Assembly (NCBI GenBank): GCA_004431415.1
Contig: QPMI01000152.1
Coordinates: 214,351 to 278,350 of the forward strand
Source: Cyanophora paradoxa CCMP329
Taxonomy: Eukaryota > Plantae > Glaucophyta
Length of the DNA stretch: 64,000 bases
Direction of reading: 5' to 3'
The position numbers and the translations under genes are program-made. The notes below the pieces were generated by a model. That model did no database searches, was not told the DNA's origin, and saw only the letters and a program-made list of their open reading frames with translations. Below are positions 1-64,000 of this stretch, piece by piece; within the stretch, counting starts at the first letter, position 1; each line of letters starts with the position of its first letter.

Positions 1-3000
1 GGGCGAAGGGCATCTTCAGGGAGGGGGCCGCCGGCTGCCGCGCGAGCGCGGGGAGGTGCGGCGAGCTGTGCCGCCGCTCCACGGGCTTCGCGGAGGCGCG
101 AGGCGGGCCGCCGGCGGCGGCGGCCTTCGCCGGGGGAGCCCCAGGCGCAGGGCCCGTGGCGAAAGCGGCGGTGCTCCGGTCCCCATCGGAGCGGCCCCCG
201 GCGGCAGCGGCGGCCCTCGCCTCTTCCGCGGGACGGCTGCTCTCGCCGGCGGGGGCGGCAGCGTGGCGGGGCAGCTCAGGCCGGCCGCACTGCCAAGAAA
301 GAGCGCGTTAGGGGGCGCGACCCAGCCGCGGGCCGCCTCGCGCACGTCCGTCGGGCCCCGCGGCCTCCCGGCGGAGCCGGCGGCCTCGGCGGCGCCCGGA
401 GAGGCGGCGCTGCTCGAGCCGGGGGCGTCGCAGGGGCGGGAGAGAGCTCGTCGACCGCGAAGGCGGGCTGGGGCGGCACGGCAGCCGGCGCCGATGCCTC
501 GGCGTCGGCGGGCGGCGGAGGCGGAGCGGCAGAGTCCCCGGCGGGTGCGGGGAGGGAGGGAGCCGGCTCGTCAGAGGGACGGAGGCTGCCGGAGGAGGAG
601 GTGGAGGGGTCGGAGGCGGGGAGGAGGGAGAGGGGGGCGGGGGGCTCGAGGGGCGGGAGGGGGACAGAGGCGGGGCGGGCGGCGGCGGGGAGGGCCGCCT
701 CGGGGACGAGGGCGGCAGCCGCCGCTGGACCCGAGGGAGCAGCGCTGGCAGCAGCCTCCACGTCGGGGGCCAGAGGGGGCGCCGCCTCCCCGACGGAGGC
801 CTCCGGGGCGGGGCCGGGGCCGGGGGTGGGGCGGGGCGGCGAGGCCTCAAAGGTTGCGAGCTCGTCATCGTGCAGCTCGTGAAAGTGGTAGCGCGGGCCT
901 GCGCCCGCCCGCCCCGGCCTCAGAAGAGAGGGCGGCGGCGGGAGGGCGGCGGAGCGGGGGGGAGGCGCGCCGGAGAGCTCCATGTTCTGCGTGAGGAAGG
1001 GCACGTCGTCCACGTCGCCCAGCCCGCCGTGGTCCACGGGGCCCAGGCCCGGCGACTGCCGCCGGTCACGCCGGGGGGCGGGCGGGGCGGGCGGGGAGGG
1101 CGGACCATGGTGGGCAGCGAGAACTCCGGCGTGTGCGACGGTCCCGCCCCGAACCCGTTGTCCGAGTGCTGCGTCGCTGCCGGCTTGGACGGCGTCGCTT
1201 CCGCCTCGTCAGCGTGCGGCTCCTCGCCCGCTCCCGGCTCCGCCTCCGCCTCCGCCTCCACTGCCCTCGCCCCCGCCTCTTCGCCCGCCAAGTCCTTCGC
1301 CTCCTGCCGCGGGGTCTCCTCGAATTCGTGCTCCTCGGCGCGCCTCTCGGGCATCGGAGTGGCCCCTCCCGCGGTGGCGGCTGCCGACGAAGCGGCCGAG
1401 GCCGGGGGCGAAGAGGGACTGCGGAAGAGCGTGATGGGCAAAACTGGGAGGCAGGTCGAGCGGGAGCGGGGCCGCACCGGAGGCTGCTTGGCGGGGCGGG
1501 CGTCGCGTGCCCGCAGGACTCGTCGTCTCGCACGAGGTCGCTGAGGGATTGGCGCCGGCCGGGCGTCGCGGCGCCCAGCGTGGCGACGGCCGACGAGGAT
1601 GTGGAGGCGGCGGGCGAGGCCGGCCTGCAGATCCGTCAGCGGCGCGGGGCTGGAAATCCGAGAGACGGCGGAAGGCGGCGCACTGGACTGGGGAACTCCC
1701 CGCGGACGAGACGATCACCATGGGTCTGCACGGAGGCTTACATGCGGCGGCGCCGGCGCCGCTTGAACAGACGCACTGGGGAGACTGCGCGGCGGTCCGG
1801 GCGGCCGGCGGGTGGGCGGCCGGCGAGCGGGCGGTGGGCGAGCGGGCGGTGGGCGAGCGGGCAGCGGGCGAGCGCGCCGGAGCGCCGAGTGAGCGGGCGA
1901 CGCCACGGTCCGGGGTTTGAGCCGCCGTCGGCCTCAGGGGCGTGGCGGGCGGGGAAGGCCCCGCGGCGGCCCCCGGCGCTGGAGCCGGCGAAGGGCGGCG
2001 GGCTCCCGGGGACTTGGCGACCGGGGACAGCGCGGCGGCGGGGCGGGCGCCCTCGTCGGCGTCGCCGGCGTCGCTGGCGGCGTAGTCCTCGCCCAGGCTG
2101 CGGATCATCTCCGACGTCTCCTCGTCCGCGTACGGCCCTGCCGCGCGCCTCAGCGCCCGCTGCAGACCGGCGGAGCGGGGCCTCGGGCTCGGGGGGCGCT
2201 CACCGCGAGCGACGCATGGGGAGGCGAGCCCGCCCTCCTCGTCGCTGGCGCCCGCTTCATCCTCCTCCTCCTCCTCGACCGCCCTCTCCGCCCCCCGCAC
2301 GACAGCGGCGGCGGTAGCAGCGACGGCGGCGGCGGCGACGGCGGCGGCGGCGGCGCCCGTGCTGCTCGCCACGGAGACCACCACCACGGAGGCCGCCGCT
2401 AAGCAGGCGGCGCCCGCGGCTGACGCAGCGGCCGGCACCGCCGGCGCGAGGTTCGGTGCCGTGACTTTCGCTGGCTCGTGCTGAATGCCCGGAGCAGCGC
2501 CGACGCCTGCGGGCGGTCAGGAAGGCATACGGGGATCTCGAGGCTGCTGTGCGCACTGGGCTCAGACTCTGGGACCGCTCCCTGCGACTCCGAGGAGCCA
2601 GAAGAGGCCGCCAGCGGCACAAGCTGCACGGCCGCCGGTTGGACCGCTGAGAGCGGACGAGGGGCGCGGAGAAGCTCGCACCTTGGGCGACTCGCTGTCT
2701 GCGCCGCCGGCCCGTGCAGACGCATCCGCGCTGGCGCCCTGCGGCCGGCACGCTTACATGCGTGTGGAATTCGAGCGAGGACGAAAAGGGGGCGAACCGA
2801 GACAGCGACGGCCACCGGAATGGGGGACGGCGGCCGGGGGGCCGAGGGCGCGGGCGCGGGCGAGGCAGGACGCCCGTCCGCTCGGCTGGCGGCCCGCGTC
2901 TGCCTCCGGTCGGCGTGCGGCGGCTGGGCGGAGGACCGCGACGGGCCAGGGGCAGGGGCTCCCTCTTCGGTGCGCTTGCTCGGGGGTACCGTTTGCGGGC

Positions 3001-4436
3001 GGGCCGAGGGGCCGGGGGCAGGCGGGGCTGACGAAGCAGGCGCGGCAGGGGCGGCGGGGGCCGTGGGCTTCCGGCGGTCGCGGGGGAAGATGAGGAGGGT
3101 CCGTCTTTCGGGCTCGTCGGACCCCTGGAAGCCCGCATTGATGGAAGTGGCGAATGGCCGGCGATACGAGAACTGCTGCGGGGGCTCGCGCGGGCCCCGC
3201 GGCCGGCTCTGCTCCGCCGGCGCCCCGCCCTGCTCCTGCTGCTCCTGCTGTGCCGCGTGAGGCACGGGCGCGGGGGCGTCCCTGGCATCGGCATGGACTG
3301 CAGCTTCGCGGGCCGCTGGCGGCTGCTCCTTGCGCGGCTTCTGGCGCTGGCTGCTGCTGGGGCCTGCCTCAGGCGGCAGGTCCGCCTCAGCGGCCGCGGG
3401 CCCCTCCTGCCCGCCAGCATCAGCAGACCGCTTGCGAGCCTTGGCGGCCGATGTCGCCGCTGCTGCGGTGCGCTTCGAGGCTGCGCGCGGCTCTACCCTC
3501 TCTGCAGCCGGCTCTTGCTGTTGCGCGCCGCGGCCCGCTCTTCCCGGGCGGCGAGCGGGCTGGGCCGCTGCTGCCGGGGCGCGAGACGGAGTGCTGCTGG
3601 GGCCTGCAGGCGCTGAACCGCCCGCGGGCGCGACGCCGTCGTCATCCTCGTCGAGGTCGGGCACAGCCGCCGCCGCGGCCCTTGTGGCGCTCCTCGACGA
3701 CGCACCCGCAGGGGCGGCGGGCGGCTCTTTCGGAAGCGTTGCTTCGTCATCATCACTCTGCCCCCCGCTGCGCGCCTGCGGCTTGGATCGGAGGTGTCGT
3801 TTCCCCGCTCTGGCGTCCGGTTCTGCGTGCGGTGACGCGCACCGGCATGATCAGATAGCCGTAAAATAGACTAAAACGAACACGCGGGCACCGCTCTCCG
3901 TCTCCTCCCCGTGAAAAACGCGATTGATGCTGTTGATGATTGATTCCGCCTCCTCCGAGTCGGCGGGCAGCCGTCGCTCCTGCGCCAAGCCGTTCAAGCG
4001 AGCGCGCATACGTCTATGGCACCGCTCCAAGCACAGCACGGCATCGAAAGGCGCGACGCAGGCGGGAAGCGGTGCGGGGGCACGCACGAATTTGAACTGG
4101 AAGCGCTGCGGAGGGCGCTTCTTGCCCTTTTGTGGAGTAGAGCCTTCCGAGACGGCGTATTCAATGACGCAGCCGGCGAATCCGATCTGCGAGGGTCGGA
4201 GCGCGGTTGGGAGCGCGTTCGTCGTGCGACTCGCTTCTGCAGCGCGCACCGCATTCCGCGTGCTCTCTTCGATGACATACTCCTGTAGAGCCCCCGTGCG
4301 TGAGAGGAGCCGCACGACCGTCTGCGGCGCGGGCCGTCAAGCGGCGCCTGGCGCCGCAAGCGCGCTGCGCGCTCACGCTTGTGAGCTCCGCGACGAGCGC
4401 CCGCTGCCGCGTCGGCTCGTTCGGCTTCCGCGCCAT
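1..4436 (-). CDS. Hypothetical multi-exon protein: small globular N-terminus followed by a long Ala/Pro/Ser/Glu-rich disordered region; 3' end probably lies outside the window
   Basis: ATG at 4436 after AAAACAA. GT-AG splicing gives MARKPNEPTRQRALVAELTS|TVVRLLSRTGALQEYVIEESTRNA|IGFAGCVIEYAV... Downstream minus-strand ORFs (3664-2399, 2438-1209, 1477-920, 1037-276) read as protein-like low-complexity sequence. No family recognised. Confidence 0.5.
1822..1874. repeat. 15-bp tandem repeat (GGCGAGCGGGCGGTG, ~3.5 copies) encoding ARSP[T/A] on the minus strand
   Basis: Repeat visible directly; translates to ARSPAARSPTARSPTARSPAA. Confidence 0.7.
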
Positions 4437-4512
4437 TTGTTTTTCTTCTGGACGGGTACGGCACATCGGTTGCATCAGCAGTGGGGAAGCTGCGCGCTGG
4501 ATTGATGCGGCC

Positions 4513-7370
4513 ATGTCTCCCTCGCGGGGCCACGTCCCTTTACTCTGTGTGCTGTGTCGTGCCAACTTCCAGGACCGGGTCACTCACTTGTCGAGGTTCG
4601 TGCTGCTTGTGAAGTGACGTATCTCGCTGACCGCGCGCCGCGCGCCGCAACGCTGATTTGGCCGCAACGGTGTAGATGCGTAAATTGCGGGAGCCACATA
4701 GTGATCTTCGGTAAGTACGTGGCTACCGAGAATCTGTTCTCAAGGGCGGTGCGCGCCGCCCCTGCGCTTGCTGCCTTGCGCAAACGATCTGAAAGCATCA
4801 CCGCGCGCTCCTGACAGCGGGAAAACCGGGCGTTCCACTTCTCGTGCCGGGAGCTGGAGGAGCCTCCGGCCTTGACGCCTGGCACTCAACTGACGATGCG
4901 CTTCATCAACGTCCACAGCGACACGACAGCGGAGGACTGGTGCAAAGCTTTGCAAAGGATAAACGAGGCGGCAGCGGCTGGAGAGGCGGGGAGGCACCTG
5001 CACCCCATTCGCCAGATCGGGGTCCTTTCGAGCCCCTCCGGGAGCGTGCGGGGCGTCTGCTGCGTCCAGGAGCACTTCGACGGGCCTTCGCTGCGGATGC
5101 TGGGGGAGGCTGCGCAGGCGCGGGGGCGATGCAGCCTCCCCGCGATCCTCATCCGCTGCATGCTAGCGGGGGCCCTCGCGTCCCTCAGCGCGTGGCACGA
5201 TCTCTCCATATCGCACGGCTTCATCTCCAGGCACTGCTCCGTGCTGCGCATGCCCGGCGCCTGCTTCACGCTGCACGCGGCGCGGCGCATCAACCTGTGG
5301 GACTCGGCCAGGGCGAGCGTCAGAAAGCAGCGCGACACGATCCTCCACAGCGATCTGCACGACGCAGGAAAGCTTGCGGTGCGCAGGCGCGCGCTTCGCC
5401 CCGCCGGGGCGCCGCGCGACGCCCCCCCGCGCCGCAGATCTTCTCGGCGTGCTTCGCGCTGACGGCGACGACGAAGTACAACGCGCGGGAGAAGACGCGG
5501 GCGCTCTTCGGGCCGGGCCCCGCCTCGCCGTTCGGGCCCCGGGGGGACCCCGTCCTCCTCGAGACCGTCCTCCGCCTCCTCCCCGCCCCCAGCGCCCCCT
5601 TCGTCCCCGCCCCCGCCGCCACCGCCGCCGCCGCCGAGGCGCCCCAGGGCGAAGGCGAGCCGCGCGACGCCGAGGGCCCCGCGGGGGAGGCGGGCGCGCC
5701 GGCCGGGGCCGGGGCGGGGACGCGGCCCCCTTCACGTCAGCGCGGGAGGCGCTGGAGTTCCTCCTGCGGGCGGCGCAGGAGGAGGGGGCGCCCCTGCCCT
5801 CGCCCCCGGGCACCCTCCCGCCGCTGCCGCCCCCGGAGGCCCTCCACGAGGAGTCGCCCGCCTCGTACGCCAGCTTCCAGGCGGCGCCCCGGCCCGCCCC
5901 GGGGCCCCTCTCCGACGCCGAGCGCCGCGCCGCCGACGAGGCCGCCGCCGCCGCCGCGATCGTCGCCGCCGCCCTCGCCGAGCCGGCCGAGCCGCTGCCG
6001 GGCTCCTCCGCCTCCTTCGCCACCACCGCGCCGCCCCTGGGCCGGCCTACCCCCGCTCCTCGCCGATGACGCCGCCGCTGCCGCCGCTCACGCCGGCCCG
6101 CTCCGTCTCGGCGACGCGCTCCCTCTCCTCCTCCTCCGTCTCCTGCATCTCCTCGGCCTCCTTCTCCTCGGCCTCCGCCCTCGCCGCCGCCCCGCACGTC
6201 GCCTCCGTCCGCCAGTGCGCCCCGCCCCGCCCCGCCCGCCGCTCCGCTCCGCGCCGCGCCGCCCCCGCCGACGCGCGCGCCGCAGGGTCTGCTGCCTCTA
6301 CTGCGACACGCCGCGGCCGCTGGAGCCCGGGGAGCAGCCCGAGCTGCTCGAGTGCGGCAACTGCGGGGCCGCCCCCGGGGAGGCCTGCCCCTTCGCCCTG
6401 CCCCCGCCCCGCTTCCGCTTCGTGGCCACGGAGCGGCTCTCGCACGGGGCCTTCGGGGTGACCTACCGGGGGGTGGACCTGCTCTTCGGGAACGCGGTCG
6501 TCCTCAAGAAGTTCCACCCGAACGCGCGCTTCGCCCCCGAGGAGGTCCGCTACGCGCGCCTCAAGTTCCAGGACGAGGGCCAGGTCCTCTCCCGCCTCAA
6601 GCACCCCGGCATCCCCCTCGTCCTCGACCTCGCCGCCATCCCCCCGCACCCGCCCCCGGCCCCCGACGGGCCCGAGGCGCCCCCGCTCCCCGTCCTCGTC
6701 ATGGAGCACATCGACGGGGAGGACCTGGGGGCCCTCGTGCGGCGCCAGCCGGCGCTCTTCACGGGGCAGGAGTCCCTCCGCCTCCTCGCCGACGCCTTCT
6801 CCGCCCTCCAGCACATGCACGAGCGCGCGCCGCCGATCATCCACCGGGACGTGCAGCCGGGGAACATCGTGCGGCGGCGGCGGCCGCAGGGGGACGGCGC
6901 GACGTACGCCCTCGTCGACTTCGGGCTCTCCAAGGTGGTGGACAGCTTCAGCCAGCACAGCTACATCAAGCTGGGGACGGACTTCGCGCCGCCGGAGATC
7001 CTGCTGCGGGGCCCCGTGGGCCCCCCCGCCGACGTCTACAGCCTCGCCGCCACCGTCGTCGCCCTCGCCCACGGCGACGCCCGGCCCTCCCCCGCCGAGG
7101 ACGAGGACTGCCCCAGCATGGCCCGCCCCCGCCCCCGCCCCCGCCCGCCCGCCGCCCCCGCCCCTGCTGATCGCCCCCGGCCCCGCGCAGTTCCTGCGGC
7201 TGCTGGAGGAGGACCGGGAGCGGGGCCTGCTGCCACCCGACCTCTGCGAGATCCTCGCCGCCTGCCTCGGGCCCCGCAACGCCCGCCCCACCGCCGCCGC
7301 CGCCCTCGAGCGCCTCCGGCCCCTCCTCCCCGCCCCGCCCCCCTTCGACCGCCCCCCGTCGCCCTCCTGA
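4513..7370 (+). CDS. Ser/Thr protein kinase: Zn-ribbon + pseudokinase, linker, Zn-ribbon + Pkn2-type (bacterial-like) kinase domain
   Basis: ATG 4513; introns 4596-4675, 4749-4817, ~5379-5437, 6215-6285, 7121-7190 (GC-AG); TGA 7368-7370. Kinase motifs: LSHGAFGVTY, VVLKKF, HPGIP, LVMEHIDG, PPIIHRDVQPGN, LVDFG, FAPPE, ADVYSLA. The linker needs two frame changes (~5720 and ~6066). Confidence 0.8.
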
Positions 7371-7605
7371 CACCACGCGCTCGGCGTCTGAGCCCCCCCT
7401 TTTTCTTGTAGAATTCGCGTCTTTCTTTCGTGTAGATCATGTAGAATTCTTGCAGTAAGCTGCTTCTTTCGTGCGAGGTCGTCATCAGATCGTAGCATAG
7501 GTAGTCTAGCCCGCGCAGTTGTAACCGCCCCTCGTTCTTTTTGTCCGTCCGTGCGAATTAGTTTCAATAGATTAAGTATACCTGGCGAGACACCGCGGGC
7601 GCGCG

Positions 7606-9929
7606 CTAGGCGGTGCCCCCGCTGATCTCGCCCATGGAGGGGAACTTGGGGGGGTCCCCGTACTCCTCCTTCTTCTTCGGGGCCTTCGCCTTCTTCCCCT
7701 TCTTCTTGTCCTCGCCGAGGTACCCGTACCGCTCGGCCGCCTCCTTCTGCACCTCGTACCCCTTCTTGATCGCGCGGAAGGGCGCCTGCACGGCGCTCTG
7801 CGCCGCGCCGGCCACGAAGCCTCCCGCGCGCAGCGGGACCTCGTGCGCGTGCTTCGCCGCGTACTCCTGCGCGCGTCGGCGTCAGCCGCGCGCGGGCCCG
7901 CGGCTCAGGAGGGTGCGGACGGCAGCGTGACCGGCGTTCTTCCCCATGTAGATCTAGCGCGGGGCGGCCCTCACGCGGGGGCGGCGCGAGGGCGGGGCGG
8001 GGGGGGGGCGGGAAGGGCGCACCGCGGCGCGGGCGGGCCCGTGCACGAGCGTGTCGGCGATGTACCGGTCCTGCGACGACACCGTCGGGCGAGGCGGGAG
8101 GGAAGAGAGCGGCGGAGGCGCGGGGGCGAGAAAGGGGCGCACGGTCTCTGTGAGGGGACAGCGGTGGTTGGCGAAGATGCGCCAGGCGGCGACGAAGATC
8201 TCGCGCTCCTCGACTGTGCGCGCCCGCAGCCGCAGCCGCTGCCCGCCCAGCTGCAGGATGACGTCCCGCAGGCCGCCCTCCCGCGGCGGCACCTCCACGA
8301 TGCGCGTGTTCTCGTACTCTGCCGGCCGGCCCCGCCCGCGTCGGGCGCCGGCGCGGGCCGGCCCTCCCCCAAGGGCCCGGTAAAGGCGGACCGGCCTTGA
8401 GGTCGGACTGGACGTCGCGGGTCTCGGAGGCGATGCGGACGAAGACGTAGCGGACCAGCTTGATCTCCACGGGCCGCGCCGCCCGCCCCTCCTCCACCAG
8501 CACGAACTGCACGAAGAGCATCTTCCCCTTCTCCCAGTCTGCCCGCCCGTCTCCAGTGAGCGGCGCGGCGCCCGCGCGCGGAGGGCGGGCGTACACTTCT
8601 GGACCTTCGCGACGACCGCGTCCTCTGCGGGGGAGGGGCGCGCCTCAGCGGGGCGCCTCCTCGGCGGGCGGGGCCCGGGGCGCGCTCGAGGCGGACCCCA
8701 GGGGACGGGCCCGACGCGGGCCGCCTCGCGCTTCTCGCCGCGGATGTCGGCCTCGAGCTCCGCGCCCATGTCCTCCGCCCGCACCGCGTAGCTCGCCTCC
8801 GTCGCCCCTGCCGCGGCCCGCCCCGCGCTCGGCCCGGGGGAAGGGGCCACGGGGCCCGCGGGGCGCGCACCGGGGATGGCGTAGCGGCCGCCCTTGCGGA
8901 GGCGGTACCACTGGACCGAGGCGCCCTGGGGTACGACGGCGCGCACGACCGAGCCGAGCCGCGCGTCGCCGATGACGCTGCCCGAGGAGCCCTGCGCGCG
9001 GGGCCGTCGGGCCGGGCGAGGCGGAGCCCGGGCGGCGGGGCGCGGGGCGGCGCACGAAGAGCGAGGCGATGGAAGCCCAGAGCCCGGCGAAGATGCCCAC
9101 GCTCGGATCCTCGGGAATGCTCAGGGGCGTCCCCCGCATCGACCGCACGCTCGGCAGCGGCCCGGGGGCGGACGTCGACGCCGGCGCGGGGCTCGCCCCG
9201 CGGGGCGGCATCGGCGTGGGGACGATGTCGGTCGGGGCGCTGCGGAAGCACGCGAAGAATCCCCCGCTGCTCTCGCCGTCCACCTCGCTCGCCGGGCGCT
9301 CGTGCAGGCGGAACCCGTTTGGCGGGCTCCGCAGGCCCCGCGTGAAGAACGCCGCCGCCTGCGCGGCGTGAGCTGCGAAGAGAGGCTGGAGTGAGAAATC
9401 CCAAGACGAGCCTCGTTGGTGCGCAGCCTGCCGAGCGCAAGGGGACGCGTTAGCCTGGCACCGGCCCGGTGCGGGCTGGAGCGGGAGGGGGCCTCGCCTG
9501 TTGGAGAGCTCGATAAGCTCATCGCGGGGACTCTTCCGCTTGGAGATCTGTCTCGCGACGTTAGCCAGGGGTGGGAGCGGCGGGCGGGCCCGTGGCGGGC
9601 GGGCGCGCCTCGTGCGAAAGCAACGAGAGCATGTCGCCGTACGCGAGGCTGGGTCCGTCGTGCATAGGGCGCACGCGCAGATGCAGCTTCTCTATCTTCT
9701 TTTTAAGCTTGATCGGGGAGACGCGGTCGGGCTCCACTCCCTTCACTGCAGCAACGACATCCTGGGCCGAAACGACCCAGCCATCCGCAACGAGCACCGC
9801 CCGGATGCTCCCGATGCCGATAACTTCAAGCTGCGCGTAAAAGCAGAGCTTCAGCCCACACGCAACGCGCCAGCCTGCCCTGTTGCCCGCTGGTCGGGCT
9901 TGACGGTTGGACCCGCCCATAACGTCCAT
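7606..9929 (-). CDS. Protein with a fused Ig-like + PH domain (SCAB1/AIR9-A9-like); start uncertain
   Basis: Spliced exons give ...GDARLGSVVRAVVPQGASVQWYRLRKGGRYAIPGA..TEASYAVRAEDMGAELEADI... then ...LRLRARTVEEREIFVAAWRIFA; ends PSMGEISGGTA*. Several GC-AG introns link it to exons at 9830-9610. Confidence 0.6.
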
Positions 9930-10498
9930 GAGCGACTGGGCTCACACGGCGGCTCCATGCTAGCCCGCAGCAAGAAGAGAAGCAACACGCACTGTCGACA
10001 TGGCCGCGGGTGCAAGCCGTCAGGGGAGGACGGGCCGAGCGCTTGAGTCCACTATAACCTGGTAGCTGAGTGCTGCTTGACCTAGGCCTGAGCTCCTGGA
10101 TTGCTGGAGCTCGAGCCGCTGGCACTAGCCCGTGCTGACTTGAAAAAAACAGCTGAGCCGGGCGTGAAACTTCGACTTCAGCAACTGGAGAACCTCGGTT
10201 CGGATCCCGCTGGAACACTTGTCCGAGCGCGCTCGCCCTGCTCTTTCTAGCGCAGCCTGTACGGCGTAAGCGCCGGATTCGGCCTGCAGACGTGTCGTAG
10301 CTAGTGCGCAAGCGCACAGGCGAGTCCAAGCGCACACAGACCGCGCGGCCGCTAGCGACGAGCTCGGCGCAAGCCTTCTCGGCTTCAGCACGTCGCTTGC
10401 GCATCTTAGGCGCCTAGGAAGCTCCCCGCCTCGGCGATCCCTCGGAAGCGATCTCGACTGGCTTCTCTTCCCCCGTGCAGCTCGTCTGTCGCAGCGGG

Positions 10499-12535
10499 AT
10501 GAAAGTCAAGACGATATCTAGAGTAGAGGAGGAGGCAACGAAGGAGCGGAAGTCCGATCTACAGAAAGTGCAGCGCAACATCGACCCGCTCCTTCATCCC
10601 TTCGAGCGGGCGCGCGAGTACACGCGCGCTCTCAACGCAGCGAAGCTCGAGAAGGTGATCGTGGCTGCCCGATCTCCTCGGCCGCGCTCTCTCGTCGCCG
10701 ACGCGCGCTCGAAACAGGTCTTCGCGAAACCGTTCATACAAGCGCTTGCTGGCCACTCGGATGGCGTGTTTTGCATGGCAAAGAACCCCACACAGATTTC
10801 GCAAATCATATCTGGAAGCTGCGACGGCGGTCCGCTTTGTGTGTTACGTTCCACGACCCTGCACTGACTCACGCCTCGCGGCAGAGCTGCGGATATGGAG
10901 CCTCTCTCACAGGTGTATAGTCTGCAAGACTTTTTTGGTGATCGTTAAATACTTACGGTCTGCTTAATGCAGCAAATGTACATGGCGAGTGAACGCGCAC
11001 TCGGGCTTCGTCAGGGGCGTTGCAGTTTCTAGGAGAGGCGAGTACCTGGTGTCTTGTGGCGACGACAAGACGGTGAAGCTGTGGGGTCTGAGCGACATCG
11101 GTGCTCCTGAGGGCGAGCAAGAGGAAGTGGGCGACGAGGTCCTCTCCCCCTGTCCCCTCTATTGGCTAGTCCAAGCTGACTGGTGCGCTTCCAGCCCGCT
11201 GACACCTACTTCTCCAAGACGATGTTGCTGTGAGTTTCGCTTGTGTCTCTTTCAAAGCTTTAGCTTTTTGCTCACACCCAGCATAGGGGCATCGACCATC
11301 ACTGGAAGGAGCCTTCGTTTGCAACGTGTGGCACACAGGTTGATCTCTGGGACCACAACAGGCGAGCGTGCTTTCCTTGACTTTTTGGGCCTCGCGTGAT
11401 CTTGCAAACAGATCGGAGCCGACGGCAACCTTCTCTTGGGGGGCAGAATCAGTGACTAGCATCAAGTACAACCCTGTTGAGACCCAGATCCTTGCAAGCA
11501 CAGGCAGCGACAGGAACATCACTCTCTACGACGTGCGGTCGCAGACGGCTCTTCGGAAGCTCACCATGCAGGTTTGTCCTGCATCTCTCCTCATCAGTGT
11601 CATCGACCTGACATTGTTATCAAAGATGCGGACGAACACAATAGCCTGGAATCCTATGGAGGCATTTAACTTCGTTGCTGTGCGCAACTTCTTATCTTTC
11701 ATGCTTGCTCCATGGGCTGACAGACTCTGAAGGCGAACGAGGATCACAATCTGTATACGTATGACATGAGGAAGCTCAACATGGCCCTCTGTGTCCACAA
11801 GGACCACGTCTCTGCAGTGTAAGCAGTTGCCTTGAGACATGCAGGCGCTCTTCATTGATTTTGACACAGACTGGATGTCGATTTCTCGCCAACTGGGCGG
11901 GAGTTTGTCTCTGGCTCCTATGACAGGACGCTTCGAATCTACAATTTCAACGAGGGCCACAGTCGAGAGGTCTACTTCACGAAGCGCATGCAAAGGTTTG
12001 TTTGCTTTGCTTTTGCTTTTGTCCCGGATTTTAGCATCGTCTTGACTCTGCTGCAGGATTTTCGCTGTGAAGTACAGCATGGACTCGAAGTATGTCCTCT
12101 CTGCAAGTGATGATATGAACATCCGCCTGTGGAAGGCGAACGCTGCTGAGCAGCTTGGCGTGGTCCGTAACTCACTGTTAATGTCCCCGTAGCTTTCCAA
12201 AAGCTTAATGTTAACCGTTATCTCTACAGCTTTTGCCACGAGAGAAGGCCAAATCCGAGTACCAGGCCGCCCTCAAGGACCGTTACAAGTACCTTCCCGA
12301 GATTCGGAAGGTTATCAGGTTCGACTCTTCCTCCTTGCACCCACAGCCTTCCCTTTGCTGATGTGCTTGCAGGAGCAAGCACGTTCCCAAGGCCATCCAC
12401 AAGGCGGCCCAGACCAAGGACTCCATCAAGAAGGCCCAGCAGGTTAAGGAGAAGCGTGTGCGGGCCCATTCTGCCCCCGATTCCATTCCCCACCCGCCCG
12501 ACCGCAAGAAGCGCATCGTCGCCATCACAGAGTAG
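10499..12535 (+). CDS. DCAF13: DDB1- and CUL4-associated factor 13 / Sof1 (WD40, U3 snoRNP)
   Basis: MKVKTISR...HPFERAREYTRALNAAKLEK|VFAKPF, WNPMEAFNF, ANEDHNLYTYDMR, EVYFTKRMQ, SDDMNIRLWKANA; about 12 short introns; TAG 12533-12535. Confidence 0.96.
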
Positions 12536-12587
12536 TTGCCGGCGTCATTTTACAATTAATATTCCGAAGGCCTGCTGCATTGGTGCC

Positions 12588-12592
12588 TGTAA
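12588..12592 (+). terminator. Putative TGTAA polyadenylation signal (DCAF13); the same motif follows several other genes
   Basis: TGTAA 30-150 nt after the stop codon at 7520, 12588, 34738 and 50406 (+) and 39428-39432 (-). Confidence 0.4.
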
Positions 12593-12745
12593 GCTGTACC
12601 CCGAAAAAACTCCGATCGGCTGTCGAGCGCTTAACTAGGCCGCAGCGAGCTAGAGCTTGACGTACAAACTCGAGCTATAGCGAGCTAGAACTCGAGATAG
12701 GCAGAAGAGGCGTGCCGTTCACGTTTCCTCCGGCGCCGTGGAGCA

Positions 12746-13885
12746 ATGGCGGCCGCCCCCAAGGATGACTTCGGTACGCGCTCAGGATTCAAACGGCGGC
12801 GATCTAACTCCGTCCTGGTGCAGGCGGCGGCTTTCCGGCACAGACGAAGAGTAGCGTCGTCGTGAAGGTCCGGCAAACGTTCAGACGCGTCCGACAGCCG
12901 CGCTAACTGAGTTGCTGCAGGTTGGCATGCTTGGAGACTCGCAAATAGGGTGCGCTCCCTTTCCTGCGCTTGGCAGTTGTGCTCTGACCTCTGACGAGCT
13001 GCCGCCTTCCGCAGGAAGACCTCGCTGATGGGTGCGGCGTGCGGCGTGACTGTGCATGCGCTTTCCTCGCTTCTTAATGAAGCCTGCGCTCGCAGTCAAG
13101 TACGTGGAGGGAACTTTTGACGAGGACTACATCCAAACACTTGGTCCGCTGGCGCACACGCGCTTTCCTCTTCACAGATCGCCCTAGCTAATCGTGGTTC
13201 AGGTGTAAACTTCATGGAGAAGACCATCACGATCCGCAACACAGAGATCACATTCAGCATCTGGGATCTGGGAGGTCCGTGAGACGGGTCGGGCTTCCGA
13301 CTGGTCGCCTGACAGCCTCTACTTCTTCGCAGGTCAGAAGGAGTTCGTGAACATGCTGCCTCTTGTTTGCAACGACGCGGTGGCCCTGCTGTTCATGTTT
13401 GACCTCTCGAGGAAAAGTACCTTGAACAGTATTAAGGAGTGGTACAGGCAAGCACGAGGGTTCAACAAGGTATCCAATTCACATCTAAAACTTCCTTTCT
13501 TTCCTTATAACTCGTTTTCAGACTGCCATCCCAGTCCTTGTTGGCACAAAATTCGACTTTTTCGCGAACTTCCCCTATGAGGAGCAAGAAGAGATTACAA
13601 AGCAGGTGCGTTGTCTGGTCGAGATTCTCAAGCCATTTTCCAAATCCTTACATGCACCAGGCAAGGCGATTTGCGAAAGCAATGAAGGCCCCACTCATTT
13701 TCTGCTCCACCTCCCACTCCATTAATGTACAGAAAATTTTCAAGATAGTCCTCAGCAAGGTCTTCGATCTGAAGTGCAACATCCCAAGAATAGAGAAGAT
13801 CGGAGAGCCCATACTGGAATGTGTGTATCTTTCCGCTCTTTTGCACTCGCCTTCTCCACTCACCTCACCAATGTGCGCAGATTGA
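12746..13885 (+). CDS. SPG1: Spg1/Tem1 small GTPase (septation initiation / mitotic exit network)
   Basis: Spliced: VVVKVGMLGDSQIGKTSLMVKYVEGTFDEDYIQTLGVNFMEKTI...[52 protein letters not shown]...FCSTSHSINVQKIFKIVLSKVFDL...GEPILEY*. Confidence 0.95.
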
Positions 13886-14353
13886 ATGTGACAGTAGGAG
13901 ACAGTGTATATTACTCATACTTGCTCACCATGTTGCAATCCCACACTTAATCGACACTGCGTTTAGCTTTAGCATCCCCAGATATCCTTGTGACCTGCGT
14001 GCGTGTTACACTGGTTTACAAGATGAGAATTCCTTTCAAAGTATACGGTTGAAGAAGCCATTTGGCAGGCGCGGTTGGCATCAGGCTTAGCTTTGAGCTT
14101 CATTTTGCAAGATCCCCCGGAGACAGCTTTGTGTGCATGCATATGTGCATGTGTCCAGAAGTTTCTTTGAAGCACCAGTACCTCTCTGAAATCATGCATG
14201 CTGGCACTCCAGAGGCAGCCGCAGTGGGAAAAGGAAAGGGCATTCGGATATTGAAAGAGACGTGTACAGCGCGTATCCTCCTGCCTTTCGAGTCGCGACC
14301 AGGGATGCTCGGGGGAATGAAGCGAACAGGAGCTACTAAGGGCAAGAAGCCGC

Positions 14354-15872
14354 TTAGTCGAAGAGGGAGAGACCCATGTCGGCTGGGCGCAGGGGTCAGA
14401 TCGAGCGCTTTGTTACGAGCAAGGAAAAAAGGCGCACTCTCCTCCTCCTCCTCCTCGACCTTCTTCTCCTCCTTGGCGGGGGCGGCGGCCTTGGCGGCGG
14501 CGGGGGCGGCGGCAGCGACGCGGGGGCCGGCCTTGAGCGCCTCCTTGACCTTCTCGACGCGGGGGAACGAGTACTCGGACTCGAGGGCGAGGCCGATGAC
14601 GTTCTTGTACGCGCGGATGATCGAGTGCGGGACCGAGGCCACGGTGAAGTAGCCGGTGGAGAGCGAGAGGGCCGCGACCGAGGCCAGGCCCTCGCCGATC
14701 TTCGCGCACAGGTCCTCGTCAGTGATGTCGAGGATCTCGGGCAGGAACATCGAGCCGCTGTCGTAGCTGCGCGCCCGGAGGGGTCACGGGGGCGAGCGGG
14801 GGGAGAGAGGCGCCGCGGGGGCGTACACGGCGAGAACGGTGAGGCCGTAGAAGAAGGGGTTGATGTTCAGCTTCTGGAGGAGGGTAGCCTCGGACTGGCC
14901 GACCTTGTCGCCCTTCTTGATCAGGTTCACGTTGTTCACGATTTCGACCTGACCCTTGTTAATCTTCGTGGCGATGTTGAGCGCCTGGAAGAAAGAGGTC
15001 TGAGACGGGTCCATGCCGGTCGGGCCAGCCGGGACGACGACATCGACGGGGGAGATGGCGCCGGCCTTGGCGGGGGCACCACGCTGCGCAACGGGCCGGT
15101 CAGTGCCTGGCGCCGGCGAGCAGCGAGCGCCAGCGACGGACCTTGTTGGAGAGAATGCGGTCACGAATGTCCTTCAGGTCCTTGTTGGTGAAGACGAAGC
15201 CGACGTTGCCCTTGACGTGGCCGAGCAGCTTCTCAAGATCAGGGTTCTTGCTAAGCTGTGCCTTGATGACCTTGCGGATCATAGTCTGCACAAATGGCGA
15301 TCGTCGTCAGCTTGGGAGCGCGCAAAGCTCGCAAGACGAGCGCGCGCGATCAGCGCACGTTCTTGCCCATCAGCACGACGGCGTCGCCACGGAGCGACAA
15401 CCGGGTCTTCTGCATCTGGTTGGAGCCGACATTGTCTGCGTGCACAATGAAGACTTTGCTGTACTCTTCCAACAGCCTGTCGAGCCGTGCAAAGTACTCC
15501 TGCTTCTTAACTGCGGGCGAGCGGAACGGCGTGTCAGGAACGGATGCGGTCGCGAGCGATGATTCAGAGAGGCTCGAGCTAGTGTCTAAATGCTGCGTGC
15601 TGCGCCAGAAGGCGGGCGGTGGCTGTGCTTTGCATGTGCCGCGATTCTTCCGCGCCGCCGCGAGCGCTCTGCGCTGGTCGCGCGCCGGCTACCCGCTGCT
15701 GCTCATGCATGTGCTGGAGCATCTTCCGACGGGCGCGCAGCCGCCCCGGGGCCTCACTAAGAGAAAGATCGAAATCAGCTCCCAGACGCACCGAGCTTCG
15801 CTCCCTGCGGCTATTTTGCGATCGAAAGCCGTCAGCGAGCATCGAGAGCTGCCAGGGATGGGAGCAAACCAT
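14354..15872 (-). CDS. RPLP0: 60S acidic ribosomal protein P0 (uL10)
   Basis: M|PQGAKL|VKKQEYF...[10 protein letters not shown]...VLMGKNTMIRK...KGNVGFVFT...[22 protein letters not shown]...[13 protein letters not shown]. Confidence 0.97.
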
Positions 15873-16078
15873 CTTTGTGTGGTCTGTGTGGAATCCCCTA
15901 GTCGCGATCGACGTGTGCGGTACCCTCCCTCCCGCTCGAACTGCCTCGCAGCCTAGAATCGCAGGCTCGCAGCTTGCCACAGTCGCAGCTTCCTCGCTCG
16001 TGATCCGGCGCGCGCAAGCGTCTCGGGGCGGCGCTGCTGTACCAGCGCTAGATCGGCGCAGCCTGCCTCGGCAGCGCG

Positions 16079-19000
16079 ATGCGAAAGGGTTTCTTCAACG
16101 CGAAGCCGCGATCCGAAGCGCCGCGGCCGGCGTCGGCCTCCGCAGCGTCGCCGGCCGCGGCGCCGGCAGCGCCGGCGCCGGAGGTCGACGAACCGCCCGT
16201 CGAGCTCAGCACCCTCGGCGAGATCGAGGATGGCAAGGACTACATATTGCAACTGCCGGACGAGCTTCTCACGTCCCTCCTGGCTCGGCTCGACTTTCAG
16301 TCGCGCACCACGATCCGCGCCGTCTGCAAGCGCATGTTCAAGTACGCCTTGTCCTTTGCGCGCGCCCTCCCTCATCCGATTGACCGCGCGGCAGCCTCGT
16401 GATGGAGGCCGGCGTCTGGGCGGTGATCGCATCGACGAACAAGAGGAGCTGGAGGGCGGCGCTGTTTGGGGGGCCCGACGACGGGCCCTCCGAGCTGCTC
16501 ACGCACGCCGAGTCGTCCGTCAACGCGCTCCTCGCGCGGCGCTTCCACATGCTCTGCCACGGCGGCCGTATCCTGCAGGCGCGCGCCGAGCCGGCGAGGA
16601 ACCGCTGGGGCTCCCGCCTCCGCCGCCTCGAGGTGATGGAGAGCATCGAGGCGCACATGGAGGCCTCCCAGGAGGGGCGCGCCCCGCCCCAGTCCACGCC
16701 CATGGGCGTGCGCTCCGCCACGGCCGCCATCCTCCTGCACGCCCTCGCGCGGCGCCGCGCGCCGCTGCGGGCGCTCGCCCTCGAGTGCCGCGTGACCAAG
16801 GAGTGCCGCGCGCACTTCGCCGCCCACCCCTCCGTCGCCGACGCCGTCGCCGGGCTCGCCCCCGTGCGCCCGCGCCCTGTACCCCCGCCTCCCCGAGCCC
16901 CGCTCGGCCCGACGCGTACCGCAGGGGCTGCGCAACCTCCAGGTGGGTGACGGCAACGTGGGCGGACCCGTCGCCGCGCGCCTCTTCGGCACCGCCGAGG
17001 CCCGCGCGTGCGTACCCCCCGCCGCTTAGGCCCCTCCGCATCCGACCGGGCGCGGGGCGGCGCGCGCAGGACGGGCTTCCCTGCGCTGCGGGGCCTGGCG
17101 CTCTCGATCAACTGCCGGCCCCCGAGCACGATCCTCGAGGGCATCCTCGCCCGCTGCGGCAACCTCCGCCGGTGCGCACCCGCCCCGCGCTTCGCGGCGC
17201 CCCTCTCGCGTCTCACGAAGCCCCCGCAGGCTGGCGCTGGACGCGCGGGCGTCGTACACGAGGCAGGCGGAGGGGGCGGAGGCGGAGGCGCTGCTCAGCG
17301 GGGCGGGGGCGGCGGGGCTGCTGCGGGGCCTCCCCGGGCTGGAGTCCCTCGCCCTGGCCGCCCCGCGCCCCGTGGACGCCGAGGCCCTCTCCGCCCTCCT
17401 CGGCGGCGCCGCCGTCCTCCTCGGCGACGGCACCTCCGCCCCGGCCGGCTGCAGCCCGCCGCGGGGCCCCCGCTGGCTCTGCCTCCGCTGGGAGACGGCC
17501 GACGGGCGGCTGCCCCCGGCGAAGACGCCGGCGCCGGTGCGCTCCGTGGAGGGCTCCCCGACCGTGGAGCGCCTGCGGCTCGCCTGGCAGCGCCCCGAGG
17601 CCACCAAGCCCTTCGACGAGCCGCCCAAGGCGGGCCCCCGCCCTTCCCCTTCTGCTCTCGCCCTCCTCCGCGCTGACGTCCCCCGCAGGAGGTCTCGGTG
17701 CGGGGGTGCCCGCGGCTGCGCGGCCTCGCCCTCGTCGAGTGGACCAACACCGGCTTCCGCGGGCCCCGCCCCTGGTGCGCCCGTAGCCCCCCCGGCCGCG
17801 CCCCCTCGCCCCCGTTCCGACCGGCCGCAGGGGCGCGTCGACGGTGATGCGGCGGGGCGCGCGCATGCGCATCATGAACCCCCGCGTCTTCTACGCCGGC
17901 CGCCGGCCCCGCGCCCCCGACCGCAGGCGCCCCCTTCCTTCGTTCCCCACTTTGTTCCCTCCCCCTGCTTACCGGAAAGGCAGCGAGGAGCGGGTGCAGG
18001 CCCACCGGGCGGGGTCGGGCGCCCCCGGGGACCGGGACCCCTCGGACGACCTCTCGGACGGCGACTCGGAGGTCGAGGACTGCCTCGAAGAGGTGCGGGG
18101 TACTTTGTATCGTGCGCGCGGGGTACGCGGTTGCGCGGACGGCCTTCGCTCGCAGGACGAGGTGTTCGAGCTGGAGTACATGCGGGAGGGGTGGGACATC
18201 TACCTGCCCCCGCCCCACGTCCGCCCCGACGTCCGCGACTGCCCAAACCTCCGCGGCTTCTACACCTTCTCCGTCGTCCACGTACCCCCCGAGTGCCTGA
18301 AGTCCTTCGCGCCGGGTACCCCAATCAATCGCGCCGGTACCGCGAGCCCGCGCCGACCTTCCGGGCGCAGGCCTGAGCATCTCGCGGCTCTGCCCCACCG
18401 ACGCTGCGCTCGACGATCTCTTCTCCTCGAACATGCGTCACCTCCACATCACGGTACCCATGTCACCGAAGCTTGTACCCCTTTTAAACCTGATCGCGCG
18501 CCTCGGCAGATCCCTGGGTACGGCCTTAAAGCCAACCAGCTTCGCTGGCTTGCGGCATGCACGGGCCTTGAGACCCTCTGCCTGCGGTACGCACCCCAAC
18601 CCCGCTCCGACCCGCCCGCCGTCCCCTCGCGACGCCTCCCACCGCAGGGTGAACCCGGACGGGGGCGACGCGCGGCTGGCGTTGACGCTGCCGAGCGTCC
18701 GCTCGCTCCGCCTCTTCTGCGACGAAGTTCCGTTCGCCGTCGCCTCGTGCGCATGCCCGCCCCGCCCCCGTACCCCCCGCCTCTCGGCTCCTCCCCCGCC
18801 CACGCCCACCCGGCGCCAGAGGCCTCCGCCTCGCTGGCAAGCCTTTCGCCGTCCTCGAGGTGGGCTCCTACCCGCCCCCACCGGCCTCACCTTGCAGGGC
18901 CCTCATGCGCCGCGGCAGGTGGAGGCGCCGCGGATGGAGGAGCTGGTGCTGGGGCCCTGGGGCGCCCTCGGGCCCCTCCGCTTCTCCGCCCCGCGCCTCA

Positions 19001-20298
19001 AGGCCCGCCCCGCCGGCCGGCCCTGCCCACACCCGCCGCCTCCTGACGCGGCTCCGCCGTTCCCCCGCAGAGCGCGCGGCTGCTGTACAGCGCGCGGCTG
19101 CTGACGGAGGCCTTCCTGGAGGGCTTCCTGCGCGCCTGCCCCGCCCTCGAGGAGCTCGAGCTCGTCGGCGGCCTCGTGCGCCCCCCGCCCCGGCCCCGGC
19201 CTCTCCCGGCTCGGCCCGGCCCGGCCCCGCTCAGCTTCGGCGCAGCCGTCCAAGGACGACCGGCTGACGTCGCTGCGCATCGTTGCCCCGCGCCTGCGCT
19301 CCCTCACGTGCGCCTCCGCCCCGCCGCCCCGCCGCCGCCCCCGCCGACCGGGCTGCGCCGGCAGCTGCCTGCGCCTCAACGAGGTGTCCTCCGTTTCCAT
19401 CGCCGCCCCGCTCCTCCGCGAGGCCACCTTCGGCCACGTGCGCCCCGCCCCGCCCCGCCCCGCCTGGCGCCCGCCCGGGCCGCCTGCGAGGCGCCTCAGA
19501 TGGATCCAATGGACTCGGACCTGATCGCCGCGCTCGTCGCGAACCGCGGGCCCGGCGGCACCCCGCCCCGCCTCCAGCGCCTCACAGTTCGACCCCGCCC
19601 CGCGTCGCGGCGACTTCGGCCGCCCCTGAGGTCTAGGGCCGGGCAGGTGGCGGAGCTGCCGCGGCTCCGGAGCATGGACCTCACCGCCTTCCCCTACCTC
19701 GAGGCAAGCGTACCCCGGGCCCTTCCCCCCCACCCCTCGACCCCCGCCTCTTCTCATACTTTCTCCCGCCCGAAGGCTGTCGAGGCGGAGGGCTGCGACT
19801 ACCTCTCTGCGATGCGCGCCCGCAGCAGCCGCCTCCGGTCCATGCGGTGCGCCGTCGAGCTGCTCCCCTGGACGCTCTCCGCGCCGGCGGGCCGACGCGC
19901 GTGCGCAGCGCCGTCGCCTGCGCGCGGATGAGCGAGGACCGCCTCAGCGCCGGGCCCCTCGCCCCCCGCTGGTGCTCGCGATCGCCCCGGCCCCCAATCT
20001 CGATCGGTCTCGGACGCGAGCCGACACACACCGCTGCGGACGGCGGCGGCGCAGGTGCGCGGGGTACGTGGAGCAGGAGGGCAAGTTGGGGGAGGTCTTC
20101 TTCTGGGACGGCTCCCGCTTCGCCCCCAACGAGGTCGAGCGGCGCCGGCCGCCCGGGGCGGCGGCCGACGACGAAGGCGGGAGCGACGATGAGGATGACG
20201 AGGAGGACGCGGAGGAGGACGAGGACGAGGAGGAGGCGGACGAGGGGGAGATCTCGCAGGCGTCGGACGACATCTCCGAGGGCGAGGGCGGGCGCTAG
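16079..20298 (+). CDS. F-box / leucine-rich-repeat protein with an acidic C-terminal tail
   Basis: F-box ILQLPDELLTSLLARLDFQSRTTIRAVCKRMF; LRR-like segments (CPNLRGF, CTGLETLCL, CPALEELEL, LPRLRSMDL); many introns, internal structure approximate. Confidence 0.75.
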
Positions 20299-20857
20299 CG
20301 CTAGCCCCACCCGGAGCCGGCCGGGCGCCCGGGTTACACGCGCCCGTAATGTACTATAGGGAGTAGGCCTAGGGCGTGGAGCGCAGAAACTAGCGCTCGC
20401 GGCAATTACGCGCGCGTCGAGAGGCGGGTCAGGCGGCCCGGCCTCAGGAGAGGCCTAGCGTGAGACCGCCGGGCCGGGGGGTGCCCGCGGCCAGAGGGGG
20501 TGAGGGGGGATACACAATATTCGGCCGCTGGTCGGCTCTGCGCGAGTCTCTAAGCCAGCGACAAGCTTTAAAGCGTTTTGGAAGCGTAGAGAACATTCCA
20601 CAGACCCCAATCTGCTAGCCGCGCCGCATCTTGGACGCCCAGCTTAGGTTTCCACATGTGCGACCCGGCGAGCCTGGAAGCAGGCAGATTATCCCTTGCA
20701 TTGCCGCATCTAGCAGCAAGGCGGGCTTAGGGAAGTCGGGGCGGCCTCGGCCAGCGGGCGGGCTCTGGTCCAAGATAGTGCGGGCCGGCCAGTTCTGCAA
20801 AACCGGCAGCCGGGCTCAATTCCGAGCTTCTGAAGCTAAGCTATACGGTTCTAGCCG

Positions 20858-21082
20858 ATGGAGGGCGGCGAGACGGGCGCCGCGCCGCGACCAGCGATGC
20901 CCCCGGCGAACAGGGCGAGCTTCGCCTTCTCGCTGGGGAGCTCGAGCCTTCGGAGCAGCTCGAAGCGGGCGGGCGTGCAGATACAGGACGACGCCAGCTC
21001 GGCCTCGGGCTCGCGGATGGCGTCCGCCGTCCTCGGCGAGCCAGGCGAGGGGATGGCCTCCATGGCGTCGCTGGCCCTCGCC

Positions 21083-21117
<35 letters not shown>

Positions 21118-22557
21118 GGTCAGGGCGCCCTCCTCGGTCAACTTCGACTCGCAGCCGAGCGACAGCGCGCGCGCCTCGACCCGCGCGGCGGACGCCGAGG
21201 CATCCGCTCGGAGCCCGGCCCTGGTAGCGCCGCTGAACCTTGCGGCGGCGGCGGATACGTCCTCGCAGCAGGAGACCTCCCGCACCGCCCGCTCGACCTT
21301 CCGCCGCAACAGATCCATGCGCCGCAGGTGCCTCTCATCGCCCCGCGCGCGCGGCCCCGCCCGCCTGACGCCGCGGGGCAGCTTCCGGGCGGACGGGACG
21401 CTGGTGGACGAGGAGGGGAACGTGCTGATCGACCGGACGCGGATCCCGGCGCTGCGGAAGTGGATGGCGGACTGCGGCCTCTTCAAGGACCTCGACCCCG
21501 GCACCCGCGACGAGGTCCTCCTCCGCTCCTTCCTGGTCTGGGCCCCGCCCCGCCCCGCCCCGCGCCCCCGGCACACGCGCTGAGGCTCGAACCCCCTGTC
21601 AGCTGAAGTACGAGCTGGGGCGCATCGTCTTCATGCAGAACGACCCGGGCGACCGGTGCGCCCCGCTCGCCCCGCGCGCGGGGGCACGCGGGGGGCCCAG
21701 CTGAGGGCCGGCGTCGCCCCCGCAGGATGTTCGTGATCATCAGCGGGTCGGTGTACATCTGCAAGCGGCGGGAGCAGTCGGCGGAGGCGGCGCTGGGGGC
21801 GCACCTCCTCAAGGCGGACGAGAAGCGGGACCCGCTCGCGGAGCGCATCCTCCCCGAGGGCCACGAGATCCTCGCCCGCCTCGCCCCCGGCGAGATGTTC
21901 GGCGAGGTCCGCTGGATTATGAGAGATCCAGATCGCTTCGTTACGAAACTGCCAAAGCTCTTCTGCGCGCCCCGCTGACGGCGCGGCGGGGCGCGCAGAG
22001 CGCGCTGCTGCACGGGAAGCCCCGCAGCGCCACCGTCATCTGCGCCGAGGAGTGTGAGCCCCGCCTCGCCCCCCGCCTTTCCCTCCTCCTTCCCCTTTCT
22101 TAGCGGCCGGCCGGGGCAGGCGAGTTCCTGGTGGTGACGCGGCGGACGTACGACTCGGTGCTCAAGCAGGAGCTGATGGCGGCCCGCCAGGAGAAGCTCA
22201 CGCACCTCCAGGCCTGCCCTCTCTTCGCCGCCTGGTCCCGGGTAGCCCCAGACCACCCCAAGCCGCCCTCGCGTCCCGGGGCTGAAGGCGAGGCCCCGAC
22301 AGGACGCGCTGGAGAAGCTGCTGCCGTTCATGTGGACGGCGACGTACGTGAAGGGGCACGCGATCCTCGAGGAGGGGCGCCCCACCGACGTCGCCCACAT
22401 CCTCCAGGTCCCACCGCCCCGTTCCCAGCCCGCTGCCGAGCGCCGACGCGGCCCGCTCGGGGGGGCGCGCAGGAGGGCCACTGCGAGATGTCCTTCCGCG
22501 TGCCCCTCCGCGGCGAGAGCTACGCCGACCCCCGCGTCCGCCCCCTTGCCCTTCCCT

Positions 22558-22588
<31 letters not shown>

Positions 22589-24045
22589 TTTTCTCTCTGA
22601 CGAAAGGGCGGCAGACGGGGCGGAGGAAGACGCGGCAGGCGTTCCGCTCGATGCCCTTCGCCATCCTCGCCGCCGGCGACGCGCGCCCGCCTTCCTGCCC
22701 CCTCCGCCCTCCGCCCCGGCGCCCGCCTGACGCGCCCGCGGCGCAGTGGGTGGGGGACGTGGAGGCGATGACGGGCGCCGTGCCGACGGCAACCTGCGCC
22801 GTCACCTCCGCCCGCGCCACCCTCCTCGTCGTCCGCCCCCTCCCGTACCCCCCCTCGGCTCCTCCCGGGCCTAAGCGCGTCGGGCGCAGACGAACGCGGT
22901 GGACTTCCGGCGGATCGTGCAGCGGAACAGCGACACGCGGGCGATGGTGGAGCGCGTCTCGGGCCAGCGGCGCCTCCTCCGGCAGGCCGCCTTCGAGCGC
23001 ATCGTCCGCCCCCGCCACCGACCCGACGCGACGCAAGCTGCGCCCCTCTCACGCCCCGGGCGGCGCAGGCGTCGCTGGACCGGAGCGTGCCGGTGCTGAT
23101 GACGGCGCCCCCGCAGCTCCCCATGGGGGCCCTCCCCGAGGACTCCACCGCCGAGCCCCTCCTCGGCTCCCGCTTCCAGCGCGGCGGCACCGCCCCGGGC
23201 ACCGCCCCCGCCGCGCCCTTCCCCGGCCAGGCGCCCCGCCTGCGCACCTCCTCCTCGGCGCCGGCGCTGCAGTCCCCCGCGGCGGCGGCGCGCGCCACGC
23301 TGCGCTCCATCGTCGACTCCCTCCACCCCGCCGACTACAGCCGCCCCAGCCACCTCCCGCCCCGGGGCCCCCGCGGCCCCGCCACGCCTTCGCCGTGCTC
23401 GCGCCCGACGCCGAGGGCTCCGCGGGCGAGGAGGGCCCGCGGAAGGCGCGGAGGCGGGGCGAGCTGGCGGCGGCGGCGGCGGCGCTGGCGGCGCGGGACG
23501 TGGCGCGGGGCGCCTTCGAGCGGAGCAACGCGGACCGCTCGCTGCTGCGCTCCCTGCGGCCCTTCCAGAACAGCAGCGAGCGGGCAACGGTGAAGGCGGC
23601 GCTGCTCGAGGGCGACGGCGGGGCGGGGCGGCGGCGGGCGCCCTTCGTGCGGCCCAACGGGGACTACTGGGGCGCGACCTTCGCGCGGCACGCCAAGTTC
23701 TCCGACGACCTCCCCAACGTGCCCCTCCGCTCCGCCGACTCCCGCGCCCACGGCCACGGCCACGGCCACGGCCACGGGCACCGGCGGGGGACGGGAGCCG
23801 GGGCGGGGGCGGGGGCGCTGGGGCGGAGCACGGTGGTGGCGGAGCACGGGGCCTACCTGGTGCTGCGGGAGGGCCGGGAGGCGCGGGAGCCCTGGGAGGA
23901 GGACTCCGACGACGACTTCGACCCCTCCGCCATCCACCACAGCCCCCTCAGCCTCGCCCGGCCCCTCCGCCCCGCCGTCCGCGACTCCCCCGCCGCCGCC
24001 GCCCGCAGGAGGGCCCGCCGCGCCAGCCTCGCCTCCGCCTTCTAG
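20858..24045 (+). CDS. Tandem cyclic-nucleotide-binding domain protein (CNBD2-like)
   Basis: IVFMQNDPGDR|MFVIISGSV...LAPGEMFGE|SALLHGKPRSATVIC; second, more degenerate domain YVKGHAILEEGRPTD; low-complexity tail with (GH)n. Confidence 0.8.
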
Positions 24046-24308
24046 TCTTAGGCGACCTAGTAGTCTAGTAGTCTAGTGCTCCGTAGCTAGCAGGTGATAG
24101 TGCACCCGAGCGTAAGCTATTGGATCCCCCGGCAACGCGCCCCAGCGCGAACCGCACGAAGCGGCACGTGCTTGCGCGGCGCGTGTTAGCTGCGCGGGCG
24201 CAGCTGCAGCCGCTGGGCTGCGGTCGGGCGCCGCTCGATCTGCAAAGCGGAATGCAATTGAAACTACGCGCGGACACTGTCGATGAAAGCTAGGGGCGCT
24301 GCAGCTGC

Positions 24309-24847
24309 CTACTTCTTCTCCTCCGGCTTCGCCGGCGCCTCGGCCTTCTTCTCCTCGGCCTTCGGCTTCTCCTCCTCCTCGTCCGCGCGGTTCAGCTCCG
24401 TCTCGAACTCCTTCGACGCCGACTTGAAGCTCTTGAGCGCCTTGCCGACGCTCCGGCCCAGCTCCGGCGCCTTGGACGGCCCGAAAATCAGCAGACCGAC
24501 GCCCACGATGACTGCGAGCTCGCCCGCGCCGAGCCCGAACAGGCCGCTAGTGATCGTCTCTGCGGCCGGCGCTCCAGGTGAGAGACGCCGGGAGGCGCGG
24601 CGCGCACGGGAATCGGACCGGTGCTCGACGAGGCGAAGACCGGGGCCGGCTCCGCCGCGCGGCGGACGCCGAAGAAGCCCGCGGAGACGCTCTCGGTGTT
24701 GCCGATGAACTGGCGCTTCGATAGGCGCTCGCTGGCAGCCGCGCGTGGCGCAGCCCGGACTGGGGTCGCGGAGCTGCTGGCGAACGAGGCGGGGCTGCTG
24801 CGGATGGACGCCGAGGACGGGACGGGGGTGAGGAAGGCCGACGACAT
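24309..24847 (-). CDS. tatA: Plastid twin-arginine translocase subunit TatA/Tha4 with a transit peptide
   Basis: MSSAFLTP... Ser/Ala/Arg-rich presequence; one intron; LFGLGAGELAVIVGVGLLIFGPSKAPELGRSVGKALKSFKSASKEF. Confidence 0.92.
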
Positions 24848-24955
24848 GGCGAGGAGCAGAGGACAGAGATGATCGACCTAGTGGGTTGATCTAGACCTAG
24901 GGTACGCTATTGGACCAGTTTGCCACAACTTCTGTTCGCCAGCGCCGATACTGAG

Positions 24956-27900
24956 ATGGCGGAGAACGATGATGACGAGGCCTACGTGCGGGCGGCCGCT
25001 AGCGGACTGGGCCTGGGCCTTCCCCCGGGCCTCCTCGCCGCAGCCCCTGAGTCAGCCGCCCTCGAGTCGACCGCTCTCCCGCGCGCCTGACGCCCGCCTC
25101 GCAGCATGAGCGTCGCTCTGCCTCGAGACAGCGGCTCGAGCTCGAGGTCTGGGGCGCGCGCCGCGCGCCGCTCGAATGTTAGCTAAGAATTTGACTGCAG
25201 GGCGCGCTACGACCGCGGCGGCGAGCTCGCAGGTCCGAGCCTTGCCCTGCATGCACCGCCACATTCATTCGCGATTCTGATCGGGGCCGTGCGGCTGCAG
25301 AGTACGACGACCGCAAGGGGAAGGGCCGCGGGCGCCCGAAGATGAGCCCGGAGGTAGCCCACGTGATGGGCGAGGCGAACATGCTGTTCGCGAACAAGCA
25401 GTTCAACGAGGCGCGCGCCGCCGCGGCGCGCGGGGCCGCGCGCGGGGCCTGACGGCGGGGGCGGGGGCAGGCGGAGGGCCTCTGCATGGAAGTGATCCAG
25501 GCGGCGCCGATGGCGGCGGACCCGTACCACGTGCTGGGGCTCATCCACCAGCAGCAGGGCGACGAGAAGCGCGCCTTCCAGTTCCTCATGCTCGCCGCCT
25601 CCCTCACCGAGTCGGACCCGGAGCTCTGGCGCCAGCTCGCCGTCATGTCCCGGCAGCAGGGGAACCTCCCGCAGGCGGCCTTCTGCTACGCGCGGGCCGT
25701 GCGGGCGGACCCGCGGGACGTGGACACGCTCTGGGACCTCGCGCAGACGCACGCGGAGCTGGGGCAGGCCGCCCGCGCCGCCGCCCGCCTCGAGGCCATC
25801 CTCAAGCTCCGGCCCCGCGACCCCGCCGTCCTCAAGGAGCTCGCCAAGGCCCGCCCCCGCCCCGCCGCCGCCGCCCGCGCCGCTCTCACCGCGATCCCGC
25901 CCCCTTCGCGCCCCCAGGTCCTCTCGGACGACGGGCAGAAGGGGGCGGCGGCGGACGCGCTCCTGAGGCACCTCGCGACGGACGCCGTGCGCCGCGGCCC
26001 GCCCCAGTCCCCCCGCGGCCGGGCCGGAGCGGGCCGGGGGCAGGACCTGCGGGAGACGGACCTGAACGTGCTCAACGTCGCCATGGAGATGCTCCTCGCC
26101 ACCGGCCAGCACGCCCGCGCCGCCTCCGTCCGCCCCGCCCCGCCCCGCCCCGCCCCGCCGGCCGCCCTGCTCGCGCGCCCGAGCGAGCGCGCCGCGTGCA
26201 GCTGCTGGAGCGGGCGGTGGGGGCGCGGGCGGGGCCGGGGCGGCGGCCTGCACCTCGACCTCACGGTCAAGTACGCCGTCGCCCAGACGCACCTCGGCAA
26301 CTACGCCGCCGCCGACGTCCGTCCGCGCCCTCCCTCCGTTCCCCCTCCCGCCCTCCCCCCTTCCCCCCCGAACCCGCCCGGCAGCGGCACCTGGAGGGGC
26401 TGCTGGAGCGGGGCCAGCCCGTGGAGCTCTACGCCGACCTCTACCTCGAGGCGGCCGACGCGCTCGCCGCCGCGGGGCTCCCCGACCGCGCCCTCGCCTT
26501 CCTGCACCCCCTCGCCCGCGTCGAGGAGCACGACCGCCCCGCCCTCTGGCTCCGCCAGGGCCGCTGCCACCGCGCCCGCCGCGCCCTGCCCCTCGCCGCC
26601 GACTTCTTCGAGCGCGGTGCCGCCCCCCGCCCCCCCTCCCCCGCACCCTCCCGCCCTCCTCCGCCTGAGGGGGCGGGCAGTGGTCGCGGAGGGCGGGGCG
26701 GGCTCGCCGGAGGGCGTGGAGGCGAGCTTGGAGCTGGCGGCGGTGTACGAGGAGCTGGGGGACGTGGGGCGGGCCCTGCGCGCCTCGGGCCACACCGGCG
26801 CCGCATCCACAGCCCTCGCCCTCCTCCCGGAGGCCCAGCCGCCCGCCGCCCCCGCCGGCGTCGCCCCCGCCCTCGCCACCGCCGCCATCCCCGTCCTCCC
26901 CTCCCCCCGTCCAGGAGGCGGCGGCCGCGGCGGCGCCGGGGGCGGCCGCCGGGCCGGCGGACGAGGCGACGGTGCGGGCGGAGGCGCTGGCGCGGCAGGA
27001 GGCGGCGGCGGCGATCGCGGAGGCGGAGAAGCGGGCGGCGCCGGCCAAGTCGCGGCGGCTGAACGCCGGCGAGGCGCTCCTCGTGGGGCTCGACGTCGAC
27101 GAGGAGGAGGCGAGCCTCTTCCCCATCGGCGCCGCCGACCTCTTCGAGGACCCCCGCCGCGTCGCCCAGCGCGCCCGCCTCTTCCACAAGGCCGGCGACC
27201 TCCAGGCCTTCGTCGCCACCTGCCTCCCCTTCGTCGCCTCCACCCTCATCCGCCCCAACCGCCGCTTCGCCGCCGGCCGCGTCCGCCCCACCCCGCTCCC
27301 TTCCCACGGCGCCGGCCCGCGCGCCGACGCGCGCCGCAGAGGAAGCAGCGGGAGTCGCACGGGGTGACGACGCTCTCGGGGTACATGTGGGGCGGCATCC
27401 GCCTCCGCGAGCCCAAGGTCCGCCCCCGCCCTCGCCCGATTGGGCGCGGGGCCCGGGGCGGCCCCTCGAGCCGGGCGCAGCCGTCGGAGGAGGAGCGGGA
27501 GGGCGGGGAGGGCGAGGAGAGCATCCTCCGCTTCTCGCAGTCGGCGGGCAAGAAGCAGAAGCGGCCCGCCACCGTCATCGTGCGCGCCGCACCGGCCCCG
27601 CCCCGCCCCGCACGCGCGCCCGCGCCGAGCGCCGGGCAGCCGCGCCCGATCGTGCGGAAGCGGCGGCGGCGGGCGGCGTGGGCGGACGCGGAGGAGGTGG
27701 GGGAGGAGGACGACGTCGGGCTGCCGGCGTACGACCTGTACAGCGGGCTGGAGCTCGCCGTGGGGGCCCTGGGCGCCCGCGACTACTTCGCCCTCGTCCT
27801 CGACCTCTGCAAGGCCCTCGCCGCCTTCGAGCGGTGCGCCGCGCCGGCGCGCCCGAGCCCGCCCAGCCCGCACCGATTAGAGCCTCCTTCAGGTACCGGG

Positions 27901-28890
27901 AGGCGATGGTGGTGTGCGACGCGGCGCTCCACTCGCGGGCGCTCACGGACCGGCCCACGCTCTCCGCCCTCAAGCACTTCGCCCTCGGCTGCGCCTACAA
28001 CAGCGAGGACTACCTCGCCGCCTACGAGTGCCCCCCGTCCCGCCCGCCCCGCTGCGGGGCCGACCCGAGCTCCGGCGGGGCGCAGGCACGTGCGGGACAT
28101 GTGCCTGGAGCGGCCCTACTCCATCCGCGTCGTCAACCTCTTCAACACCATCGTCACCAAGCGCGCCCCGCCCCCCCGCCCTCGAGCCGAGGGCGCCCCC
28201 CCGCTGACGGGCCCGGGGGGGGCGGGGCGCAGGATGGGGGGCTTCATGGCCCAGAACAAGTTCATCGTGCGCCTGCTGAACCGCCACCCCCAGTCCGTGC
28301 CCCTCATCGTCCTCGTGCGCCCCGCGCCCCGCGCCGCCCCCGCCTCCCTCCTCCTCCTCCCCGATCCCCCCGCCTCCGACGCGCGCCGGGCAGGTGGGGC
28401 ACCACTGCCTGATGTCGGGCTTCTACAACCTGGCGCTGGGCGAGTACTTCCGCGCCTTCCGGGCCCTCCCCGACGACCCCCTCCTCTCCCTCTCCATCGC
28501 CCTCGCCTACCTCTCCCAGGTCCCCGCCCCGCGCCCCTCCCCGCCCCCCGTCGTTCCCCTCCGACGGGTACGCAGGTGATGTCGCGGCGGGTGGAGGACC
28601 GGAACCTGTGCTGCGTGCAGGCGCTGGCGTGGCTCTACCGCTACGCGGCGCTGCGGGGGCGGGAGACGCCCGAGGCGCTCTACAACCTGGCGCGGGCGCA
28701 CCACCAGCTCGGCCTCCTCCAGCTCGCCGTCCCCTTTTACGAGCGCTGCCTCGCCCGCTGCTGCGCCCCCTCCTCCCGCCCGACCCAGAGCCTCGCCCGC
28801 GAGGCGGCCCACAACCTCGCCCTCATCTACCGCGCCAGCGGCAACGCGCCCCTCGCCCTCGCCCTCATGCGCGAGTACCTCACCATCTAG
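24956..28890 (+). CDS. GTF3C3: General transcription factor IIIC subunit 3 (Tfc4, TPR protein)
   Basis: MGEANMLFA, ADPYHVLGLIH, FLMLAASL, LDLTVK, YNLALGEYFRAF, EALYNLARAHHQLGLLQLAVPFYERCL, LAREAAHNLALIYRASGN...EYLTI*. Confidence 0.92.
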
Positions 28891-29125
28891 GCCCTCTCAC
28901 TCAGTGATTCTCTTGCCACCGCGCTCGCTCGCTTCGATCATCGGCAGATGCTTTGGTTTTCGTAGTTTACCGTAGTACAGTACAAGGGAGCGCGTCCGCA
29001 CATCGGACCGGATGCTTAGTATGCACGCTATCTCCTTTAAATTTTAGTATGGACGCTAGGTTCTCGATCAAAAAAGTTTCAATAGGTACGGTTCCTGGAT
29101 TCGAAAAAGAAGAGAAAAAGAAGCT

Positions 29126-32100
29126 TCAATCAGACGTCCTCCCTGTCGTCTGCGCGCGCGGGGGGGGGGGGGGGGGGTACCGGTCGGGGGTGCGCGGGGC
29201 TTCTCGCGGGCACGCGAGGCGGGCACCGTCGCGGAAGGGGTTGTGGTGGGAGGGGGCCCGTAGGAGCGGGCGGAGGTGGGCGGCTGGGGGGCGTCGGGGA
29301 AGTCGACGAAGTGGTGGGCGTCGTCGAGGTCGAGGGCGGCGGCCGCCTCCTCGAGGCTCTCCGCGGGGCCCACGGCGATGACAGTCGGGTGCTCCCCCGG
29401 GTCGATGTCCACGGTCACCGACCGCGACGTCGACGGCGCCGCCACCGGCTCCTCCACCCGCAGCGTCGGCGAGCGGCCCGTCTCCGGCGGGCCCCGCCGC
29501 GACTCCCGCCGCTCCACCTGCTCCGCCGCCGCCAGCAGCCTGCCCCGCCGCGGTGAGGCGCGGGGCGCGGGGCGGAGGCGGGGCGGGCGGGGGGCGGGCA
29601 GCGGGGGCGCACGGGGGGTTGACCTCCTCGAGGTAGCGTGCGAGGGAGGGGGAGAGGGCGCGGAGGAGGAGGAGGAGCTCGCGGGAGCGGTGGACGTCGG
29701 GCGGCTCGAGGGAGCGGACGTGCGGCCGGCAGGCCTCGAGGAGCACCGAGGCGGCGTACATGTCCGCCGAGAGGAGGAAGGCGGGCACGTTCTCCCGCGA
29801 CACCAGCCGCGCCAGCCGCCGCTCCGTCTGCTCCTTCAGGTGGCCCAGCCTGCATCCCCCGGAATTGGGGGGGCGGGAGGGGCGGCGCGGGGCGGGGGTA
29901 CAGGGTCGGGGGCGCACGAGTGCTGGCAGGCGAGGTCGAGGAGGCCGAAGAGGTCCGAGGAGCGGGCCACGGGCTCGAGGTCGACGGCCCCCGTGTAGAT
30001 GTACCCCATCAGCAGCTCGAAACTCCGGTACCTGCGGGGCGCCCGGCTCGGCGGGCGGCGCCGCGGGGGCAGGGGAGGGGCGGGGCGCACGAGGTGTCGC
30101 GGATGGTGAACTCCTGCGTGACGGAGCCGCTGGCGTTGCCCGTGAGGATGACCGTCGGGGCGGCGAACATGCTCCGGAAGAGCGGCGAGCGGCCGGCGCA
30201 GATGAGGCGGTGCGCGTAGAAGTCCTTGCCCTCCACCTGCGCCCAGTCCGGCTCGGCCCCGCGGGGCGCCGCGCGCCGCGCTGCGGGGCGGGACGGGCCT
30301 TGAAGGTGACGTCGGAGAAGGCGGGGTCGTTGATGGCCTCCTTCAGGCTCGCCGCCAGCGAGTCCACGAAGACCGCCGACGCCGCTGCCCCGTCCGCTTG
30401 GTCGCCCGCCCGGGGCCGCGCACGGGGCGGGCGGGGGGCGGGGGCGGACCCTGGGGCAGCTTGGAGCGGCGGAGGCAGGAGGAGTCGAGCCAGTCCTCGA
30501 TCCAGCGCGCCCCGGAGGGCTCCGTCAGCAGCCCGAGGCCCTCGGGGCGCCCGTTCAGCCACTCCCCCTCGAACTTCGTCCCGTCCGCCTTCACGTGCGT
30601 CCCCTGCCCCCCGAGCGCGCTCGTGTCGGGCCTCCCGCGCGTCCGCCCCCATGCGGGGCGGGGGCGCACGAGGCCGGTGCGGCGGCCGTCCTGGAAGGAG
30701 CCGTCGTAGTGGTTGCCGTTGGGCCAGAGGAGGCGGCCCTGGCCCGTCTCCTCGAAGACGGGGTCCCAGTCCCCCTCCTCGCTCGGGGGCCGCCCGGCGA
30801 GGGCCCCCTTGGAGAAAACCCGCATCTCCCCCTCGTAGCGCGTCCCGTCCGGCCGCGCGCACGTCCCCAGGAAGCGCGTCGGCATCGGGGGGAAGCTCTC
30901 CCGCGCCTCCTGCGCCTCCCGCTCGCCGCCCTCCTCCGCCTCCTCGCTGTACCCGAAGTAGCCGGCCAGCACCGTCCCGTCCGCGCACTTCAGCGTGCCC
31001 CTGCGCGCCCCCCGGCGCGCGTCGCACGAGCGCCCGCTGGGCGGAGGGGGAGGGCGGGGCGCACCGGCCGAGCCTCTTGCCGGGCTTGATCTCGCCGCCG
31101 TAGTGGTCCCCGTTGGGGAAGGTGAGGGCGACGTGGCCCGACCAGGAGGGCTCGCCGGCCACCCACTCCCCGTCGTACATGTCCCCGTTGGGGTACGACT
31201 CCCGCCCCTGCCCGTGCGGCTTGTTGTCGAGCCAGTGGCCCTCGTACACCTCCCCGTTCGTGAACGTGCGCTTCCCACGGCCCGACCTGCACCCGGCCTG
31301 CCAGTCCCCTGCCGGCGGGGTGAGCCCGCGTCGGAAGACGAGCGCTCTCCCCGCGGCGCAGGCGCCGGCGCACCCTCGTACACGTCCCCCGAGGCCCACT
31401 TCTTGACGCCGTACCCGCACGCCAGGTTGTCCCGGAACTCGCCCTCGTACGTGTCCCCGTTCGCCGAGATCTTGAGGCCCTGCCCGCACTGCTTCCCCTT
31501 CTTCCACTCGCCGTCGTAGCGGGAGCCGTCCGGCCACGTGTACGACCCGATCCCGTCGAATAGGTCGTTCTTCCAGTCGCCTGCGCCGCGCAGGGGCTCC
31601 TCAGCCCGGCCCCGCCGCTCCCGCCGGGCGCGGGGGCCCCCGGTTCGCCGGACCTTCGTACTTGGCGCCGTTCGCCCGCATCCACATGCCCTTGCCGTCC
31701 TTGCGGTTGAACCTCCACTCGCCCTCGTACACGTCACCTGCGCTGAGGCGGTCAGGAGCCGCTGGCGCCAGCGTCCACGCGGCGGGCCCGGGGCACCGTT
31801 GGACCAGATGCGCTTCCCGCGGCCGTGCGAGGCGTTGTTCTCGAACTCGCCCACGTACTGGTCCCCGTTAGGCCACCGCTTGATCCCCCGCCCGCACAGC
31901 TTGCCCTTCAGCCACGTCCCCTCGAACACCGTCCCGTCAGCCCGTATGTACACGCCGCGGCCTGGGTCGCGGGGGGACGCGACGTGGGCGCGGGGCCGGC
32001 TCGAGTGTACCGAGCGCGAGGAGGGCCCCACCTTCGAATGTATCGTTCTTCCAGTCTCCTTCGTACGAGCACCCGTTCGCCCGCGTCCACTTCCCGTGGC

Positions 32101-32614
32101 CGCTCTTCCGGTTCTCGTACCAGTCGCCTGGACGCGTGAGGCATCAGCTAAGGACGCAGGGGAGCCGCAAGGGGCCGGCACCTTCGTACACGTCCCCGTT
32201 GGCCGATATCCTGACGCCCCAGCCGTGCGCCACGTTGTTCACGAAGTCGCCTGCGCCGCCGCGGGCATCGGAGGCCGCCTGGCGTCAACGATTCATCGCA
32301 GGCCGCACCTTCGTGCCGGTCCCCGTTCGGCCACATCTTGTCCCCTTTGCCCTCTTGCCTGCCCTCCACCCAGTCGCCCGAGTACCGCGTCCCGTCTCTC
32401 CAGTAGTACGTGCCGTTCCCTGAGCGCGCGCTCAGACGCCCCCCGACGGGTCGTGAGGGACAGGCTCACCGTGGAACTTGCCATTAACCATATCTCCTTC
32501 ATACCTGCACCGCCTATCACACTCCGCACGCACGGGTAGCGCTGCGCAACCGCACCGGTCTCCATTTTTGTGCTGCAGGACGACTCGGCGCACGGCAGGC
32601 GCGTCTGCAGACAT
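29126..32614 (-). CDS. MORN-repeat + BTB/POZ domain protein
   Basis: Many YxGxW..G..HGxG MORN repeats (32560-30500); BTB FSDVTFKVEGKDFYAHRLICAGRSPLFRSMF...FELLMGYIYTG; BACK-like segment LVSRENVPAFLLSADMY. Confidence 0.85.
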
Positions 32615-33077
32615 AGCGAGCGACGCGCCGGCTGCGTTGGCAGCCGAGCGTGCTGTAGCTGCTCGTTATGCTTTCGAAGTGGCCGTCCGATCAGCAGCCG
32701 TGCGGTTCTGGACTGGCTTGGGCGCTTCCCTCCTAGCTCAAGGATAAATCAAGGCGGCTCTGCTGGTCCAACCGTTCGCACTCCGCGGCTCGAGCTCACG
32801 GGCTCGCGCCACTGCGGCGCTTGATTCCGACCAACTAGACCCCGCGTACGCCGCGGTCTCGACCTTTGCGCACCGCGCAGGCACGTCGCTCGTGCTCCCG
32901 ATCGCTCGCTCGGGTGGCTGGGCGAGTTTGTCCAGAGGTGACAGTATACCCCGGCGTCCGCAGACCTGCCAGACCAGCGCAGCTTTCCCGCATCTCCGGT
33001 CATCTAGCGCGTGTCCGGCCGCATCAGAGCATCGCACAGACGGGCTAGTGCATATCTAGAGGGGGGTTCTCGCCGCG

Positions 33078-34705
33078 ATGGACGGACTTCAGGTCGACAA
33101 GATTGAAATCCGTGCGGCACCCGCGCGACGCGCTGGCGCTACTGCGTCATTGCCGTACAGCGCGCTGATCCTGCGACGTACGCGCAGCACTTCCATTGGA
33201 CCTGGCCAAAACCCGTTTCCTGCTCACATGCGACGCGTACACGGGATCCAAGGAGGAACTGAAGAAGCAGCTGCTAGATGCCGTTGTCTCCAGAAGTGCG
33301 GGCGCGCTGCGCATGTGCCGCGCTGGCCCGTCTGACAGCTGCATCGCAGAAATGGCGCCCCTGTACGCCGAGCTGTGCACGGAACTGGGATGGCAAAAGG
33401 ATGAGGCGTTGCTCGAGAGTATGAAGACCGCGAACCGCGATGAGCTGGCGAAACTGGAGGAAACCTTGGCCGACGCGGAGAAGAACCTTGGCGAGAACGA
33501 GGTGCGGGAAGCGCTCGTTGCGAAGGCGGACTTCTTTGCTCGTATCGGGGACAAGGTTCGCACTGCTCTAGATGCGCGTTCAAGCTGGGGTCGCCGCCTG
33601 AAGCTTGTGCTCAGGAGAACGCCCTCACCGCGTATCGCGTGGCCGGGACCAAGACTGTGGCGCTCGGTCAGCGCATTGATCTAGTGCTTGCAACGCTGCG
33701 AATCGGTCTGTTCTGGATGGACGTCGATGTGGTAGTGCGCAACCTTGAGAAAGCGAAGAGGTGCGCCACCCTGAGGTCCAGCGAGCTTCTAGTCTGAGTG
33801 CTTCCGTGCAGCCTCGTCGAAGAAGGTGGAGACTGGGAGCGTCGGAACCGGTTGAGAGTGTACGAGGCAACGTGGTGCATGGCAACGCGCGATTTCAAGA
33901 AGGCTGCGACCCTGTACCTCGAGTGTCTCGCGACATTCACCGCCTATGAACTCTGCTCTTTCAACGACTTTGTTTTCTACACTGTTATGACTTCGATGGT
34001 GTCTCTTGACCGGGTGTCCCTCCAGAAGAAGGTTTGCTGAACATGCTCTCTGTTGCCTTCTGTTTTTCATATCTCTGCTCAGGTCGTCGACGCCCCCGAA
34101 ATCCTCTCCGTCATCGGAGAAATTCCCTACCTTCGTCAGTATGTCGACTCCCTGCACAACTGCAAGTACAGCGCCTTCTTCGATGCACTCGGTGCATTCG
34201 CCGCACCTTCAGTCCAGTCGCTGTTCTCATTCGCATTCCCTCTCTCGCCAGCAAACCTCGCGACCAGCATCAAGGTTGACCGCTACCTCGCCGCTCACTT
34301 GCGGTTCTACATGCGTGAGATGCGTGTGGTGGCCTACGCCCAGTTCTTGGAGTCGTACCAGAGTGTCACCATCAACAGCATGGCAACAGCATTTGGCGTC
34401 TCTGCCGATTTTCTGGACAGGTGCACTTTCTGCGGTCATTCTTCAATCCATCGTTCCTGATGCGGGTCCTGCAGGGAGCTGTCGCAGTTCATTGCCTCAA
34501 ACCGCATTCACTGCAAGATCGACAAGGTCTGTGCATCTGCCTCTGCTATCTTGATTCAGATTTGGTTAACACCCCCTTGCAGGTTGCCGGCATTATTGAG
34601 ACGAACCGACCAGACTCCAAGAATTCCTACTACCAGCAAATGATCAAGCAAGGCGATCTCCTCCTGAATAGGCTACAAAAGCTCTCCAGGGTCATCAATG
34701 TATGA
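33078..34705 (+). CDS. RPN7: 26S proteasome lid subunit Rpn7 (PSMD6)
   Basis: [68 protein letters not shown]...[17 protein letters not shown]. Confidence 0.97.
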
Positions 34706-34759
34706 GAAGCATTGATGTACAGGCTTGTCTCATCCTCTGTAATTTCACACGCTACCACA

Positions 34760-37700
34760 CTACGTATTATCCATCTGCGTAGCCTGCTCTAAGTGTTGAA
34801 GTATGCGATCTAGAAACTCTGAAGACCTATGCCTAGACTTTGCTGCTGTGGCTTCCGTCCGAATGACTTCAGGGTTTACGTGGGAGCATGCTTCTAGTAC
34901 CTGGCAGACGGCTTCTTGTACCTCCCGATTCGAGTCATCTGATAACATGTTAGGCAGGCAAGGCATGCAGTGCGGTGCCACAGGCGAAAATTTCACCTAG
35001 ATGGACCAAAAGCGCCTTGACCATGTAGCCAAATAACGACGATGACCAGTTGGCAGGGAGGGCCTTGGCAAACACCTGGAAGGCCTTGCAGAGCTCAATG
35101 CGGATCCGGTCATTACTGTCGTCGAGTCGCTTCAGTAACTCGGGGTAAATAAGCCGAATCTCATCCTCTGCAACACAATCAGAAGATGCGAAAACCTGCA
35201 TTGCAAGTGTCATCACCTGTGATCGAATGACCAAGCAGGGTGAAGAGGTGACGGAAGGCGCCACAGGTCAAGAAGCGTGTGTCAGGGTCGTAGTCGTCCT
35301 CCAGGCAAGAGTTCAGCACGGGGAGCATCTCGCCAAAGACTTCGAGAGCATGTGCACGAGAGATCACGTCTCGGCCTAGGAAAGAGTACATGCAGGCCAT
35401 ACACGTCTGTGAGAGTGCGCACACCATTATGACTGAACACCGGATTGGACAAGAAGTCAAGAAAAACAACCTTGCGAATGAAAGCTGCTGCTCGGCCAAC
35501 GCGCCAGATGCAGTTTGGGATCATAATCTCTTGCAGGATTCTGCCGCCATATGGAGCCGCATTCTTGCAGAAGTCATCGCTGCCCGTCATGTTGTTCAGG
35601 GTCGCGAGCATGCTGCGCCACGTTTAAGCACACTACAAAGGCAAAAAAAAAGCTATGAGATGAATTGTACCTCATACGGACTTCGGGGTCTTTCGAAACC
35701 TGGAGATTCTCAAGGAAGATGGACAGCAACCGATCCATGTAAGCAGGAGCTGCCGAGCTGCCATGCTCAAGAAGGTTTTGGAACAAAAGCATGTCCTGAA
35801 CCATGTCCATTAGCGAGAAAAAAGTAAAAGCCAACAGCTCATGAGATCTCACCTGTGATGACTTCGTCCAACCCTTCGAGGACTCCTCCAAAAGATGTAG
35901 CATGCGATCAAAATGTTGCAGGAAAAGAGACTTCAGATCAGGCTGGTTGGTCGATGCCCCCAGCTCGCTCAAGCAATTCAATGCCTGATTCCATCGAACG
36001 TGATAATCACTAAGCACTCGAGACATGAGATTGATTGCACCTTTGCCTTCACGTCATCGTCCTTTGCAATTGTCAGAATCTGGATAAGAGCATGGAAAAT
36101 CCGGAAGCTTGTGTCATCATCCATCGCAAATCGCCTTGCCATAGCCTCCGTCATCACAAGCAACACCGCTTTCTGCACTATCAATGAGCACATGCTCATG
36201 AGAATACCATGAGTGTGCGGACCTGCATTGGGACATGCTCAGACGTGCGCAGCTCATCATGCTCCAGTTCGTGGCACATTCTTGTCCATTTTTGGGCGAG
36301 CTGTACGAGCTTAGCATCACTTCTTGAATATGGAGAGCAACGACTCCTAGTTACCAGGTTGTGCTGTGCCCCTTTCACGATGCCAGCCAGGAAGATCAGA
36401 CAGCCGACTCTGTAAGTAAGTGATGTGTTTGGACCACCCCCTTGAGCGTGCTGGAAGCACGGCCAGAGAATTCCATCCAAATCCGCGAAATGGCCCATGG
36501 CCTCCGAAGCCGCCCTTGCCTGATGGAAGTTTTCAGCCAGAGCCATCTGGATGCATACGAAAACTCCACAAGACCTGTTGCACAATTGATGCGTCGTCAT
36601 CAACGACAGCCTTGCAGAGCGGAACAAGCAGGGAGTCCAGATAAGCAGTGATGTGCTCCTCAACAAACAGCTGCAAGTAATGCAGGATGCCCACCTGAAG
36701 GCAGAGATTTATGAGTAAACCATGTGAAGACCAGAAAACCCAACTGTCATATGCATACCGCTGCATGCCTTGTGCGAACAGTCCAGTCGGCGAGTTCCGC
36801 AGCAAGCAAACCCGCCATGGCGCTCAGGTTGCTCGTCATCAGAGCCCGTGCACCCCATCGTGGTCGCTCTGCTGCCTTGTTATTGAGCATCATTGCAGGA
36901 AAATCCATCCCCACATACCTTTAAGCGGTTCTGGGTATTGGAAACTCAAGTGAGGGCACTCGGATAATGACAAATTCGGCGCTTGGTCAGGGTGCGACTC
37001 CTCAAAGGCGGCCCCAAGAGCATTTATGCTTCTAAGAGCCACTGCCCGCACAGATTCCTGCTCATCGCTGAGCGCCTGCAGCAGAAGGGGAAGGATCTTC
37101 GGCATGAACTCTTTCCTGGTGCATTGTGTAAGAAACCCGAAGCAAGATTTTTGCGTGATATTACCTCGTTGGCATGACGGACAGCCAGTTGGCCCCAACA
37201 GAGACTGCCAGCTCCCGAATCTGGCCTGCACGATCGAAGAGAAGCCCACGGATGGAAGGTATAATTTCATCTACAATGACTCCAGAAGTCGGAACGACAG
37301 CTCCAACGGCCTTCACGGGCGTAAAAAAATTGACCAGAAAGAGTGGAACAGTTGACTCCTACCTCGAGAGCCGACGAGCGGACTTTGGAGTGTTGGTGGA
37401 CAAAATTCGACATCAGAGGCTTCATTAGAGCGCTTGCATGAGCGCCAATTCTGTCATGAAGGTGCTGCACAAGAAGGCGGACGCAGTCACAAGACGCCTG
37501 CCCTCTTTCATCAGATTTCGCCAAAAGCGAGTGACAGAGGGGCAGCGCGAACCCTTCTCACATCGGGAAATTGATCTTGCAGGCGATGCTGTAATATGCA
37601 GACGATATCCTCGAGAGATCCGGGAACGGCAGACGGCGAGCGTTGAATGAAAATGGCGAGGACTTCCACGAGCTGCAGGCGGACCTCCTCGATATCCTCC

Positions 37701-38097
37701 GGCAGCGGCACAACGCCTATGCGCTTGAATAGACTAGGAAGCACGTGCGGCACTGCGCCAGCCGGATCCGGCACGGCCGCGACGAGGCTGCGGGAGGGCG
37801 TGAGCAACCACCACGAACTGATCGCCGTGAACCCCGCGCGCACTCATACAACAACTTGGCCCCCAGCTCACGGCACTTCCCGACCTGGTCCGCGAGGACG
37901 CGAACGAGCTGGCGCGCTATGGACTGCTCGAGAAGCCGCTGAAGCACATCCGGCGCCGGCTTCGCTCCGGTGATAAGCTTCTCGTCCAGCCTTTCCAGGG
38001 CTTTCCGCCGCACATTCCGGTCATTGTCGGTGAGGCAGTTCAGGTCTCGAGCCAGCCCGAGCACCACCTCCTCCGCTCCTCCGTCGGCAGCCGCCAT
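34760..38097 (-). CDS. DNAAF5: Dynein axonemal assembly factor 5 (HEATR2)
   Basis: LARDLNCLTDNDRNVRRKALE, EDIEEVRLQLVE, LQDQFPDV, HQHSKVR, IPNCIWRVGR, IYPELLKRLDDSND, LLVHLDDSN; about 15 introns. Confidence 0.9.
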
Positions 38098-38452
38098 CCG
38101 CTGTTCCGCTGGCGTGCGGCGCGGTGCAGAGTTGCTGACGTGCTATACTGGTGCGCTTAGATGCGCCTGCACTCCGCGCACGGCACGGCTTGCTGGTGCT
38201 CGACGACTGGCGGAACGCTGCTTTTTTAAGCGCTGCCGCTGTGTGCGCTGGCCGTGGGAGAGCTGCGTGCCGTACGCGCAGCGTCGTACCAAACAACTGC
38301 GACGCGCGGCGCGCTAATATAACAGCTGCGAACTAACTCTGCTTACGACCGGTACCAGCGCCTTGCATGTACCCTCGACCCGCCCCGCGACCCGCGGCGG
38401 TTTCGCGCGGCTGGCGCAATGTCGGCACTTGAAAAAACGCAATGCTATCTAT

Positions 38453-39295
38453 TTAAGCATCAAGGAGGGAAGAGAAGAGCAGCAGGCCCGACGTGGCGGC
38501 AATGCTGATGCCGAAGTTGCTGATCGGGGAGCGGGTCAGAGAAAGCAAGATGAAATGTGCGGATCGGAGAGAGAGCTTACACGGGGGCAATGATGTGCTT
38601 AAGCAACCAGAAGCCCAGGGCGAGCGTGAAAATGAAAAACATGCTGTTGTTGTAGAGAATGGAGTAGGAGACCGACTCCTTCGTCAGCATGTCGTTGAAA
38701 GTCTGCTGGCTGCATCGCAGGCCGTCAGTGAAAGTGCGCGCGCGAAACGGAACAAGGGGAGCCCGAACCGGAGCTTGCTCGTCTCCTTCTTGTTCTTCTT
38801 GTCGCCCTCGCCGAGCTCCCTCACCTGCTTGTACTCCCGGGTCTTGCTCAGCCTAAATGAAGCGCGGCCCATCAGCTTGGGCTGCATGACAGCTCGCAAG
38901 GCTGCCGCGCAGCGCACTTTGCCCGCTGCTTCGCCGCGGTGTTGCTGTAGGTGAAGCTCGCGCAGACGGCGCTGGCCAGGACGACAACCGCGAAGAGCGG
39001 AGCGTAGGTTGCGAGATCCATGCCCAGGACGGTCACATACAGGTCTGCGCACGGGCGGCGTTGAGCAAGAAACCTCGGTGCCCATCGCCGAACACACAGC
39101 TGACGCACAGACGGGAATGGCGGCGACAACGAGGCCATTTGCGAAATAGAGGCCGCGCTGCGCAAGCGTGGGCTTCCCGGAGTCTGCGCCAGGCGTCGGT
39201 CAGCGGCCAAATCCGGTTGGCGGAGCGCGCGGCCGCCTCGCGGGCCCGCGCATGGACGCACTCGGGATGATCAAGTCGTCGTCGAGGAGATCCAT
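38453..39295 (-). CDS. SSR3: Translocon-associated protein gamma (TRAP-gamma)
   Basis: LYFANGLVVAAIPVYLY...FTYSNTA...ESVSYSILYNNSMFF...NFGISIAATSGLL; four TM segments. Confidence 0.85.
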
Positions 39296-39497
39296 TCTGG
39301 CGGGCGGCGGGCGGCGGGACGAACGCTTTCGAGCCGTACCCCTCTTTCGATCCCCCTGGTTCCCCCCCTGCCTACAGGAAGTGCTCTACGCGCACGGCCA
39401 CGTGCACGGCGATCAATAGGGATGAATTTACAATGCTACTAACTGAAGCTGTGCTGGAGGAACAAGAAAGGACAGGGGGGAGTGAGGCTGAATAAGC

Positions 39498-41189
39498 TCA
39501 GGAAAGCTTCCGGGCACGCTCGAAGAGGGATCCAACGACGTTGCTCATGTTCGAGACGGTCTCAAGAGCCGCAGGGTAGGTCTTGTCAGACACCTGGTCC
39601 TCATAGACAATCAGGCAGTTGGCTCCCTGGTCCAAGATCCCACGGAACTTCTTGTCCAGAATCATCTGAGACAACCTGGCGGGCGGACAGTCAGAGAATG
39701 CATTCGCAATAGTGAAAGGGTCTACAATCGCCGCACTTCGCCTCCACTGTTTCACGTGGTAGCTTGATCAGCTCTGCCACGTGGGCAATCTCCACACGCG
39801 TGAAGGGCTCGATGATCCTGCACAGGTTCTGCTCCAGGAGGGTGTTGTAGAGAGCGGACAGGTGCGAAGAGATAATAAGGTCATCGCTAAGCTCTGTGCC
39901 ACATTCAATGCTCTGTGCATGATCCTTCAAGGAGTAGATAAAAGCTTGCCTTTCTTGTACTTCTCCTGAGCTTCTTCGAAGGCTTTCAAGGATCGCGACG
40001 AGTGCGCCTTCGCTACTGCACGCATGGCATCGATATCGGGGCCGGCGAACTTCAGAGCAGCCTTGCTGTTCATGATAGACGAGACCTCGTCCGTCTGCTA
40101 AGAGAATGAAAGACCTGGCAGGGGTTGCCAAAAGCGGAAAGATCAAGAGCGCACCGCGTTCATCATAATCTTGCAAAGAAGCATGTACTTGAGGCAGAGC
40201 ATTGCCCGCGGGTCCTCAAGGGTGCTGTAGCCCTCCATAGCTTCATAAAGGTAAGAATACCTGTGAGGCGCACAAAAGCTTCATGTAGACATTGGCACGG
40301 CGAATAGTCGATGCGCACGCTGTCTTGTAGTCCTTCTCGTCTGCGTGCAGAATGCCAGCCTGCATGTCGATCTCGGCCTGGAGGGCTGGGGGGCAGTAGA
40401 TGGCATTTGCTGATGTCCGTGCAGAAGTAAGGGATGCCTGCGGTGAGCAATCAGCGATTAAGCGCAATATGCGCTGAAAAAGATCCATACGCACCCTGGC
40501 CTTCGCCAGGTTCCGCAGCGCGTGGTGGATTTGGCTTTCAATGAGCTGGATCTCCAGGAGCAGCAGCTTGTCGTCCAGGCGCTTGACCTCGCGGATAAGA
40601 TCGCCAATGAGCTGCAGAGCCTTGGAGTACTCCTGGTTCTTGAAGTAGCTGCCGCAGAACATCAGGGGAGGAGCATGCGCAGCGCAAACCCCAGCGCACA
40701 TTGCCGACAGCCGGGCCTCGATGCGCTGGCGCAGGAACGTGCGCTTCTCCTGGCGCGCCCATTCAATGCTCTCCAGACACAGATCCGTCATGAGCCGCGT
40801 TGAGTTGGGGATTTGCTCGACGTTGTCAATGACCGTCCGGACTGAAGACCAGTCAGCAGGAGCCGGGACGAAGCTGCAGGCAGCTCACCAATCTTAGCGG
40901 TCTTGGCCTTCGGGATGCTCGCGAAGAATGGCCGGATCTTCTGCAGGAGCTGGCGGAGCTGCTCGCCGCGCCTGCGGGGGGCTCAGGCGCGCCGCGCGAC
41001 GCGACAGCGCGTACGTACCCGGACTTCGCGTACAGCTCACTCAGCTTGTAGATGGCCTGCTCCTTCGCCTTGACCGCATCGTCCTCCTTCGCCTCTGCGC
41101 GGCACACATTGAGCGCAACAGCAGATGTCGCCCACGCCCTGCACACCTCCGGTGATGAGCGCCTCGAGCTGAGCCTCGGTTTCCGCCAT
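39498..41189 (-). CDS. RPN6: 26S proteasome lid subunit Rpn6 (PSMD11)
   Basis: [88 protein letters not shown]. Confidence 0.97.
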
Positions 41190-41415
41190 CCCTGGTCTTC
41201 TGTCGGGGGGTACGCTGCCACTCTTCGCGCCGCCGCGAAAAGCACCAGAGAAGCGCACGCGAAGCCGGCGCGCTGATCGTCCTCGTTCGGCGTAGGATTC
41301 GCGCGTCGTCGTAGCGCTAGCGCGTTCTCCAAGTTCGGCTGCCATTTGCGGCGTGTAGCGGGGGCGAGCATCTTCCGGGCCATACCGTCGCTTAAGAAGA
41401 TAGAATAGAGCAAAT

Positions 41416-43787
41416 ATGCAGGCGCCTATCATCGTTTTGAATCAGAACACCAAGCGGGAGACTGGCAGGAAGGCGCAGCTCGGGAACATAGCTGCGGCCA
41501 AGGTGCGGCGGCGCGTGTGGCGCGGCCATCGTGCCAGCTAACCACTTTCCCCTGCAGGCCATCGCCGACATCATCCGGACCACGCTCGGCCCCCAGTCCA
41601 TGCTTAAGATGCTGCTCGATCCCATCGGCGGGCTGGTGATGACCAACGACGGCAACGCCATTCTGCGTGAAGTTGACGTCTCTCATCCTGCGGCCAAGAG
41701 CATGATTGAGCTCAGCCGTACGCAAGACGAGGAGGTCGGCGATGGTACCACGTCCGTCATCATCCTCGGTCCGCCCCCTGACCAGCCGCGCGTGCTTGTG
41801 CGCTAATGCGTGTGCTTAGCCGGTGAGTTCCTCGCGTGCGCGGAGCCGCTGCTGGAGCGCAATATCCATCCCACGGTCATCGTGAGCGGTTTCAAGAAGG
41901 CGCTGGAAGACGCCCTCGCCGTCTGCGACAAGCTCGCCTTCAGCATCGACTCCAACAAGCGGGACGAGATGATAAAGATCGTGCAGAGCTGCCTCGGCAC
42001 GAAGTTCGTGAGCCGCTTCGGACCGATGATGGCGGACCTCGCGCTTGAGGCCGTCTCGACGATCTGCACCGACGTCCCCGGGGGCAAGAAGGAGATTGAT
42101 ATCAAGCGCTACGCGCGCATTGAGAAGGTGCGCTCGGTTCCTTTCCGCAAGCGGCGGCATTCGGCGCTGGCCGGGCTTGACGCGCGGGCAGATCCCCGGT
42201 GGCGAGCTCGACGACTGCCGCGTTCTCCGCGGTGTGATGGTCAACAAGGACATCACGCACCCGAAGATGCGGCGCCGCATTGAGAACCCCCGCATCCTCC
42301 TCCTGGACTGCCCCCTCGAGTACAAGAAGGGCGAGAGCCAGACGAACGTGGAGTGCACAAAGGAGAGCGACTTCGCGGAGCTGCTGAAAATGGAAGAGGA
42401 GTACGTCGAGAAGATGTGCAACGACATCATCAAGCACAAGCCCGACCTGGTCGTCACCGAGAAGGGCGTCTCCGGTCCGCCCGCCGCCCGCCCGGCCCCG
42501 CAGCGCACCCTCACTCGCGCCTGCAGACCTGGCTCAGCACTACTTCGTCAAGCACAACATTTCGGCGCTGCGGCGCGTGCGCAAGACGGACAACAACCGC
42601 ATCGCGCGGGCGTGCGGGGCGACCATCGTGAACCGCACGGACGAGATCCGGGAGAGCGACATCGGCACCGGCGCCGGCCTCTTCGAGGTCTCCAAGATCG
42701 GCGACGAGTGCGCGGCCCTTCCGAGCGCGACGCGGCTCGGCCGCTGGCGCTCACCCCGCCACAGGTACTTCGCCTTCGTTGTGGACTGCAAGGCGCCGAA
42801 GGCGTGCAGTATCATCCTCCGCGGCGCGTCGAAGGACGTGCTCAACGAGGTGCGGCCGCCGGCGGCGCCCCTCGCGGCGCGGCGGGGCCGCTCACGCGCG
42901 GGGCGGCGCGGGGCAGGTGGAGCGGAACCTGCAGGACGCGATGTGCGTGGCGAGGAACGTCTACATCGACACCCGCCTCGTGCCCGGTGGCGGAGCCGTC
43001 GAGATGTCCATCTCCCAGGTGCCCTCGCCTTCGCGTCGCCCTCGCTCCCGCGGCGCCGGCCGACGCCCCGTGCGCTCGCAGGCCCTGCAGCAGAACTCGA
43101 AGCAGATCGAGGGCCTGCAGCAGTACGCGTACCGGGCGCTCGCGGTGGCTCTGGAGGTCATCCCGCGCACCCTCGCCCAGAACTGCGGCGCCTCCGTCGT
43201 CCGCGTCCTCACCGAGCTCCGGGTTCGCCGCTCCCCGCCCCAGCCCCTTCCAGCTCGGCGAGTGATGCCTAAATTTTCGGCTTGTCCGACACCCCGTGAG
43301 GACAACCATCTCCTATATATTCTGACGCCTGCGAAAGTCCTCTAGAAGCCCTCGGGATCGAGATTTCGCTCCGACGCTGACCCGGCCCCGCGCAGGCGAA
43401 GCACGCGCACGGCGGCCACCTGACGTACGGCATCGACGGGATGAAGGGCACGCTCGCCGACATGAAGGAGCTCGGCATCTGGGAGCCCTACGCGGTCAAG
43501 ACCCAGACCATCAAGACCGCCGTCGAGGTGCCCCTTCTGGGACCCTGAGAGGCTTCGGAGCGCTGACGGTTGCCCCGCGCGCAGTCCGCGTGCATGCTGC
43601 TCCGCATCGACGACATCGTCTCGGGCATCTCGAAGAAGAAGGAGGCCAAGTCTAGCGGCCCCGCCGAGAAGGAAGAACCCGAGGAGACCGTACGCCCGCC
43701 CCCGCGCCCCGGCCCCATGCCACCCCCCGCCTCAATCTGAACTGACCCCCCGCCCCTCCGCAGTTCGGCGACCAGCGCGACGGCTAG
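41416..43787 (+). CDS. CCT3: T-complex protein 1 subunit gamma
   Basis: MQAPIIVLNQNTKRETGRKAQ, TNDGNAILRE, VGDGTTSV, LLDCPLEYKKGESQT, LLRIDDIVSG...ETFGDQRDG*. Confidence 0.97.
43257..43329 (+). ncRNA. Candidate intronic box C/D snoRNA in a CCT3 intron (43223-43395)
   Basis: Terminal stem GGCG/CGCC; C-like box GTGATGC 43262-43268; D' CCGA 43286-43289; C' GTGAGGA 43296-43302; D box CTGA 43322-43325, 70 nt upstream of the 3' splice site. AT-rich island in an intron 2-3 times longer than its neighbours. Confidence 0.7.
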
Positions 43788-44026
43788 AGCGCTGTCTCGT
43801 AGACCCTAGTTGGCTCGTCCGTGAAATTACTAATTCAGCTGGCGGCCCGGGCAGCGTTGAACCCCGCACCCGCACGCATCGGAACCGAGGGGCGCACGCG
43901 TACGAGGGTCCATGCGAAATGAAATTTCAGTTCAATTTGAAAGCGGAGCGAAGACGATAATTATAGGGCGCTGTACACATTAAAGGCTGCCGCGTTGAAA
44001 AGCCGCGAGGGAGGGGCCCGGCGGGC

Positions 44027-45805
44027 CTACAGGAGGGTGCGGGCGTGGGTGCGGGCGCCGAGGAGGCCGAGGTCGGGGTGCGTGACGACGCAGACAGGGA
44101 CCTTCTCGACGACGCCGCGGAGGCGGCCCTTGTCCAGGAACGACTTCATGAAGACGTTGTCCTTCTGCATCGCCGCAAGGTTCTTCGGCGCGATCCCGCC
44201 TGCGCGCGAGGCCCGTCAGAGGCGCTCGGGCGCGCGCGGGAGAGGGCGCGGTGGGGGCGGCACCGGCGATGAACATGCCGCCGCGGGGGATGAGGGTGAG
44301 GGCCTTGTTGCCGGCCTCGGCGCCGTAGATCTCCATGAACATCTTGACGGCCATCTCGCACAGGGCGTCCTCGCCCTTGCCGCCCTTGATGCTGATGATC
44401 GGGCTCGCGTCCTCCGCCCCCTGGATCTCCCCGTGCGTCTGCTTGTCCACCTTCTCGGGGAAGACGGTCGAGAGGTAGCTGTAGATGTCGCGCAGGCCGG
44501 CCCCCGAGACGAGGCGCTCCACGGAGACGTGCGCGTCGTCCGCGCCCAGCTTCTCCCGCATGAACTTCAGGAGCCCGTCCTGCAGCGCGTTCCGCGGGCC
44601 GAACTCCCTGCCCCCGCCCCTCAGCGCCGCCCGCCGCCCGCGCCCGCGCGCACGGCCCGCGCACGTGTGGCCGCCCTCGGAGCCCTGCGCGTGGTACTTG
44701 GAGCCGTCGTGCGTGAGGAAGACGACGCCCAGGCCCGTGCCGGCGCCGATGCAGCCGATGGCGCCGCCCTCCTTCTTCTCTCCCGCCTGCCCCGACGCGT
44801 CAGGGGCGGCGCGGCGGAGGCCAGGCGGCCGCGGGGCCGCTGCCGTACCTGGAGGACGACGACGTCCTCGGGGGTGAGGGCGGGAAGCCCGTAGCCGTTC
44901 GCCACGAAGTCGTTGATGAGGCGGACAGCGGGGATGGAGAGCCGCTTCTCCAAGTCGCGGCCGTCGATCGCCTTCTCCACCTACGCGCCCCGGGAAATAG
45001 GATCAGCGAGAGCAGCCGCGGTCGCCCCGGGGGACGCGCGCTCGCCTTCCACTCGACATTGGTCAAGAGGCACTTGTCGTCCTCGACCGGCCCAGCGACG
45101 GCGAGGCAAGCGCTCGCCGGGGAGGCATTGCCCTAGTCCAGGAGTGAGCGGCAACCGGCCCAAGCTAAGCGCTGCGCGCACGGCTTCGGCGAGGAACTCC
45201 TTGATGATGTCCACCAGAGAATCATACAGCTTGTTGCTGCGCCCGCGTCAGCCCAGGCTGCGCGGGGCGAGCGGGTTGCGCGCCTGTACGTGCGGGAAAA
45301 GATCACGCGGTCCTCGGTCGCAGACGCGAGCTGTAGCCGGCAGTTGGTACCGCCAATATCCGCCACTGGGCGGGCGGGGCGCGCGCAGCGTCAGCGCGCG
45401 AAAGGCTGCGCTATGGGGCGCGCGCGGGCGGGGGCACCGAGGATGGAGCGACCCTGGGAAGATGCGACGGGAGACATTCCCGGTGATGCTGGCTGGTTGG
45501 CGAGGCGGCCGAACGAGGGGTCCGGCAGAAACTCCGCCGTGAACGAATGAACCCCGAAGAACTGGTACCCCCCATGACCCCGCGCCGCATCTCACAGAGC
45601 GCGCCCGGCGCACCTTGCGGCGCATATTTGCAACCCAATGGAGCGAACCGTCCAGCCGCCCGCAGAAACGGGCCGCGCCGACCGAGAGGGACTTGCCCGG
45701 GCCAGCGCGACGAGCGCGCGGTACGGACAGGACCGCCTCGGCGACCGTGAGCTGATCCGCCTGGCTAGAGAGCTTGGGCGGGACGGCGGCTACGAACGCG
45801 GCCAT
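44027..45805 (-). CDS. glk: Bacterial-type glucokinase (Glk family) with a plastid transit peptide
   Basis: MAAFVAAVP... presequence; VADIGGTNCRL, AVAGPV, LINDFVANGYG, IGAGTGLG, SEGGH, SVERLVSGAGL, GGMFIAGGIAPK, FLDKGR; TAG 44027. Confidence 0.92.
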
Positions 45806-46346
45806 CGCTTGTGTCGCGCTGTGCGTACGTCAGCCGCGCCTTACGAGCCCGTCACGCCGGTGAAGCAAGGGCTTGCGCACCTAAGAACACTTCTTCTGTC
45901 TGTGAGTGACGTGGGCTGTCACGCCGCTGACTCCGCAAGTTAGACTGCAACTGCCGCGGCCGGGCTTGTCGGGCTGGACGGGTGAGCAGCGCGTCGATCC
46001 TGCTCCTATCGATGCAGCTCCGAGGTTTGAGTTCGCGCGTACGCGTGCTACTTATGCTGCTGTGAACTGGAGTCGTAGTGGAATTCGTACCCCTATTAGC
46101 ATGACTAGCTCCGATCGCTGCAGCCGAATTGCGAGTGGCTACGCAGCTGCGGCGTCGGACAAACTGTGACAGTGCCACGGCATACGTATCGGCAGGGGCG
46201 CCCGCTGAGCCCTCGTCGTGTCGCGGCTTTTAATTAGAAAAAAGAAAGAATTTCAAAATTGAAATCGCAAAAATTACTGGACTGGGGGGACATCTAGGGA
46301 GTAAAGCTGTACCGCGGTTCCTAGAGCTCGCCGCGGTACGCAGGCC

Positions 46347-49159
46347 TCAGCTCATGATGTAGTAGACGCGCGGGCCGCTGAAGCCGTTGAACTGCGGGGC
46401 GCGGGGTCAGGCCGGGCGCGAGGGCGCGGGGCCCGGCGTCCTCCAGCGGGGGGCGCACGGCGGTCTGGGAGGAGACGGTGTAGGCGCCCATGCCGGTGAA
46501 GTAGAGCCAGTCGCCGATGTTGAGCTCGGGGAGCATCACGTTCTTCGCGACGCAGTCCAGCGAGTCGCACGTCGGCCCGAAGAGCGTGCTCTGCCGCAGC
46601 TGCAGGTCCGGCCTCTTCGCCACCGGCAGCGGCGTCGGGCACGCCCCGTCGAACAGCACGCAGTTGAACGAGCCGTAGATCCCGTCGTTGATGTAGTAGA
46701 GGGTCGCCGAGGCCTTCTCGGGCCCCTCGGCGTTGTGCGCCACCTTCTTCGCGAAGATCTGCGTGCACAGCGTGAAGCTCTCCCCCGCGAAGTACCTGGC
46801 GGCCCGGCGGCGTCAGGGCGGGCGCCGACGGGGCGGGGCGAGGGGCGGCGGGCGGGGCGCACCGGCCGGGCTCGGCGATGACGCGGACGGAGGGGTCGAA
46901 GAGCTCGTCGAGGAGCGGGGCGACGCCGGCGGCGATCTCCTCGAAGGTCGGCGAGGCGACGTCCGAGGCGGGGAAGCCGCCGCCGATGTCGAGGATGGAG
47001 GGGGGGAACCCGGCCTCCTCCATCTGGTCGAAGACGGCGCGGGCCTCGCGGAGGGCGGCGCGGCGGCCCTCGACGCTGGCGCCGACGTCGACGTGGAAGG
47101 AGACGCCGACGACGCAGACGCCAAGGGCCCGGGCCGCCCTCAGGAGCCCCGGGACCTCCTCCAGCGACGCCCCGAAGCGGCTCCCCGGCTGCTTGGGCTT
47201 CAGGCCCGCCGGCGAGATCCGCAGCAGCAGCCGCGCCTCCGGGTACGACGTCCCGATCTTGTGCAGCTCCGGCTGCGCCCGGCGGCGTCGGGCGGGGGCG
47301 CGGGGCGGGGCGGGGCGGGCGGGGCGCGCGGGGCGGGCACCTCGTTGTCGAAGCAGAGGAGGGAGCAGTTGGAGGACTGGGCGAACTTGATCTGGGAGGC
47401 CATCTTGCAGGGGTTGGCGTAGAGGACGCGGGAAGGGTCGACGCCTAGGTCGAGGATGTTCACGATCTCGGCCTTGGAGGAGCACTCGAAGCCGCAGTCC
47501 AGCGCGCTCAGCGTCGCCAGCAGCGCCGGGTTCGGGTTGCACTTCACCACTGCCCGCCCCCGCCCCCTTCGTCGGCGGCGCGGCCAGAGGGACCGGGCGG
47601 GGCGGGGTGGGGCGGGGCACCGTAGAAGGGGTCGACGCGGGGCATGAGGGCCTTCCAGCGGGCGTGCTTGCGGGTGACGACGCCGAGGTCGACGAGGAAG
47701 AAGGCCTCCTCGGCGCCCTCCCGCGCGATCTTCTGCGCCACGAGGTCCGACGTCTTCGCGTCCACCGAGACCCGCTCCACCCCGTACTCCCCCACGATCC
47801 GCTCCAGCATCTCCGCGTACGTCGGGTGCGGGTGCAGCATCGCCGAGAGCGTGCGCGGCAGCAGCCGCGTCACGTGGTCGTTGATCTTGCGGATCTTGTG
47901 CTCCTTCGAGGGCTCCTTCTCCTTGAGGATGTACTTGCAGGAGAGCACCGAGTAGCAGTCCTGGAAGCGCTGCACGGTGCGGTCCTTGAGGACGAACCCG
48001 TGGAGGTCGCTGGAGAAGGCGTGGCTCAGGTCGCCGGCCGGCGAGCGGTCGTCCGCGAAGAGCGTCACGCTGAGCTTGCCCGGCTTGAACGTGTCGATGA
48101 CCCGGTTGATGAGGTCCGTGTAGTCCGGCTCCGGCAGGTTCGTCTCGAAGCTCACGTACGAGCAGTGCGACTCGGGCGTGATGTGGATCGTGTAGTACGA
48201 CTGCGCCGCCGGCCCGTCAGGCGCGAGCGATAAAAAAGGAGAGGAGGGAGCGCGCGGACCTTGCCGAAGAGGCCGTTCATGGAGTAGCCGCAGGGCTCGA
48301 AGACGTAGTCGTCGATGAGGGTGCCGGGCTTGAAGAGGGCCCCGATGCCCGAGCTCTCCGTCACCATCTTCGGCGTCACGCTGGGGTCGGTCTTGAAGAA
48401 GGCCTTCATCACCTCCGGGTCGAGGTCGCCCATCTGGATCTCCAGCTGCTGCTCGATCTCGCCCTGCTCCGGGCTCTTCGTGTAGTCCGCGATGTAAAGG
48501 TTCCAGCGGTTCCCGTTGAGCGGCCCCAGGATGTACGACGCGCCCTCGAAGTACTGGTCCAGGAACGCCACCTGCGCGCGCGCCGCGTCGGCCTCGGGAA
48601 ACAGAGGATGCTGCGGCGGCGCGGGCGGGCGCGGGCGGGCGGCGCGGGGCGCGGCTGCGCACCTCGTCATCGAAGCTCGAGTGGGGGAACGGCTGCTCGC
48701 CGGGGAAGTTGAAGTTGGAGCGGCAGAAACGGACGAACTCGACCTTGGCCCCGATCTGCCCCGCGAACTCCAGTACTTTCGGGATTGTGTTGAGCAGCAC
48801 GGTCGTCCCGCAGGTCTTCAAGATAACCTTGTGCCTGTAGACGAACAAGCTGGACTCGGACAGAACGTAGGCATCGAAGTCGTCGTTGGAGGTGCGATTC
48901 TGCGAGGCATGCTCTCGTCGGGCATGCACCGAGCGCGGGGGGCGCGCCGCGCACCAGGATCGTGCACTTGGCAAGGGTGCAGCACTCCTGCCACTGCGCC
49001 TCCGTGAATATCCGCAGCCCATCGCCGACCACACACGTGAAGTCAATCTCGAGCTTCTTCTCGGGGCCCTCGAATCCGACAACAGTCTCTGCGGAGACGC
49101 ACTCAGTCGCCCGCACTTGATCGCCCGGAGCTAACGCGCGCTGGCGGCGCACCGCTCAT
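46347..49159 (-). CDS. S-adenosylmethionine decarboxylase - ornithine decarboxylase(-like) fusion protein
   Basis: MS|ETVVGFEGPEKKLEI, YVLSESSLFV, KTCGTT, FEPCGYSMN, TIHITPE, SYVSFET (AdoMetDC). Continues in the same exon into FFLVDLG...PFY|VVKCN, YANPCK, LDIGGGF, AEPGRY, YINDGIYGSFNC, FGPTCDSLD, MGAYT, FNGF (ODC). TGA 46347. Confidence 0.95.
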
Positions 49160-49740
49160 CCGCGCCGGTGATATATCGGCAGTGCCGCGGCGGGGGGTGG
49201 AAGGTGTAGATCTGCGCCGAGCTTCTATAAGGATGAAGAATGGCGGGGCGACAGCGGCGCCCGGCGGCGCGGGTCGACCGCGGCGCTGCGCGCTGGGGCT
49301 GCGCACCTAACGATCTCGACTACGACCGCGTGGGAGCCACGCCGTGCGTTACTAACCTCAGCAAACCATAGACCGCGGCTGGGAAAAGAGGAAGGCAGGT
49401 CCTATGGGCGAACTTCGTGTACCCCAGAAGCGAGACTCCTTCAACCTGAAATTGCGGCTCGTTCCAATCCCTCTGGCCTCGTTGACTCAGCAAGCTACAA
49501 CAGCGCAACAGCAGCAAGAAGCAGCGCGGCCTCGGAGCTCGCAGGGCGTGCCAGCTTGCGGTCAGCGTTGCCCTCGCTCCCGCGCTCTGTCTGTCGCCCC
49601 AGCAAGCGCCCAACGCACCAAGGAAAGTCACAGGGGGAGCAGCAGCACCGCGCAACCCCTGAACTAGTTCTCAGCACCGGCGCGGGGCGGCAGCATCGCA
49701 CGGGTTCAGGGCTCAGCGGCCGCATTTGTAGCTACGTGGA

Positions 49741-50334
49741 ATGTCTGCACCAGAGTTCGAACAGGGCGCACCGCACGGGGGCCAGGCCGACGGCGCAGAC
49801 CGGCGGACAGCAGCGGACCACGAGGCAGAAGCCATCGCCGAGCAAGTGAACATCTCGAAGAAGAATATCCTTTACATGCTCAAGCGATGCGTGTGTTAGC
49901 CCCTTGATGCGCCTTTCCTTGACCCGCTCCCACTGTTCATCGGCGGCTTCTTCTTCCTGCCCTGGCTCTGGCTCGTCAACTGCATGTACTTCCGCCAGGC
50001 GTTGCTGTCCTCGTCGGGCAATCCCAGTGTCAAGCGATGTTCGCATCCTCCGCCTGCGCCGTGTGTTCCCCTCGACTGATTGCGCTCCCGCAGTTGTGAG
50101 GTGGAGCCTCGTCGGCTTCATCGTCGACACGATAGCGCTCATTGTCTGGCGCGCACCTCGTACGTCGGTTCTGGAGCGCGATCTGACTTCTTGGCAGGAT
50201 CGCTGTGTACCGCACCAACGAGAAAGCCCTGTCTGCAGTAAAGGTCAACCTGGACATCAATTCCTCAAGGTGCGCCAGCCCCGCCATGGCTCGGAAGGCC
50301 CCGCCTGAGCACTTCCACGCGCAGCTTCTTTTAG
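49741..50334 (+). CDS. PSENEN: Gamma-secretase subunit PEN-2
   Basis: After splicing: ...NISKKMFIGGFFFLPWLWLVNCMYFRQA...VKRFVRWSLVGFIVDTIALIVWIAVYRTN...SSSFF*, matching the PEN-2 GGF.FLP.LWLVN motif. Confidence 0.88.
49865..49933 (+). other. U12-type (minor spliceosome) AT-AC intron
   Basis: 5' site ATATCCTTT; branch TTTCCTTGAC 49914-49923; 3' site CAC. Removal restores the frame (A|TG = Met). Confidence 0.92.
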
Positions 50335-51129
50335 CCGCAGGGCCCGGCGCCCGCCGGGCCAGTCAGGGGCGGAGGCCCAAGAGCAGCAGTTGGGCCTGCT
50401 GCCCGTGTAATGGTCGCCTGGTGCTGTCCGTCTCTCTAATGCTTGTGCTCCAAGTGTTCTGTACAGTACATCGCTCTCTTCCGTTCTGAGCTTCTTCTCG
50501 CTCCCGGGGCCCTCGACTCCGGGCTCGCCGGGGGCGGGCGGGGGCCAGAGGAGGCGGGCCCCCCGGGGCGAGCCACGGCCCCGCAGCGGTGCCCCACCGC
50601 GAACAGGACGCCGTGCCTGCCCGGCGGCGGTGGCGCCGCCGCCGCCACGCAGCTTGCGGGCGCCGTGCGGGCGCCAGCGGGGGCCGGCCCGCCGCGCCGC
50701 GAGCTTTCCCCAGAAGGCCGCGCCGCCTCTGGCCCCCGCCGGACCGCGGCGAGCCCGTGCGCGCCCTCCCCTTGGCCGCCGGGCTGGCTTCCGGCGCCCT
50801 CAGCCTCGCTGCCGCCTGCACCAGCGCACCTCCGTCTTCGAGATGCGCATGCGGTCCGGCGCGGGCGAGGGTATCCTGCATGCGCGGCGGGGCGAGGCCC
50901 CAGCTTTGCAGCTTGGCTTCCTTCTCGCCGCCGGCGACGCCGCCACGGAGGAGAAGGATGAGAGCTCCAGGCGCGCGTGCGAGTGGCCGGCGCGCCAGCG
51001 CTAGCCCTAGGCCTAACGCGTGCGGACTGCTCTTGCAACTGCGCTTGCAATTGATCACGACTCGTCAGGTTCCTGTTCCTGCTTGCTCCGCGGGTCCCGC
51101 GTCCTCCCGTATGCCAGCGCCCCGGGGCC

Positions 51130-52140
51130 TTTAAATTTCCGAATATTAATCTGCAAAAATCTTTCTCTTCTTTCTTTCTTCTTTCTTCCAGAGCTCGAGC
51201 CTCTTTCCGAAGTCCACGTGTGCACGTGCATCCTGTAATTTCGAATACATGATCATGATCAGATTTCGCATGTCGAGATTTTGAATTTAAGCATGTCGAT
51301 ATTTCTTTGGTGCTTGAGAATGTCGTGTAATTGTGCCAAGTTGCCAAGTCTGTCAAAGCCTTGAAGGCTGTGTCGCAGTGCTGTGTTCGAAAAATCATTG
51401 AATTCCGAGTTCTTAGATTACTAGTTAATTCGGTACCACGGTACCGCAGAGCTCGCGATCGAGCTCGGAGTCGGGCCGCGGGCACTGCGGCACTGATCAT
51501 GATCGATATCATGATTATGATCATGAAGCCTTCAAGCGTATAAACAATGGCCCGGCGGCCAACTGCAAGGCACCGGGCAGAGCCTCGGAGGCTTGAATGG
51601 GACACTAGTACTGTCATGAGGGCGTACTAGTACAGTCCGACGGTCGGAGGCTTGAAGGCACTACCTCAGCCGTTATCATGAGGGCCTGGCTATCAGCCTG
51701 GCAGGGCCCGGGGCCCGCGGCCTGCTATAGCTAGGCCCTCGGGCCTGACTCAGTGAGCCTCGGAGGCCCTGAGGTTCAGCGGCTAAGCATCATGGCATTA
51801 AGTAATATTGCGGCACCGTGGCACCGTGGCACTGCGGCCTTCGCTTTCCAGCGTCTGACTCAATGATCATGATCATCATGGCATGAGCGATCTCAAAGTC
51901 TTTTGTCACAGTGCCTTGAGCCTCGGGGAAATTGTGACGCCATTCCATCGCGAAACTTGAAATGTCACATGACATCGAGTTTTCAAGTTTCATGCCACAG
52001 TCACTGATCAAATGCGCACTGCGCAGTGCCCCGTCAGGCCGCCGGGTCGTGCAGAAACCTGTAATTATCAGGCAGAAAGTGTCGGGCCCATGATGAATTC
52101 GATCTCAGGCGCCTGATCTGATCAGAGAATGCCGATATTT
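51130..52140. repeat. Lower-GC intergenic tract dense in short palindromes and inverted repeats
   Basis: For example GCACTGCGCAGTGC 52016-52029, TCAGGCGCCTGA 52105-52116, GAAACTTGAAA/TTTCAAGTTTC 51952-51991, and several ATGATCAT runs. Confidence 0.6.
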
Positions 52141-55100
52141 AACGTGGAATGCGACTAGAAAGCGGAAGGCGGCAAGGGGGACAGTATGCTACAGGGGGCG
52201 CCGCGGCACGCGTGCGGCCGCAGCTGCTGGGAGAGAGCTCGAGGCTGCGTGCGAGGTCCAGAGCCTCTGGCGAGGGGCTCAGGCGGGGGCGGCGGGGCGG
52301 CGCTGGGGGATGCGGAGGGCGCCGTGGGAGGAGAGGAAGGCGAGGAGGTCCTGCGCCATCGCCCGCGCCGTCTCCTGCGCCCCGCCCCGCTCCTGCCGCC
52401 CCCGTCAGTGGGGGTAGGAGGGGGGTGGGTGGGGAGGAGAAGGGGGGGTACCCTGGAGAGGGAGGTGGAGCGGCCGCGGGGGTCCCGGAAGCCGATCGGC
52501 GCCCCGTCGTCCTCCGAGGTCGCGTTCTCGGGGTACAGCGCCTTGAACCACGACGTGCTCTTGTACCCTGCGGGGGGCGCTCGCGATCGAAAGGGCGCCC
52601 GGGGCGCCGAACGAGCGGCGCGCCCCCGGCTGCAGCGCGCGCACCGGCGAGGGGGAAGTTGAGGCCGTCGCGCTCCGCCTTCTCGTGGCCCTGCGCGGGG
52701 CGGGCGGGGCGGTCGGGTCGGGGCCGGGCGGGGCGGGGCGGGGGCGGGCGGGGGTACCGCACCTTGACGGCGATGGAGATGGCGTCGTAGAAGCGGGCGG
52801 CGTCCACCGCGCTCTCCACCCGCCCCGAGTTGATCCGCACCCCCAGCCACCACGCCTGCGCATACCCCGCCCCGCCCCCTCAGCGTGGCCACAGCCAGGC
52901 TGTCCGAGCGCCGCCGCGGGGCCAGGCACCTGGGCGCGGAAGGAGCCGGACTTGGCGTCGACGCCGCGCCACTGCCGCTTGCCCCCGCCCCGCTTCCCCT
53001 TGCGCCCGTCGCTGCGCCCCCGGCCCCTCAGTGGGGGCGTCAAGGGAGGGAGGGAGGGGGCTGGGGGCGCGCCTGTCGTCCTCGAAGTCGCTCCCGCTCT
53101 CCGCCTCCGACCCGCTCCCCCCGCGCCCCTCCTTCTCCTCCTCCCCCTTCTTCTTCTTCTTCGCAGGGGGCCCGCCCCCGCCCCCGCCCCCGCCCCCGCC
53201 GCTCTGCTTCCGCTTGGCGCCGGAGGCGGAGCCCGAGGGCCCGGCGCGGGGCGGGGCGGCGGGGGCCTTGGGCTTGCGGGGCGCCTCCCCCGCCTCCTCC
53301 CCGTCGTCCGTCTCCGTCCGGTCGCTCTCCGCCCCGCCCCCGCCCCGGCCCCGGCCCCCCGACGAGCTCGCCCCGCGGCCGCCCCGCTCGAGGCGGCGGC
53401 CGCGCCGGCCGCCGGCCCGGCCCGCTCGGAGGCCTCGCCCTCGCTGCCGAAGCCGCTGGAGCTGGTGCTGGCGCTGCCGGCGCGGCGGCGGGCGGGGGCG
53501 GGGCCTTGCGGGGGACTTGGCGGGCCCCGGGGCCGGGGCGGCGGGCGGGGCGGGGGGCCCTGGGGGCCCCCGCCGCCCTTCCCGAAGTAGAGGAGGCGAT
53601 CGAAGGTGTCCGCCAGCTCCCCGTGCTTCGCCAGGAACTCGAACTGCGTAAAGCTCAGGGGACGGTGGGGAGGGGTGGGTGGGTGGGGCGGGGGGCCGGA
53701 CCGGCGGGGGCCCGTCGGGCCCCTCGGTGAGGGGCCGCCCGCCCCGCCCGAAGAGGGCGACGTAGAACGGCCGGTTCTCGTAGTCCGCAAGCGGGTAGTT
53801 CTGCCGCGCGCCGGGCGTGAGAGAGCGAGGCGAGGCGATGGATGGGGGCGGAGGTCGCCGACCAGCTTCTCGGCGACGGCGGGCCCGTTGCCGCGGGCGA
53901 CGAGGGAGGCCATGTCCTGGAGCCGCGCCGCGTCCTCCACCCGTTCGAAGAGGCGGCTCGAGAGGCGCACGCCCCGGTGGTTCACGCGGGCGCGGTACTT
54001 CCCCGACGGGTTCAGCTCCACACCCCGCGGCAGCGCCCCGCTCGCCCGCGCCGCCGCCTGCCCCGCCCCCGTCAGCCCAGACGCCGGCGGCGGCGCAGCG
54101 GACAAGGCAAGGCGCACGGGGCGGGGCGTGGCGCGGGGCGGGGGCGAGCGGGAGGCGGAGGAGGCTTCGGAGGAGGATACGGAGGAGCGGCCGGAGGAGG
54201 AGGAGGCGGAGGAGGAGGCGGCGGGTGAGGAGGCCTCGCCGCCATCGGACGAGGAGGAGGCGCGGGCGTCGTCGTCCGAGTCGGAGTGGCGGCCGGGGCC
54301 GGCGAGGCGGCGGCGGGGCGGGCCGGCGGCGCCCTCGCCCTCGGAGCCCGAGCCGGCGGGGGCGGGGGCGGGGCGGGAGAGCTCCCACGCGTCCCCGCCA
54401 TCGCCTCCAGGGCGAGGGCCGCCGCCAGCCAGCGCTCCACCCGCGCCACCGGCGCATCCCCGGGCCCGCCCTCGCGCATCTCCCCCTCCAGGGCCCCCGC
54501 CGAGCGCAGGAAGGCGAGCAGGCGGCCGGGGGCCTCGGCGCCCGGCAGGCGGGCGCCCCGCAGGCGTTGGAAGAACTCCTCGCCCCGGTACGAGGCGATG
54601 GGGAAGTTGAGCCCGTGCCGCTCCGCCCGCTCGGGCCCCCGCGCCGCGATCGCCGCCCGGTCCGCGAAGCGCGCCGCCGCCTCCGCCGAGGCGAAGAGCG
54701 CGCAGGCGGGGCCAGGGCCCGGGGCGAGCTTGCGCGAGGCGAGGCGGCCGCGCCAGCGGCCCTCCCCCGCCGCCTCCACCCCGCGGAACGTCTCCAGGGG
54801 CGCCGGCGGCGGCTTCGGGGCCCCGGCGGGCGCCCGCGCCTGCGCAGCGCCGGGCCGCCCTCCTCGGGGACGAGGCAGCCTCGGCGCCGCCCTCCCCGCG
54901 CCCGCCCCGGCCCCGCCGCACCCGCCGCCGCCGGCTGCTGCTGCGCCCTGCGCCGCCGGGCGTCAGAAGAGACCGGGTGGGGCGGGGCGGAGCGGGGGGC
55001 ACCGGGGGCGGGCGGGGCTCGGGGGCGGGAGGTGCGCGAAGAACTTCTTAGAGCTGCCTGCGCGCGAGGCGTACGCGCGTCGGAGACGGAGAGAAAGGCC

Positions 55101-57782
55101 GGTGGGACGGGGCGGGGCGGGCCTGGGGTGTCGCCGAGGGCCATCTCCCGCCGCACCTCCAGCGCCGCGCTCAGCGGCCGCACCTGCCGCCCCCGCTCCG
55201 ACTCAGACCCGCTTCCTGGCGCCGAGTTGGCCGAGCGCTGACCTTGGCGAGGGGCAGCCAGCGGTCGTAGCGGGCGCTCCAGCCGAGCCAGTGGACGCGC
55301 ACGCCGCGCCCCCCGGGGCCCGCCTCCACCGCCAGCACCCGCGCCGGGAAGGCCCCCTGCGCGGCGTCAGGCGGGCGGCAAGGCGCGGGCGGCGCTCCTC
55401 CCGCGGGCGCGGGAACCTTGGAGTCGACGTCGTCGATGGCGATCACGTCGTCGTTCACCTCCGGCACGTACGCGCTCGAGCCGGACTCGCCCGGTGCCGC
55501 CGCCGCCGCCGCCGCCGCCGGCGAGGGCGACGCGTCCATTGGATCGGCCGGGGCCGCCGGCGCCACCGCCGCCGCCGGCGTCTCCGCCGCCTCGGCCGCC
55601 GGCGTCTCGGCGGGTGCCGGCGGGGCGGCCTCGGGGGCTCCGGGGCGGGCTCGGGGATCTCGACCTTGATCTCGACGACGGGCCCCGCGCTGCCGGCGCT
55701 GCCGGCGCTGCAGCCCGAGGCGCGGGACTCGGATGCCTCGCTGGCGCGCGCCTCCTCGCCCTCCTCGCACTCCACCCGCACCTCCGGCTCGCTCGCCGCC
55801 CCGTCCGATCCGCCCCACACCGCCTCCTCCTTCACCACCGGCCCCGCCCCCGCCGCCGCCGACGGCCGATCCTCCGCCGCCGGCGCCGGTGCTGACGCCG
55901 ACGCCGACGCCGCCGAGTCGGCCGGGGCGGGGCGGAGGGCAGGGCCGGGGCGGGGCCGGGGCCGGGGCGGGCCGGGGCCGGGCCGGGGGCAAGAAGGCGG
56001 GGCCAGCGTCGACCATCGGCTCGTCCTCCTGCGGCTCCGCCTCCCGACGGCCGCCTGCGCAGCGTCAGGCGGAGGCGCAGGCGAGCGGAGAGGGGGCGGG
56101 CGGGGCGGGGCGGACGATGCGGTGGCCGCGGAGGCCGCGGGCGAGGCGGACGAGATCGGAGCACTCGGGGCAGCGCCCCGCCGGCGAGCAGGCCATGCAG
56201 CGCGCGCCGCCCCGCAGCAGCTGCTGCCGCAGCGCCGCCAGCAGCGTCCGCGCCTCCCGCCCCAGCGCGCCCCCGCGAAGGGCGCCCCGCCGCCTGCGCC
56301 CCGGCCCGGCTCGCGATCGCGGCCTCACGGGGCGGGCGGCGGGGCGCACGCGGCGGGCGGCGGCGAGGCAGAGGGGCGGGTGGGGACGGTGCGCCGCGGG
56401 GCCACGCCGGCGTCGGCCAGGGCCTACGGCGGCGGCCTCAGGGCCCGCTCGAAGGAGCGGGCGGGCGGGCGGGGCGGGCGGGCCTGGGCGGCGGCGAGGG
56501 CGCAGGGGAGGGCGGGGAGGGGCAGATAGTCCCAGGAGAAGAGGAGGGAGGGCTCCAGGAGGACCCACTGCACCGCGAAGCCGCACGGCAGCACCACTGC
56601 CCGCCCGTCAGCGCGGCTGCCGCCGGCGTGGCGGGGCGGGGGTGGGGCGCGGACCGTGGCGCGCGGCGGGGACGACGAAGAGGTACGGGCGGGGAGGAGG
56701 GCCTGCGGGCCGGGCGGCGCCTGCGCGGGGTCAGCGGCGGGGCCGGCGGGGGGCCGGGGCGAAGGAGGGAGGGCGGGCGGGCCTCCTTGTCGAGGACGGA
56801 GGCGATGTGGCCGGCAAAGACGAGCGACTTGAGCTGCGCGCCCCGCTCGAGCTCCGGGGCGCCGGTGGCGGGGCGGGGGCGGGGCGGGGGCGGGGCGGGC
56901 CTCCTGGGCGGTCCAGACGAGGAAGAGGGCGCTGCCGCGGACCACGTGGATGACCGCCAGGGCACCTGCAGCGCCGGCTCGGCCCCGCCCGGCGCGGCCC
57001 GGCGCGCGGGGGAAGGAAGGCGGGGCGCACCGCTGGAGGGGACGTGCGGGGCGCAGGCGGCGCCGCGCCCGCCGAAGGCGAGCGAGCGGCGGGTGCTCCA
57101 GGCGCGCTCGCCCTCGGGCAGCGCGGCCGACTCGTCGGCGAGGACGCTCGGGGCGGCGAGGGCGCGGGGCAGGCCCGTGCCCGAGTGCATCCAGTCAAAG
57201 TCCACCTCCCAGGCGCCCGCCGCGTCGAGGCCCGCCCTGGCCGCTGATCAGCGCGACCGGCGACGAGGGAGCGCGGCGCGCACCGGAGCAGGCGCGGGAT
57301 CTCCTCGACGGCGGGGGCGGGGGGAGTCACGTGGGGGGCGGCGATCCGGCGGAGCGCGCTGATCGCGGGCTTCACGGCGGCCGCGGAGGCCCCTACCAGA
57401 GCTGCTTCCAGGGCCGCCTCCCACCGCAGCACGCCCCCGCCCGATGACAGGGCGTTCGCACCCAGAACGACCACATCGGGGGTCGGACCGCACACCTGGG
57501 CAAGCGCCGTCGGCGCGGGCGCAGAATGGAAGAGAAACCGCGCACCGATTCAACGAGGGCCTCGTGCGACAGATCGCTCGGCAGGGTTTCCGCAGCGAGC
57601 GGCAGGGAGGCGCTGCTCCAGATCGGCGCGTGGCCTCCGCCCCCCGGGGGATCGGCAGCGCATTGCGGCCCCAAAGACTCCTCCTGCAGCGCAATGTACG
57701 CGCGCAGGGCGTCTCCGGTCTCGTCGAATGTCGCCCCGCCCCCCATTCCACCCACAGCTGCGGGTATCTCGCTGGAGCTCAT
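52139..57782 (-). CDS. Tudor-knot (chromo-barrel) + three AP2/ERF-like DNA-binding domains; 3' end approximate
   Basis: Tudor-knot FPARVLAVE..GVRVHWLGWSARYDRWLP (~55470-55240). AP2-like repeats: FRGV..GRWRGR..FASAEAAARFADRAAIAARG..LNFP (~54790-54590), PRGV..GKYRARV..FERVEDAARLQD..NYP (~54030-53790), WRGV..FRAQ..ESAVDAARFYDAISI..LNFP (~52970-52650). Confidence 0.72.
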
Positions 57783-57931
57783 TGGAGCTGGAGCAAGTGT
57801 AGGGGGCAGCTCATGATGAGGAGAGGAGCGGGCACGCCATCGGACACTGGTCAGTCTGCGGGTCCCGCGTATGTACCCGGCCCCGGGGGGTACACGCACG
57901 TCGTGGCGTTGCAGAGCGCGGCGCTGGGAAG

Positions 57932-60900
57932 ATGTTCGAGGGCATAATCAAGAATGTCCTCGACAAATATGCGAAGGGTGCGAACCAGCGGGTCACCTAG
58001 CGCACACGTGGCGGCCATAACGGACGGCGGCCGCTCTGCGCGCCCCTATGCGTCGCCGACGGGCGGACGGACACAAGCACGCGCAGTTTATAGTGTAGCA
58101 TTGAAGGGCGGTGATTTGGGCTCCACCAGCGGCGTCGAATCTGACGCTATTGCCGCGCAGAGTATTTCTCAAACCTGGACAAGACCAACCTGGACATAGG
58201 CATGCTGCTTCTTTGAGAGTTTGTTTGCTTCCAAAACATCTGCTTAGACGCTCGACAGGCCTGTTCAGCGGCGAGGTTGTGCTTGACAACCTTGAGATCA
58301 ACCCGAAGGCGCTTGACAACATCAGCGTCCCCTTCAAGATCGTATCCGGTACGCAGTCAAGCGCGTGCCGCGCGCCTGCGCGCCGACCGTCGACCGCACT
58401 GCAGGCTTCGTGCACAAGGTTCACATCGTCGTCCCGTGGACGAGCCTGTCGAGCAGCGCGATTCGCGTGAATCTCGATGGCGTGTACATGGTGCGTTTGC
58501 GCGACTCTCGCCTCTTCAGCGCATCGGTTGACGCCCGCCCGCCAGGTCATCAAGGTCCAGGCGGACCCGGCTAAGGTCTGCCCGCCGTCGCCCGTTGACC
58601 CGCGCGTCCCTATAAGCCCCGTGTTCGCAGAGTGCTGCCCGCGGCCAGGAGGACAAGCGGGCGGCCCTGCAAAAGTTCGGCAAGACCATCCTGACGACCC
58701 TCTACCCGCCCACCGAGGGTGCCCTCCGCCCAGCCGCCACGATCGCCGCCTCCGCCGCCGCCGCCGCCGCCGCCGCCGCCGAGCTGAGCGTGGGGGGCGC
58801 GCGCAGGGGAGCGGAAGGCGCCGCCGCCGCTGGTGGAGAAGATCATCGACAACATCGAGATCAACATCGCGAACATCCACATCCGCATCGAGGACGACGA
58901 CACGCGCAACGAGGCTGTGCTCACCAAGTACCCGATCGACCCGACGAAGAAGGGGGAGCACCACTACTTCGCGCTGGGGATCACGCTGCCGAGTTTCCAG
59001 CTGACGACGGACAAGAGCCGCGGCAAGGCCGTCAAGCTCCTCCGCCTCCACGGCCTCGCCTACTACCTCGACTACAAGTGCGTCGCCCGGCGCCCGGCGC
59101 CGGCGGGGCCCCGCCCTGACTTGGGCGGGGCAGGCCGCAGCGGATGCTCTCGCGAGAGGCCCTCTCGGTGCCGATCATGATGGACTTCTTCCAGAGCAGC
59201 CAGAAGAGCGCGCGGGTGGCGGCCGAGAGCCAGTACAGGGTCCAGCAGGCGACGGCCGCGAAGCACCACGACTACATCCTCAGCCCGATCGCCGTGCGGG
59301 GCGAGATCGTCGCCGAGTACGACGCGGTGACGGGCCTCATGTTCGACGTGAAGATCGGCGTGCTGGACCCCGTCACCCTCACCACCGACAAGCGCCAGTT
59401 CGACTGCCTCCAGGCCCTCGGCATGGCCATCGCCTCGTTCAACCGCTACGGCGTGCACCACGCGATGCGACCGAAGCGGCGGCCCCAGGCGGGGCCGCAG
59501 ACGCCCCACGGGAAGAACAGGCACCACGCCGTCGACGAGGCGAACATCTCCTCCGCCCGCGCCTGGTGGCGCTTCGCCAGTGCGCCGCCCCCGGCCCGCC
59601 CCGGCCGCCGTCGGCCGGCCCTGAGCTGAGCGCTCGCCGCAGAGCACTGCATCGCGACGGACATCGCGCAGGGGAAGCGCCCGACCTTCAAGACGATCCT
59701 GGAGAAGATCAGGAAGCGGGAGAAGTACGTGCACCTGGCGACGCTGTACGGCAAGGAGAAGATCAAGGAGCTGCGGGCCCAGATGAACAAGATCGAGGAG
59801 GAGCTGACGACGCAGGAGATCTGCATGTACCGCATGCAGGTCGCGGAGGACCTTGTCGTCGAGGGCCTCGAGGTCGCCGTCGACAAGAGCGGCCGCCCCG
59901 TCGCCAAGCGCCAGCTCCTCCAGGACGCCACCGCCGCCGCCGAGATGATGGCCAAGATGCCCCAGGTCGCCTGGCGCAAGACCGGCGACCTCCTCACAGG
60001 CATCGACGTCCAGTCGGCGCTGCGGGGCGACATGGCGGGGGCCTTCAAGGGCGCCCAGGACGTCTTCAAGGCCGCCCCGCCGCCCGTCGTCGTCGTGGCG
60101 CCCCGGCGCGTGGCCAAGGAGGAGGCCGAGCAGAAGCGCTCCGCCGTCCGCGAGTTCACCGCCGCCCACAACGTCCGCCCCGCCCCGCCCCGCCCCGCGC
60201 GGCGCGGCGGCCCCCGATCGGAGCGGTGCCTGAGCGCGCCGCCCCTCGCAGCCGGTGCAGGCGAAGGTGCAGCTGCTCGTGCGCTCGGTGGCGATCACGC
60301 TGCACGCCGTCAACTCTCGCCGCCGCCTCCGCGCCAACGCGTCCATGGCGCGCCCGTGCCCCGCTCGCTCCCCCCGCGGGGCGCGCCTGACGGGCCGGCC
60401 CCGCAGTCGGCGTACAACCAGGAGCAGGCGTACCAGACCGTCGTCGAGAAGCCGCGGATCCTGTACACGCAGGTGATGGACGTCAAGATGTTCGCCGAGA
60501 AGCGCGTCAACTCCGTCAAGGTCCGCCCGCCCCCGCGCGCCGCCGCCCGCCCCGCCCCGCCTGACGGGCGGGGGGCAGCTGGACCTGGCTGTCCACGACG
60601 TCGCCGTCTGGCTCCCCAGCGGCCAGGCCTCCCACCCCCTCCTCTCCCGCCAGCCCGTGCCCCCGCCTCCCCCACCCCCGCCCCCGCCCCGGGGCGCGGC
60701 TGAGCGGGGGCGGGCAGCCGGACGAGGAGCGGCCGGACGCGGCGCGCGAGGACCAGCCGTTCCTGCGGGTGGCGATGGAGGCGATCCAGGTGCCCCAGAA
60801 GCTCGACGAGTGGGGCGCCGCCGTCACCGTCGTCCCCGTGCTGCTCATCCCCTACGAGCCGGGCCTCGTGGACCTGACGGGCTTCTTCAAGTTCACGCCC

Positions 60901-62072
60901 ATCCGCTACAAGGTCTCGGCCTGGTCCGGCTTCGTGCCGCCCCAGGTCTCGGCCCTCCTCAAGTCGGACCACCTCGTGCGCGTCTCGGTGCTCGGCGTCC
61001 GCGTCGTCGGCCTCCCCGGGCAGGGCGGCGCCATGAAGTCGGCCGTCGTCAACATCCCGGGCCTCGAGCTCTCCTACCGCAACCGCTTCTTCCTCTCCGT
61101 CCGCAAGTTCGCCAAGCACCTCCTCGCCCTCCGCGCCCGCATGGCCGCCGGCGGCAAGGACGACGCGCTCGCCAACGTGTGGGACACCCTCACCACAGTC
61201 GCGGGGGCGCCCTCCTCCCCCTTTGGCTCTCCGGCCCCGACCCGCCGCCCCTCGTTCACCCGCTCCGGCGCCTCGGGCCCCGTCGCGGGCCGCGCGATGC
61301 CGGGCGTGCCGCCCATCCCGGAGCTGGGGCGCTCGGGCCCCGGGAGCGAGGCGGGGGAGGAGGTGGAGATGGAGGACCTGGACATGGAGGAGGACCCGCG
61401 GGCGCACGCCGTGGAGCAGGCGCGGCGCGAGGCGGCGTACCTGCGCGAGCACATCGACCAGCTCCGCCGCGCCCTCGACGAGGAGCGCCGCCGCTCCGCG
61501 CAGCAGGCCCGGGGCGCCCCGCCCGGCGCCCCCGCGCCCCCGAGCGTCGCCAGCAGCATCTACTCCACCCCCGTCCACCAGCAGCCCGCCCGCCCCTCCT
61601 ACGGCCTCGGCGGGTCCGTTTCCGCCGCCCCGCCCCCCGCCCCCGCCCCGCCCCCGCCGCCGCTCACCGGCGTGGGGCGGGGCAGGCACGCGGTGGAGCG
61701 GGGCCCGGCGCAGGGCGAGAGCTCCGAGCAGCTGATCGCCGAGAACCGGCGCCTCCGCTCCCGCAACGAGGTCCGCCCCGCCGCCGCAGGGGCGCGCCCG
61801 GCGCAGCCGCTGAGGGGCGGGGCGGGGGCAGGACCTGCAGCGCGAGGTCGACGAGCTGCGCGCCGTCCTCTCCTCGACCGCCTCCCTCGGCACCGGCGCC
61901 CGCGCCACGCCCCACTCCCGCCGCAGTCCGCCCCGACCCGCCCCCCTCCAACCCGCCCCCCGCCTCCGACGCGGGGCGGGCGGGCGCAGAGCAGGCGCAG
62001 GGGTACGCGGAGGAGGAGGAGCGCAGCACGAGCTGCCTCCCGGTCGACTTCAAGAGCTTCCTGTGCGCGTAG
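57932..62072 (+). CDS. Chorein-N (VPS13/BLTP family N-terminal domain) protein, short form
   Basis: MFEGIIKNVLDKYAKEYFSNLDKTNLDIGLFSGEVVLDNLEIN..VPWTSL..IRVNLDGVY; KIIDNIEINIANIHIRIED; ARAWWRFA; ends with a coiled coil and SCLPVDFKSFLCA*. Confidence 0.85.
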
Positions 62073-62598
62073 CTCGCCTCCGCCCCGTCCGCCCCCGTTC
62101 ACCGCCGCCCCCTCTCGGTGCAGGGCCGGCATGTAGCGCCCTCTCCGCCCCACGCTCCTTTCTTATCTCCATGTAGGGGTAGGAGTACCGCCTCCACGCG
62201 CTTATTTGCAGCTTCCGCCGTGCCGGCGCGGCTCGAGAGTATTTGATTCGTTTGTGCCGTAGTAGCGCCGCGAGACAGTAGCGACCTGTCAGCGGAGTGT
62301 TTTTCTTTGTGCGATCTTGAATCACCGAGCTTATTGAGATGCGTCGAGTCGTCGACCCTCACGCCGCTCAACGCTCACGCGCGCGCGCGGATCGGATGGG
62401 CCGGGCCACCTCGAGCTCTGGCCACTGGCCACCTTAACGGTTCGAAGCCTGGCGTTTTGGGGCCCCACGGCGCTAACAGGCGGCCTCTACGTGTACGTCT
62501 GACGGTCTGTACAGGTCCAAAGTACAACACGAGGCTCCTGCCGCACTGCCGCATGCGGGCAGAGCCGCGGGCAAGCTCGAGGCCGGCCGGCGCGCGCC

Positions 62599-64000
62599 TC
62601 ACTTCTTCTCGGCGGCCTCCTTGACCTCCTCGATCTTCTTGGGGGCGGCCTCCTCCTCGGTGGCCGAGCCCTTGGCGCCCAGCGAGCAGAGGTAGATGTT
62701 CCACAGGTACGAGGCCGCTGCGGGGCCCGCGGGTCAGCGGCGCGAAGCTCGAGGGAAGCGAAGGGGCCCCGCTGGGGGGCGGCCCCGGCGGACCGTTCTG
62801 GAAGAGGAGCATGAGCTCCGGGGGGACGAACTTGAGGTTGATCTGCGGGGGCGGGGCGCGTCGGCGGGACCGCCCGGCCCGGGACCAGCAGGCGGCAGGC
62901 GCGGCGGGGGCGCGGACCGCCTGGGCGGGGATCCAGTAGCACCACCCCGCGCGAACTGCAGAGGGGGCGCGTCAGCGGCCGGGGCACAGGGGCGGGGGGA
63001 GGGGCGGGCGGACCTGTGCTGAAGACGTCGCGCTTGAGGCGAGCGAGGATGAGCTGCGGGCTCTCCCCGGCCAGCACCCCCTGGAAGCTGCGCCCGGGGC
63101 AACCGGCCGTCGGCGGCCGGCGAGGGGGCGGAGAGCGCAGGGCGCACGTGAAGAAGCAGGTCGTGTAGATGGGCGACATGAAGAACTGGTCGATGAGCGT
63201 CTTGCCGATGATCTGGCGGACGGGGCGGGGCGGCTCGAGGCGTGGAGGGGGCGCGGGGGCGGGCGGGGCGGGGCGGACGGCGGGGAGGGCGGTGCCCTTG
63301 ATGAGCCCCTGCAGGATGTTGAACCAGTAATGGAGCACGGGCCCGTTGTACACGAAGCCGAAGAGCGCCTGGCCGGACGAAGTCAGCACGGAGCGGAGCC
63401 CGTGCGAGGTCGGAAGGCGGCGGGGCGGGGCGGGGCGGGGCGGGCGCGCCATCTTGGAGGTCCGGAGGCAGTCGAGGGGCTTGTCGGTGCCGCGGTTGGA
63501 TATCAGCTGGCTCGTGATGTCGCTCGCCGTGAAGATGACGGCCGACGTGCTGCGCCGCCGCCGCGCCGCGGAGCTCAGAGCGGACTTCGTGGCGCGGGCG
63601 GGCGCGGGACGAGGCGCACTAGGATTTGGTGAAGATAGGCTTCGTGTCCAGCTCGTTCTTGTACCTGCAAAGGCGTCAGAGGCCCGCGTACGCCGCCGGG
63701 GGCCGGCCTCGAACCAGCGCCAAAACTTGTTGAGGCCGTTGCCGCCGCCGTTGCCGCCGCCACCGCCGGACTTCTGCTCGTCTTTCGAGGCCTGGACGGA
63801 AGGAAATGAGACGCGATGCAGCGAGAGAATGACAGGGACGCACGTCAGAGCTGTCACCCTCGGCCATGAAGAACACCGAGCGGCTAAGTCCCCGGGTCGC
63901 AGCCCGAGCGCTAGCACGCCTGGCACGGATCGGCCGAGGGATCACTGCGGGGACGGCCGCGGCGACCGGGGCTGACGGGGCCGCGAAAACGCAGGTCCGG
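62599..64000 (-). CDS. Mpv17/PMP22 family membrane protein with a likely organellar transit peptide (5' end outside the window)
   Basis: ASDITSQLI, ALFGFVYNGPVLHYWFNIL, KTLIDQFFMSP, YWIPAQAINLKFVP, LWNIYL; Ala/Arg-rich N-terminal stretch and a poly-Gly linker. Confidence 0.88.

Follow-up and report, generated by a model that had tools for sequence, protein, structure and literature searches.

The two rate-limiting polyamine decarboxylases, AdoMetDC and ODC, appear to be encoded as one polypeptide at a locus of the glaucophyte Cyanophora paradoxa CCMP329. This raises the questions of whether the fusion is real, where it came from, and whether both halves still act as enzymes. The locus lies in a window of 64,000 nucleotides (contig QPMI01000152.1, positions 214,351 to 278,350 of the forward strand), and all coordinates below are positions in this window. 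A first-pass annotation, made from the letters alone, had described a compact fusion, novel in an alga and either independent or ancient, that couples the supply of putrescine and dcAdoMet. Here we describe the gene, its relatives in other genomes and the state of each half. The bare fusion in an alga is not new. What is new is how broadly it occurs and how the ODC half has decayed repeatedly, with Cyanophora as a partial case.

Structure of the fusion gene

The fusion gene is located on the minus strand (49159-46347) and has nine coding exons that form a single ORF of 756 amino acids (aa). The introns are GT-AG and 55 to 91 nt each, and GC3 is approximately 1.0 along the entire ORF. A search with the junction region retrieved a database protein of identical sequence, P0001 (tig00000615_g2611.t1 of Cyanophora paradoxa), which then served as the query for the whole-protein searches.

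The 5' leader begins with a non-coding exon (49307-49420, 5' end approximate), which an RNA contig joins to the second leader exon at 49211/49307, across an intron at 49306-49212. The second leader exon (49153-49211) has the start codon (49159) near its 3' end, so that its last seven nucleotides are coding. Scanned exon by exon, coding exons 2 to 5 match SAM_decarbox, exons 6 and 7 Orn_Arg_deC_N, and exon 8 Orn_DAP_Arg_deC. Exon 2 (48955-49088) encodes the AdoMetDC N-terminus with the equivalents of E8 and E11, exon 3 (48663-48899) the pyruvoyl-forming Glu/Ser site (48857-48852) and the catalytic Cys (48812), and exon 4 (48260-48571) the middle of the domain with the equivalents of F223, C226 and S229. 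Exon 5 (47621-48200) contains the AdoMetDC C-terminus (to approximately 47925), the linker and the ODC N-terminus. The ODC barrel is encoded by exons 6 (47341-47549) and 7 (46863-47272), and the ODC sheet domain by exon 8 (46459-46795). Exon 9 (46347-46391) carries the stop codon, and the transcript extends to approximately 46220. All of these exons are on the minus strand.

The union of both enzymes within exon 5 and its independence of exon joining, both claimed by the first-pass annotation, are borne out. Exon 5 is free of stops through the junction. Three studies each contributed one probable RNA run, and contigs of 2518 to 2560 nt from these runs each cover both domains as one spliced piece. 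These runs were taken as RNA because their contigs skip the predicted introns at CT..AC ends; none is recorded as RNA. Six of the coding introns are listed as contig joints, and run X8 implies the remaining two through the coordinates of its pieces. No letters differ in the listed pieces of these contigs, and the D88E, K169R and S200V changes discussed below are present there too. In addition, one contig of 1029 nt from a probable DNA run crosses the AdoMetDC-ODC junction, and orthologous fusions are found in two further glaucophyte transcriptomes. An artefact of splicing, assembly or gene prediction was therefore rejected, and its probability is negligible.

An AlphaFold model of the protein (mean pLDDT 85.8) has two confident domains separated by a low-confidence segment at residues 326 to 354. 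This places the true linker at approximately 30 residues (47915-47829), with the ODC N-terminal segment starting at about residue 358 (approximately 47819). The fusion is thus as compact as had been proposed, and large inserts are absent. The pTM of 0.54 suggests that the two halves of the modelled protein have no fixed mutual orientation. The modelled ODC half superposes on human ODC with an rmsd of approximately 2 Å. Searches of the PDB returned no solved full-length structure of the AdoMetDC-ODC architecture.

The AdoMetDC half

The PF01536 match spans the whole AdoMetDC domain. All 13 processing and catalytic positions that were checked are intact (including E8, E11, C82, S229, H243, E247 and E256), and the residue check confirmed the intact pyruvoyl-forming E/S cleavage site and TCG motif seen earlier. 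The N-terminal half would most likely cleave itself at Glu62/Ser63 and, judging from its residues, make dcAdoMet without a need for putrescine. The human putrescine-pocket residues L13 and F111 are replaced by Lys14 (49056, exon 2) and Arg104 (48731, exon 3), so that the open pocket of the animal type is not found. In the potato enzyme, such basic residues are said in the structure paper to stand in for bound putrescine. The potato structure (1MHM) has Arg at the F111 position as Cyanophora does, and 126 of the 168 fusions described below have a basic residue there. The AdoMetDC half is probably putrescine-independent, or constitutive. A filled pocket of the plant type weakens the idea that putrescine drives dcAdoMet supply through the fusion.

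The ODC half

The ODC half matches both PF02784 and PF00278 and has the ODC fold. We compared it with the 18 key residues tabulated in PMC5574924. Three of these are altered in Cyanophora: D88E (47487, exon 6), K169R (47179, exon 7) and S200V (exon 7, where it adjoins G199D at 47089-47084). G199D is one of three further substitutions beyond the 18, with A67V and H333G. Retained residues include the PLP lysine K69 (47544, exon 6), H197, the GGG loop and E274 in exon 7, D332, C360, D361, D364 and Y389 in exon 8, and R277.

Changes of this number are rare. The 18 residues are all unchanged in 141 of the 168 fusions and in 79 of the 88 standalone ODCs compared, and just one of the 88 has three changes. 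Among standalone ODCs K169 is invariant (91/91), G199 nearly so (90/91, with one Pro), and D88 is kept in 89 of 90 aligned. S200 is altered in all three glaucophytes (V in Cyanophora, R and G in the others), and is the only one of the 18 to differ in Gloeochaete and Cyanoptyche. Nearly all ODC halves from green and apicomplexan fusions are intact, those of the greens nearly always at 18/18.

At the other extreme, 19 fusions that retain a full or partial ODC half, including those of Galdieria, Rhodosorus and Leptophrys, have at least six key changes. Red-algal, Leptophrys-group and several other fusions have 6 to 12 changes in the ODC half, often including K69, and an intact AdoMetDC half. P0339, P0297, P0142, P0243, P0120 and their relatives (red-algal and vampyrellid) have an ODC with K69R and as many as 11 key changes behind an intact AdoMetDC, and the ODC half of Diphylleia has D88Q, H197D and S200F. 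By their residues these proteins are stronger pseudoenzyme cases than Cyanophora, and the red-algal and vampyrellid ODC halves look clearly dead, yet are retained. Separately, P0184 from Mesostigma, a lone case among green-lineage fusions, has D88S and C360G; ODC activity may have been lost independently there, or the gene model may be wrong.

The ratio of ODC to AdoMetDC divergence follows the same gradient. It is 0.71 to 0.86 where the ODC half is intact, 1.45 to 1.67 in glaucophytes, 1.85 in the vampyrellid-like group and 2.4 in the red-algal group. In the ODC tree the glaucophyte branches are short (0.36 to 0.52), and the red-algal halves have 3 to 6 changes per site. The raised glaucophyte ratio is therefore partly due to a slow AdoMetDC half, and the ODC domain remains under selection. 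The glaucophyte ODC halves are 55 to 60% identical over the three genera, and their changes cluster at the active site and are not scattered.

Loss of the dimer and active-site residues R277, D332 and Y389 is the pattern of the antizyme inhibitor AZIN1. All three are kept in Cyanophora, and its ODC domain scores 354 bits against human ODC and 295 bits against AZIN1.

Distribution of the fusions

The searches yielded 168 non-redundant AdoMetDC-ODC fusions, and AdoMetDC precedes ODC in all 165 that were classified. The carriers include the glaucophytes Cyanophora, Gloeochaete and Cyanoptyche, the red algae Galdieria and Rhodosorus, and many chlorophytes and streptophyte algae. A 77-member cluster in the ESM Atlas bearing all three Pfam domains is for the most part chlorophyte. 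Among land plants fusions were found in Marchantia, Riccia, Calypogeia, Selaginella, Psilotum, Ceratopteris and Adiantum. The view that these enzymes are separate in land plants, on which the first-pass annotation relied, is thus wrong for liverworts, lycophytes (Selaginella) and ferns. Elsewhere, fusions occur in Diphylleia (CRuMs), Leptophrys (a vampyrellid, two copies) and Cardiosporidium (Apicomplexa, P0311). Contamination by green-algal food is unlikely for Diphylleia and Leptophrys, whose entries fall outside the green clade (98% support) and in supported clades of their own. For Leptophrys it is also countered by a relative of its group that is intronless on a 17-kb genomic contig.

A Micromonas AdoMetDC-ODC fusion was reportedly described by Green et al. 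in 2011, and in Table 2 of PMC6356823 the ODC and SAMDC entries of Micromonas pusilla share one accession. With this precedent and fusions throughout Archaeplastida, little is left of the novelty claimed for an alga. Literature searches, with subscription journals mostly outside their coverage, returned no account of the fusion in bryophytes, ferns or glaucophytes, and nothing on its wider distribution or on dead ODC halves.

History of the fusion

Trees of each domain were quick and unrooted, with 54 to 89 chosen rows, and their standalone rows were biased to similarity with the query. Cardiosporidium stood for the Apicomplexa in place of Plasmodium, and seed-plant sequences were absent. The glaucophytes form one clade in the AdoMetDC tree and are split in the ODC tree only by long red-algal branches. 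The other fusions fall into a green, a red, a vampyrellid-like and an apicomplexan-like group, each apart from the rest, and deep nodes are weakly supported. The free trees do not unite all fusions in one clade. When forced to do so, the ODC tree has a p-AU of 0.14 and the AdoMetDC tree, which then scores higher, a p-AU of 0.65. An Archaeplastida clade is likewise not rejected (p-AU 0.17). A single ancient origin is permitted by these trees, neither rejected nor proven, and the same applies to a common origin with the apicomplexan and green fusions.

Of the two origins offered by the first-pass annotation, the ancient one is thus favoured without proof from the trees. The fusion goes back to at least the glaucophyte ancestor, as the data show, and probably to the ancestor of Archaeplastida or earlier. 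That the glaucophyte fusion arose apart from the green, red and apicomplexan fusions is unlikely in our judgement. The AdoMetDC trees do put glaucophytes beside standalone enzymes and not beside the greens, and the linker has no clear conservation between lineages. However, one domain order is common to all fusions, all three Archaeplastida lineages have the fusion, the basic residue at the F111 position is common to glaucophytes, Galdieria and greens, and constrained monophyly is not rejected. Comparison with the intron positions of Galdieria was uninformative: a single apparent match falls where the alignment is poor, and no match lies in the linker.

The leader peptide of plant AdoMetDC is present in gene models of Chlorokybus and Closterium. 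This suggests that seed plants derived their standalone AdoMetDC gene from a fused one. A broader scenario is speculative and, as a whole, improbable. The fusion may have arisen in an early eukaryote, at least as far back as the Archaeplastida ancestor and perhaps near the last common ancestor, an option raised by the fusions in Diphylleia, vampyrellids and apicomplexans. Fission would then have produced the unfused genes, such as those of seed plants. The ODC half would have become a pseudoenzyme for antizyme control in reds, vampyrellids, Diphylleia and, partly, glaucophytes, with Cyanophora part-way.

The leader and the flanking loci

AdoMetDC uORFs follow a penultimate-proline rule (PMC2811004). 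The transcripts of Gloeochaete, Cyanoptyche and three other fusions have an AUG uORF that ends Pro-Ser-stop shortly 5' of the main start, and so match this rule (L011:179-262, L013:112-195, L001:84-218, L005:320-433 and L009:336-404). A small uORF profile gives E-values of 0.002 for Gloeochaete and 0.16 for Cyanoptyche, and the link to known uORFs rests on this profile and the Pro-Ser end. The Pfam AdoMetDC_leader family has no match to the glaucophyte uORFs. The sole uORF of the Cyanophora leader has three codons (Met-Val-Cys-stop, 49369-49358, in the first leader exon), so that uORF control seems lost, provided that the contigs reach the true 5' end. A PPP-containing frame in this leader was considered as a remnant of the small uORF and rejected, as it lacks a start codon and has no score against the uORF profile.

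Divergent from the fusion gene is a gene for PEN-2, a gamma-secretase subunit (PF10251; 49435-50480, plus strand, ORF from approximately 49746). Its RNA contig starts within approximately 20 nt of the 5' end of the fusion gene, which suggests a very tight bidirectional promoter. The PEN-2 intron at 49865-49933 (plus strand) is of the U12-type, AT-AC. Its minor 5' site and its branch point are canonical, and it is spliced in RNA contigs of two runs. This is evidence for a minor spliceosome in a glaucophyte. On the minus strand, downstream of the fusion gene, stretches of glucokinase-like peptide were seen by eye at approximately 43980-45370; one fragment was scanned and had no Pfam match. A separate spliced transcript covers 45700-46066.

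Function of the two halves

The first-pass annotation had both rate-limiting decarboxylases at work, coupling putrescine and dcAdoMet. This is doubtful in view of the three key residues lost from the ODC half and the filled putrescine pocket. We put at about an even chance an inherited fusion that acts mainly as AdoMetDC, with an impaired and possibly antizyme-binding ODC domain. The ODC half would keep its fold and should still dimerise. With its PLP-phosphate loop and two other key residues altered, it would make little or no putrescine. Selection may preserve it as a tethered domain with a regulatory or structural role. The most plausible role, though speculative, is that of an antizyme-binding handle that ties the level of AdoMetDC to polyamine status. 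An antizyme has been published for the glaucophyte Glaucocystis, at a time when none was detected in plants (PMC1874602). Against impairment, D88E and K169R are conservative changes.

A fully bifunctional enzyme like that of Plasmodium, active in both halves as the first-pass annotation would have it and with the substitutions tolerated or compensated, is the less probable but leading alternative. The essential K69 and C360 are intact along with 15 of the 18 key residues, the model folds confidently on human ODC, the short branches indicate purifying selection, and the other two glaucophytes differ at a single key position. However, standalone ODCs hardly ever vary at K169, G199 or D88, and ODC activity has apparently been lost outright in related fusions. 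In mouse ODC, Tsirka and Coffino in 1992 reportedly found that K169R abolished or greatly cut activity.

That the ODC half is simply decaying, or stays attached for structural reasons alone (dimerisation or stability) with no regulatory partner, is distinctly improbable. The extremely diverged red-algal halves have stayed attached all the same, and separate red-algal ODC genes appear in a published table (PMC6356823). However, the identity among glaucophyte halves and the concentration of their changes at the active site argue against it. A switch of substrate to arginine, lysine or another amino acid without loss of activity is very improbable, since D332, the residue of specificity, is kept and the substitutions affect cofactor-binding and dimer positions, although arginine-decarboxylating ODC homologues do exist (chlorovirus A207R).

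Comparison with known systems

A fusion spread over Archaeplastida and several other supergroups reopens the question of what organisation the polyamine pathway had in early eukaryotes. Fusions of 750 to 800 aa supply compact models for the AdoMetDC-ODC architecture. They also form a graded series of ODC halves, intact in greens, partly altered in glaucophytes and dead in reds and vampyrellids, in which the birth of a regulatory pseudoenzyme can be tested.

The Plasmodium enzyme has approximately 1400 aa, with AdoMetDC at the N-terminus and ODC at the C-terminus. It was described from Plasmodium falciparum as a bifunctional AdoMetDC/ODC (Muller et al. 2000, cited in PMC10216422), and PMC10216422 still treats the fusion as a peculiarity of Plasmodium. 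The Cyanophora protein has the same two domains in the same order, represented among the apicomplexans here by Cardiosporidium. It differs in its length of 756 aa, its disordered linker, its lack of large inserts and its three ODC key changes. The fusions of Micromonas and the green lineage have the same architecture, but the greens form their own clade and nearly all of them keep 18 of 18 ODC key residues, unlike Cyanophora.

The antizyme inhibitors AZIN1 and AZIN2 are inactive ODC homologues (Ivanov, Firth and Atkins 2010, cited in PMC6313458 and PMC5574924). The Cyanophora ODC half resembles them in that key residues are altered within the ODC fold and that an antizyme has been published for its lineage. 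However, it is fused to AdoMetDC, keeps R277, D332, Y389, K69 and C360, and is nearer to ODC than to AZIN1. The AdoMetDC half and the putrescine-independent potato enzyme (1MHM) both have basic residues where the human enzyme has L13 and F111. The Cyanophora half differs from the potato enzyme in being fused, in keeping position D174 acidic and the Phe of F285, and in a leader without the small uORF that ends in Pro-Ser.
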